Assembly: GCF_032191835.1 (NCBI RefSeq)
Contig: NC_083223.1
Location: 46,438,001 to 46,502,000, forward strand
From: Heteronotia binoei
Taxonomy: Eukaryota
Length of the DNA: 64,000 bases
Direction of reading: 5' to 3'
Shown: positions 1 through 64,000 of the stretch, piece after piece
Layout of the letters: every line of letters starts with the position of its first letter
Numbering within the stretch: position 1 is the first letter of the stretch
Notes under the pieces: generated by a model
Seen by the model: the letters and a program-made list of their open reading frames with translations, nothing else
What the model was told of the DNA's origin: nothing
Databases searched by the model: none
Made by a program: the position numbers and the translations under genes

Positions 1-2192
1 TGCTGCTCTAAACAATTCCCAGAGTTTGTCAAGGCTCAATACCCTGTTGTGCAGAAGTCTGATAGGAGTCACACAGAAGCAAAATCTTAGCTTCAAGAAG
101 AGGGATTGACCTCCACAATACTCTTTGCTCACAAGAGTGAACAAGAGCAACTTTAAAAGGACATGGAGGCTGTGTGCTGCACTACATTTTAACAGTCATT
201 ATGCTGAGAACTAGTTGCAAAGATGATAATGTTTCAGGCCACTTTGGATACCCCTTGATGAGAAAAGTGGAGCATATGTAACTCATAAATTCAGTATGAT
301 CTCAATAGAGTAGCAAACCCAAATAACTGTTGTATTGCTTTTGTCACTTAATACCTTATTCTCACTTTTTAATATACACAAAACAAATATTAATATACAA
401 GCATAGGACTGAATTTTGAAAACTCAGTGGCCTAAGATGATAAGCCAGTTACTGTTTAAAAATCAGTATAAATGAGAACTGAGGGCCAAACTACATGATA
501 AATTTTTTTAGCAAGTTGGACCCAATGTGGTTTTCCCACAACCACACATCAGCTCTGGGCAGTGTCATTTTAAAAACTGGCAGGCCCCCAGTTTTGCTTG
601 AAATTGCACCATAGGGAGAGATGGGTTCCCTCCTTCCCTTCCACACCATGTCCCTAGCCAAAAAGAGTTCCAATATGGAGCTGTTTACATAACTTTGAAT
701 GTGGAGTATTCAGAGCAATTACTGATGGCAGCAGGCAGCAAAACGTGTCTGGAGAATACCGGCTTTTCAGTGCACTTTATGAAACAGCACTGTAAAGTCC
801 TATGCAGCGGGAGTATAAAAGTGCATTTGGTAAGCAAAAACTGTCCCATGATGCTGTCAAAGGCACGCCTGAATGTATTTTGTATAATTAATGTCACATC
901 TGCACAACAGCCCACACAGTCTGCTTGTGTAGAAAGAAGCAGAAAAAGAATCCCCCCGCTTCTTTTTGCTCAGGGACTTCCATATCCACGCAGCTCACTT
1001 AGGCCCCATCATTTCTCCCCATCAACCACTTAAATTGATGCCACTGCCTGGATGGGCTAAAGCCCAGGTGAACTGTGCGGAGTGGGTGAATGCCTTTCCC
1101 ATGCAGATGAACTCTGAAGAATATGAATTGGATCTTCACTTCCCCTTTCTATTTTGACTGTCTCATTCATTTTACTGACTTTTCCTTCTTGATTTAGCAC
1201 TGCTTTTTCCCCCTGCACAAATTTTGAACTTATCTCAGTTTTTCATCTCATTTCCATTAAAATGTCACACTGATTGCTCAAAATACAATGTGAGGCACTT
1301 TTTAAAAATGGAGCGATACAAATGAAAAGGGTTCTAAGAAGTACATGCTCAGCTTACATTGAGAATAAATATGGCAATCAAGACTATCTCATAGTATCAC
1401 AGCATCCCGAGACAAATTGCATTTCTTCTCCGTGTTTGATGGAATATTTCCATAATGAATTCCATATCTAAAGCTGAATCACTTAACATTCTATTGCTTT
1501 TCTGTAATATCTTTACAGGCAGATATGCTGATTTTATTATTTTTAAAGTTTGTGGTATTTAAAGACCTTGGGTTATTTTTATAATTTGCCATAAAAACAC
1601 ATTTGAGCCCTGCTTAGAATGAAGACAGTATTCACCATGGTTCTTCATCTGTGATGTGACCCATTATTTCCAAATGCCAGACTTTCCCCTCATAACATAG
1701 GTCAGTTTATCTGCATTATTAATGTAATAAATGCAAATCCACATATTTATTTACCCTTCCCCTTATTTTAAAAAATGTAAACATTTTAAGGACCATTTTA
1801 AATTGCTTTGGGGTATTGTTGATATTATTGTCACTAGCCAATGAGTTCCCGCCACACACATCTTCTCCTAAATTCAAAGTTCAATGCATGGAGCCCACCC
1901 TAGGAGACAAAATGGTGTGTTAATATGGAACATAGTGAGGAGACTTCCAAACCACCCTCACCAGTTTAAAAGGTTACATCTATCTTTACTCTTTCTATGT
2001 TGTACATGAATTTTGTGAATGCAGAAGGAAAATGGCAGGTTTCAGGTTTCTTAGTTTCTAGAAAAGCAGTTAGGCTGAAGACAAACCCTAGTTTTTAAGA
2101 GAGATCAGAAAGAGGCATCACTTCTTGTTACAAATGCCATTTTTTCCCTTTTTATTACATATTTAATTACTATGTAATAAAAAAAACACTTT

Positions 2193-2478
2193 GGGCGTTT
2201 TCGCACTCACCTTCAGCCGGCGCGACCCCCCTCTTCACCGCGCAGGATCTGCGCGGATTTCGCACTAAATGCCGCGGAGCAGCCGGAAGAGCCGGAAGCT
2301 CCCGGCGCAAAAGCCGCTCAAACGTAAACCGCCAAAAAGCAGTTTCCGTTTGCGTGGCTTTTGCGACGGGAGTTTCCGGCTCTTCTGGCTGCTCCGCGGC
2401 ATTTAGTGCGAAATCCGCGCAGATCCTGCGCGGTGAAGAGGGGGGTCGCGCCAGCTGAAGGTGAGTGCGAAAATGCCC
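2193..2478. mobile_element. CpG-rich foldback MITE, PIF/Harbinger-like
   Basis: Arms of about 135 bp (GGGCGTTTTCGCACTCACC... / ...GGTGAGTGCGAAAATGCCC) are inverted copies around a 12-nt loop; flanked by TTT on both sides (possible 3-bp TSD). Confidence 0.8.
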
Positions 2479-3195
2479 TTTGTGTATACTGCTGCCTTTG
2501 CAGAAGGGGTCATTTTCAGTTCAGGGTCATCTGCTGTTATGTCTAACCTCTTTTTTAGGGAATCATCTTACATTCAGTGTTGTTTTCCTTCTGAATAAAT
2601 ATGGTAAGTATCCATCCCAGGGTCCTAGTGGGCAGTTTTAAACTATGCATCTGATCTAGAGATCCTGAGTTAGCACTGGCAGCTAAAAATGTGTGGGTTC
2701 CCATTATTCAGAATGGTCAACTGAAGTGGGGGAGATGTTAGAAGTTCTTCTTGGGAATGAGGAATATAATAGAGAAGGAAGTTTCCCTTTTAATTTCACC
2801 CGTTTGGTGGAATGTACAAAATAAATAAAATTTTGAATTCTCTTTCTTAGGACAGTTTGATTAATACAAGATTAAGTCACATCGTATATCAGAAATGGTG
2901 TTTTGTACATTTTCAAGCTGTATTTCCTTGCATTTCAATAATATTTCCAAAGCAATGTTCTTTAGACCCAGACTTTAGACCCAGGCTTCAAAGTATTCAT
3001 TCATAATCCCTGTAAAGCCTTCACAAAGCACTTTGGTGGGGGGGAGTCTGCATGCAGTATCCTGATGAAACTGAATACCCTCTTGAAGGTAATTTAAGGT
3101 CATTGCCTTTCTTCATTGCATGGAGCAGCAATGGATAGTGGCTTACAGCACAACTATCCATAGCAAAGAATCTTTCTTTCCATGAATAGCACAGG

Positions 3196-3399
3196 CAGGG
3201 CTTTTTTTCCTAGAAAAAGCCCAGCAGGAACTCATTTGCATATTAGGCCACACACCCCTGGCATCACCATTGTTTCACACAGGACTTTTTGTGCAAAAAG
3301 CGCAGCAGGAACTCATTTGCATATTAGGCCACACCCTCTGATGCCAAGCCAGCTGGAACTGCATTTCTGTGCATTCCTGCTCAAAAAAAAAAAGCCCTG
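3196..3399 (+). mobile_element. hAT-type MITE, CAGGGCTTTTTT family
   Basis: TIR CAGGGCTTTTTT...AAAAAAGCCCTG; degenerate 8-bp flanks AGCACAGG/TGCCCAGG; internal duplication of GCAGGAACTCATTTGCATATTAGGCCACAC; related copies at 23982, 28836/34655, 63755. Confidence 0.85.
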
Positions 3400-3889
3400 T
3401 GCCCAGGTATATGTGATGGTTTGTAAATTACAGAAGTTCTCTCAAAGGTCTTCCTGTTTTGAGGCATACCTATACCAGTTCTCCAAATGTTAAGAAGCTG
3501 AGCTAGATGAAGCACAAACTAATGAGGGTACTGAAGTTAGCTATTTTTTTTAAAAAAAATGTGCCCGTTTAAACCGATTTGACACACACAGGGCTTAACT
3601 AAACACTGTTAACAACAGTTGTGAGTAGTCACTTCATTCATCTTTTTCATTTTGAGATTTTTGTAGATATGTCACCAATTGCCTTCAGTTGCCGATAGGC
3701 CTATAGAAAAATGTCCTGTCCCTTTAGTAGAGTCTTAGCATATGAAAGTGGGCAAGTGAAGTTTGGCATTGAAGTAAATAACATCTCTTGTACAGTTGTA
3801 CATAACAAACCATGAACCCTCAAGCTGCTGTTCACAATTTTCTCCTTATGTGTATCTCTGTCAGCTGACTGAATATTTACTTGATGCAT

Positions 3890-3985
3890 TGGACAAAGTA
3901 GGCTCTAACCATGAAGCTTATGCTAGAATAAATTTTATTTGTTTTTAAAATGGTACAGATTCCTGTTTGGTTTTGCTACAGCATG
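3890..3985 (+). mobile_element. Decayed Penelope-like 3' terminal repeat remnant
   Basis: AAAGTAGGCTCTAACCATGAAGCTTATGCTAGAATAAAT...CCTGTTTGGTTTTGCTACA resembles reptile Penelope ends (recalled consensus); the hammerhead core is mutated. Confidence 0.5.
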
Positions 3986-5198
3986 GGTCCTCTCCCAGTG
4001 AAATAAGTTTCTGGAATGAATTGCTTAATTTATGCTCTATTTTCAGCTCTGTTTTGTTACCACCTTCAGAGCTGAGAACTAAAAGAAAAAATACCACTGA
4101 GCATGCACAAAGAAGCTTTCTTTCACCACTGAATAACTGCAGTCTTCTTGAGCCCTGTTTAATAGTTCAGGTTGTTCTGGACAAAGATACAGGCAGGATT
4201 TTTTTTTTTAAATCCCTCTACTTATGGTTTCCTCTCCCCCTCCTTTTCCCACATATCAGCCATGTATTTTTAAAAAAACAACTTACCAGATCAGGGAAAC
4301 AAGACAACTTCATTTCTTAAGCACTAATTTTGATGCTTTATCAATAAATTAAATGTTAAGCTTTTAAAAAGCCCTTTCTTTCCCCAAATTCTTCTCCTCC
4401 TCCATTTCCAGTCCCCTGAAAACTTCTATTCCCTGGTTCCCTCAGTCAAAGTAGTGGTGGAGTTGAAAGTGGCCAATAGTAAGTGGCATCTAATTTTGTA
4501 TTTAACAAAGGAGTTTCTTGAAGGAAAGTTCAGAGCAAAGGGAATCAACAAATTCATTTTAATGATTTATGGTCTTTTAAGTTTATTAATTAGCAGTTAA
4601 AAGAAGGAGGAGTTGTGTTACCTTAATCTTGTCTGGCAACCAGCAGGAGGGGGGGCAGAGACACGAGGGGGGGGGCGCATTACATCATCTGTGCCACTAT
4701 GTCACTTCCAGGGATAACCTGTAAGTGATATAAGCTAGCTCCGGGGAAAATCAGAAACTAAGTGGTAAAACTATAAAATTTCTGGCAATTCCTATACCTA
4801 CCCCATCTCACTTAGAAGTTTTTCCCAGAAGTGATGTAGAAACACACATTAAAAAATGGTTCTACTCAGAGTGGTGGAGGGCAGCTAGTCTGCCAGTGGG
4901 AGGCCTCTCACCATAGTGAGAGATGTGATGAGTATGTCTTGAAAGATTCAAATTAGAGGGACATATATAAGACTTTGGGAATAGGGAAACCAGACCTCCC
5001 ACTATAGCAGGAGGCCTTCTGGCATTCTGCCCCATTGCCTGCTGTTGCCTTGGCACCAACAGGAGGAAATAGGGGAAGGCCTGGTGCACTGGCACCATAT
5101 TGACATGCATACATCACTTATGGTAAAAACTAAAAATTTTGGAAATTCTCTAGAGCGGATGCTGTGTCACTTCCTGCTTTTACTGAAAGTAATATAAC

Positions 5199-5280
5199 TA
5201 GGGTTGCCAGGTCCAACTCAGGAAATATCTGGGGACTTCAGGTGTGGAGCTGGGAGACTTAGGGATAGAGCCAGGAGACT
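5199..5280 (+). mobile_element. 5' fragment of TAGGGTTGCCA hAT MITE
   Basis: TAGGGTTGCCAGGTCCAACTCAGGAAATATCTGGGGACTT matches the start of the full copy at 44624. Confidence 0.7.
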
Positions 5281-8200
5281 TTCCCATTCCAAATAAATAA
5301 TAAGAATATAGCAGTGCAGTTCCCCTGAATACAGTCTTTATTTCCTCCTCCTCTTTTTTGCCTTCAAATGGTTCCCAAGCAGTTGCACTTCCATTAAATG
5401 AAAGTGAACACACACACTCACAGAGCAACCGAAATAAATTATTTGCAAGCCCACACTTTTGTGATCTCACGGGGCAATTTACTCACAAGAGCAGCTGGAT
5501 GTAACAATCTGCTGTATTTCAACCAACTTCTTCATACTAATACAGGAAAATGAAAGTACTGAACAGAGCAGTCTAGAGGGTGGAGTTTTCTTTCATCCAG
5601 TAATCAGGTTCTAGTTAACTTTTTACTATCCCTTTTACTATGTTAACAAGTTCTGAAAGGATGCAAAACAAACAGAGGACTTTACCCTCTCTCTTCTCCT
5701 CTCACACACTCACTGGGAAGAGCTACATGGCTCTGCTTGCTTGCCCCCCCCCCCTCCACTTTAGTCTTGCTGAGATTTAAAGGCAAAACACTAGCAGTCT
5801 GCAAGTTTCTAAACCTGCTGTGATGGAAAGGCACATCATGGCTGGTGGAGCAGGGCTTCCCCCTGCTGACCAGCTAGCTGACAGTGGAGCGGAGCCTGCA
5901 AAACTGGAGGAACCCCTGCTGGGACCTAGGGGCTGGCAAACCTAGATATAAGGATTCTGTTGTAATGCTGGCTCACCTCTGGATTCCCTCCCAAGATCTG
6001 CCAGTTGTGACCTGCCAAATCTACTTGGGAAAGTTGATTACTTCTGGACCTCTTGGATTCCATTTTAGTGAAAAAAGAGGAGGAAGTATGAGTAGGCACA
6101 CACAGAGGTCCTCCAGTTGGTTACATCCCAGGGCAGGGGAAAGGAAGACAGGAACAACATGAGAACAACACCTGGGCTTTCTCCTCAGGCATCCATGTTG
6201 TCATGGTACCTCAAGTGTACTTCTAGCTTCTGCAGCTAACCAACTCTGTCTCCATCTCCTGTTCTCTCTGTCCTTATGCATAATTCCAGAGCAGTATGTA
6301 TCATTGCCCCTTTCATTATCTCTAGAACAGGGCCTCTTTCTCTAACTGGCCTCAAATTTAGGATGGATTCTTTGGACAGGGGGTTTTGTCCCTGAGGAAT
6401 TTGTCCCAGTTGGGTGGGAGACAAGTAGATATAGTTTTCTACAGGTGGAAACATAATTTATGTGGCTTTATAATATTACAGAATCCAAACCAAATTATTG
6501 ATAAATTAAAAAAAGACACAAATCTGAACCTGAATAAAAATTTCTGTTCACTTTTCCAAGGGAAACACATTGTGTCTGTATGTGGCCTGTTTTTTTTCTG
6601 TGTGAGCAAGTGAACTGAGAACTTAGCATGTCCTGGTTCCACTGCAAAGAGGAGGGAAAGTGGCTTTTTTGGAAACCACGGTTACTAGCATTTCTCTGAC
6701 CATAGAGAAGTGTTGTGCCTCTGAGCAAGAGGCCCTGCTAATCTATTTCCAAAGCAGTGCAATTTACCACATCCCTGCCTGCTGGAGGCTGTGCCTAACT
6801 AAAGAAATAATTACTATTAATACAATGAGTCATTGCCATGTTGAATGTTGTGTTAAATAAGAACCATTGCTCTGATAGCTGCGCTTGACAGTTTTATTTA
6901 GGCCTTGTGTGTTGAGTTTTGAGTTGGTGTTCTTTCTTCTTCCCCAGTTCTAGTTTCTACATATTAATTTTCTTGTAACAAAGTTGGTTGTTGTTTCCAT
7001 GTAGAGATAAGGAAATAGAGGTTTGGGTGCCTGGGGAAGAAATAGTGGGTTTTAATATTTCTTCACAACATTTTGCATCTGCTTCTCAAACAGTTGCTGG
7101 CTTTAGCCATAATCATGAGATCTGTTGCACAATTTCAGGAGAGAAAAAGAGAGGAGAGAGAGAGAGAGAGACTGCTTACATCTCTAATTTCTGCCCCACT
7201 TTTGTCTCTGGTGTGATTGCAACATTCAGTCCCCCCACAAAGGCAATGCAGAACTAAGCAACTGTACTGGAAGCTGGGTTGTTGTTTTTTTTAACCTGTT
7301 CACACAGTGTTTTTCTTTGTTGTCGTAAAACCCACACTGTGGTCCATTTGACTGTGTCTGCTTTCCTCTGTCCAGTCAGGAGGCTCACTAAGACCAGTGA
7401 CTCCCATAGAATGAAGGAGTAGTCTCCTCTGAGGACAGATCACACACTCTACATAGTAAACTTTTTTGACATCTAAGAGTGAAGTAGAACATGGATTTTA
7501 AGTCCGAAAAAAATTCTGCTGGCTTTCAAGTATCAGAAAAATACTAGTCTAGATATCCTCAGAAACAACAAAGCTGACTCTTTCCATTGACTCTGTGGTA
7601 GGGATCCCTGGGATCTCTGACCACTCTGTTAGCAAATAAAAAAGTGAATGAGGCTACTCGTTCAAGTAAGTAAATCCATGTTTGTTAAGCAAATCAAATA
7701 AGTGCAGATGTAGATATCTTCTGTTGAAGATGAAGTCGTTTCAGTGCATTGAGGCATTGGTTTTCAGAGCAGCAAATGTATTACAATGTCATATTTACCT
7801 GAGAGGATGAAAACTACACATGTAAGATGACCCCCCCCAAAAAAGAGATTATATTCAAAATGTTTTGTTATTATTATAAGTGCTTATCTCTTTTATGCAA
7901 TCTTAAGATGTTCCACCTTTGGGATGTGGCACATGTAGAATAAAAATCTAGTATTTCAGCTAAAGAGGGTAGTACAGCTGTCTTTGCTCTTAGACGCAAA
8001 TATTGCCTCAGAGTATCTGAGCCACACAATGCTGGGCATAATAAGTATTTCAATGAGATAAAGCAGGGTAAGTCTGGCACTTCAACTTCTGTTGATTTTA
8101 CAAGATGTTTTCCTTGGCCACAAGGACCACAGAGCTATGTCCAAATACATCACTTCATAAATTACCCAGTTCTACACTGATCTGCAGAAGGGATTTAAAC

Positions 8201-8471
8201 ACACAAAATGCTTTCCTCTTATTGAGGAGTCTGGTGGTGTATTTCCAAGTTGCATGCATAGTTCTTATTATAAATAGAGAATACCTGCCATGTTCCAGAG
8301 ATTTTGATTAAATTCAGGGAGTATCTGCAAACCAACAAGTCAGGGTAAGTTTTCTACAATACCTAATTGGAAAACAGAAGTTTAAAAACAATTTTAAAGT
8401 GCAGTTGCATGCTTCCATAAGGCATATTAAGAAAGTTATTCAAAAGATTATCTCATCTGATATCCGGGGAC

Positions 8472-8661
8472 CAGTGTTCCCTCTAAGCTGCAGAGTCTTG
8501 TGAGCAAAAATTCTACTTTGTGACCTACTGGGATTAAAGTTGTGAACTGCTGCATAAATTAGTGTGCTCTGGGGCCATTTTTCCTGAGCTAAGACAAAAA
8601 TGTGTGAGCTGGAGGCTAAAAATCTGTGATTGGCATGTAACTCAGCTTAGAGGGAACACTG
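8472..8661. mobile_element. hAT MITE
   Basis: TIR CAGTGTTCCCTCTAAGCTG...CAGCTTAGAGGGAACACTG with perfect 8-bp TSD CCGGGGAC (8464-8471, 8662-8669). Confidence 0.92.
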
Positions 8662-9123
8662 CCGGGGACCACTCTATTTGCATTAATATTTCTATCAGTA
8701 GTACAATGGCTTAGTGCTCTTTCAGTAGATGGTCTGAAAAATGAGTTTTTTTTCTGTACCCAAGAAGGAAGTAGGAATTCACCAGTTTAGAGTTGAGAGG
8801 GTAGTGATTTCTTTGCCTTTTGTTCATCTCAGGAACACCAGACCTTTCTGGAGTTATCTTTTATAAACTGACATGCCAGGTACACATATGTTTTCAAAGT
8901 GACATGTTTGATTTAATTTAAGCAATGCTTTCCAATATAAACAGACATTTAACAAAGCCTACAGCATGTGTTCTCTCGGTGACATGATCCCCCCCCTTTT
9001 ATTAATATACATACATTTTTTGTGATTTCATAAGGCTTCACATCCAACTCATGATACAGTTACTAACTGATATGATGTTGTTAGCCTCTGAAATAGTTAC
9101 GAAGGGTTTGGCATCAGGACGCC

Positions 9124-9129
9124 TTTATT
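9124..9129 (-). terminator. Candidate polyadenylation signal (AATAAA) for KCNF1
   Basis: TTTATT on + strand about 210 nt past the stop codon; another at 8998-9003. Motif only, no transcript evidence. Confidence 0.3.
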
Positions 9130-9339
9130 ATTATTTGACCATACATTTGTTATGTGTGCATGTTTTATATCAGGTCTTATAAGCTATGGGTTACCAAACT
9201 GAGATGGAGATACCAGTGCAAAGGGAGGGAGGAGTGCTGGGTAAGTGGAGCTGGTCTCAGAGGAGTCTCTTTAATCTTTCCAGTATAAGATTCAATTCAT
9301 ATTCAAGGCTTTTGCTGAATACAGGCAAACTCCTGGAGT

Positions 9340-10803
9340 CTACTTACAGCTCTGAAGTCTGGTTCGATGGTGTTTATCATCTGACAGGAGGTGAATGAAA
9401 GTGTCACTGTAAGAGACTTTGAATCGGTTGCTCCACTGAGGATCTCCCTTTCCTTTTCTTGAAAGATGTGATGGATCATCTTTGGGGCTTCCACTTTTCC
9501 TATCACCAGCATTGAGCTCCATCAGTTCCAGCTCATGCTTGGCTGCTGTCTCTAAAACTCTCTGCTTATTATAATATCTGACAAAGTTGTTGATGATGGG
9601 GTGGATTGGCAGTGCAATGGCTATGACCCCACAAAGGAAACTGATGGCAGCATTGAGTTTCCCTAGCGTGGTCTTTGGATAGATGTCCCCATAGCCCACA
9701 GTAGTCATGGTTATTATTGCCCACCAAAAAGATTGAGGGATGCTCTTGAACAATGTCTCTGGATGATTTTGCTCCATTGTATAACCAAGGGCAGAAAACA
9801 CAAAAATCCCAACAGCTAAATACATCAGCAAAAGCCCCAGCTCCTTAAAGCTCCTCTTAAGAGCATAAGTTAAAGTCTGTAGACCCGAGGAATGGCGTGC
9901 TAGTTTGAAAATCCTTGCAATCCTCATAATTCGGAGTGCTTGGACAGCTTGCTGCATATTGGTTAATTCCATCAATCTGGCACCCAAATGAGTCAATATC
10001 AGGCTAACATAGAAGGGAAGTATTGCAAAAATGTCAATGATGTTCATGAAAGAAAGAGCAAAATGCAGCTTATTAGGAGAGGAGATGAGTCTGAGGATAT
10101 ACTCAAGAGTAAACCAGCCTATGCAAACAGTCTCGATCTTATCCAGTACTGGGTGTTCCACAGCTTTTCCTTCCGAGTCCAGCACCTGAAGTTCTGGGAT
10201 GGTCCCCACACACATCACTACCGATGAGGTTAGGATGAACAGAAAAGACAGGATCGCTGTTACTCGAGCTGGGTAGGAAGATTCTGGTTTTTCCATGAAT
10301 TTCCAAATATATTTTTGGCATTTTTTCCAGCGGTTTTCACAGCTGTCCACTCCCAAGTCATCCAAAATCAACTGGACCCTGTGGGCTATCTCTTCAAGTT
10401 CCTCTTTTTTTTCACTGAGATGAGTTTTGCAGCAGTCATCCAAAAACTTAAGATCCACTTTCCAAAACTCCATTTCATTCTTGAAACAAATGGGACATAT
10501 TCCTTTCTTCATGTGAACCTCCCCAAAGTAATACACGTCAACGATGCATTTGAAAGCGTCAGGATCTCGGTCAAAGTAAAATTCTCTTTTCCCAGGATCG
10601 TAGTCATCACAAAGAGAGAAAATGGTGTCATATCCCCCTGGCAAGCAGTTCATAAGCTCGGCCAGTCTTGTATTTGGGTACTGGCTTAGATGATCACTGT
10701 ACAGCACCTGCTTCACCCCTCCGACATTGACTATAATCTCTATTTCTTCGCTGCTTTCTGACCCATCACTATCCAGATCTTGGAAACTAATGTCATCTGC
10801 CAT
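9340..10803 (-). CDS. KCNF1: Voltage-gated potassium channel modifier subunit Kv5.1, single exon, 487 aa
   Basis: T1 domain (IVNVGG...EFYFDRDPDAF), S4 LRIMRIARIFKLARH, pore TTVGYGD, S6 ALPIHPII and C-terminus HHRTRLQSCK match Kv5.1 as recalled; intact ATG to TAG. Confidence 0.97.
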   Translation of the reverse strand: MADDISFQDLDSDGSESSEEIEIIVNVGGVKQVLYSDHLSQYPNTRLAELMNCLPGGYDTIFSLCDDYDPGKREFYFDRDPDAFKCIVDVYYFGEVHMKKGICPICFKNEMEFWKVDLKFLDDCCKTHLSEKKEELEEIAHRVQLILDDLGVDSCENRWKKCQKYIWKFMEKPESSYPARVTAILSFLFILTSSVVMCVGTIPELQVLDSEGKAVEHPVLDKIETVCIGWFTLEYILRLISSPNKLHFALSFMNIIDIFAILPFYVSLILTHLGARLMELTNMQQAVQALRIMRIARIFKLARHSSGLQTLTYALKRSFKELGLLLMYLAVGIFVFSALGYTMEQNHPETLFKSIPQSFWWAIITMTTVGYGDIYPKTTLGKLNAAISFLCGVIAIALPIHPIINNFVRYYNKQRVLETAAKHELELMELNAGDRKSGSPKDDPSHLSRKGKGDPQWSNRFKVSYSDTFIHLLSDDKHHRTRLQSCK

Positions 10804-11690
10804 TTTAATTTTTATTGCAGCCTTATTTCCGACAGCCTTTCACCCACACACGGAATTTTGTATTGAAGCAGCTTCGCCAGAGCAACTGAGAATCAAGTCA
10901 GCTGTATATTAATAAATCTCTGCTGAGAAGACTGAGCAGGACTCAGAAAGGGTTACAAAAGCAAACCTGCAGGCTGTGAAACCCTGTGAAATATGCCACA
11001 AGCTGCATGCAAGGAAGAGCTGAGGCATCTGGCTGTTTAGAAACAAGAGCAGGGCTGCTTGACAGGAAAGCTGTTGTTCCAACACATTTGGACAAAGCAA
11101 AAAGGGGGGAGGAAACACTTAAAGAAACTCACCCCAGCGCTTGCGATTGTTTTCAGGTTCTCTTTTTTCCCCCTGGCCTTTATTCATTACCAGAGACTCC
11201 TGGACCCTCAAGAAATCCTTTGAATAATGAAAAGTGGATTAACAGTTCAGAGGGGGGAAAGAAAAGGTAGTCCCAACTAGACGCTTGTGATGTCTTGGCT
11301 TCAGAGGCTGACCGGGGAAATCTGTGAAGTTTCTTTGGATATAAAGGTCTCCTCGAGTTTTGCACTGGTTTGTTCTCACAGAGTCCTGAAGCTTGCCAAG
11401 CAACCTGAAGTGTGCTGTTTTAAAGCACAGTAGGAATTCCAACCTGACAAGAACCTTCCACAGTCTACCCTCTTCTGGCGAAATGCTGCAAAAGCATGAG
11501 TTGTGCCGGGGAAAACAGTTAGGTAGTGCAGTGTATGTGTAGATGTACAGTGCAATTTTCTTTTACACCCTGTTCATTTTTAATATGGGTTGTGAGGCGA
11601 GTATACAGCTTTGAAAATGCAAGGAAAAAATGTTCATGGAATTACCATAGATAGATTGGTAAACTACTTAAGGGTCATAGAGACTCGAAG

Positions 11691-11964
11691 GAGAGGCAGT
11701 TTGGTGTAGTGGTTAAGAGCGTGGATTCCTATGTGGGAGAACAGGGTTTGATTCCCCACTCCTCCACTTGCACCTGCTGGAATGGCCTTGGGTCAGCCAT
11801 AGCTATCGCAGCCATAGCTATCCTTGAAAGGGCAGCTGCTGTGAGAGCCCTCTCAGCCCCACCCACTTCACTGGGTGTCTGTTGTGGGGGGAGAAGATAA
11901 AGGATATTGTAAACCACTCTGATTCAGGGAGAAGGGTGAGGTATAAATCTGCAATTCTTCTTCT
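11691..11964 (+). mobile_element. tRNA-derived MIR/Squam3-like SINE
   Basis: Head GAGAGGCAGTTTGGTGTAGTGGTTAAG with B-box-like GGTTTGATTCC, L2-like 3' end and (TTC)n tail; several copies in the window. Confidence 0.85.
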
Positions 11965-12025
11965 AACATGAATAAAAAGAGTTTGTGCATTGTAGGGTGG
12001 TTTTACTTTTTAAACAATCAAGTTC

Positions 12026-12165
12026 CAGGGCTGGCCCTAGACTGCCTGGCACCCCTGGCAAGGCTAACTTCTGGCACCCCTCCCTGCACTGATAACACCA
12101 CCAAGTCACATGGGAGTGCCCAATTCGGCACCCTAGGCGATTGCCTCGTGGCAGGGCTGGCCCTG
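12026..12165. mobile_element. hAT MITE (CAGGGC-type TIR)
   Basis: CAGGGCTGGCCCT...AGGGCTGGCCCTG ends; 8-bp flanks TCAAGTTC/TCCATTTC (6/8 match). Confidence 0.6.
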
Positions 12166-13526
12166 TCCATTTCGGTAAAGGTGAGGGAGGGGCTAAATTA
12201 TACCACTTCCACCTACACCAAAGCCAGTTGAATGGAGACAGTTGTCTCTTCACGGAAATATCTAGTTACATATGCAAAGGAGTGGAACACCCTACACTGC
12301 AGCCATAGTCGGTATGTGGCAATGTGCAGGTTTTCAGATCAACCTTTCACAAGCTGAGCATTGTTGGGGTTCTAATCTCCATGTTCCTCCACCCATGCTG
12401 AGGTAGTCTGTACTAATTATTTGAATGGCCTGGATCAATTTGAATTTGCTTATATTGTCACTGTGCCATCCTACTTCAAAGGATGTAGAAGAATGTAACT
12501 GTGCTTAGGACTGCACTGTTAGAACTGACTTTTAGTGCCTTTACCAAACGTCTCAACTTGGATGAGGCTCTTGTCCTGCCATTATGACCCAATGGAACAC
12601 TGTACCGTGGCGGGTCCGACAAGTACACAGCAAAAGTTTAATTGCAGGATTTGCTTCTTCTTGCAAAATGTTGACCTTCATTCCTGTGCTTTCCAAGTTA
12701 TTTCATGCAGGGTACCTTAAGACCTAATAATAACTTGCTGTTGACTTTAACAGTTCCTTTTGTGATCTTAATGATCAGTATTGTGTTATACCACAAAGTT
12801 TGTTTTCAAATGACCATGGAAAGGAACAATGCAAACAAATTGCTTACCATAGGCGGTTAAAACACCTCCTATTGTTGCAAACCATGTGGATCCAGACAAA
12901 ACAAACGAGGAAATGAACTACGCTCTGGATGCCAACTTGGTCTAATTATTTAGAGTGTACTGGAACCCGTATGACAAGGGAAGGAACTGAAACACAGGAG
13001 GTTTTCACACAGAAATAGAGTTGTGTGGTCTCCCCTTTGCCAGTGTGGATGATACAGCACAGTAGCAACAAGGCATCCACATGGCAGATGACTCTGCTGT
13101 TTCCCTACCTCAATTTCCCAGCAGTGGCCACCCTCTACCCCTAGGCCACTGGGTCTTCCACAATTTTTTTTTAAATATCAAGCAGTAGAGTATTGTTGCC
13201 TCAATACACAGTTATGAGAATAGGTGTAACAAGTTCTCTGGATACCCAGCTTTCATGTTTAAAAACGTAACTCTCTAGCCCAGAGGTGACCAAACTCACT
13301 TAACATAAGAGCCACATGAAATAAACATAATGTGCTTGAGAGCTGCAGGATGGTAGGGAGGAAGGAAATAGATGAGGGAGAGAAGAGGGAGGGAGAGGTG
13401 GAAAGAAAGCAACTTTAAATGCATTCTCCAAGCCATTGACTGGCTTGGTTTGAAGAGATTTGGAGAGAGAAATGCCATCTCCTAGCTGACTGACAGGGCA
13501 GTGGGGACTTTGAGAGCCACACGATA

Positions 13527-14071
13527 GCCCTGTTCACACAGCGTGTCAAGTCCGTGTTAAACTGACCCGGTTCTGTTCCGAATATCTCTGTTCCAGATAT
13601 TATTGATCAGATTGCCATACTACAATTCGAATCACTCTGTGGTGAAACCGTCTTCTGCCGTCCACATGATGGCACCATGCAGTTCTTTTTTTCTCCACTT
13701 TTATGCACATGTGCATAGGTTAAAACATTATGTGGTCATGCGATTATGCGCATATCGCTAAGTAGTAAAAAAAAATGGAAACCGTAAACCAGATGTCTGA
13801 GGCTCCTTTTGCTCTGGGACAGCCTTCAGACATCTGGAAGTTGGTCGAGAACTATCCAGATGGGGAATCTACGAGGTGAAACTGGAGAACTAAAAAAACA
13901 CTGCAAAGGAGCAGGTAACAAAATACTCTGGTTCCGAGCAGGATTGGGGGGGGGGGGGGGGTGGCTACTACGACTTAATACCGGGAGGCAGATGTTGCTG
14001 TCTGATCAGCCACTTTTAATCCGGTATGAAACAGCAGCCACAACTGATTATATTGTGCGTCTGAACAGCCC
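13527..14071. mobile_element. Possible Harbinger-like non-autonomous element
   Basis: Imperfect TIR GCCCTGTTCACAC / GTCTGAACAGCCC; boundaries uncertain. Confidence 0.35.
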
Positions 14072-15510
14072 CAATATGTGTGAAAGAGCCACATGTGGCT
14101 CCTGAACCACAGTTTGGCCACCTCTGCTCTAGCCTTTCTGTTTTGGAAATATTTCTTTCTTCTTATATCTTTGCAAGGAAAGGTAATAGAGATTTACTTT
14201 TTAAAAATGAAAGCGGAGAAGTCAGAGAACCTGCTAAACATATAGTTACAATGGTATATCAGTATAATGATGTTCTGGTGCTGATTTAAACAAACAAATA
14301 AGAAAGCCCCCTGGTTGATGGAGATGGGAGGAAATGGCTGCTACGGGGACAAGGGCAGGAACAATCAGTGCTATGTGGGAAAGAGAACCAAAAGTTTTCC
14401 CATTTGCTTGGCAGCTGTGCAGGATTTACTGTGATCTTTCCCAAAACTTTGAAACAAAAAGGTTTGATAAGTATTGGAGAAAAGCCAGGAAGCAGCAGGA
14501 ATGTGCACAAACGTACTATGATGCCGTGAGGGAGCAGGGAAAAAACCCATTTTCCAACAGCATGAAACCAGTGTGAGTTAGGCAATTTCTGCATAAGTTA
14601 TTTGCCACAAGTTCGATGCTGCAATAGGGCTTATTTTTAAAATCAGCAAGTGACTATCATTATAACAATGTGTCAATCTGGTTCTTTGAATTCCCAGCCC
14701 CTTTTGTTGCCGATATATACCTTTCCCTTCATATCCATACAATGAAAGGAGCTACCGACTTACTTAAAAAAAAAGAAGCTGGGAATTCAGAGAATCTGAT
14801 TCACAATGTTGTAACAATATAGCAACATTTTGAGGCTTGCAGCCTGGTTTGCCTCCCAGGGAGGGTGGAGTCAATATTCGCCCGTTTGGGCGCACAAGGC
14901 TGTGGGCGGGGCCTGGCTGTTTTAACGGCCAGACCTCCGCTCTTCATCATCAGTCCATTGGACGATCGGAGGACATCGGGGGATATATCGTTGGGTTGTT
15001 TGTGTTCACGGAGGCCTCCCTGACTTCGGATGCGTCAGAGGAGCGTTTGGGGGTGGCTACGTGGTTCGGTGGCTGCTGGAGGCTCCGCTGTGTGTTTTTG
15101 GGCTTCCGAAGGCTTTGGGAGAGCGGCGGAAGGCTTGGCGGCGGCAGTGGCTTCTTTGTCGGGCTGAGTGTTTCCCTGGGCTGGAGGGTCTGCCGCGGCT
15201 TTGTTTGGGAAGTTTTCCTGTGAGCCTGGGGTGGTCTGCTCTCCCTTTTTTCCAGTGAGGTGGCTTTGGGGGGTAGGCTGGTGGTCCTAGGTGGGGTAGA
15301 TGCTGATTTTGGCTGTTGGGGGCTGCCTTTCCCTGAAGAGGGTTGGGTGGAGTTGGCCATTTTAAGTACCCTTCTTGTGTAAAGGGTAGCTGCCATTGTG
15401 GTTAAGGACTGGTGAACGGCCATTTTGAGTCCCTCTCTTGTAATAGGGGAGGCAGCCATTTCAGGGAGCTCTTGGAGCGGCCATTTTGTGTGTGCTATTT
15501 GACTGAAAGA

Positions 15511-16857
15511 ATGTCAGGTGGTAAGGGGTCAGGCAGGTCCAAGGGCAAGAAGCCAGTGCCTAAAACGCCTAGGGCTCCTGCTAAGAGGTCTCCACCCCCG
15601 TTATCCTCTTCTGATGAGGAGGGTGATGCAGTAGTAGACGCCAATATTAGACGTAGGTTGCGGGCTTTGGAGCAGGCGTCAGGCATTCCTTCTCCAGGAG
15701 GGGTGGAGGGGGATAGGGACTCTAGGAGGGGGCAGCAAGCTAATATACTAACCAGGCTGTCTATCCTTGAGGGCAGGTCTGGTGGAGTTGTAGCTGACAG
15801 GGATGCTGGTTCCAGTGGTACAGATGTGGGTGCTGTGTCGGCGGCTGAAGCATCTGGAATTGGATCGTCTTTGGTTCCCACTGGAATTGCAGGTAAGTCC
15901 GGGAACAATTGGCAGGCTGGCGTTGGGCAGGCGTGGCCATGGGGACCATGGGGTCCTGCCTTGATGGCTGGGCAGGGTTACCCTTCTGTGAGTGCGGGGG
16001 TGCCTGTTTCCTCTGGGGCGGGGTCCCTGTCAAACTGGGCTTGGCCTAGCGGGCAAGGGGGCCCTTGCGGGGCTTGCGCGGGTGTGGGGCACCCGGGTAT
16101 GGCAGGTTCTCTTATGGGCGCACCTTCTCCTTATGGGATGGTGCCTTTTACATCTTTGCCCTTTGGGAATGTCGCCTTACCGTTAGCGGATCACTTGCTT
16201 TTGGCAACCAGGGAGAAAATCCTGAAAGGGGAGTACGTTGACATATTTTATCTGCTCTTTCAAGAGTTGGAGAAAAAAGATAAGGAGGAGTTGGATGAGA
16301 AGGCGAAGGAGAAATTAAAAAAGTGAAAGGTGGATAGGACCTGGGCAAATTGGCTCCTGGGGGGTTGTATTTATGCCGGGGCGATTGCCCCGGCACAGCT
16401 TTGGCGGGCAGCTGCCCTTTTCCAATATTTGGATATAATTTATAAGGTCTATACGACATTTAGCGGCCCTGCCTGGTTACAGTATGATCAGGAATTTCAG
16501 ATGAGGGCTGCCCTGTATCCGTTTCTTCAGTGGGACTGTATCCATCAGCAGCTGTGGCTGCAGGTCATGTCCCTGGCTAGGCCTAACTTGGGTGATCGCT
16601 CAGATAGCGGTCACCTGGTGAGCAGGTCATCCACAACATCTTTGACTTCATCAGGCTCTCCCCGCGGTTCAGCAGGGCAGGCAGTTCAACCCCACTTGCT
16701 CTGCTGGGAATTTGGCTCTCTGGGAGTGTGTAGCAGGAAGGCTTGCCAGTTCAAGCATGAATGCCTTTTGTGTGGTGGGTCCCACTCCTTTGACAGCTGC
16801 CCCAGAGCTCGGGGACATAAGAATGCAAAGAAGCCTGGTGGGGGTGGAGGATCCTAA
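15511..16857 (+). pseudogene. Ngaro gag-like ORF1
   Basis: ATG at 15511; one in-frame TGA at 16324 (likely CGA>TGA); DIRS-group gag motifs (ILKGEYVDIF, WLQYDQEFQMRAA) and C-terminal CCCH plus CCHC zinc fingers (CWEFGSLGVCSRKACQFKHECLLCGGSHSFDSC). Confidence 0.85.
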
Positions 16858-18471
16858 CAAGCTAAAAAAGGGGTCCAGCCCAGTAAGGGTGGGGCCTCTT
16901 GAGCATTGGTTGTCAAGTTACCCTCAAAGGGCGGACAGTTTGTATTTGTTGGAAGGTTTTAAAGTTGGTTTTAGGATCCCTTTTCGGGGGTCCCGAGTCC
17001 CATTTATGTCTGGGAACCTTAAGTCAGTTAAGGGCTTGGAACAGGTTGTTAGAGACAAGATTACCAAGGAGTTGGCGGAGGGCAGGATCTTGGGTCCTTT
17101 TTTACAACCTCCAGTGGGTAATCTTAGGGTCTCGCCATTGGGCATGGTGCCGAAAAAGGCGCCTGCTGAATTTCATTTGATTCACCATCTCTCCTTCCCC
17201 AGGGGGAAGTCTGTGAATGATGGGATTCCAAAGCACTTATGCTCAGTTAGGTATACCAGCCTCGACCAGGCGGTAGCCGTGGTGAGACGCTGCAGGGTGG
17301 GCGCAGAGTTGGCAAAATGCGATATTAAGTCTGCATTTCGCCTTCTACCAGTGCATCCCGATAATTTCGAGCTTCTGGGGTTTTCTTTTGAGGGCCAGTT
17401 TTACATGGATAGAGCATTGCCTATGGGCTGCTCTGTATCATGTTCCACTTTCGAGTGTTTCAGCACATTGTTGGAATGGGCTGTGCGGGAGAAAGTGGGT
17501 TTACAGGGTGTCGTTCATTATTTGGATGACTACCTGTTTGTGGGTCCCAAGGGGACTGGGCATTGTGCGCAGCTGCTGTCTGGCTTTATAGAGCTGGCGG
17601 CGGAGCTTGGGGTCCCTTTGGCTCCAGAGAAAACGGAGGGTCTGACCCAAAAGTTGACATTTTGGGGGATTGAAATTGATACTGTGGTGCAGCTGTCCAG
17701 GTTACCTCTTCAAAAGATAATTGAGTTGAGGGCTAGGATTTCTGCCTTTCTTTTTAAAAAGAAGGTTACCTTCTTAGAGTTGCAGCAGTTAGTGGGGCAT
17801 CTCAACTTTGAGTGCAAAGTGGTTGCTCCAGGGAGGGCTTTTCTTAGAAGGCTCTGTGATGCTATGGCAGGGTTACGCTTGCTTCAGCATAGAACACAGG
17901 TTACCTGCAGCATGAGGGATGATTTGAGGGTTTGGCAGGAATTTTTGGAGTCCTTCAATGGAGTCTCCTTCTGGAGAGAGGACTTGAAGCTTGAAGCTGA
18001 GCTCCAGGTTATGTCTGATGCTGCAGGGTCTTTGGGTTTTGGAGTCTATTTCCGCAGACATTGGTGCGCGGAGGTTGGCCTGACTCCTGGATACAGGTAG
18101 GTGTGAACCGAGACCTTACGTTTCTCGAGTTCTTTCCCATTTTAGTCGCGGTTTGGCTTTGGGGGAAGGATATGGCCAATCACACTGTTCATTTTTGGTG
18201 TGATAATATGCCGTTGGTCCATGTCATTAATTCCCTTTCATCCAAATCCCGGCGGGTTATGAGGTTGGTGAGGGCCTTCACTCTGCGTTGTTTGCGGCTT
18301 AATATTTTGTTTTTAGCCAAGCATGTTCCTGGGGTGAGTAACGGGGTGGCTGACACTCTCTCTTGTAAACAGACAGAGAGGTTTCGTCAGCTGGCCCCAG
18401 ATGCCAACAGAGAGACAGTGCCAATGCCCCAGGAGCTATGGCTGATTGGAGAGCCGAGGCCTGCAGAGTGA
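16712..18471 (+). pseudogene. Ngaro reverse transcriptase / RNase H
   Basis: Motifs DIKSAFRLLPV, LPMG, HYLDDYLF; RNase H SDAAGSLGFG, FLEFFPI, WCDN, HVPGVSNGVADTLS; frameshift near 18076. Confidence 0.92.
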
Positions 18472-19353
18472 TAGGCCTAGCCATTGCGCCTAGCACCAGG
18501 AAGTCTTACAAACGGGCTGTGCGGCAGTTTGAAGACTTTAGGGCTGAGGTAGGGTACCGCATTGTTTGGCCATTCCCGGTGGAGCAGTTGCTCCACTACT
18601 GTGTTTTGCTTCGAGGTAAGGGATTGGCCGTGTGATCCATTAGGGGGCGCTTGTCTGCACTGGCTTTTGTCAGTAAGGTGCTGGGTTATAGGGAGGAAAC
18701 AGCTGATTTTCATATTTGAAAGATGCTGGAGGGGTGGGCCAGAGAGGCCGGACCCCGGGCAAATACGCGGAATTCTATGTCTCCATCGATTCTGCGGGAT
18801 TTGAAGGGGATTTGGGGTGTGGTGTGTACTTCTTCTTTTGAAGCATGTTTGTTCCATTCCGCGTCTTTGGTAGCCTTTTTTGGGGCCCTTAGAGTCAGCG
18901 AGCTGGTGGCACAGTCCAGAAACAATGTTTCTGGTAAAGCTCTGTTGTTAGGGGACCTGAAGCTATCTGAGGGTAAGGCAGTCATTACTGTCCATCGCTC
19001 TGAGATGGATCAGTTGCAGAAAGGTACCATACTTGAGTTGCGTAGTTGTTCAGAGCTTGAGCTGTGTCCAGTTGCTGCGTTGGCTGCTTATTTGGCAGTC
19101 TGGGGGCTCAAGGAGGGGTTTTTGTTTTGCCATTATGATGGTAGCCCGTTGACGAAACATCAGTTTTGGGCGGTGACGTCACGGGCTTTAGGTGAGCTGG
19201 GGTTGGCTAGGGTGCGGTTTGGGACCCACTCCTTTACGATTGGGGCAGGCTTGACAGCTGCCGCCATGGGGTATCCTTCCTCCTCCATTCAGCACTTGGG
19301 CCGTTAGCATTCGACGGCCTACATCTTATGTTCGACCGTTCCTCAGGCCTTAA
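18438..19353 (+). pseudogene. Ngaro tyrosine recombinase
   Basis: APSTRKSY N-terminal motif, AFFGALRVSEL, HSFTIG (normally HSFRIG), LGR*...SYVR; several stops and a frameshift. Confidence 0.9.
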
Positions 19354-19410
19354 GTAGCTTGTTTGTTGCGCTGTTTGGTTATGTTCTCGTTTAACTGTTT
19401 TTTCTCTTTA

Positions 19411-20013
19411 GATACTGTTGTTCCTGGCCAGAGGAACCGAGTTCTCGTCTGTGGCCATAGCCACGTGTTTTGGGCCGCTCATCAGGCGCGGAGAACTTTG
19501 GTCGGCTCTCAGCTGGGACTCAGCCAACATGTTTATATTGAATGGTGGGGGTGCCGGGGCCTTCAGTGACTGGGCCTGCTGCCCTTGTTATTTCAAGATA
19601 GTGTGGGTCCTCCTCCTCAGGTTTTAATTGTTCACCTGGGAGGCAATGATCTAGGGCTTTTAAAGGGCAAGGCCTTAGTTTGGCAGACCTGAGATGATTT
19701 TCAGTATATTAGGGAGTGATGGCCAGGGACCACTATAATTTGGTCAGCCATGCTGCCCCGCCTTGTTTGGTGCTGTGCTTGGGACCCTGCAGCTATTGAG
19801 AGGGCCTGGTATAAGGCTAATAAGGAGTTTAAGAAGGTATTGGAAAGGGGGTTGGGCCATTATCTGCCCCATCTGAACATTTCGTCGAAATTTCCTGACC
19901 TCTACAGAGGGGATGGGGTGCATCTCTCAGAAAAGGGTAATAGGCTTTTCCTGAGAGATTTGCGGCAGGGGTTGTGGGGGGCTTTGGGCGTCCCGGTAGG
20001 CGCTAAGCCCTAA
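19411..20013 (+). pseudogene. SGNH/GDSL hydrolase ORF of the Ngaro element
   Basis: One frame with blocks VCGHSH (I), GCRG (II), HLGGNDL (III), GDGVHL (V); three in-frame TGA at 19567, 19690, 19717; no ATG at its start. Confidence 0.85.
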
Positions 20014-20793
20014 GTAGAGACTTGGCCTTAGTAGTGGCAGGTTTTTGTGGTTTAGGGCACTATGCAGCTGGGGGAGAACTGTGAAGCATCCCCCTTTTAA
20101 GGAATTAGGGGTCTGGCATGATCAACCTTGGGGTTTGGTGACCCGGGGTGTGGCGAATGCAGACCGTCCTGGAGGCTTGACTAGAGGGTGCCTTTCCGTC
20201 GAGATGTGCGTCTGGGTTTGGGCCCTCTGGTGTGTGCCTCCCTGCTGAGCCTGCCTGGTGGGAGCTGAGTCACACAGCTCCAACTAAGGGGCTGGGTCTC
20301 TCGCCCGCTAATGGCAGGGGAGCAGTCTCGGTGACCCCTAGCCCTGGCCAGGCCGCTGGTTGGGTGCCCTTGCTATTTATTATGATATTTAATAAAGTGG
20401 CCCAATTTTATACCAATGTATTGTGTCTGACTCTTTATTCTGACCTTGGGGGGCAATCAATTTCCAATGTAAGATTAAAAGTGAAAAAGACAAGTAGTAC
20501 AGAGGGAGGGGAATTCCAGGATACTCAAGGGAGGAAAAATGCAAGGAAATCTTTCATGTAAAAGCATCATTTGTGCTGTATCAGCAACCACATCAGCAAC
20601 AGAGAAATCACATAAGCCTCTTCCTGTGTGGAAAACACCATATTCCAGTAGGCATACACCATAAGATGTCTTATTTCTACTTGCTTATGATGACATTTTT
20701 ATTCTTATTTTATAAATAAACTGATTAAACATGCAAATCCAAACATACAATATTGATATATATAAAAATTTGACTGAAAGCTTTTAAAGGGAG

Positions 20794-20981
20794 CAGGGCC
20801 GGATCTGGGGGAGGGGCAGAGGGGGGTGCTTGCCCAGGGTGCCGATGGGGTGTGTGTGCCAAATTGGGTATGGAGTCCATTGTATTCTATGGGACCATAA
20901 GACAGAATGGCCCATAAGTAGGCATCATTTTTTAATTTTGTCTCCCCCCCCCCCCTCAAAAAACATGTAGATCCGGTCCTG
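20794..20981. mobile_element. hAT MITE
   Basis: TIR CAGGGCCGGATCT...AGATCCGGTCCTG; perfect 8-bp TSD AAAGGGAG. Confidence 0.9.
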
Positions 20982-21222
20982 AAAGGGAGATTCTGATATC
21001 AAATATATAAACATATCTTGTTAAAAAAATTGCAGCAAAAGGCACAATGTTATAATGGTATTTGATCACATGATATAATGGTATTTCCTTCTAATCAAGG
21101 GTACATTGTACAAGCTTTGGATCTGTGCTTTGTTTCTATCGTACAACCAAAAGGTTCAAAACTTGGGGCAGGGGAAACAAGGGGCTCATTGGAACTTCTA
21201 CATTGACATTAAGCAATGAGAA

Positions 21223-23323
21223 CGGGACGAAGCAATGAGAACATCCTACAGAACGTTTATGAAGTCTTATGAGATGGCAGTCAAGGCTGCAAAGAAAGAT
21301 TACTTTGCAACCAAGATTGCATCTGCAAACTCGTGCCCAGCACAATTATTTAGAATAATTGGGGATCTTATAACGCTGCCACAAGGCAAACCAAATGTTA
21401 GAGAATTAGAAATAGGCTGTGAGGCATTTGCAAGATATTTTGCAGATAAAATCTCGTTGCTCCGCCAAGACCTGCCTACCACCTTGGACACAGTGAGTGA
21501 AATTGAGGCTCCGTGCCTGTCTTCGGGTTTAGTGCTGGACCACTTCGACCCACTCAGCCTGGAGGAAGTCGACAGAATCCTCTCTGCTGCTCGCCCGACA
21601 ACATGTGATCTGGACCCTTGCCCCTCTTGGCTGATTAAATCTTGCCAGGGGGAGCTTAGATGTCCTTTACGGGACATCATAAACAGGTCCCTCTTAGAGG
21701 GGCACTTTCCAACACCTCTGAAAGAGGCCTTGGTCCGCCCTCTCTTGAAAAAAGCTACAGCAGACCCGGCCGAATTGGCGAACTACCGACCGGTGTCTAA
21801 CTTACCGTTTTTAGGTAAAATTATTGAGAGGGCCGTGGCGTTGCAGCTTCAGAGGTTTCTGGATGACGCTTCTGTCCTGGACCCATGTCAGTCAGGCTTC
21901 CGGCCGGGCCATGGGACGGAGACGGTGTTGGTCGCCTTGGTAGATGACCTCCAACGGCAACTGGATCGAGGCGGCGTTGCGGTGCTGATGTTGTTAGATC
22001 TGTCGGCTGCATTTGATACAGTCGACCATCGGCTACTGACGCGCCGCCTCGCCGACATTGGGGTTGAGGGGTCGGCCTTGCAATGGCTTTCCTCCTTCCT
22101 CCTGGGTCGGGGACAGAGGGTGGCTATTGGGGGGGAACGGTCCCGGAGGCGCACACTGGATTGTGGGGTGCCTCAGGGAGCAGTGCTCTCCCCGATGTTG
22201 TTCAACATCTATATGCGCCCCCTTGCCCAGATTGCCCAGCGGTTTGGGCTGGGTTGCCATCAATATGCAGATGACACCCAGCTCTCTCTACTAATGGACG
22301 GCTGGCCCGACCCCGCACCAGGGAATCTCGACTGGGCCTTACAGGCTGTTGCGACATGGCTCAGGCTGAGTGGGCTGAAGCTGAACCCAGCGAAGACAGA
22401 GGTTCTTTGCGTGGGTCGCGGCGCTCTGGGAAGGGAAATAGCTCTCCCGGCCTTCGATGGTGCGCTATTGAAAGCGGCGCACCAGGTAAAGAGCCTGGGT
22501 GTTTTACTGGAGCCTTCATTATCGATGGAGGCCCAGATAGCAGCCACTGCCAAGTCAGCATTCTTTCATCTGAAGCGGGCAAGGCAGTTGGCCCCTTTCC
22601 TTGAGCGCCGGGACCTCGCAACAGTGATCCACGCAACGGTCACCTCAAGACTAGACTACTGTAACGCCCTCTACTTGGGGCTACCTCTGTGCCAGACTCG
22701 GAGACTGCAGCTAGTGCAGAACGCGGCGGCCAGGCTGTTGTTGGGACTCCCAAAACGGGAACATATACGGCCGGGGCTCCGAGAACTGCACTGGCTGCCG
22801 ATTATATACTGGGTCCAGTACAAAGTGTTGGTCATCACCTTTAAAGCCTTATATGGCCGAGGACCTGCCTACCTGAGGGACCGTCTTTCCCCATATGAAC
22901 CCCAGAGAGCACTGAGGTCAGTTGGGAAAAATCTAATGACCATCCCTGGGCCGAAGGAGATTAAATACCAGAACACTAGAGCACAGGCATTCTCAATCGC
23001 GGCCCCTACCCTGTGGAACCGACTCCCCGAGGAGGTGCGGGCCCTGTGGAACCTCGATCAGTTCCGCAGGGCCTGCAAGACCGTCCTTTTTAAACTTGCA
23101 CACTTGGACTGCTAGGAAGATCGGTAACTAAGATCTGCCAATGCAGTTTGAAGATCTATACCGCCGAATAACTGTACTTATTAGATTGGTTCTTAATAAC
23201 AAGTTTATTGTTAATGTTTTATATTGTTAAATATAAAGGCTTTTATCCATTATTGTATGTTCCCATAAAATGTTGTTAGCCGCCCTGAGCCTGCCGAGGT
23301 GGGGAGGGCGGGATAGAAATAAA

Positions 23324-23389
<66 letters not shown>
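21223..23389 (+). mobile_element. L2 LINE, 5'-truncated, with open RT frame (21235-23115)
   Basis: RT motifs QSGFRPGHGTET, LDLSAAFDTVDH, GVPQGAVLSP, YADDTQ; L2 C-terminus HWLPI...KALYG.GP.YL; 3' stem-loop CCGCCCT...AGGGCGG and (ATT)n tail. Confidence 0.93.
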
Positions 23390-23391
<2 letters not shown>

Positions 23392-23981
23392 TTCAGCTAA
23401 AAGAATAACCTTCTGAAACCCTGTTGGGAAGTATGGGGAAACTACACAAAACTGCATTCTGCTTTGATCACATGCTAGACAAACTATTCAACTATTCAAC
23501 TTCCAGGGGTAGATTTTGGATTTGAAAAGTGTCTAACACAGCAGGTGGGTATTCATGTTTTCCCAGAGCATGGAAGTCTCAGGTACCACTGAAAAAACTT
23601 GGCACAAAAATATTTCCCTGAGCTTATTTAAGGGTAAACAATACAATGCCATTTTAAATGTATTCACAGAGTCAGAATTGAAAATGTGACAGGCTAAAGC
23701 TTTAACATTTGAAATGCTCCAAATTGCTGTTAGTTTACTTATTTCAGGTGATTATAGCCTGCTTTTCTCAATGTGAACTCAAAATGGCTTACAATACAAG
23801 AAGAACAGCAAACTGTCAAATAGAACAAGTCTACCTGTCAACTGAAGGGCTTGAGAGGAGCCAAGCAGAGGCAGTAGCTTTGCCCTCAGTGTAAACAAGA
23901 CCCTCCACAAGTTCCCTTTCTTACTTGCCCTGGGCCTTCCCATGACTGTTCCATTCTTTTACAAACAGTGATGTTTTTCAC

Positions 23982-24444
23982 CAGGGCTTTTTTTTGTTAA
24001 AGAAAAGCCCAGCAGGAACTCATTTGCACATTAAGCCACACCCCCATGATGTCATCGGAAGTGATGTCACCCATTCAGTAAGTTACTTTCTGCGTATTGA
24101 CACAGAACAGTCCAGTGCCATCAACTGCATTTCATGGATGTGTGGTCTCACACAGCCCAACGAGAGGCCTTGTTTTGCCTCCAAAAAAACACGGCCAGAG
24201 AGAGCCATGTGCGGCAGAGTGGGGAGCTCCCAGGAGGGGGGCACTCTTGGGCGGCTCTGCATCTCTCACTTTCTTTGCAAGCCTGTTGGAGGCTGCAGGC
24301 AGCAGACAGGATGGAGTGTACAGTCTGGGAGCATGTGGCTGTCTAGTGCCTTCCCTCTGCTGGAGATCTTTTTTTGAGCCGAAGTCCTAGCCAAGCCAGC
24401 CAGAACTGTGTTCCTGTGCGTTCCTGCTCAAAAAAAGGGGCCTG
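23982..24444 (+). mobile_element. hAT element, CAGGGCTTTTTT family, with about 330 bp internal sequence
   Basis: Family ends plus perfect 8-bp TSD TTTTTCAC (23974-23981, 24445-24452). Confidence 0.88.
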
Positions 24445-24767
24445 TTTTTCACCATACTAATTATTTTTGCAGGCTGTTGAAAACTAAGGTCCATCCTTGT
24501 AAAGTTTAAACCAAGAATCCCTGATAAATCGAAGCCATTTTTAAAGAATCTGTTCATTCCATTCTACAGTTGATAAGAAAACCCTGCGTAGATTTATATT
24601 TGCTCTGCTTTCTAATTTATGAGACTGTGATGGTAGAGACTCTTGGAGGTGTTTTCATGCTAGCAGAAGTGCCTTCATTGCTTTTGATCTGAACTGAGCA
24701 TCATCCATCAGTGAGCAACATTTGCCATTTGCTATGGAGTGAGGTACTGCTCCACAGCAAATGGGGA

Positions 24768-24945
24768 GGCAGTGATGAGCAGAGGTTTGGATGTCAGATA
24801 AGGAAACTCAGTTGTGAGTTTGGACAATCATTCCCCCAGCACAAACCTAGCTTCTTAGGGTTGCTATAATGAGAAAATGGAGCAGGGAAGAATCACATGT
24901 GCTTCCATGAGTTGCTTAAAAGAAGGGCAGTATAAAATGTAATAG
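24768..24945 (+). mobile_element. Old MIR-like SINE
   Basis: Decayed tRNA head, core-like TAGGGTTGCTATAATGAGAAAATGG, 3' GGGCAGTATAAAATG. Confidence 0.45.
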
Positions 24946-25154
24946 CTAGAAATATTCTGGAAGCAAAGAAACAGCTGGGGAAACTGAATCTACTCCACCA
25001 AGCTGTTCAAAAAGAACAGGAACAAGACTGTGGTCACTGCCAAGGATTTTGTCCATTGCTGTGTAAGGAAAGGATTACCCAGGCCGAAATGAGTACATAA
25101 TCCTGGGTACTGGGTGTAGGCGTTTTATCCTGCAGAACAGGAATTTATATTTAT

Positions 25155-25382
25155 TGTAGATATTTATATCCTGCTTTTCACCCCAGTGTGGATCCAAAGT
25201 TCCAGGGGGTATTGTTCTCTTCACTTTCATTTTATCCTCACAGCAACACTGGGTGAAAGGTAAGGGTAAGAGGCCACGACAGGTCCAAGATCTCCCAGCG
25301 AGCTTCCATTCAAGAGTGGGAATTCAAGCCTGGGTCTCCCAGATCCTAATCCATCACTCTGATCACTACACCATGCTGGCTC
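25155..25382 (-). mobile_element. MIR-like SINE
   Basis: Reverse strand AGAGCCAGCATGGTGTAGTG head and TGTGAGGATAAAATG core. Confidence 0.65.
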
Positions 25383-26061
25383 TTGTGTACATGGAATTCA
25401 GTCCGGCAAGTGTATTCAAGCCTACAAGCCTTTTCCACTCACACACACATTGCTCTTGAAAAGGTTATGGGTGTCTGAATTGCTGTTGTATGGCACAAGG
25501 CAAGTTCATGACTTAAACCACTGTGGGGTTTTTTCTCCTTGTTGTTTGACATTTATGTATTTATGTATTCAACCCCCTAATTTCCACTGAAAAAAAGGCT
25601 AAGAGGACATTGACACATCAGGGTTCCAAAACAAAAACCGTGTAACAATGCACCCACGCACCCATAATGTTCTTTGCACAGGGAGTTTCTTTTTCCCTTT
25701 CTTATTAACAGTCTTAATGGGGGGGGGGGGGATCAAAAACTGGAAAAGAAATGTCTAAGTCACAAACTACTAGTTAATTACTGTCAGTTGTGGGATGCTC
25801 TGAACAAAATAATTAATTATGCCATGAGACCTATAAATAATTCCATAAATCAAGCAAAACAGCATGTAACATATGCTTGATATATCTTAAAATATTCCTG
25901 TATCTGAGTCATGCCATCAAATGAACAATATATTCTGGAGCTGTGAACAGTTTTTATTTATTTACAAAAATACATGGACTAGGTAGAGAAAATGATACAT
26001 GAAAGCAATTTGATGAAATGATTGGTATTTTTTCCCCCCAGAAAGAAATCTGCAAATGTTT

Positions 26062-26162
26062 GGGTACATTCACACACACTAAATAATGCACTTTGCAACT
26101 GGATTTTCACTGTGTAAGAATAGCAAAATCCACTTGTAAACAGTCACCATGTGAAGGCACCC
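26062..26162. mobile_element. Short Harbinger-like MITE
   Basis: GGGTACATTCACAC...GTGAAGGCACCC flanked by TTT/TTT; same family as 41151. Confidence 0.6.
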
Positions 26163-28935
26163 TTTGTTTCCTCCTTTCTAAGTGTGGGACAATCTGCTTC
26201 GTCAAGATAGATATTTCATATATTTTCCTTGGAGTATTCTCCCTTAGAAAATGTGAGGTGTCAGGATGAATTTCCCAATGCGGTCTGAATGGATATTGGA
26301 GAAGTTGTTCACAGCCATGTCATTCCAAAAATATAACCCCAAAAGATAAAGACACAATTCATATTACGCCTTTATTACCCAACAGCACATAATCTAATGG
26401 CAATAATAATGTGCAAGCTTTTGACCCCTCCTAAACTCTTCAACAGGTCAAATTTTACAAAATACAAAGAGGTAAAAAGCAAATTTTAAAATATTTTTTC
26501 ATTTCAAACATTGAGGTTTTACCTTGTTATGACCTCTTCATGCCAGTTTATGCCATATTTCCCGACAAGCAAAGAAGAGGCCTGTTTCAGGCTGCTGCAG
26601 GCCAAGGACATAAAAGCAAGAGGTAATAAAACATAAATTCCATAAAAACAATCCCCCACACACACATACAATTTCTAATCTACCCTTAACAATTAAGACC
26701 TGTTCAGAAGGAAAAGTAACAAAAATCACTAGAGAGTAATTGTGTTCAGAAGATGAATTTATGATGTTGTAAAATATATCGACAGGTTCACATCAAGTAG
26801 CCAATACCTCATGTTTCATGTTCATGGTCATACACTCTGGCTAATTCCATTAGTCTCCAGATGGCATGTGTTTTTGGCTTCATGGATATTGCCAGACAAT
26901 CTACCCTTATACAAAATGTTTAATTCGTAGTACCATCGATTGACGTAGAGAAACTACAATAACAAGATATATCACATACACAAACCATAACCATCACTGA
27001 ATGTTCTTTTTCATTGATTACTTGGGTTTGTTTATGTGAATCTATGTTATGTATTAAACATTTTGAATAATTGTAGATTCTCCAGTGCACATGTTATAAG
27101 GCTATCTACTGTATTGGTTTAGGACCTTCTTGTTGTTGCTGCTGTTACACAAGCTTCTTCCTTTTCTTTTTTTGTGAGGGATACTTGGAGATCCATTTGG
27201 AAGTTATACCTTCTTGGGAAGCTTTGACTAGCCAGTATTCCCTGTTGATCATGCATCTAATTTTCAAAGTAGGAAACGTGTGTTTTCTTTGCAGTGGACT
27301 GCATGAGCTGTATTTGTATCTGAATTTCACACTTCCAACGAGGGAGAGAAAAGAGCTCCAATTTGGATGCTACAAGACAGGAAGAAGAACATGAACTTTC
27401 ATAATTCACAAAAGATGAGGTAAAATAAATTGTACTTTAAAAAAATTTTCTCTCCTGAAACCTCTAATCTTTTGTGACAATACACCATTTTCCTTTGTAC
27501 TCTCAAAATAGTTGTAAACACTGAGGACTGCCAGCTACTAGAAAGTGCAAATTTGGTAAGGGTTAACACCCAGTCTACGGTCCGTCCACCAGGCATTCCC
27601 TACAAACAGAGGGAGTTGCCACTAAAATCCTTCATAATTCACTCTGTATGAGGCAATAGAGGCTGTCCATTTTCACTCAAAATCATCTGAGTTATTCTGA
27701 TCACATGAGAGACAGTAAACGAGGAATATATAATGAATTAAAAACTGGGGTCTTTCTTGATTTCTTTGTTATAAGGGGGAGGGGGACTACCCTCATCCAT
27801 AAATCAGAAGAAGGGAAATCAGATTCTGCTGCTAAGAAACTGAGCATTTGGCAGTTCAGAATGCATTACCAGTACTGATAGAAGAATTAATGGCTGACCT
27901 AGATTGTTTTGCTTTTTCTGTGTTCCTGGTTCTGTATAGTTTGTTTCTGTATCCTAAATTACTCCTTATCTTCAATCACTACTGATAAGCATCATCTTAT
28001 TTGTTCTTGTTCTGGTATGACAGAGTGCTGGAAGAGCTGATGAGTTCTATGTAAAGGAAGTTCATAGATCAGCACAATTTATAATGCATCTGATTGCTAA
28101 ATAAAACACCTGGTTTTATGGCCAGTCTAGAACTGCAGAAGGGGATGGGGCATTCTGATGGGTTGCATTACCTTAGAGTCTGGGCTAAACTAGTTACATT
28201 TTGTTCCTTTTCATGCCTTGTGGGCTAATCCATTTTGTTAGCCAAATTGCCCTCTTAAGAGATATGGGGGAATTTATCTATGTGGGCAAAGATGGCAAAT
28301 GAGTGGGGTCAATAATCTGTGTATACAGGAGGCAGTTCACCCAGGAATCCTTCTAAATAACAAGGAGATTTCCCTGATACACTAAATGAGAAAATATTGC
28401 AAGCATACAAAAATAGTAATTCACTCTAACAATCACTCAGTCCTAGGAAAAACAGCAAGAAAATGGGATAGACAGAGAAATACAGACAAGGAAATACAAA
28501 TAACACAGGGACAAATAACACAGACAAGGAAATACAGTACCTTTTGAAATATCCAGGAACACCAGCCAAAAGCAAAGATGATGAGGGGTAGGGGGAGCAA
28601 GAAACAACCAGTGTAAATCGCTAATAAAAGGGCCCAATACTGATCAGGTATATGGGGGTGGCTTAAGCGGCAAGGGTAGGGGGTACCACAAGAGACACAC
28701 CTGACCGGCCCAAACCTGGCTTTAATATAGCCAGATTTGTGTCCAGGGGTGATATCAAGTGATTTCTGACCTCATTCCCAGAGATGACTCTCAAGAAAAT
28801 AAACAAAAGGATTAATGGGCACTGATAGTTTTACCCAGGGCTTTTTTTGTAGAAAAAGCCCAGCAGGAACTTATTAGTATGTGAGGCCACACCTCTGACA
28901 TCACCATCATTTGCATACTGGGCCACACCTCTGAC

Positions 28936-29100
28936 NNNNNNNNNNNNNNNNNNNNNNNNNNNNNNNNNNNNNNNNNNNNNNNNNNNNNNNNNNNNNNNNN
29001 NNNNNNNNNNNNNNNNNNNNNNNNNNNNNNNNNNNNNNNNNNNNNNNNNNNNNNNNNNNNNNNNNNNNNNNNNNNNNNNNNNNNNNNNNNNNNNNNNNNN
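28936..29100. other. Assembly gap (165 N)
   Basis: Run of n. Confidence 1.
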
Positions 29101-29459
29101 NATGGGAGAACTGTTACTTTTGGAGGGAACTGTTACTTTTGGAGGGAAGCTGAACAAGCCAAAGCTTGTACTCCACACCAGGGTTCCAGAGAAGGCCTAA
29201 GCGTGCCCAATCAGGGGAAGGATTGAAACATAAGTAGCCAATTAACATCTAGGCTCATACTGTACCCTGATAGGCCCTTAGGCCCCTGTAAATAGCCAAT
29301 CCATGTACATAGTTAAGGACCAATCAGAAGGGGGCAAGAATTGTATAAAGGAGCGGGAGGTTTGAATAGAGCTCAGTCTGTGTTGTGTTCCTGAAGTAAA
29401 GCTTGCTGAAATCACTCTCCGACTCTGGTCTCTTACTGCGTCGACCCCAGTACTTTACA
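29101..29459 (+). mobile_element. 5' LTR of a Gypsy-type element (start hidden in gap)
   Basis: Several CCAAT boxes, TATAAA near 29344, AGTAAA near 29396, ends ...ACTTTACA; rejoins the PBS at 32598 once the L2 is removed. Confidence 0.75.
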
Positions 29460-32375
29460 CAGATACACAAGAGAAGGAGACAGAGACAAAACGGTGCTCG
29501 GCCACCTTCTAGTCTACTTCCCATCCCAACGGTGGTAGGTAGTGGGACCAAGAGGAAATGCCCGTCTCCGTCACTGGTGTTATGCAACGCCAGGTCTATT
29601 AACAACAAGACCTCGACCCTCAAGGAGTTTCTACTCCAACAGGATGTGGACCTGGCTTGCGTGACCGAGACCTGGGTGCGGGACGGAGAGACAGTAGCTC
29701 TCTCCCAGATGACCCCCCCAGGCTACTCGGTCTTTCACCAGTCACGGAATAACGGGCGGGGGGGAGGGGTAGCGTTGTTCATACGGGAGGATTACACCTT
29801 TCGGGCTCTCCCGGCTCCAAGGATCGATGGCATTGAATGTGCCGGCCTGACGTGGGATGTTGGAGAGGGGTTGGCGATCTGGCTGGTGTACCGTACGCCC
29901 AACGCACCAGCCAGCGCCTTACCATCACTATTGGAGGCAGTGGCGGGCTGGGCATTGGAGTTCCCGGGGCTTATGGTCCTGGGTGACTTCAATGTCCATG
30001 CCGATGACACGGCCTCCACTCAGGCGATGGACCTAGTGTCTTCCATGGCGACACTGGGGCTCTCTCAATTTGTCACAACTCCCACGCATCAGGCCGGGCA
30101 CACATTAGACCTGATCTTTGCATCCGGGATTTTGGTGAACGATATCGCGGCTGAAGCGGTTCCATGGTCGGACCACCTAGCCCTTAAGGCCCGTATGGAG
30201 ACGTTGCCCCAACCCTGTATGGGCGGAGAGCCTATTTTGGCTCGCCCCCGGGGCTTGATGGACCCGGAACGGTTCCAAACAGCCCTGAGGGATCCCTGGC
30301 CCACTGGCAATTCTCTCGATGACCTGGTGGAAGTCTGGCAGGGCCAGCTATCCAGGGCTATCGATGAAATTGCACCTCGGCGCCCTCTGCGCCCTCGCAA
30401 GAGGCTGGCACCATGGTATACCTTGGAGTTACGCCAGCTGAAACAAGGGCTCAGACGACTAGAGAGACGGTGGAGGCATACTCGGGACGAAGCGACGAGA
30501 ACATCCTATAGAACGCTTATGAGGTCTTATGAGATGGCAGTCAAGGCTGCAAAGAAAGAATACTTCGCAGCCAAGATTGCATCTGCAAAATCGCGCCCAG
30601 CACAATTGTTTAGAGTAATTGGAGATCTTATAACATTGCCACAAGGCAAACCAAATATTAGGGAATTAGAAATAGGCTGTGAGGCATTTGCGAAATATTT
30701 TGCAGATAAAATCTCATCGCTCCGCCAAGACCTGCCTATCACATTAGACACAGTAAGTGAAACTGAGGCTCCGCGCCTGTCTTCAGATTTAGTACTGGAC
30801 CACTTCGACCCACTCAGCCTGGAGGAAGTCGATGGAATTCTCTCTGCTGCTCGCCCAACAACATGTGATTTGGACCCTTGCCCCTCTTGGCTGATTAAAT
30901 CCTGCCAGAGGGAGCTTAGATGTCCTCTACGGGACATCATAAATAGATCCCTCTTAGAGGGGCATTTTCCAGCGCCTCTGAAAGAGGCCTTGGTCCGGCC
31001 CCTCTTGAAAAAACCTACAGCAGACCCGGCCGAATTGGCAAACTACCGACCGGTGTCCAATTTACCATTTTTAGGTAAAATTATCGAGAGGGCAGTGGCG
31101 TTACAGCTACAGAGATTTCTAGATGACGCTTCTGTCTTAGACCCGTGCCAGTCTGGCTTCCGACCGGGCCACGGGACGGAGACGGTCCTGGTCGCCTTGG
31201 TGGACGACCTCCAGCGGCAACTGGATCGAGGCGGTGCGGCAATACTGATGTTACTAGATCTGTCGGCTGCGTTTGATACAGTCGACCATCGGTTGCTGAT
31301 CCACCGCCTCGCCGACATAGGGGTTGAGGGGCTAGCCTTACAATGGCTTTCCTCCTTCCTCATGGGTCGGGGACAGAGGGTGGCGATTGGGGGTGAGCGA
31401 TCCCAGAGGCGCACACTAGACTGTGGGGTGCCCCAGGGAGCAGTTCTCTCCCCGATGTTATTCAACATCTATATGCGCCCCCTCGCCCAGATTGCCCGGA
31501 GATTTGGGCTGGGTTGCCATCAATACGCAGATGACACCCAGCTCTATCTACTAATGGACGGCCGGCCCGCCTCCGCCCCGGGGAACCTGGATCGGGCTTT
31601 GCGGGCTGTTGCAACGTGGCTTAGACTGAGTGGGCTGAAGTTAAATCCAGCGAAGACAGAGGTTCTCCATGTGGGTCGTGGCACTCTGGGGAAGGAAATA
31701 TCTCTCCCGGCCTTTGACGAGGCGCCGCTGAAGACGGCGCAGCGGGTAAAGAGCCTGGGCGTCTTACTGGAGCCTTCATTATCAATGGAGGCCCAGATAA
31801 CAGCCACTGCCAAATCAGCCTTCTTCCACCTGAGGCGGGCGAGGCAGCTGGCCCCTTTCCTAGAGCGTCAGGACCTAGCAATGGTGATCCACGCGACGGT
31901 CACCTCAAGATTGGACTACTGTAACGCTCTCTACATGGGGCTGCCTCTGTACCGGACCCGGGAGCTGCAGCTAGTGCAGAACGCGGCGGCCAGGCTGCTA
32001 CTTGGTCTCCCAAGATGGGAGCATATACGGCCAGGGCTGCGCGGACTGCACTGGCTGCCAATCGTATACCGGATCCAGTACAAAGTGCTGGTCATAACCT
32101 TTAAAGCCCTATATGGCCAAGGACCGACCTACCTGAGGGACCGTCTCTCCCCATATGAGCCCCAGAGAGCACTGAGGTCAGTGGGGAAAAGCAGACTGAA
32201 TATCCCTGGGCCAAAAGAAGTTAAACTTCAAAGCACCCGCACCCGGGCCTTTTCTGTTGCGGCCCCACAACTCTGGAACCAACTCCCAGAGGAGGTGCGG
32301 GCCCTGCGGAACTTAGACCAGTTCCGCAGGGCCTGCAAGACCGCCCTCTTCAAACAGGCGTTCACCAATAACTGA
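29403..32375 (+). CDS. L2 ORF2 (AP endonuclease + reverse transcriptase), 990 codons without a stop; the first about 20 codons are LTR-derived
   Basis: LCNARSINNK, CVTETW, GGGVALF, VLGDFNVH, GHTLDL, WSDH (APE); YRPVSNL, QSGFR, GVPQG, YADD (RT). Track start is TTG, not ATG. Confidence 0.85.
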   Translation: MLKSLSDSGLLLRRPQYFTQIHKRRRQRQNGARPPSSLLPIPTVVGSGTKRKCPSPSLVLCNARSINNKTSTLKEFLLQQDVDLACVTETWVRDGETVALSQMTPPGYSVFHQSRNNGRGGGVALFIREDYTFRALPAPRIDGIECAGLTWDVGEGLAIWLVYRTPNAPASALPSLLEAVAGWALEFPGLMVLGDFNVHADDTASTQAMDLVSSMATLGLSQFVTTPTHQAGHTLDLIFASGILVNDIAAEAVPWSDHLALKARMETLPQPCMGGEPILARPRGLMDPERFQTALRDPWPTGNSLDDLVEVWQGQLSRAIDEIAPRRPLRPRKRLAPWYTLELRQLKQGLRRLERRWRHTRDEATRTSYRTLMRSYEMAVKAAKKEYFAAKIASAKSRPAQLFRVIGDLITLPQGKPNIRELEIGCEAFAKYFADKISSLRQDLPITLDTVSETEAPRLSSDLVLDHFDPLSLEEVDGILSAARPTTCDLDPCPSWLIKSCQRELRCPLRDIINRSLLEGHFPAPLKEALVRPLLKKPTADPAELANYRPVSNLPFLGKIIERAVALQLQRFLDDASVLDPCQSGFRPGHGTETVLVALVDDLQRQLDRGGAAILMLLDLSAAFDTVDHRLLIHRLADIGVEGLALQWLSSFLMGRGQRVAIGGERSQRRTLDCGVPQGAVLSPMLFNIYMRPLAQIARRFGLGCHQYADDTQLYLLMDGRPASAPGNLDRALRAVATWLRLSGLKLNPAKTEVLHVGRGTLGKEISLPAFDEAPLKTAQRVKSLGVLLEPSLSMEAQITATAKSAFFHLRRARQLAPFLERQDLAMVIHATVTSRLDYCNALYMGLPLYRTRELQLVQNAAARLLLGLPRWEHIRPGLRGLHWLPIVYRIQYKVLVITFKALYGQGPTYLRDRLSPYEPQRALRSVGKSRLNIPGPKEVKLQSTRTRAFSVAAPQLWNQLPEEVRALRNLDQFRRACKTALFKQAFTNN

Positions 32376-32597
32376 ATTAATGTTTACCGCCAGATTAGTA
32401 ACGTTTACCGCCAATGTTGACTTAGGAATGTTTTAATTAATTATTGATTATTGACTGATTTTAATGTGAATTTTAATGTGAATTTAATGTTTTTATTACT
32501 ATTGTTTACCTGAAATGCTGTTAGCCGCCCTGAGCCTGCTTCGGCGGGGAGGGCGGGATATAAATAAAATTTTACATTACATTACATTACATTACAC
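29461..32597 (+). mobile_element. L2 LINE with complete ORF2, no ORF1 or 5' UTR
   Basis: APE and RT domains, 3' stem-loop CCGCCCTGAGCC...GGGAGGGCGG, (ATTAC)n tail; TTACAC at both junctions. Confidence 0.93.
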
Positions 32598-32615
32598 TGG
32601 CGACGAGGATGGGAT
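32598..32615 (+). promoter_or_regulatory. Primer-binding site complementary to tRNA-Ser(GCU) 3' end
   Basis: TGGCGACGAGGATGGGAT is the reverse complement of ATCCCATCCTCGTCGCCA (recalled tRNA-Ser GCU end). Confidence 0.8.
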
Positions 32616-32719
32616 GCCAGTAAGAACCAGCAACAGAACCAGGAACACGGAAAGGTGGCTAAATCCAAGCCATCTGGGTCCGCACCTCCGCTCTGCGCAC
32701 ACCCCATCTCGCAAGCCGC

Positions 32720-34560
32720 CCGGAAAGACGAACTATCCACCCACAAAGGCTGCCTACTATGGGGCAACAGAGTCGTCATCCCCAAACCCTTGCAAGACCA
32801 AGTGCTTAGAGCCCTGCATGAGGCACACCCGGGCATAGTCCGCATGAAGGCTCTCGCACGGAGCTATGTCTGGTGGCCCGGCCTCGATGCAGAAATTGAG
32901 GCTTGGGTTAAAAGGTGCCCAACATGCCAGGTGTCAAGGCCTGACCCCCCACGTGGCCCAGTGCAACCATGGGAATCCACCAAAACCCCCTGGTCAAGAC
33001 TGCATATGGACTTTGCTGGCCCCTTCCATGGGCGGACTCTACTCATACTAGTGGATTCATACTCCAAGTGGTTGGAGGTGGTCCAGGTGCCCTCGCCATC
33101 ATCGCAGGTGACCATCACGGCTCTGAGGGCCATCTTTGCAACCCACGGGTTGCCGGAGACCATCGTCACCGACAACGGCACAGCATTCATGTCCACAGTG
33201 TTCCAGGACTTCTTAGCCAGGAACCTCATCAGGTACATTCGCTCTGCCCCGTTCCATCCAGCCACCAACGGCCAGGCAGAGCGGATGGTGCGCACGGCAA
33301 AGGAGGCCTTGAACCGTCTGGGCCCCTCAGACTGGCCAAAAGACTTGGCGTGTTTCCTAATGGCCTACCGGACTACACCCACCGCCTCCACAGGTCGCAG
33401 TCCAGCTGAACTCCTCATGGGCCGCCGCATCACCACCCTGCTGGACAAGCTGCACCCTGACCGAGCCCCAGACAGGCGACCGGCGCCGGAACACCTTAAA
33501 GCCCCCAGAGGGTTCTACCCAGGTGAGACAGTGTGGGCACGGAACTATGCCACCACTGGCCCCGCCTGGCTCCCTGGAAAGGTGGACCACGTCACCGGAC
33601 CGGTTGTCGTGCCTGCCCCAGACCCAGCCCTTGCTAACTCAGAGCAGGAGCCACCTGAAACTGATCAGGCCACACCGGGCCCTAGCTCAGCCCCCGCCCT
33701 TGCTAACTCAGAGCAGGAGCCACCTGAAACTGATCAGGCCACACCAGGCCCTAGCGCATCCCCTCCTGAATCACCACCTCCTGTAAGCCGGCTACGGGAG
33801 AGGAGGCGACAGGAGTTCAGAAACAGACGGAAAAATGCACGCATGCGTGGGAGGAGAGATCTCAGCCCGGAGTACTAACAAGTTAACAAGCCAGCACAGT
33901 ATATCTGTAACCCTGACCTCAAGGCAAACTGTGCTGGCAACGAATGACCCTCCTGGGACGTGACTACGCTCTGCAACCTCTTGCTTGCTGCGAGAACCCG
34001 TGTAACTCCTGACCCGGCCTGAACCTTGGACTTGAACTTCTGGACTCTGACTTTGCTTTGTGGACTGACCAAGGTAATTGGCGTTGTTTTCTCTGGCTTC
34101 CGACCCCCTGCATTCCTGTGACCAAGCTTTCTGTCTCCTCCTTCGGCCGGACTGATTTACGGTGTTGAAATAATTGGACTGTTTAACGACCACCCCTGCG
34201 CTCCTCCCCAGCCGGCTGACAGAGTTCTGGCCAGCTGCCGGACGTTGGCAGCCGTCGTTCCTTATCTGCAACCCGGGCCCTGACACCGGTCTCCTATGCA
34301 GTGACCTTGGAGGGTGGATATCTCCTGAGGCGACACATCGACCAACTCCGTGGTCGCCTGCCTGCCGGGGAGCCAAGGTCAGAGGCTCCTGCACACGCAC
34401 GGCTGGCCTCCCCAGCCCCCGTCGGACACCCGGAACTCCAGAAGCCCTCGCGCAAGTGTGACTGGCCTCCCCAGACCCCGCTGGACACCTGGAGCTCCGG
34501 AGGCCCCTGCGCACTCACAGCTAGCCTCTCCAAAGCCTGCCAGTCAGCGGGGGAAGCTGC
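32720..34560 (+). pseudogene. Gypsy integrase split by a solo LTR
   Basis: HHCC finger (LHEAHPG...CPTC), DDE core (HMDFAGP, TDNG, NGQAERMV); the C-terminus VTGP|VSYAVTLEGGYLLRRHIDQLR resumes in frame at 34291. 3' end approximate. Confidence 0.88.
33605..34285. mobile_element. Solo LTR (681 bp) of a second LTR family
   Basis: Starts TGTCGTG, ends CCTGACA; perfect 5-bp TSD CCGGT (33600-33604, 34286-34290); 69-bp internal tandem duplication 33627-33755. Confidence 0.88.
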
Positions 34561-34814
34561 CTGGGCTGAGCTGGAACGCTGGCCTAGGTAGCCGAAATGC
34601 TACCTGGGCTAGACGGAATGGCGTTCCAGTGTGCTCTGGCTCAAAAAAAGCCCTGGTTTTACCTATTGCAAACCATCATTAAACAAGGAAATATGAGTGG
34701 GGAATTTAGTACTCATTATCTATAGTGACACCAGAGCAAGCACAATGGGGACAGTCTACGTGACTGGATAAAGTCCTTGACAGTGATCATCGTCCTGGGT
34801 GTTTCCATTGTGGT

Positions 34815-36822
34815 ACATAAGAACATAAGAGAAGCCATGTTGGATCAGGCCAATGGCCCATCCAGTCCAACACTCTGTGTNNNNNNNNNNNNNNNNNNNN
34901 NNNNNNNNNNNNNNNNNNNNNNNNNNNNNNNNNNNNNNNNNNNNNNNNNNNNNNNNNNNNNNNNNNNNNNNNNNNNNNNNNNNNNNNNNNNNNNNNNNNN
35001 NNNNNNNNNNNNNNNNNNNNNNNNNNNNNNNNNNNNNNNNNNNNNNNNNNNNNNNNNNNNGGACCTCTGCTCCATATTTTTATCTAACCCCCTCTTGAAG
35101 CTGTCTATGCTTGTAGCTGCCACCACCTCCTGTGGCAGTGAATTCCACATGTTAATCACCCTTTGGGTGAAGAAGTACTTCCTTTTATCCGTTTTAACCT
35201 GTCTGCTCAGCAATTTCATCGAATGCCCATGAGTTTTTGTATTGTGAGAAAGGGAGAAAAGTACTTCTTTCTCTCCTTTCTCCATCCCATGCATTATCTT
35301 GTAAACCTCTATCATGTCACCCTGCAGTCGATGTTTCTCCAAGCTAAAGAGCCCCAAGTGTTTTAACCTTTCTTCATAGTTGCCCTTTTCTGGACTTTTT
35401 CCAATGCTATAATATCCTTTTTGAGGTCCGGTGACCAGAATTGCACACAGTATTCCAAATGAGACTGCACCATCGATTTATACAGGGGCATTATGATACT
35501 GGTTGATTTGTTTTCAATTCCCTTCCTAATAATTCCCAGCATGGCATTGGCCTTTTTTATTGCAATCGCACACTGTCTTGACATTTTCAGTGAGTTATCT
35601 ACCACGACCCCAAGATCTCTCTCTTGGTCAGTCTCTGCTAGTTCACACCCCATCAACTTGTATTTGTAGCTGGGATTCTTGGCCCCAATGTGCATTACTT
35701 TGCACTTGGCCACTTTGAACCTCATCTGCCATTTTGACGCCCACTCACCCAGCCTCAACAGATCCCTTTGGAGTGCCTCACAATCCTCTCTGGTTCTCAC
35801 CACCCTGAACAATTTAGTGTCATCTGCAAACTTGGCCACTTCACTGCTCACTCCCAACTCCAAATCATTTATGAACAAGTTAAAAAGCATGGGACCCAGT
35901 ACTGAGCTTTGCAGCACCCCACTGCTTACCGTCCTCCATTGCGAAGACTCCCCATTTATACTCACTCTCTGCTTCCTATTAATTAGCCAGTTTTTGATCC
36001 ACAAGAGGACCTGTCCTTTTACTCCATGACTCGAGCTTTCTAAGGAGCCTTTGATGAGGAACTTTATCAAAAGCTTTCTGGAAGTCAAGGTAAACATCTA
36101 TTGGGTCCCATTTGTCGACATGTTTGTTCACCCTCTCAAAGAAATGTAACAGGTTAGTAAGGCAAGATCTTCCCTTACAGAACCCATGCTGAGTCTTCCT
36201 CAATAACTCATGTTCATCAATGTGCCTACTCATTCTGTCCTTGATAATGGTTTCTACCAACTTTCCCGGTATTGAAGTCAGACTAACTGGCCTGCAATTT
36301 CCCAGATCTCCTCTGGAACCCTTTTTAAAGATGGGGGTGACATTTGCTTACCTTCCAGTCCTCAGGATTGGAGGCAGATTTCAATGAAAGATTACAGATT
36401 TTTGTCAGAAGATCCACAAGTTCAACTTTGAGTTCTTTCAGAACTCTTGGATGTATGCCATCCAGACCTGGTGACTTATTAGTTTTTAATTTGTCTATCA
36501 GTTGTAAGACCTTCTCTCTTATCACCTCAATCTGACTCAGATCTTTCAACACCCCTTCCAAAATTAGTGGTTCTGGAGCGGGCAAACACTTCTCGACTTC
36601 CATAGTGAAGGCGGTGGCAAAAAATGCATTCAGCTTCTCTGCCATTCTCCTATCCTCCATCAGCAATCCTTTGACCCCTTGGTCATCCAAGGGCCCCACT
36701 GCCTCCCTGGCTGGTTTCCTGCTTCTAATATACTTGAAGAAATGTTTATTGTTGGTCTTTATGTTTTTTGCAATATGCTCCTGATAGTCCCTTTTTGCCT
36801 GCCTGATCATAGTCTTGCATTC
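34815..36822 (-). mobile_element. CR1 LINE, 5'-truncated, frameshifted
   Basis: LDFQKAFDKVPH, KFADDTKL, LEYCVQFWSP, FFTQRVINMWNSLP; 3' (TTCTTATG)n tail at 34815. Confidence 0.93.
34881..35060. other. Assembly gap (180 N)
   Basis: Run of n inside the CR1 3' region. Confidence 1.
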
Positions 36823-37153
36823 GATGGTCGGTAGGAAGGTAGACGCTTGCTTCAATGGTCAGCAGGAACTGTAGCTTGTTGGGTGTGAAGATGTGACAGT
36901 GAGTATATTGTTGATTGTTTGGCTTCTCAATTTGCATCTCCATGGCATGTCCAGAGTACCTTGGTCTCTCATCTTGCCCTAATGGAGGCTGGCAGCACTG
37001 AGAGTTTATCTTCTTAGGACATCCAGGAACATGTCTTCGGGAAGGGTTGCTTCAGGTCACTTTCTTCTGATGACAGGGCTGAAGTTGCGGTCTGCAGGGC
37101 TGGGCAGCTCTCTCTCTCTTTTCTTCTTCTCTGTGAAGTGCAATCTGGAGTCC

Positions 37154-39057
37154 TTTTTTAATAACTCACAAATTTTATTTTTAACACGTCAGTACAAAAT
37201 AACCAATCATTAACATATAAGCAAAATGGCAACTACCATTTCACACCAAAATATAAATTAAATATTACATACTAGAAACAAAATACTTTTTACAACAACA
37301 AAAAAGAAAAAAAATACACCACATAAATTTAATCGCTGGCAAGGCATAAAGACAAATACTTAATACAGAATAAAGTCAAGATACTTAGTTGGAACAGATA
37401 AGCTAGTTGAGGGTTTCTCATTGATATATGAAAGAAAAGAAAACCATTTTTCAACAAAATTGTCTGCTAACATTGGATTTTCATATCCTAAAATACTTGC
37501 AGACAGTTTATCTTGGATCATCAAATCCCAAGCCTTATCATACCATTGACACATAGTGGGGCATTTATCAGATTTCCAACATAAAGCTATAATAATTTTG
37601 GCTGCTAGTAACAATAATGAAAGAAGTTCTAGTTTTAGATTAGAACAGGGGTTTTTTTTTGCCAAATATTAAGCAGGACAGATTCTGGCAAAAAAGGGAT
37701 GTCAAAATCTATTATTTCCCTGGCTACCTTAATTACTGATTTCCAAAATTCCTTAATTTTTGGACAGTCCCACCAGCAATGTTTCAGAGTACCAGTTCCT
37801 CCACATCCTTTCCAGCAACCTGAAGTTGGGATCAAGTTACTATGGAACAATTTATGTGGCGTACAGTACCACTGAGACCATACCTTAAAGTTTGTATTCT
37901 AATATATGTAGATCTGGATTTAAATAAAGAACTTTTCCATAAGGTTTCCATTGCTCCTCTGAAAATACTCTTTCACAGTCTTTATGCCATTGATTCTGTT
38001 GTGAGCTACATTGGTCCCAATCTTTCCCATTTAGTAATTGTTAAATACAGGAAATTGCTCCTCTAACAGAAGAAGATCCAGATTTTAAACGAGATTCAAA
38101 GGAATTTGGTGCTCTATTTACACAAGTAAATGGTATTACTTTGTGTAAAGCATCAAACAGCTGATAATACTGCATCCAAGGTATTGTTATTTTGTATTTT
38201 GCTTCTAGTTCTGGTTTAGTGCTAAGTTTACCATTGGGTGTAATATCAAGCAGCCAAAAGATGTTTTTGTCTTGCCAAACTTTATAATCGCATCATGCTT
38301 TACCTGGTGAAAACCACGGTTGTCCAAGAAAAGACATGAAAGGCAATGTTGCCGGTGTTAGAACTTCCCTATATTGGTCCCAAATTTTAAACGTGTGTTC
38401 TAGAAATGGATTGTTCAAAATTAATTTTGATCTTTCAAATTTCCCAAGCCAGATATTCTCATGTAATAGAACATCTTTTAAGGCAGCCTTTTCTATACTG
38501 AGCCAAGAGGTACTGCACTCTGGTAATGCATAGATGAAAATGTATTTTAACTGGGACGCTAAATAATATTTTTCGAGAAGCGGAACTCCCAAACCTCCAA
38601 GCGCTGGTGGTTTTGAGATTAGAGAAGATGAAATTCTACGGTGCCTTGAGTTCCATAAGAAATCTAAAAAGGCATTTTGCCATCTTCTTAAGTCCTGCTT
38701 ACTGACTGGAATAGGTTTAGATCTTTTCTGCAGATCGGGGCATCATCAGAACTAATTAGTGCATTATCGGAAGAGTTCTGCCCGGGCGCCATGTTAGGGC
38801 CTGTAGAAGGAGAGCAGCTGGGTTGAGCAGGGGAAGAGCCTGAAGAAAAAAAGACTCTTACTGATGGTGAGGTCTCCTTAGCAGCTTTCGCTGTAGCTTT
38901 AGCTCTGGTCTTTGCCTTAGTTTTCGTTTTTAAAGATTTTCCCATCTGGGACCAGTTTTGGAGTCTGCGACTTGGCCGTAGCCCCCAGATTTAGCAGGGA
39001 AGGTTGAGGAGCTTCACTGAGATGCGTCCGCCATTATTCAGCAACACCCCGCCCCCC
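37154..39057 (-). mobile_element. L1-clade LINE with large internal deletion
   Basis: 5' end GGGGGGCGGGG...TAATGGCGGA, ORF1 start MGKSLKTK (38945), then ORF2 C-terminus (GGLGVP, CCHC GCGGTGTLKHCWWDCP, AAKIIIALCWK), AT-rich 3' UTR and short poly(A). Confidence 0.78.
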
Positions 39058-39354
39058 TAAAGTCCTTCTTGTTGGAAGAAGTTTCAAACAATCACACCAA
39101 TAGCAGGGCAGACAAAGGGACTGTCTGGAAACTAGCTTTCAAGCACTGTCGTCTGGTGCACACCAGGAAAATGTCCATATTGGGTTGGCAGTTAGACCCA
39201 ATACTCAGTATCTAGTGAAACTAAATGTCCAATTAGGCAGGTTGCCCATGATTTTAATAGCACCAGTCCAAAGTAGCATATAGTCCTTTTGTATCTGGCA
39301 TCAAGGCCGGAGTGAACACAGTCCATTAATGGATGGAAGAGAGGGTACAGGGTT

Positions 39355-39641
39355 AAGAAGATAAGAAGAAGATGATATTGGATTTATATCCCCCCCTCCA
39401 CTCCGAAGAGTCTCAGAGCAGCTCACAATCTCTTTCCCTTCCTCCCCCACAACAGACATCCTGTGAGGTGGGTGGGACTGGAGAGGGCTCTCACAGCAGC
39501 TGCCCTTTCAAGGACAACCTCTGTCAGGGCTATGGCTGACCCAAGGCCATGCTAGCAGGTGCAAGTGGAGGAGTGGGGAATCAAACCCGGTTCTCCCAGA
39601 TAAGAGACCGCACACTTAACCACTACACCAAACTGGCTCTC
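39355..39641 (-). mobile_element. MIR/Squam3-like SINE
   Basis: Full-length copy of the 11691 family with (TTC)n tail. Confidence 0.88.
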
Positions 39642-40547
39642 CTTCTACAGGCCCTAACATGGCGCCCGGGCAGAACTTTTCCGATAATGCACTAATTAGT
39701 TAACAATTGGGCAACTCACTGAATGTCAAGCACATATGGTTTGGATCCCCAAGGTTTGTGCCAGGCAATCTATTTTTCTGAGAACCATGGAATTCTACAG
39801 CCATAAGGCAGGCTGAGCCTTAAAAGCCTGTTGCCAAGCTCTTTGCTGGTGATTCTATTTGAGCTTGTCTGGCAACTTTACAAACAGTCTGCTTAGGATC
39901 CAAAGAGCTACTTTAGAGATCTCAAAGGATTTTTTCCCCCAGTGGATGCTGTATTGCAATCTACTTTTGAAGATCTCTTCAGTTTCTAAAGTGGTTTGCT
40001 ATGGATTAAGGGAAGGAATTGTATAAGAAACACAAATTGAAGGTCTTTAGTAGGGATGGGTATGAACTGGCTCATGAACCTTTATGCATGTTGAATTTTG
40101 ACTGTTTTGTGGTTTATGGACTAATGTTTGCAAACTGCAGCCTGGCCACAAACCTCCATGAACTTTTAAGACAGTTCATGGAGGTTTGTGAGGCACAAAA
40201 AGCAGTGTTTTAAACCCATTTCTCCTCCCTGTGAAAGCCACCAAAACATCCCCATGAAAACTGCCAAATGATCAGAAACAGCTGAGCTATGGAGGCAGCC
40301 TGCTACAATGGCCCAGCTGCTTAAAGGGCTTTCTCGGCCGTGCTGGAAGGGAGGAGTGGCCTCTGATTCCCATGCTGTTTCCCCAAGCCACAAGCGCTCT
40401 CAAGGGCATTAGTTGCCCCATTTAATGCATATTTGACAGTGATGCAATCAGAATAAGGTCAGTTGTGGTTAGAGTGTTATCTCCGACTGAAAATATGAGT
40501 TCTAATTTTGCTGCTTCTCCCATTTCTCTCTGAAATTATTGTTGTTT

Positions 40548-40762
40548 TTGAGGTGTAGTAGAGTGTCAGACTTGGATCTAGGTGATCCAGATTCAAACCC
40601 CCACTCTGCCACACAAGCTTCCTGGCCAATCACACAATCTCAGATTAATGTATCTCACAGTGTCATTGTGAGGATAAAATGGGGGGGGGGGGGGAGTGAC
40701 GACAGCTGCTTTGGATCCCAATGGAGAGAATGGCAGGGTATAAACAATGTAAATAAATAAAA
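40548..40762 (+). mobile_element. MIR-like SINE
   Basis: GGTGTAGT head, TGTGAGGATAAAATGG core, GGGTATAAA...AATAAATAA end. Confidence 0.6.
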
Positions 40763-41150
40763 ATATCAGTAGGATACCTAAAAGCTAAGATCTGAATTTT
40801 ATAGGAACCTTTTGAACATCTTCCACAGTTAGTAATGAAACTCCAAGCTCCTGTTGCTCTTTGGATTGCTCTGATTCTGAACTACTATCCAGCTCACTGA
40901 ATGATGGCCATTTGTCACGGATGCTTTAGGTGGGAATTCCTGCACTGAGAAGGAAGTTGGACCTTATCTCCAAGGTCTCTTCCAATTCTTTTGACTTGCT
41001 GTAACTTTGCAGTTGTTGTAGCTTTCCTTCCTTGCGGCTTGCCCATGTGGTTGTGTTCCTCTTGCTTGCAAAATGGCAGCTCCCAGTATATAGAAGCCAA
41101 CACAAGCCTGTTGTGTGGAGTTTTATTAACATTTGCTGTGTGGAAACATT

Positions 41151-41262
41151 GGGTGCATTCACACTACCCTAAATAATGCATTTTGCCACTGGATTTTTGC
41201 TATTCTTACATAGCAAAAATCCAGTGGCAAAATGCATTATTTAGGGTAGTGTGAATATACCC
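41151..41262. repeat. Near-perfect hairpin MITE (53-bp arms, 6-nt loop)
   Basis: 41151-41203 is the reverse complement of 41210-41262 with 2 mismatches. Confidence 0.9.
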
Positions 41263-42612
41263 ATGGATATCACATCAAACCCTCTTCCTGAGACACATAG
41301 GTTTTGTGGGCAAACAGCTGTGAGACACTGTGGTGGAGAGGCTCCTGTGGGCTCTTTCTGCTTGTGTGGGTCATGAGTTATACTCCGAGTTCCTGCTATG
41401 TGCCAGATCATGCCCAACAACTAACATGAACAGCATAGTTAATGTAAAATATGATGATGATGATGATGCAGGATGCATCTACTTGCGGATGCAAAAGTGT
41501 GTCCCTGCAGCAGCAAGCAGGGCAGGAATAGAACAACGGTGTCCACAAACCTCATTATTGCTTTGCTTGCCGCTATCACTAATGCCCACCTTCCCCTCCT
41601 AACAGCCCAGAAACCTTCCTTCCCTTTCCCGTACTGAGCTGTGTTGTAAGGTTACAGTGCAGTTCAGCATGGAAAGAGAAAAGGCCTTTAGCTATTTAGC
41701 TAAAAAGAATCAATCCAAAGACCTTAACTGATACCAGAGGTAGGGAAATACCTGTGCAGCTTCAGGCATGTACTTGGTCTTCTGTGGCTTAGCATAATTT
41801 GAGGACTTATGAAATCTCTTTCTTGCTAAAGATATATTAGTGGAGCATGAAGCTTGTGAATTATTCTGAACAAATCCCTAGGCCTCATCTACTTTAATTA
41901 AAGAGCAACTCCCAGCAGCCACGGTAATTAAAATGAAGCAGTAAATAGGAAATGATAACAAACCTGTACATCAAAGATAACGTCAAAATACTCTCCGAAG
42001 GCAACTTTTCCCATTACATTTTGCACTAAAAAAGGCATTGCCTGGTTTTCCCTCACTGATGTATAAATGCTGCGTGTACCTGCCTTGCATTCTGAAGTAG
42101 CTGTGTATGAATTAACGAGACAGCACAAGGAAGAACAGTTCGCAAAAACTGCTTTACTAAACGGTGACTTCAAAGCTCTTTTTATTAATTAAAGAGACAG
42201 TCACATGTGACAGAGGTAACTTTCACTTGCTGTTCAGTGACAATCATAGGTGAGTCTCCTTGATTCTTTTAAATTATAGGCGCTTGCTTCTCCACACAAA
42301 GGAAGGTCTGCTGCCCATTGCTGGCCCTCCATGCAAATGAAGAAGGGAAAGCCTTGGAGTCAAGGATCCTGTGTGCACAGAGCTTTTCTATGCCCAAGGG
42401 TCCCTGGACTCTAATGAGACCAGCATCTGATTTTAGCTCTGCAGATAATGGGCCATTTGCAGCATCTGCCCTGGTGAGGTGACGGTGCAAAATGGTGTTT
42501 TCTTGAGTGTAGCAACCTGATAACTGATTTGTTAAAAGTAGCTTCCTAAACATCATAATTGTGTACTGAACAAAGATGGCAGCTTTTAAGATCAACAAAG
42601 TTTTATTCAAAG

Positions 42613-42649
42613 TGTGAGCTTTCATGTGCCAAGCACACTTCGTCAGACA
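42613..42649 (-). ncRNA. Minimal type I hammerhead ribozyme of the Penelope terminal repeat
   Basis: UGU-CUGACGA-A-GUGUGC-UUG-GCACAU-GAAA-GCUC-ACA: core boxes, stem I UGU/ACA, stem II, palindromic AGCU for helix III. Confidence 0.78.
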
Positions 42650-43076
42650 ATGGTATGAAATGGAATTAGCAGGCTTGCATATAGAGAGAGTGGGCAGACA
42701 ATTAATTAGTCTGCAAAATAGTGAAAATGTTTTTACAGATTAAAAGAATAACAAATTTGTTTTCTGATTATCATCTGCCTGGGTTCAGTTGGGAGGACAG
42801 CAAAGGCAATAAACATGTCAGAATTGGAGCTTGATGGTGAGAGTCTATGTTATTAGGTTTCTTAAACGTAAAGAATAATAAATTTGGTGTCTGTTATCAT
42901 GCTTCTTTAGTTTCTTCTCAAGCATGAGTTAAATTAAACTAACATCTTTTTGTTAGAGGTGTTTTTGTCTGAAAGTTCCACTCTAACATGTACACTAGTT
43001 TTACAAACATTATTCCAAAACATTAATGCAAAAAAGAGTTATGTTAGAATACAGTGGATGTACAGTTGTTTGGTGA

Positions 43077-43250
43077 GTGGCGCAGAGTGGTAAAGCTGCA
43101 GTACTGCAGTCCAAACTCTCTGCTCATGACCTGAGTTCGATCCCAGTGGAAGTTGGGTTCAGGTAGCTGGCTCGAGGTTCATTCAGCCTTCTATCCTTCT
43201 GAGGCTGGCAAAATGAGTACCCAGCTTGTTGGGGGGAAAGTGTAGATGAT
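43077..43250 (+). mobile_element. Sauria-type SINE, 3'-truncated
   Basis: GTGGCGCAGAGTGGTAAAGCTGCAG head, GAGTTCGATCCC B box; directly followed by a full copy. Confidence 0.85.
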
Positions 43251-43256
43251 AAAAAA

Positions 43257-43552
43257 GGAGCCCTGTGGCGCAGAGTGGTAAGCTGCAATACTGCAGTTCA
43301 AGCTTTCTGCTCACGACCTGAGTTTGGTCCCAGTGGAAGCTGGGTTCAGATAGCCAGCTCAAGGTTGGCTCAGCTTTCTATCCTTCCGAGGTCGGTAAAA
43401 TGAGTACCAAGCTTGCTGGGGGTAAAGTGTAGATGACTGGGAAAGGCAACGGCAAGGCACCCTGTAAAAAGTCTGCCATGGAAACGTGATGCAATGTCAC
43501 CCCAGAGTCAGCAACAACTGGTGCTTGCACAGGGGACTACCTTTACCTTTTA
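43257..43552 (+). mobile_element. Sauria-type SINE, full length
   Basis: tRNA head, RTE/Bov-B-like 3' part, (ACCTTT)n tail. Confidence 0.9.
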
Positions 43553-44623
43553 CTTAATGAGATCAAAAACCAATATGCCTGTTGAGTCCTGGGCGGGGTA
43601 TTTGTTCCAAGTGTTGTAATTAATTTGTAATTCAGCAGTTTCCCTTTCCATTCTGTTCTTGAAGTTCCTTTGCAATAAAAACAGCTACTTTGAGGTCACT
43701 CATTGAATGTTCTGGAAGGCTAAAGTGTTCTACAGGTTTCTCAGTTTTGTGATTCCTGATGTCATATTTGTGTCCATTTATCCTTTGATGTAGGGTTTGA
43801 CCTGTTTGCCCTATGTATAGAACTGAAGGACATTGTTGGCACTTAATGGCATATACAAATATACAATGTTAGAGCACGTGAATGAGCCTGAGATGGTGTA
43901 GTTGATGTTGTTAGGTCCACTGATTATGTTGTCTGGGTGTATGTGGCAATGGAAAAACCACTGAGTAGAATAATATTTCCAAATTTGATTAAACATATAT
44001 TCAATTCAGTTCTCAAATTCTTATATCAATTAGTAAAGTGTTAGTAAAGAAGTGAACTGAATATACGTTTAATCAAATTTGAAAATATTATTCTACTCAG
44101 TTATCTTTTCATTGTCTAGAACTAACACTGAGATCCCTACATAGGTTGGGTGTAATGGCAGCAAAGTTGGCACTTGATTTTATTGCAAGCTCTGGTACCA
44201 GTGTCTCTGTTGAAGTTAGATGTATTATTGTGGATGAGGAGTTGTTTGAGATCGGGGGATTGTCCTTGTGCAAGAAAAAGTCCCCCCCCCCCCCCCAGTA
44301 CTTGTGAAAGAGAACTGCTGTTGTCAATAGAGATTGTAAGTGATTGATGATGCGTTGAACTGTTTTTAGTTGAGAGTTGTATGTGACCACTAGTGGTGTT
44401 CTATTATTGACTTTTTGGGGGCCTGTCTTGCAACAGGTTTTATCTGAGGACCATTCTGGCTTTGTTAATCTGTTTCCTGATTTCATCAGGTGGATACTTT
44501 AGTTCCAAAAAGGTTTGTTGTAGAGGATATCCAACAAATATTATTGAAGCTTACATCTAGTAGTGATTCATGAGCCTCCCATGTGGATAAAAAAACCCCT
44601 CTAGTGCTAATAACATCTAGGGC

Positions 44624-45130
44624 TAGGGTTGCCAAGTCCAATTCAAGAAATATCTGGGGACTTTGGGGGTGGAGCCAGGAGTCTTTGGGGGTGGAGCCAT
44701 GATCAAGGCTGTGACAAGCATAATTGAACTCCAAAGGGAGTTCTGGCCATTGCATTGATAGGGACGGCACACCTTTTAAATGCCTTTCTTCCATAGGAAA
44801 TAATGAAGGATAGGGGCACCTTCTTTTGGGGCTCATAGAATTGGACCCCCTGGTCCAATCGTTTTGAAATTTGGGGAGTATTTTGGGGAGAGGCACTAGA
44901 TGCTATACTGAAAATTTGGTGCCTCTACCCCAAAAAACAGCCCCCCCAGAGCCCCAGATACCCACAGATCAATTCTCCATGATTTTCTACGGGAATAAAT
45001 CTCCATAGGGTATAACAGAGTTCCCAGAAGACATTTCCCTCCCCCCCCCCGCTTTCTGATGACCCTGAAGCGGGGGGAGGGTCTCCAAACCGGGGGATCC
45101 CCTGTCCCCACCTGGGAATTGGCAACCCTA
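44624..45130 (+). mobile_element. hAT MITE with TAGGGTTGCCA TIR
   Basis: TAGGGTTGCCA...TGGCAACCCTA; 8-bp TSD TCTAGGGC/TCAAGGGC. Confidence 0.9.
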
Positions 45131-47017
45131 TCAAGGGCTGAGATACATATTTCTATAAAAGTAGGCTACTTCCCAAATTTTCTAAATGCTTAATCAGAAG
45201 CTTAAAATCTGTAATTGTGTCCTTTCTTTGTACTCCAAAATACCTATTTAAAGTTATGTCAAATGTACAAGGCCCCATAGAATTACAAAAAAAAAAAAGC
45301 ATGGTAATTTAATAATGGATTCAGAAACCCCTCATAATCTGAGGCACTAAACTGCAGCCTACTAGCCCATTCATAAATCCAGTTTTGATCCAGGCAGTTT
45401 TGTTTGTAATATCACCCTGCAGTGTTAACATGTATTTCCAAACCTTCCCAGTTCTATATTTCTTCCTAAATTCTATGCTCCAAAACAATGGCTTGGGTCC
45501 CATAGCAAATTTCCACCGATGGAAAGGATTTCCATCGGGAGAACAGGATTTCCTTGCCTTTAATCTACAACTATTCCTGCTCCAAATAACACTCAAATTG
45601 CTATTCCTGGAGAACGGGTGGCCTTCAAGGACAGCATAAGGGAGATCATGGATATCTACATTTCAATTAAGGACAGCAGCGACTGGCATCTTTTCCTCCT
45701 TTTTTTGGTCCATCCCCCCTTCAGAAATTTTAGTCCCTCCCATGCTCTGATAGTTCGGAAGGAGAACTTAACTATGTAGGTTTTTAGAGCTTTATTGGCT
45801 CAACTTTTTGAAATGTTTTAATTGGAATTGTCTTGATTTGTATTGTTTTATCTGTTGTACATTGCCCAGAGCCTGGCCTTGACCAGGATGGATAATAATA
45901 ATAATACAGTGGGAGGGGGGAATTGAGGAAAATTGATCCCCATCTATTGGCAGAAATTTTACACGGGATCCAACCTGTTATATCCATGAAGCACACATGT
46001 GTTTGTGCAATGGAGTGCATGTGTTAAGGGATTTTGGAGAAACACAGTAGCAAACAACCAAAAGACAATTCTGTTCTAAATTCTATGCATGTCCTCTGCT
46101 ATCAAAAAGAAAAGCAATGCATTTACTACGCTTATGTTATAATTGTGTACTGACAAGCCATTTCTTTCAATGGTTATGGACAGTCGAGTACAATGTTTCA
46201 GAACTGAACACCAGAGAAAAGCACATAATGCATACAAAGTACATAATATATGCAATGATTATTGGCTGAATCCCTTAAATGAATTTTATGCTTATGATTT
46301 TCATATTTGATAGGTTATACATATTCATTGCCTATATAGTGTCAGATACTGGAGGCATACACCATTTATCATGAATTTTGACCTGATGCTACAATTCTCA
46401 GTTAGGTTAAACTTCTGCTGGTTTTGGGATTTTTTCCCTATTGGACTTTAAATCCACAGTACTGGACCAAAAATATCATACATTAATAAGCAGCATGGGA
46501 TGCTTTAAGTATGTGCCTTAAGGTTTCTGATTTCATGGCATTTCAAATGCAATTGGTCACGGCTAGTGGAGGGAATAATTATAACTGGAAAATAGTCAAA
46601 CCTGCAGCTTTGTACAGTAGAGAACTGGCATTTGAAAACCCAAGCTTTGGAATTACTTATTCAGAGTTTACAATCCTAATGAGAATTGACATTGCATCCC
46701 AAACTATCAATGTCTCTTCTCAAGAAATACAAAATAAAAACAGACTAGTGGTCCAAGAAAGCATTAGAGGAGAAAGGGCTTATAATATTTTGTCCACATG
46801 TAATATAAATGGAGTCACAACCTTCTACATACATTGAAGTAGTTACCCCTTTTGGGGTTCCCCTCCACTGATACCCATGCCTTTTTGCACCCCAAGATCA
46901 ACTAGTCTTCCCAAGTCAAAGGCATGGATAAATCCATCCTGTTTATATCAATTAAAGCAGGTATTTCTCCAAGGCTCTTTCAAGATGAAGTATTTTGGCT
47001 GTCTGGGAACTCTAGGG

Positions 47018-47229
47018 CAGAGGTCCCTAGCCCATGGACCGGTACTGGCCCATGACCTATTAGCCACCAGACTGTGAGTTGTATAATTATTTCATTATAT
47101 ATTGCAATGTAATAATAGAAATAAAGTGTGCAATTGTATCATTCTGAAACCATCCCCTTCCCTCTGGTCTGTGGAAAAACTGTCTTCCACGAAACCAGTC
47201 CCTGGTGCCAAAAAGATTGGGGACCGCTG
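47018..47229 (+). mobile_element. hAT-Charlie MITE resembling MER1A
   Basis: CAGAGGTCCC...GGGGACCGCTG ends, perfect TSD CTCTAGGG (Charlie NTCTAGAN-like target); internal blocks match MER1A as recalled. Confidence 0.8.
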
Positions 47230-48545
47230 CTCTAGGGGCACATTAGTCTAGGATCTTTTGTATGGTTCTCTAAAACTCCTCACACCATGATCACGAATAT
47301 GGCCAAGTTTACAGGACTGTAACTGTGGCTCTCAGGATTCCCCTTCTCTAATAATTCAATCACGAATCCAGGAAGGGCCATCAATCCATCTCTTGGCCAT
47401 TGTCAACAGGTCTGCAACCCAAGTTAACTGAAGCACCTACAAGTGGATGAATCTCCTTTCCCCATTACATTACCTAGGTATAGAAAGTTGAGACTCTTCT
47501 ATGGGAACTTGGATCCTGACCTTCACTTCAATGGGTTCTCAGTTTGTAAAGTTGCACCAATCACAATACAGCCTACATTTCACCAATAGGCAGCTGGATC
47601 CTGAAGTTTTGGCCCGATATCATTATGAATCCTGGTTTTGCACCAAATTTGACCAGTACCACTGCTTCTCCGCTTCACAGCCCAGTAAATCCAAGTGCAT
47701 AAAAGTGTATGCATAGCCTTCCATTCTTGTAGCTGGTTGGGCAGCTTAAACCTTCTTCCTCTATTGATCCTGAAATCCTGAAGCTTAAACCTTCTTCCTC
47801 TATTGATCCGTTAATGCTTCTTCTTTGCTTCCTGTCCTGAATAAATCCTCCAAGTCTTTTTATTCACATCCCTGTCTTTTCGTTTCTCCCTTCCCCATGC
47901 TTAACTGGCCGGCTTTGCAGCTAACCTGATCCTCCCTCCAACAGCATTCTAACCTGATTAGGGACTCTTGCCCACAAGCCTCTCAAATGGTTCCTTCCCT
48001 CTTTCCTTTTTGGATGCTTTGGGGCAAGCCCTCACCTATGCCTTCTCTTCTAGTTGGTTTTTCTGAACTAGCCATGTGGGAGGAACACAATTTGGCTTAA
48101 AAGTAACTCTATAACTGGGTATCAAATTAATACAACTGAATAGTAAGATCCCACAGATTTGAATTTTTTTTATTGGATCCATAAATTTCTACTCTATTGT
48201 TGCCATTGACTAGTTCAGTCTGGCTTTCTTGACTATGACTGTTGGACTTCCCCTTTTTCTATTTTATATCTTGGTTAGGTTAACACAGGTTATTTTCTGG
48301 TTAAATACCTGTCTCCCTTCTATCTTTCTTTCCCTGAATGATTTATTATGTTTGACTGAGACTATACACTAGACTTGAATGTTCTCTATCCTGGAATTAT
48401 ATTCTACTGGGAACAGAATTCATATTCTAGTTCTACTCATCTAGGACATGTTCCTCAAATGCCTGGCCTGACATGGGGACTCATTTGGGTATGTGGTGGA
48501 TTGCACTTTTTAAAAGGCTTAGAAGTGCTTTTTTTTTAAAAAAAA

Positions 48546-48836
48546 AAGGTAAAGGTAGTCCCCTGTGCAAGCACTAGTCGTTTCCAACTCTGGGGTGATG
48601 CTTTCACAGCGTTTTCACAGCAGACTTTTAAAGGGGTGGTTTGCCATTGCCTTCCCAGTCATCTACACTTTCCCCCCAGCAAGCTGGGTACCCATTTTAC
48701 CGACCTTGGAAGGATGGAAGGCTGAGTCAACCTGAGCTGGCTACTTGAACCCAGCTTCCGCTGGGATCGAACTCAGGTCCTGAGCAGAGCTTAGAACTGC
48801 AGTACTGCAGCTTTACCACTCTGTGTCACAGGGCTC
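48546..48836 (-). mobile_element. Sauria-type SINE
   Basis: Reverse complement of the 43257 family. Confidence 0.9.
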
Positions 48837-49199
48837 TTTACCACAACATAAAGGACTTCACAGAACCAGAGAGCCTTGAGTGATAGGCTGCTCTAAGCAA
48901 TCTGATTAGTTAGCATCAGCTGAGGGGGAGGGAAGCTCTTGAGAGAGATGGATGCTGAGGAGATTCAGTCAGATTCCTGCCTTAACTGAGAAGATATGTG
49001 TATTGAGACCCTCTGAGAGTAGCCTTGACAGGAAAAGGGGTTTAGTGCTGATAGAGACAGATTTCTGACAGTGTCTCCCCAATGGCGGTGATGTGGTGAA
49101 TACCTTGGACCTGGCCGGAGTGTCTCTGACAGTGTCTCCCCAATGGCGGTGGTGTGGTGAATACCTTGGACCTGGCCGGAGTTTCCAAGTTCTCAACAA

Positions 49200-49690
49200 G
49201 AGCCTGCGCATGTGTGTTCAAGCACAAATGGCTTCTTTCCTAAAATAACCTGGTGAGGGTGAGGGTGGGGGTGGGTCCCGGCCCCATTTGCTATTGGCCA
49301 GGGATGACTGGGCGTGTTGTTAGAGGGGTCACATGGACCTACTCAGGCCTTCTCAGTGGCAGCCCCCAATTTCCAGGGTGGGGTGCCACAGGCGGAAGTT
49401 CAATGACGCTGCAGTGGGTGGCTGCTTAATTAATTAAATATGCGGGGTAGCTACATCATGGTGGGGCATAGATGGTGATTGGCGGGGGCTAGGTCACGTG
49501 GGGGTGGGGTCATGACATGGGTGACGTCATTGGGGTCGTGACCCTGATGACGCAGTTTCCGGTGACGTCAGCGGAAGTGACGTTACTGGCCATGCCCCCT
49601 TCATTAATTATGCAAGGGTTGACACAGCTTCCGGTGATGTCATCAGAAGTGATGTCACTGGCCACGCCCCCTTCATTAAAATGCATGGGG
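49200..49690. promoter_or_regulatory. Promoter-like motif cluster (CRE, ETS, E-box, CCAAT, GC box, G4)
   Basis: TGACGTCA at 49522 and 49563, CGGAAGT, GGTCACGTGG at 49492, CCACGCCCC, three ATTGG, G-run at 49257. Motifs only. Confidence 0.4.
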
Positions 49691-49850
49691 GGCTATTTAC
49701 TTCTTATATGATTGCTTAGAAATTGTGTCAACACTGCAAAAACAATACAAATTTATCAAAGATTTCAGGTTTTCACGGCTGGTAACATCATTAGGGTTTG
49801 TAGAATCTTTCGGGATCAAGTGCCATGTTCTACTGGAGAAAGTTTTCCTT

Positions 49851-49891
49851 CCAGACATTTCGTTCTCAGCTGCGGAGAACATCCTCAGTGG
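49851..49891 (-). ncRNA. Minimal hammerhead ribozyme motif, left arm
   Basis: CCA-CUGAGGA-U-GUUCUC-CGCAGCU-GAGAAC-GAAA-UGUC-UGG. Confidence 0.65.
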
Positions 49892-50014
49892 CGTTGCAGC
49901 CGGAGCAGGCGCTCAGACCTTCTTGGCTGCTGTGCATTGAGTGGGGGTCAGTGGGGGTCAGTCACTCAATGCATAGCAGCCAAGAAGGTCAGAGCGCCTG
50001 CTCCGATTGCAACG

Positions 50015-50055
50015 CCACTGAGGATGTTCTCCGCAGCTGAGAATGAAATGTCTGG
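50015..50055 (+). ncRNA. Minimal hammerhead ribozyme motif, right arm
   Basis: CCA-CUGAGGA-U-GUUCUC-CGCAGCU-GAGAAU-GAAA-UGUC-UGG. Confidence 0.65.
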
Positions 50056-51435
50056 AAGGAAAACTTTCTCCAGTAGAACACGGCACTTGATCCCGAAAGA
50101 TTTTACAAACCCTAATGCAAATTTACATTACTAGATGAGGCAAGCAATGATATGTAAATTTCAAGTGCTGTCCATTCTCATGCAAATTACTGCACCTTGT
50201 GGCTTTTGGAGGAGTCTTTTAAAACGCATGAAAACTTTTACAATACAAGTTTGAAACGCCTGTAGAGAAAATACCAGATCAAAACTAGTGTCGAGAAAAA
50301 CGTTGCAGCAGCAACTCCGAAACTCATCTCACCAAAACAAATGTAGATGCTTCGGGCAGCAATGATGCAAAACAGTTGTGAGAACATTAGGTAATGTAAA
50401 AGATGAGTTTCCAATGCAGTGACAGAGAGTCACAAACTGTCAGTGTAAAAGCACCCAAAGAGATGTGGGATAAGACTCCCATTCAGGCCAAAGGAAAGGG
50501 AATAGATCTTCTAGAGAGAGAAGATTCCCTACACAGTCAAACAGAGAGCTTTATCTCTGAGGAGGACAGAGTTCCCTGGTCTGGTGTGGTCTGTCTGTAG
50601 AGACCTTAAAAGTCAGCAAACAACTCAAGAAGAGTACTGGTGTTCCAGGAGAAGGGGTTTGGGTACCAGGAAGAAGGTACAAGCCTTCTGGGCACCAAAA
50701 GAGTCAGCAATTACTCAAATAAAAACACTGGAACAAAAGCCTCTCAGTTTAAAGATCAAAGTAATTGAATAAATTAAGAACCTCTCATTAGCCTGATATA
50801 TAAGATCAAAAGTATGTTCTTGTACTAGTTTTACCTTACTAATTTAACCACTTATTTCACTTGAACTTTCCTTTTCCTACATACTCTGCAACAACTCTGC
50901 ATTAGTTCTTAGAGGCACGGTAGTCATTGCCATTATGGCAACTTGCCACCATTCTTTTGTTTCCTCCCCTTCCCTCATGCATTATAACACAACGTCAACA
51001 AATAGAACACCTACAAACTTCTTGCATTGTCCCTCTCCATTCCTTTTCAGATAATCTAAACAAAAAGTACCCACATCTTTCCCCTAATATCTGAGCACTG
51101 AAAAGGGCTTGAGGATTCATGTTTAAAAAATGAACACTGAGAATTCAGAGGAACTAAAATTTGAAATGGGAACAGATAAGTAGTCACAACTCATTCTAGT
51201 GCTAGAGCATAGAAGTCATTACCATTTTTAAAACTATAAAAAGCCTGTGGTGGCATGGCAGGAAAAGATATTGGGAAAGTGGAACTTATAAAGGACTGAT
51301 CATAGGAAAATAGCATGAATGTGGGAGGGAACTCTGCAGCAAGAAACTGCATACTGTTCCTTCCGCATGAATTCATTATAAAAAGAGGATTATTACAACA
51401 CTATGTTGTATGGATACTGAAAAATGCTTTAGCTT

Positions 51436-51689
51436 AGAAGGAGGAGAAGATTGGATTTATACCCTGCCCTCCACTCTGAGTCTCAGAGCAGCTTAAAATC
51501 TCCTTTCCTTTCCTTTCCTTTCCTTTCCTTTCCTTTCCTTTCCTTTCCTTTCCTTTCCTTTCCTTTCCTTTCCTTTCCTTTCCTTTCCCAACAGACACCC
51601 TGTGAGATAGGCAACATTAAGAGAGCTCTTTTGAGAACTCTCCTGGATTAGAGTCTGCTCATTTAACCATTACACCAAACTGACTCTCC
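51436..51689 (-). mobile_element. Decayed Squam3-like SINE with internal (TCCTT)n expansion (51501-51586)
   Basis: SINE head and tail recognisable on the minus strand; about 17 pentamer units. Confidence 0.75.
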
Positions 51690-54600
51690 AAGAAAACCAT
51701 ATATGTATAAGCAGTCAGACTGGCTTATCCGCAGAGAAAAATCCAATTACAAATGATTGCTATGGTACAATATCAATTGCAAATACCCCAGAGTTACACT
51801 AATTACAAACTGCTATTGTCAACTAGAAAACCTTAATGTCCAGACCCCTCATTGCCACATCCTTTCCTGCTCTACGCTGTTCAGGGGGTGAGACCATAGT
51901 ACAACCCTCCCTCTCTATTGCAGTAATTATCAGGAATTTGCTGGGTCAAGAGGCAGTTACCACCATAGGATATTGTAAAGGCTTAAGGAAATGGTACTCT
52001 CGCATCTTACAATAGCCATGAAAGTCATGCTGTGCGTACACCATTCCTTCTGTTGCTAATCTGTTCTCAGGACTGAGCTGCTAGTTTGCAACTCAACAGC
52101 ATAAAAGAAAGTGCTTAAATAACACAGCATTGTGTTGAAGCTAAACAAGTTTGTCATTTTAATACGAATGTTCTACATTGCCTAGATCTTCGGTGATGAA
52201 TGCGTATAGGCAATGACATGCATACATTACAGATAGCTGGATTTGCCACAGTAATTTCCTACAGACAGATAAGAGGTCAATTATCAGGATGCCCCGAATT
52301 TTTTAAAAAAACAACTATATGGGATATTATATTAAGGCCATCACATGGAGGGAAGTTTAATTCTTTCCTCCCACCATGTTCCTAGTTTAAATTTTCCTCT
52401 GATGCTGCTATTTGAACTGTAGAGAAAACATACAAATAGCATATAGTACCAATATATAGCATATATTGTAGAGAAAATATACAAAATAGCATATAGTGTT
52501 TTTGTCCACAAGAAGATGGTTAATAGCCCCTTCTTCCCAAGGCCTCCATCTGCTTTGTAGTCCCTTGAAGCTGCTTTAAGGAAATCCTGATCACAGAACT
52601 CCAATGTGACATCTAGTTTGACCCTCAGCCTTCAGTATTAACTTCATTTGACCCAGCCATATTTTACAGAGTGGATCCAATTACCTTGCCGCTTTGTTGT
52701 TCCTCCTTATTAACATTTTGTCCATTAAGCAAGTGTTTCAGTTCCAGGCCATGGTCGTTTTCTAATTAAAACATCACCCATTATGTTTTGCTTCTTTTTT
52801 GCCTTGAAGCAGTTATGAATTTGACAAACAAAACATCAGCCTCTGTCCTAGGCAGAGGATGGAAATCCCCTTTCTTAGGAAATATAGAGTTGATACTCCC
52901 TGCAACATTGTGCTTGAAATGAAACAGCAGCCCATCCTTTGAAATACGGTCAGACAAGTACCTATGAGGCAGAATTGTTATTTACTACCGATTCTCAAGA
53001 GATCATGTTTGTAACCATGCTGCAAAGAGATTATTCAGCAAGTGGATGGCTGGTTGTTTTAAATATTAATTTACATCCAAATTAATTGAGTTTGAGCGTA
53101 CAAGTGGCACTCCCAGAGTTGCAATATTTACAAATTTGCTCCAACGTTCCAGTCTCTCTGATCTGTAGAAACGTTATACCCAAACTAGTACACATTTTGG
53201 GAAGATTCTTGAATACCACTGACTTGAAACACACACGCACCCCGTAAGATCGGTGGGAGGGGGGAGACATCTCATGATATGGCATAATGACATAGGTCTT
53301 CCCCATCCTGTAGGTGGCTGTCAGTGAAGCTGGAAACACTGGGGTATATCCTGCCAACCTGTTCACAAATTCTGGAGCCTTCTTCTATCCCAAGAGGCCT
53401 TCCTCCAACATAATTGGTTTCTCTGTTGGAGGAAGAGCCACGTCAGGCTCCAGATTATAGCAAACAATGGAATGATACATTGATGTCATGTTACTTTTTT
53501 CAGCTACATGTTTTTGGTAAGACTCCGGAAAGCTTAAAACTGTCAACATCACATATCTTTTTGTAACCTGTAGTATAGCCTTAATTAAGTCAATATCCAG
53601 AATAGCTCTGGCCCAGGCTGTAGCAGTTGCTCAGTGTTAACAGGCTAGATGTGGCCAGGCAGCAATGAATCATTCTGGGAGGCCTAACTCTACATAGATC
53701 ATACAGATTCTTTTCATTAATAAAACCTATATGTTTTTTGTTTGCGCTGATTATGCCTGTGTACATGGGTACATGGAATATATTTTACATCCAAATGTAA
53801 ATTCATATACATCCAAAATGGCTTTTTGTTACTTTTGGTTACTATTTGCAAAACAGTGATAAAAAATGGGGTTGAGGAAACAGTGGCCCATTATGTACAC
53901 ACATTTTACTGAAGATTTCCAGAGCAGTAAGTCTTTAATCTTGATTTCGGATTCTGTACTCACCCTACACACCATTCTTTTTCTTCCCACTGGGAAGACT
54001 GTAGCTACATTCTGCAACTACATTTCAAAAACACACTTTTCTGACTCAGGGTGGAACGTCACTTGTGACACGTGGGGGGTTGTGTCCAAAGTTTTTTTTA
54101 AAAAAAATTATGCAATTGCCCTGTTGCAGCTGCACAGTAGCATCCAGCAAGCACATTCCATTTAAATCCTCATGGTTAAGGTTTTGAGCATGCATTTTAG
54201 CATTATTTCATTGACTGAAATGGAGCAGAAAGGAATGCAGACAAAGGGGGAAACTCCACTGTTGAAACTGACCAATCTTTTTCTGAAGCTGACAAGCAGT
54301 TGCGAAGCCCCATTTCCCATTTTACTGAGCACTAGGGGATTCTCTGCTGTGTTATCAGCCACTGTGAAAAATGGGAAAGAGTCACACGGTCTCATAATAT
54401 GGGGAAACATGTTGAGTGTACAGAATGTATGGAAGAACCCACTAACACTGACATTGCAAACTGTGATTGCTGACAATGTGCGTGTATGCCTGTGCAAAGT
54501 CAGCTGCAACTTCACCATGCTTTGCACAGGGGTGCAATTTGTATGGGGCGGGGGAGAGGAGTCCTCTGGCAGAGGCTCTGGAGAGTTTTTTTTTTTTTTA

Positions 54601-56289
54601 GTCTTGTGCCACTGAATTGAAAAGAAAATGGGTTGGGGTATTTTCCCTGCATAGTGATGCTAATTTCCTGCCCTTCCTTTCAAAAAGATGTGGTTATCTC
54701 TTTGTAATTCTCTAATTTGAGTTTACTAATCTAATTATTAGTGATATAATTAAGCTAATCATTCCTGGTCTTTGCCTCCCCCATATATTTTTTTATGGGC
54801 GGGGATGTTTTCCTCTCAAACTTTGTTCACTAGAGAATGAAAGGGGAAATGTTTTCAAAGCTTTAGGCTTCCTATCCAGTCTCTCTTTCTTTACATCTCA
54901 TGTCAATTTCATTTTGCACTGATGATTCTCTGCCTTTATTTTGTTTGCATGCAGTACTGAAATCCTTTTTTTTAAATTTTGCACTGAAGATGCTGCCATT
55001 TGCCTCCTCTCTGATCCCCCTTTCAAGTCAACACCAGCAGGGAACTAAACCTCACACAACTCCTTTTAATTCTACCCCCAATCATTTTATTTTATTTTTT
55101 ATTCAGCAATCCATGACTAATAATAGTCTCATATTGGTAGACTCATGCCGCTTGTCAATTTTTAAAAAATGAGTGGGAAATGGAGCTTGTGCACCAATGA
55201 AGGGGGGAGGATGGCAGAAAGTGTTGAGTGGGTGGAACAACCTCAATGTGGGTGAAGAGTGACCTTTGAGGGGTATCAAAGGCGCTCAGGAGAAATCCAA
55301 GGGAATCTGTACACTTTTGAAGTATGTTCAGCTCGGAAGCAAAACAAGGGGGAAATCAGCACAAAAGCACTCTCTGAAAACTAAAAAAAAAAAAAAGCCA
55401 CCAGAAAGTGAACTGAGTGCTGAAGGGAAGAAAACCAATTCAAAATTACAAAGAAAGCCAGCTGGTCATGGACAGTGAAACTGAGGGAAAGTGACCTGTG
55501 CAAAATAGGTTAGTTTCACGCTACCACTGTTTATTCCATATTGTTAGACACATCATATAACATCTCTATATGTTACAGTCCAGTTCTATGAAGAGCTATT
55601 CTAGACTAAGGGCCAGTGTTGAGCAATGACATGAAGATTCTGAAACAGACATTCAGTGGAGGTATTTAGTGGCTCCTGGACTTGTTTGAACATTTTTCTC
55701 CTCATGATCAGGTCATGCAGGTAGAAGCAGTGGCTGCCTTTCCTTCCATGTTGTTTTCTCCATCTTAAAGTGGTCTTCTGATCACATCTCAGATAGTTGC
55801 CCCTGACTGGACAGATGCAAACAGCTGGCAATGCAATCTAGCAAATGTCTGTCATTTAAAGGATAACTGTGCAGGGTGAGAACTGCAACCAATATCCTGC
55901 TTTATTATACAACTAGGTCACTTTAATGACCCACCCATGATTCAGGAAGATAATAGCTTCAGTTGTCAGCGGAGAAGACATAGCTCCTGGATTAGTCAAA
56001 GGCTACAACAACCTGGCCATGTAGAACTGGCTACAGCAGAGATGCAAAGCTGCTTGAGGCTACTAACAACGACTAAGGCAACCTTTGAACAAGATAAGTT
56101 CTCCTAGTAATTGTGTTCATGCTGAAGTTCACAGCATACTTAGTAGTAATCACACTGTTATTTCCAGAATCCAGATACAGCAGCAAACATGCTTCCAGTC
56201 AAAAAAACCCCTCTTTATATCTGCCCTCGATGAGACATCATTGAGCCAAAATGTTTGCTTAAATGTTACAACCCTCATCCAGACCTGAA

Positions 56290-56490
56290 TAGACCAGGCC
56301 ATCCCAGTCTCATTACATCTTGGAAGTTAGGCAGGGGCAGCCCTGGTCAGCGTTTAGACCACCAAAGAATACCAGGGTCAAAACACAGAAGTGGGCAATG
56401 GCAAACCACTTCTGAACATCTCTTGCCTTGAATACCCCAAAAAGGTCACCATAAGTCAGCTGTGACTTGACACCTGAAAGAAAAAAAAAT
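56290..56490 (+). mobile_element. 5S rRNA-derived SINE with RTE-like tail
   Basis: CATCTTGGAAGTTAGGCAGGGGCAGCCCTGGTCAG resembles 5S GATCTCGGAAGCTAAGCAGGGTCGGGCCTGGTTAG; followed by GGCAATGGCAAACCAC, shared with the Sauria SINE 3' part. Confidence 0.7.
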
Positions 56491-57204
56491 GTAGACCCAA
56501 GCAGGAAAAAATGTAAAGCACAAAACTGCTTTCCTGTAGTGTTCATAAACAACGTCTATAGGCAGTTGCTTGGAATTCTATTTAAACTTTTATAGTTTCT
56601 GAAATCTTAAGTAGAAAGAGGATGTGAAAGTTCCTTCAATGCTGCCTGTTCATCTTTTATAAACTACATCTCTCTAGCAATGGGAATTCTCTTGTAAATC
56701 CATCTAGACTCTCTTCCGCTTTGTAAATAGACGTTAACCTTTCAAATGGGTAGCCACAGAGTGACTCACACCAATCCTATCATGCCTCTCCTTTGGTCAG
56801 AATTACTTTTCACATCCACTGGCTTCAGTCTGACATGTGAAGCTTTTCACTCGACCTACCACAGCAGTTGTTTCCTTTACGACCAACATTCAACCCCAAC
56901 AATAATGTGACCTTGCTGTGAAGGCAGAGGGCTTATAGAATCCTATCTAGAACACACTGTTGTTCCAGTCTGGGTTGAATATAAAAGTTTGGAAAAGAAC
57001 AATATTTTACACATGAAAGTTGTATGCTCATTGGCTTCTGTACTGTTCTGCCAAACTGCTTTTGGAAGGGTAAATGAATTGCCACATGCTCAAGCTACAA
57101 TCATAGCAAATGATTCACTGTGAAATCTTATGCCCAGTTGCATCCTTCCAAATCAAGTTAATTGCCTTAAAAGGATATAACTTGGCTTAGGTGGGGATGT
57201 GGAA

Positions 57205-57320
57205 TGGCATAGTATAGTCCTATCTCATCAGATCTCAGAAGCCAAGGAGGGTCAGTATTCGGACTAGAGACACCAAGGAAGACTTTGCAGAAGGTGGCAA
57301 TGGCAAATCACCTCTTCTTA
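57205..57320 (+). mobile_element. 5S rRNA-derived SINE, partial
   Basis: CCTATCTCATCAGATCTCAGAAGCCAAGGAGGGTCAG...GGCAATGGCAAATCACC. Confidence 0.6.
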
Positions 57321-58132
57321 ACAATTTGAGTGATTTTTTTTTAAAAAAAATCTACATTTTATGGCCCAGTTCCAAAATAATAAAGGGATAATAAATTAGC
57401 TTGACACAATCTTTTTTTCCTTTTTTTTTTTTGAAGGTATAGGATTATTAAGACATTACATGAGTTGGTTACATCGGTTTCTACTACAGTTGCCAGGTCT
57501 GTGTTAAAAAATACATGGAGATTTTGGGGGTGGTTCTGGGAGAGGGCAGGGGAGGGGCATCAGCATGGTACAATGCCATAGAGTCCACCCTTCAAAGCAG
57601 CCATTTTCTCCAGGGGAGCAAAAATCTAAGGGGTCTTAGCGTCTAGACTATGTAGTTAGATATCCACTAAGTATCAAAATACATTCAAATATAATGCAAA
57701 TATCTTCCAATTTTTTTTAATTTCAATTACATTCAATATCAAAATTCAAAGATATATATACAGAGCTGATTAATAATACACATTAAAATACCAGTTGTAC
57801 AAATACTTCAATACATCACACCTCCATTGTCCCCCCAGTAGCTTTCATTCATAATACAGAATTGCTATTAAGTCCACAAATTTCTAATGAAGGGGCAGAA
57901 GACAAAAAGTTTATTCAGCCTTCCAAAGACACCCATTCCAGATATTCCAAGATGTTTTAATTATATCTTCCTCAGTTTTCAGGTTGTTAAATGGAACCCG
58001 ATTTCAGTTTCTTCAGACAAATCCACAGCTTTCAAGATGAATCAACTGGGTTCTCCGTGTCTGCAAGCTTGTTTAACTGAATGGTAACCAAAACCAAACA
58101 ACATTTAAAGGAGGATTTGCTTATTGACTCCA

Positions 58133-58403
58133 GATGATGAAGAAGACCGTAGATTTATTCTTCGCCCTTCTCTCTGAATCAGAGTCTCAGAGCTGCTTAC
58201 AATCCCCTTTATTCTTCCTGCGCAACAGACATCCTGTGATGTGAGTGGAGCTGAGAGAGCTCTCCCAGAAGCTGCCCTTTCAAGAACAACTCTGCAAGAA
58301 CTATGACTGACCCAAAGCCATTCCAACAGCTGCAAGTGAAGGAGTGGGAAATCAAACCCAGTTCTCCCAGATAAGAGTCCACACACTTAACCACTGCACC
58401 AAA
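58133..58403 (-). mobile_element. Squam3-like SINE
   Basis: Reverse complement of the 11691 family. Confidence 0.82.
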
Positions 58404-58494
58404 GTACAGATCCCTGTACTTTGGTCAGATTTCATAGGCATAATATTGGTGACGATTGATTTTCTTAAGCATTGCTATGAAAACTGTATATAGG

Positions 58495-59100
58495 TCTATT
58501 ATTGTTATTATTATTACTATTATTATGTATTGTATTTTTGAATAACTCTGGACAATGTACAAAATCCATTAAAACATACAGAAGTTAAAACAATCAATAA
58601 CTTTAAAACATTTTTAAAATTAGATGGTGATAATTAATCCCAATTCAGCCAGCTGCTTTGGAAGCTGGGGAAGAGGTAAAATGCATTGGAGAAGGGGGGC
58701 CAGCTAGATGGTAATCACTATCTTCAACCAACAGCTTGGCAGAACATCTCTGCCTTACAGGGCTTGCAGAATTGCATAAGGTCCTACAGGGCCCTGATGG
58801 AGTTCCACCAGGTTGGGATGAGAACCAAAAAGGCTCTGCCCTGGTTGTGGACAGCTGGATGTCTTTAGAGTCAGGGGCCACCAGCAGATTGCTGTCTAAG
58901 GAGCATAACTCTCTCCCAGGGACATACTAGAGGAGATAGTCCTGTAGGTACGTTGGTCCCTGACCACTCAAGGCCCTGCAAGCCAATACTAAAACCTTGA
59001 ACTTGACTTGGTGCTTCACTGGCACAGCACAGGTTGTATGTATGTTGTCTGGGGTGTTCCCATCAGGTCTCGTGCTGCCACATTCTGGACCAGTCTAGCT
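58495..59100 (-). mobile_element. Old L2 3' fragment
   Basis: Minus strand reads LVQNVAAR-like, followed by decayed L2 C-terminus, 3' UTR and (AAT)n tail. Confidence 0.65.
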
Positions 59101-59544
59101 AAATGATACATGTGATACCAGCGGTAAGGAGGCTTGCCTACCAAAGCACCCATTCCTCTCAGAGGTTTGTGAGAGCTACAAGAGGGGAGAAGGGTCTTCA
59201 GGCTTCCTCTTCTTGAGCTGAAGTGGGGGTGCTATTTGCCTCAGTCTCAGTCTTCGTAGGTCCTTAGTGACACGATCCCTGGACACATGAGCCCAAGAAA
59301 GGGGCAAGCAGGCCTCCCCATTTCCTCTCAGAAAAGTGGCATGAGAAGGATGAAACTCCTCATTGCCCTTGCAGAGCTCACAAGTCTCTGCATGCAGTGG
59401 GGCCTTCAGCATGTGAATCACCTGATAGTCCTTACATAGACTGCCAGCTGGGCTGAGGTCCCCTGACTGGCTTGTGTCACGTACACTGCTTAGCTAAACA
59501 ACCTTGGCTATCCTTGTAGGACATGAACACACATGTAGGACTAG

Positions 59545-59676
59545 ACAGAGCAGAGAAAGCAGCTCTTTCAAGAACTGTGACTGACCCAAGGTCACTCAGC
59601 AGGTGCATGGGGAGGAGAAGGGACTCAAACCCAGATTAGCATCCACGCACTTAACCATTACACCAAACTGGCTCTC
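59545..59676 (-). mobile_element. Squam3-like SINE 5' fragment
   Basis: GAGAGCCAGTTTGGTGTAATGGTTAAG head on the minus strand. Confidence 0.7.
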
Positions 59677-60420
59677 AGTTTGTGGTTGTGTAGTGGCTTG
59701 AGATGCGACAGGTCCATTTCCTTAGCTTCTGTGACCTTCCTGAGGTCAAACAGGAAGGCTGTATTTGCATATGTGCAATCCTGGTTACCAGATAAAATAT
59801 AGGTTCCACTAAGACCCACTTAGTATATGTTGGCCTCCTCTTCAAATACAATAAAATATGACTGTGGGCTGTGCAAGTGCTCTCAAGATGGTGCTGCAAT
59901 CTGTGGTGAGGTCTTAGCAGAAAGCAGGCTAAATAAAAGAAGCCTCATGTGATCCAGATGGTAAAAAAACGGCTATATTATAAAGATGAAACGACATGTT
60001 ATGGGAGGGATCTGCAATGTTCCAATGTATTTTTAAACCTTTAAAAATAGTAATAGGTAATCCAATTTGGACTGAGGTCATGGCACTGAGGAGGGGGATT
60101 TAACCCTCGCCTGAGTTATTTTTCCAGTTGAAATCTTCTATTAGCACCTATTTGGGGATGGAAATAGGTACAATAGTGGTAATATCATATGTAGTCTGAC
60201 CTTGAGAATTAGCCATCCAGGATAATAGTCGTCAAGGGCACCTTCAAAGCTAACATTTTTCTAAGCATGTGAATCTAACTTGAAAGTTTGTCACATGAAA
60301 GAAGTACAATATCACTGTCCGAATGTGAATAATGAATGTTATGGTGGGAAAAACTGCTTGAATATAGGCCTAACAGATAGATGTGAGTTATATTAAGTGG
60401 ATAAATTTATTAGATTTGAT

Positions 60421-60616
60421 TATATTAAGACTTCAGTGTAGCTTTAAGTCAAGGTTGTTAATTAGTTTGTGTTTTAATTTAAGGATTTAAGCATGTTCTG
60501 ACTCTCATGTTGTTTGAGCATGGAGCCAAGGGTAAGTGGTATAGAGCATGATTATATTCTTGAATTTAAAAAAAACTAACAACCTTGACTTAAAGTTACA
60601 CTGCAGTCTTAATATA
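60421..60616. mobile_element. AT-rich MITE with about 40-bp TIRs
   Basis: TATATTAAGACTTCAGTGTAGCTTTAAGTCAAGGTTGTTA versus TAACAACCTTGACTTAAAGTTACACTGCAGTCTTAATATA (2 mismatches); TA at both ends. Confidence 0.75.
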
Positions 60617-61412
60617 AAGCAGTTTCATTACACTTCTGGATAGTATACTGAATTCAGCATCAGGCTGGTGAGACCTGGGTTCAAATATCAGTTCAGGTGT
60701 AAATTTTATGGAGTACCCTTAAGCCAGTTCTCATTTCTCTTCTGGTTTATGGTGTCCACATATGGTTCCTTGGAAGGAAGGTAACTAATGTGATAGACAG
60801 ACAGGACATAACATATCAAAATGATGAGATATTTTTTAAAAAGAAATCTGATTCATATTGCAAATGAGTAATGGAAGTATAATTTAATCCTGAAGAGGAA
60901 ATATCAATTTTCAGCTGTAGCAGGACTTCTGGAGCTCTTCCATGAGTAAACAGAAGCTCTTGGGGAGAACAGAATTGCTGGCAGCAATACAAATATTTCA
61001 CACTCGTGCTGCTTGACATAATGTTCAAGCAGCTTTACTTGTCTGTTTGTGGAAGCTGCTATGGGTTCGTTTCAGTGAGCATGCCAGCTGCCATCTGGTG
61101 TCCAAGCCGAATTTGCACAGCAGAAAATAAAACACAAGCAGATACACTGTTTTATGTTTTATCTTCAAACAAATACATGAAACAGCAATTTAACAGGATT
61201 CAACCTGTTTGGACTTCAATACTAAAAGAGCATTGTTGATCAACTATCTATTTTAGACCAATTCAGAGGGAACCAAACGATCCTTATTTTCAATGCTCCA
61301 GCCTTAGGTACTTCTAGCATGCAGAATAACCACCGAGTTCAGGGCAAATGTATATGCAAAAAAACCCCTTGATTAAAATATATTCATTTATTTACTTTGT
61401 TTATAGCCTACC

Positions 61413-61683
61413 TGTTGTGTATGTGGGCTCAAGCATATGTTCCTTGACCGTGTTCCTGCCTGGCTGATTGGACTGAGCTTGGGGACTCTAGAACAATGGG
61501 AAGTAGGATCCAAATCCCTGCTGCCCTGGTCCAACCAGAAGCCCCCTGCTGGTTCAAACGATCCAATGGTGTTGGCCCAGTTTTCCAGTCTTCTAGTTCA
61601 GCGGTTACCATGTTGTAATCAATAAAGAGAGCTATGATCACTGCCACCACATCTCTTCTATGCACTAAACCCACTATATTATA
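61413..61683 (+). mobile_element. Possible old solo LTR
   Basis: Starts TGTTGTG, contains CAATAAAGAGAGCTATGATC; no clean CA end or TSD. Confidence 0.35.
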
Positions 61684-62789
61684 CTTACTGAGACTCAAGA
61701 CAGGTTACAGAATATTTTAAAAATGCAGCTGGACATCATAACACTTCTGACGAACAGTGCAATAGGACTAGGATTATGGAATTAGAAAATAGCACAAACA
61801 GTCTAGGGCAAGATATACCATAAACAAGGCAGAAAGTGGTCCCATCCTGGATAACCTATGGGGAACAAACTACATGTTAATGGGTTAGTTGGCCGGGACT
61901 GAAGATCCATGATACCTTCTTTTGAAATCTACAAATCTTTATGACAGCTTTTGAAGGAATCATTGCAGGGAGGAGGACAACTGAAGCTTGGATTTATTTC
62001 CTCTTGAAAGGAGTACTGGTATTGTGAACACCGGTTGGTGAGAGACAAATGACTTTATATTGTAGGAGGACTACGGTCCCAGTTTACAAGGACATTTACA
62101 GTTAGCGACATATGGTGCTGTATGAATGATTTTGTAATTAATTATTTGAATATATGAATTAAGTATATGGATTGAAATTACGTTTAGATTGTTTATAAAT
62201 GAAAATATTGTATACGTTTTAAATTAGTTCATTGTGGTTGTGATAGTCTGAGGGCTTTGTTTGACTTTGCTCTGTATATCATCACAATTCTCCCAGTATT
62301 TGGTGGCACATGGCAGAATGACATGTTTTTGTGCCTCTACCACTCCAAGAACATTTTCAGCCAGGTGACTGTGGGAATACGCAACTCCTCTGATGTATAT
62401 CATTAAGTTAACTAAGTATCACAAACCAGCATAGTCCCTTGATTCTTGAAAGTTAGAAATCTGTCTCACATTTATAGTCATATCTTTTTATTAGAATGAT
62501 TCATACCTTGCAAGTTAAACGTAAATCACACAAGTTAGAAGTTAAGCTAGTAAGAAAGCAATCACTGAATAAAAACAACATATTTATTTCTACTGAAAGC
62601 AGATGGGCTTTCAATTCTGTTTAGTGTATTACTTGCTGTAGAACAGTCAAATATTGTGCCTCAACTAGTAGCATAAAGAAAGTGATATTTTCTACAAAAT
62701 AACCAAAATAAAAAGTTGACATGCTTTTGACCATCAAAAACTTCCACATTGACTTAAAAATAACCACAAGAGATAAAGTTCTTGGAGAA

Positions 62790-62900
62790 GGTCTTGGCCT
62801 CTGTGCTGTTTGCTAACTTCCCAGGGCAACTAGTTGTCTACTGTGTGAAACAGTATGCTGAACTAGATAGATCATTCATTTGATTCAGAAGAGCTGTTTT
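62790..62900 (+). mobile_element. CR1 3' end fragment
   Basis: GGCCTCTGTGCTG...CTACTGTGTGAAACAGTATGCTGAACTAGAT resembles the reptile CR1 3' UTR as recalled. Confidence 0.5.
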
Positions 62901-63316
62901 TTAAAATTGTATGTGGTTTCCCCCCCTGAATATACCATTTATGAACAATGTTGATTAATTTGAAAAAGATATAATTCTTCTTGCATATAAAACATGATTG
63001 CACTTACTTACAGGTAAGTGTCTGTGTAGGCACACGTGGAACTGCACATGCGCAGACCAGCCACAGAAATTCATTTTGCAAGATTCCAGCAGTTTTGAGA
63101 AGCTTTAGAGTGCTCCCCCCTCCCCTCCGTCTTGAGCTGAGAATGGAAATCCTTCTACTGAAATGGTCATGTGATGGAGGCAAAGATAAGAGATCTTCCC
63201 TCAGTTCTTCCTTCATCGCAGTGGAGCTACAGCCCCTGGATGACCACTACAGCCCACAGCAGGGAAGGAGGTGTGTGCCTGCAGAAACAACACTTGATGA
63301 ACAATAGTTAAAGGTA

Positions 63317-63432
63317 TGATTTTATTGATATGTAACTATTTTATTGTATTTATTGTACTGATTTAATATTGTTGGAAGCCGCTCTGAGCTGTTTTCGGAG
63401 GTGTGGGGTATAACTGTTCAGAAATAAATAAA
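63317..63432 (+). mobile_element. L2 3' tail inserted into the DIRS1 terminal repeat
   Basis: AAGCCGCTCTGAGC...GGGGTATAA...(AAAT)n; duplicated TAAAGGTA at 63309-63316 and 63433-63440. Confidence 0.75.
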
Positions 63433-63754
63433 TAAAGGTAAGTGCAACCATGTTTTCATCATTGTGTCTACTGTAGTGTCCCCCATGGGAGATTAGTGAG
63501 CTCACTTACAGATGAAGGTGGGTGTGGACTGTAATACTGCTGTCCCAACCATTGCTTCTTTTCCACACTTCTTCTGAGTCCATATCAACCAAATAGTGTT
63601 TGACAAAGGTAGACGGAGATGACCATGTTGCAGCCCTGCAAATGTCTTGAGTGTTGACTCTGGAAGCAAAAGCCAGCTGAGGAAGCCTATGCTCTGGTCG
63701 AGTGAACCTTCAGCGGCAGCCAGAAATCTACTTTAGCTTTCTTATAGGCTATGC

Positions 63755-63861
63755 CAGGACTTTTTTCGTAGAAGAAGCCCAGCAGGAACTCATTTGTATA
63801 TGAGGTCACACCCCTGATGCCAAGCCAGCCGGAGCTGCGTTCCTGCTCCAAAAAAGCCCTG
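63755..63861 (+). mobile_element. hAT MITE, CAGGGCTTTTTT family, inside the DIRS1 YR
   Basis: Family ends; 8-bp TSD GGCTATGC/GGTTATGC. Confidence 0.85.
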
Positions 63862-64000
63862 GGTTATGCAGATTGCTGATACCACCAAGACAGAGGCTAT
63901 GAGCAGACTGTCTTTCCTTTATTCTGTCCCTTAAAGAACACAAGCAGGTGCTTATTTTTCTTAAAAGTGCTTGTACTCTGCAAATAAAATTGTAATGTTC

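Follow-up and report, generated by a model that had tools for sequence, protein, structure and literature searches.

How does a Ngaro retrotransposon express a hydrolase encoded downstream of its recombinase? The question is raised by the window, a stretch of 64,000 nucleotides from Heteronotia binoei that carries a degraded copy of a Ngaro element with an SGNH hydrolase (Table 1). Its ORFs follow the order of Ngaro elements (order DIRS), namely gag, RT/RNase H, and tyrosine recombinase (YR); no methyltransferase domain matches among the window ORFs, as expected of Ngaro, and the SGNH hydrolase, which is optional in Ngaro, is found after YR by both domain match and fold. Only A1 and a single B repeat remain in this copy. 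In other loci A2 lies between B1 and B2 (L012, L014, L016, L019, L020, L024, L027), and three loci (L073, L081, L083) have the A1-B1-A2-B2 arrangement with 99-100% identical repeats. The window gag has an unbroken 449-aa counterpart in L012. The RT/RNase H frame is broken near 18070, and TGA stops interrupt YR (18633, 18717, and 19305) and the hydrolase (19567, 19690, and 19717). Because of the stops in gag, YR, and hydrolase, which the first-pass annotation did not mention, the window copy is dead and unable to make the full fusion protein considered below.

Table 1. Features of the Ngaro element in the window (coordinates within the window).
Feature	Coordinates	Strand	Remarks
A1 split direct repeat, 5' end of element	14841..14969	+	minimum extent; recurs as A2 in related copies
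gag-like ORF1	15511..16857	+	ATG at 15511; TGA at 16324 breaks frame
Predicted shared first exon, coding part	15511..15892	+	Gag residues 1-127 + 1 nt, open frame
5' splice site CAG/GTAAGT	15890..15898	+	phase 1; Gly-Lys in gag; homologous site in other families
RT/RNase H ORF	16646..18471	+	+1 frame relative to gag; RVT_1 E=1.8e-10
Candidate second 3' splice site	18350..18372	+	CTGAC ... CAG/, phase 1 in YR frame
Tyrosine recombinase (YR) ORF, broken	18438..19353	+	own ATG 18438; Phage_integrase E=0.0056
In-frame ATG	19381..19383	+	30 nt 5' of hydrolase acceptor; polymorphic among copies
Hydrolase 3' splice site	19390..19411	+	branch-like TTTAAC, pyrimidine tract, TAG/, phase 1
SGNH hydrolase exon	19412..20013	+	GHS, GGND, DGVH motifs
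B repeat	20028..20458	+	AATAAA at 20391; window copy without A2-B2

The first-pass annotation proposed that the N-terminal part of Gag (Gag-N) is spliced onto the hydrolase, and the sites on which it relied are all present. The donor GCAG/GTAAGT at 15892/15893 lies in gag, 382 nt from the ATG at 15511 (127 codons + 1, phase 1), and it is the sole CAG/GTAAGT among the 15 donor-like sites listed in 14800-20500. TTTAAC at 19390-19395, a pyrimidine tract, and TAG/A at 19411/19412 precede the hydrolase, whose acceptor is in phase 1 of the hydrolase frame and thus matches the donor. The RT/RNase H ORF sits within the predicted intron. A further statement, that the SGNH ORF has no ATG, is wrong: an in-frame ATG is found at 19381-19383, with no stop before the acceptor. 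An in-frame ATG had been named as grounds against splicing; one occurs in the window copy, yet it is not conserved among copies.

Alignment of the copies of the same family in the genome, as suggested earlier, bears out the sites themselves, beyond what chance would give. The donor GT is present in 46/47 other copies and the acceptor AG in 38/39, counts that are not independent, because the 39 copies were picked by a query covering the acceptor itself and families share ancestry. The T at donor +2 falls on a four-fold degenerate site of a Gly codon and does not vary across the 48 family sequences; it is one of only two such positions among 118 in gag conserved at >=99%. The expected phase holds in part: the distance from ATG to donor is in phase 1 in 21 of 43 copies and differs in 22, where indels break gag itself, and it is in phase 1 in 9/9 copies whose gag frame runs at least 250 codons from the ATG.

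The same arrangement is observed in 40 loci from other Ngaro families of this genome. The hydrolase is preceded by YAG in 39/40 and is in phase 1 in all 40, with a branch-like motif 17-22 nt upstream of the acceptor in 39/40 and on average 13.3 pyrimidines in a 17-nt tract. A phase-1 donor is located 29-41 nt before the W-P-W motif of gag in 29 of the 30 loci with the motif (10 loci are not assessable). All eight intact gags contain G/GTAAG or G/GTAGG at codon 122-133; the only other occurrence is at codon 11, in two of the eight. Junction Gly-Lys/Arg pairs are encoded by GGT-A(A/G)G in 9/9 cases, versus 4/47 other such pairs. The exon-1 proteins are just 29-40% identical between clades; nonetheless, the donor is conserved. 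A conserved and phase-compatible donor and acceptor, a feature of retroelements with a spliced subgenomic mRNA, are therefore present in these families.

The most durable alternative, still quite unlikely, treats the splice-like signals as incidental and has the hydrolase translated as a free protein from an ATG close by, either because ribosomes reinitiate past the YR stop or because an internal promoter supplies the RNA. The ATG at 19381 lies 27 nt beyond the YR stop, an in-frame ATG occurs upstream of the hydrolase in 22/39 family copies (19 of them at -30) and in 16/40 other loci, and three gene models (P0012, P0022, P0017) begin near the hydrolase. However, 24/40 loci, unbroken young ones included, lack an in-frame ATG before the catalytic Ser, as do three of the six family copies with an unbroken 197-199-aa hydrolase frame, and the ATG, where present, varies in position (22-68 codons or more). 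In 28/40 loci Met directly follows GHS, so that a start at the next ATG would remove the catalytic Ser. Free expression also leaves the conservation of the tract, the branch motif, and the donor unexplained.

Less probable still is that ribosomes reach the hydrolase (and YR) from the preceding ORF through readthrough or a programmed frameshift. The hydrolase frame is open for about 60 codons upstream and overlaps the YR end in many family copies, and ORFs overlap in the Xenopus elements treated in part of PMC9210276. However, several families have an upstream open stretch of no more than 19-21 codons. The spacer between the YR stop and the acceptor, 47-95 nt long, falls in all three frames (12/10/15 among 37 measurable loci), and no slippery heptamer is common to one place; for these reasons, a YR-to-hydrolase frameshift was rejected.

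A different kind of evidence is provided by RefSeq, where Gag-N/SGNH fusion models come from eight squamate species: H. binoei, Eublepharis macularius, Anolis carolinensis, A. sagrei, Elgaria multicarinata, Pogona vitticeps, Rhineura floridana, and Hemicordylus capensis. These models are predictions, and a junction in a model does not equal observed RNA. Model P0003 corresponds to locus L108 at 100%, with exon 1 (aa 1-126) and exon 2 (aa 128-277) joined at the predicted sites, and departs from the element beyond residue 277; its N-terminal part is 63% identical to the window exon 1. Gag model P0045 and fusion model P0038 are identical at 127/128 residues up to the point where they split at Gly-Lys/Gly-Glu. 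Other pairs split at Gly-Lys or Gly-Glu as well (P0043/P0016, P0048/P0061, and P0044/P0013, the last read by eye from the model sequences, as automatic alignments of P0044/P0013 and P0203/P0206 overran the split), so that the breakpoint is repeated in four paired cases from three genera. Two further pairs, P0046/P0071 and P0042/P0004, were dropped, their sequences being too distant to show a breakpoint.

In some models, what precedes the hydrolase is a piece of YR or of gag-C (P0015, P0093, P0099, P0117, P0131, P0133, P0161, P0172, P0177) or an unrelated N-terminus, and no intron-less DNA copies were found, but the identical breakpoint in four pairs and the donor conserved at a synonymous position make it highly improbable that the acceptor mainly serves other donors, within YR or host exons, and that the Gag-N join is an annotation artefact. 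The intron-less copies were sought by three genome pattern searches for exon-2 starts without the normal acceptor, which gave 1, 0, and 2 matches; the comparable counts with intact acceptors were 152 against 0 and 307 against 2 point mutants. The single match is an unrelated LINE-like sequence abutting the exon, and the two others are only TAG-to-AAG point changes. Gag is joined to 19412 in none of the 30 loci fetched with an exon-1 query; three of them (L041, L049, L054) have internal deletions, each breaking elsewhere.

Thus, two lines of evidence support the splicing of Gag-N onto the hydrolase: divergent families retain the donor, the acceptor, and their phase, and gene models from squamates, one of which matches L108, show the same join. 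With a phase-1 donor in gag and a phase-1 acceptor before the hydrolase, active copies are likely to produce a subgenomic RNA by splicing, and its product would be the esterase preceded by about 125 residues of Gag. Judging from these sequence patterns, active copies very probably perform this splicing in vivo. The unspliced RNA would make full Gag and serve as the copied genome.

The 3' exon has the properties of an SGNH/GDSL hydrolase, with the block I Ser, block III Asn, block V Asp-x-x-His, and a flavodoxin-like fold. Over the 40 loci the catalytic motifs GHS, GxND, and DG(V/I)H are found in 36, 39, and 40, respectively. Foldseek ranks SGNH hydrolases highest, PAF-AH among them (E about 5e-7). 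Three unbroken family copies match Lipase_GDSL_2 with E of 1e-6 to 7e-5, below the curated cut-off, and fusion model P0038 passes the Pfam cut-off. The Gag N-terminus is basic, with two predicted helices (37-54 and 76-92, of low pLDDT, in the structure model of P0004) and a disordered linker; a complex prediction for two copies of these helices scored 0.03, which tells neither way on pairing. Tentatively, the most likely purpose of the fusion may be to carry the esterase into Gag/RNA assemblies by means of the basic Gag N-terminus and its two amphipathic helices, at a ratio that splicing would set.

A second candidate phase-1 acceptor, 18372/18373, also absent from the first-pass annotation, precedes YR, 22 codons before the YR ATG. 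Seven models enter the YR frame at its register (P0202, P0203, P0205, P0207, P0117, P0131, P0177). Models from Xenopus have one common exon followed by SGNH (P0120, P0206) or YR (P0202, P0203, P0205, P0207). Sequence comparison found no similarity of this exon to gecko Gag, nor was a full Xenopus Gag with that N-terminus found among 7 matches; hence, the name Gag-N for it rests on position only. The YR acceptor overlaps the RNase H motif A-D-A-L-S-R-x-Q, its tract is weak, and its CAG doubles as an RNase H Gln codon, a triplet that specifies 54 of the 73 Gln residues of RT; in addition, YR in most cases possesses an ATG of its own. Frameshifting is called 'probable' for overlapping downstream ORFs of DIRS/Ngaro by the standard review, and proposed for YR by the Poulter and Butler 2015 review, as quoted in a passage of PMC13003380; this reading stays more alive for YR than for the hydrolase. 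Still, the sites and models suggest that the same gag donor probably joins the YR acceptor too, which would give Gag-N/YR.

With slightly less assurance, vertebrate Ngaro elements from frogs to lizards may follow a programme of one donor and several acceptors, in which a Gag-derived tag would load each enzyme into the particle and splicing would replace frameshifting. RT, too, is perhaps joined to the Gag-N exon in such a programme. Candidate phase-1 YAG sites occur 59-71 nt before K-G-P-S-P in most of 51 copies; they share no single homologous base, have weak tracts, and overlap gag Ser/Arg codons.

The conserved splice map provides exact junctions that can be counted in existing RNA-seq. It redefines the protein to study as a Gag-N/esterase of 320-360 aa rather than a 200-aa ORF, accounts for many lizard and frog genes that RefSeq labels 'uncharacterized' as splice products of transposons, and points toward convergence with retroviral env splicing and esterase-bearing LINE ORF1p. 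No description of a Gag-N/esterase splicing route was found in the literature searched.

Spliced subgenomic RNAs are known for retroviral env, gypsy env, and the copia gag RNA. Like retroviruses and LTR retrotransposons, the gecko Ngaro would rely on a single genomic RNA in which splicing from a 5' donor to an acceptor further downstream skips pol, and part of the full-length RNA would have to stay unspliced. Unlike retroviral splicing, it would carry over about 125 Gag residues rather than a few codons, its 3' exon encodes an esterase, and a second acceptor possibly serves the recombinase; moreover, the element has no LTRs, protease, or DDE integrase.

The closest elements are the Ngaro-like DIRS-53_XT and DIRS-54_XT, with a fourth, SGNH-hydrolase ORF after gag, RT/RH, and YR and with A1-B1-A2-B2 split direct repeats (PMC9210276, passages on these elements). 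That work regards the hydrolase as a distinct, overlapping ORF whose function is unproven, whereas the gecko hydrolase looks like a second gag exon; the words 'splic' and 'intron' do not occur in PMC9210276. Passages of PMC9210276 and PMC6681497 describe the Ngaro hydrolase as being of unknown function. Among non-LTR elements, the ZfL2-1 ORF1p (PMC3905857, in the parts consulted; PDB 4c1b) likewise places its SGNH esterase after an N-terminal region that is basic and helical. The Ngaro hydrolase matches 4c1b in fold (E=1.3e-5, rank 44) and weakly in sequence (E=0.39). Dimerisation, lipid binding, and hydrolysis have been shown for ZfL2-1 itself. Esterase-bearing non-LTR ORF1p proteins have the order coiled coil, basic peptide, esterase, and the predicted Ngaro fusion would have the same order. 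However, ZfL2-1 ORF1p is one continuous ORF, whereas the Ngaro fusion would arise by splicing.

The Ngaro copy in the window (see table) is dead, with gag interrupted by a TGA at 16324, YR by stops at 18633, 18717, and 19305, and the hydrolase by stops at 19567, 19690, and 19717. We assign it to Ngaro because its relatives carry the repeats B1-A2-B2 (the end of 7 of the 69 fetched family loci) and A1-B1-A2-B2 (at 99-100% identity in three of five young loci tested). Copies are numerous: the acceptor region gave 2401 candidates in this genome, of which 40 were scored. Several Ngaro families here are very young (L073, L074, L081, L082, L083, L101, L106, and others), with unbroken ORFs and repeats 99-100% identical; matches to just two exon-start patterns number 152 and 307.

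Features of the window, in window coordinates
Feature	Position	Strand	Remark
BTB_2 + Ion_trans frame	9343-10839	-	499 codons, open; host gene for a voltage-gated potassium channel, lies ~4 kb upstream of Ngaro element
Ngaro element	about 14841-20458	+	contains gag, RT/RH, YR, SGNH ORF
Acceptor-like tract, then donor-like site	15239-15256		5' leader before gag
gag ATG	15511	+	read in sequence
Donor GCAG/GTAAGT	15892/15893	+	382 nt from gag ATG, phase 1
Candidate YR acceptor CTGAC...CAG/	18372/18373	+	phase 1 in YR frame, 22 codons before ATG 18438
In-frame hydrolase ATG	19381-19383	+	before acceptor
TTTAAC (branch-like)	19390	+	upstream of hydrolase acceptor
Hydrolase acceptor TAG/A	19411/19412	+	phase 1 in hydrolase frame
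ATA (out-of-frame ATG in nearly all family copies)	19412-19414		right after acceptor
LINE RT frame	21220-23112	+	631 codons
Endonuclease + RT frame	29400-32372	+	991 codons, unbroken
Integrase frame from LTR element	32568-33875	+	

The first-pass annotation had predicted a Gag-N/SGNH fusion from a spliced subgenomic RNA. The gag ATG, donor, branch-like motif, acceptor, and both phase-1 registers were re-read as it described; its statement that the hydrolase frame lacks an ATG was wrong. Donor, acceptor, and phase are conserved across the own family and other families of the genome. Among 47 family copies (12 loci duplicating others or the window were dropped), the donor reads GTAAG in 36, GTAGG in 7, GTAAA in 3, and TTAAG in 1. 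Its +2 T, at a four-fold degenerate Gly position, is invariant in 48/48 sequences; only 2 of 118 four-fold degenerate gag positions reach 99% conservation. Measured in 43 copies, the ATG-to-donor distance is phase 1 in 21, and the remaining 22 have indels that disrupt gag itself (18 with exon-1 stops, 4 ending at 147-155 codons). All nine copies with gag open for at least 250 codons are in phase 1. The acceptor AG is kept in 38 of the 39 family copies covering the site, a figure inflated because the selecting query spanned the acceptor. Upstream of it, 22 of the 39 have an in-frame ATG (at -30 in 19), 8 have one in another frame, and 9 have none; three of the six copies with an unbroken hydrolase lack it. 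The ATG directly after the acceptor looks incidental, because other families have GTG there.

For other families, 40 of 150 places matching a Eublepharis hydrolase were sampled to span varied open-frame lengths (14 clusters at 85% identity). The homologous acceptor position reads YAG in 39 loci and CAA in one, is in phase 1 throughout, and has a branch-like motif 17-22 nt upstream in 39 and a tract averaging 13.3/17 pyrimidines. The catalytic motifs GHS (36/40), GxND (39/40), and DG(V/I)H (40/40) are retained. No in-frame ATG lies ahead of the catalytic Ser in 24/40 loci, and in 28 of the 40 the next Met follows it. Frameshifting or readthrough into the hydrolase is argued against, since the spacer from YR stop to acceptor (47-95 nt) occurs in all frames (12/10/15 among 37 measurable loci) and no slippery site is common to the YR-hydrolase spacers of these loci.

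A phase-1 donor lies 29-41 nt upstream of the gag W-P-W motif in 29 of 30 loci where the motif is recognisable. All eight intact gags have G/GTAAG or G/GTAGG at codon 122-133, and elsewhere only at codon 11, in two. Donor-forming codons are used at 9/9 junction Gly-Lys/Arg pairs versus 4/47 other such pairs. Identity between clades is 29-40% for exon-1 proteins and 60-76% for the gag C-half. Judging by these comparisons, the putative splice sites are retained while their flanks diverged; the families share ancestry, so these are not independent origins.

Database gene models show the same join. A search with an unbroken hydrolase returned 21 proteins; nine are models of 325-347 aa that begin with a Gag-like N-terminus. 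One, P0003 (XP_060111014.1), matches locus L108 at 100%, with residues 1-126 running to GAG/GTAGGT and 128-277 from TTTTAG/AT, and departs from the element past residue 277. In a survey of the best 150 of 2425 profile matches plus 30 look-ups, fusion models occur in at least eight squamate species (geckos, iguanians, anguimorphs, one amphisbaenian, and one cordylid). In four pairs made up of a full Gag and a fusion model from the same family, the two sequences hardly differ as far as a Gly-Lys or Gly-Glu, beyond which they diverge (Anolis P0045/P0038; Eublepharis P0043/P0016 and P0044/P0013; Hemicordylus P0048/P0061). All are predicted gene models, several labelled isoforms; in NCBI's pipeline this label usually implies transcript evidence. 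However, nine other models place YR or gag-C fragments ahead of the hydrolase. The predicted structure of a fusion protein has a mean pLDDT of 62.6, with most of the esterase part at 65-87 and most of the N-terminal part <60, and the model resembles SGNH hydrolases, among them PAF-AH and the ZfL2-1 esterase. In P0089, P0060, P0057, P0140, and P0160 the SGNH exon stands behind or inside seemingly unrelated host N-termini, which suggests capture of the strong hydrolase acceptor by host genes.

In Xenopus models, one common N-terminal exon, for which no similarity to gecko Gag was found, leads to SGNH (P0120, P0206) or to YR (P0202, P0203, P0205, P0207), entering YR 22 codons before its Met. Gene models P0117, P0131, and P0177 join YR at the register of the candidate acceptor in the window. 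Where the motif is present, CAG is kept there in 34/34 other-family loci and 25/28 family copies; a further 6 and 11, respectively, could not be assessed. This acceptor is less sure because its bases double as RNase H codons, the pyrimidine tract is weak, Gln is mostly encoded by CAG (54/73), and YR mostly carries its own ATG. No conserved RT acceptor was established in the Ngaro copies. In the gag/RT overlap of L071-L106, many young copies have an RT-frame ATG 28-29 codons before K-G-P-S-P, which arises from the zinc-knuckle His codon of gag and is mostly missing in the window's family; RT might start internally from it.

The sites, their phases, their conservation, and the gene models support the spliced-fusion interpretation of the first-pass annotation and extend it by the YR acceptor. 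In the expression route that we infer from them, full-length RNA would yield Gag and also serve as genome. Joining the gag donor to the hydrolase acceptor would remove ~3.5 kb and very probably give a Gag-N/esterase of about 325 aa; splicing to the YR acceptor would remove ~2.5 kb and rather probably give Gag-N/YR. Searching about 460 exon-2 starts turned up no DNA copy lacking the intron, so spliced RNA would rarely or never be copied back, and packaging or priming signals inside the intron would fit this. However, the same result is what absence of splicing would predict.

Full-text literature searches found no paper giving splicing as the expression route of the Ngaro hydrolase or recombinase, in the parts covered of PMC9210276, PMC7192593, PMC6681497, PMC3783388, PMC4157794, PMC3905857, PMC13003380, and PMC4495291; it could be mentioned in Repbase entries or by Goodwin and Poulter (2004). 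The supplements of PMC9210276 list Ngaro transcripts, possibly bearing on splicing. For YR, frameshifting was favoured by Poulter and Butler (2015), as quoted in PMC13003380. With the proposed splice map, the open question of how Ngaro ORFs are expressed can be tested directly in existing RNA-seq. Other retroelements are known to make spliced subgenomic RNAs. ZfL2-1 ORF1p, whose coiled coil dimerises and whose esterase binds liposomes (PMC3905857), offers an analogy for the likeliest purpose, still tentative, which would be to load the enzymes into Gag assemblies and membranes.
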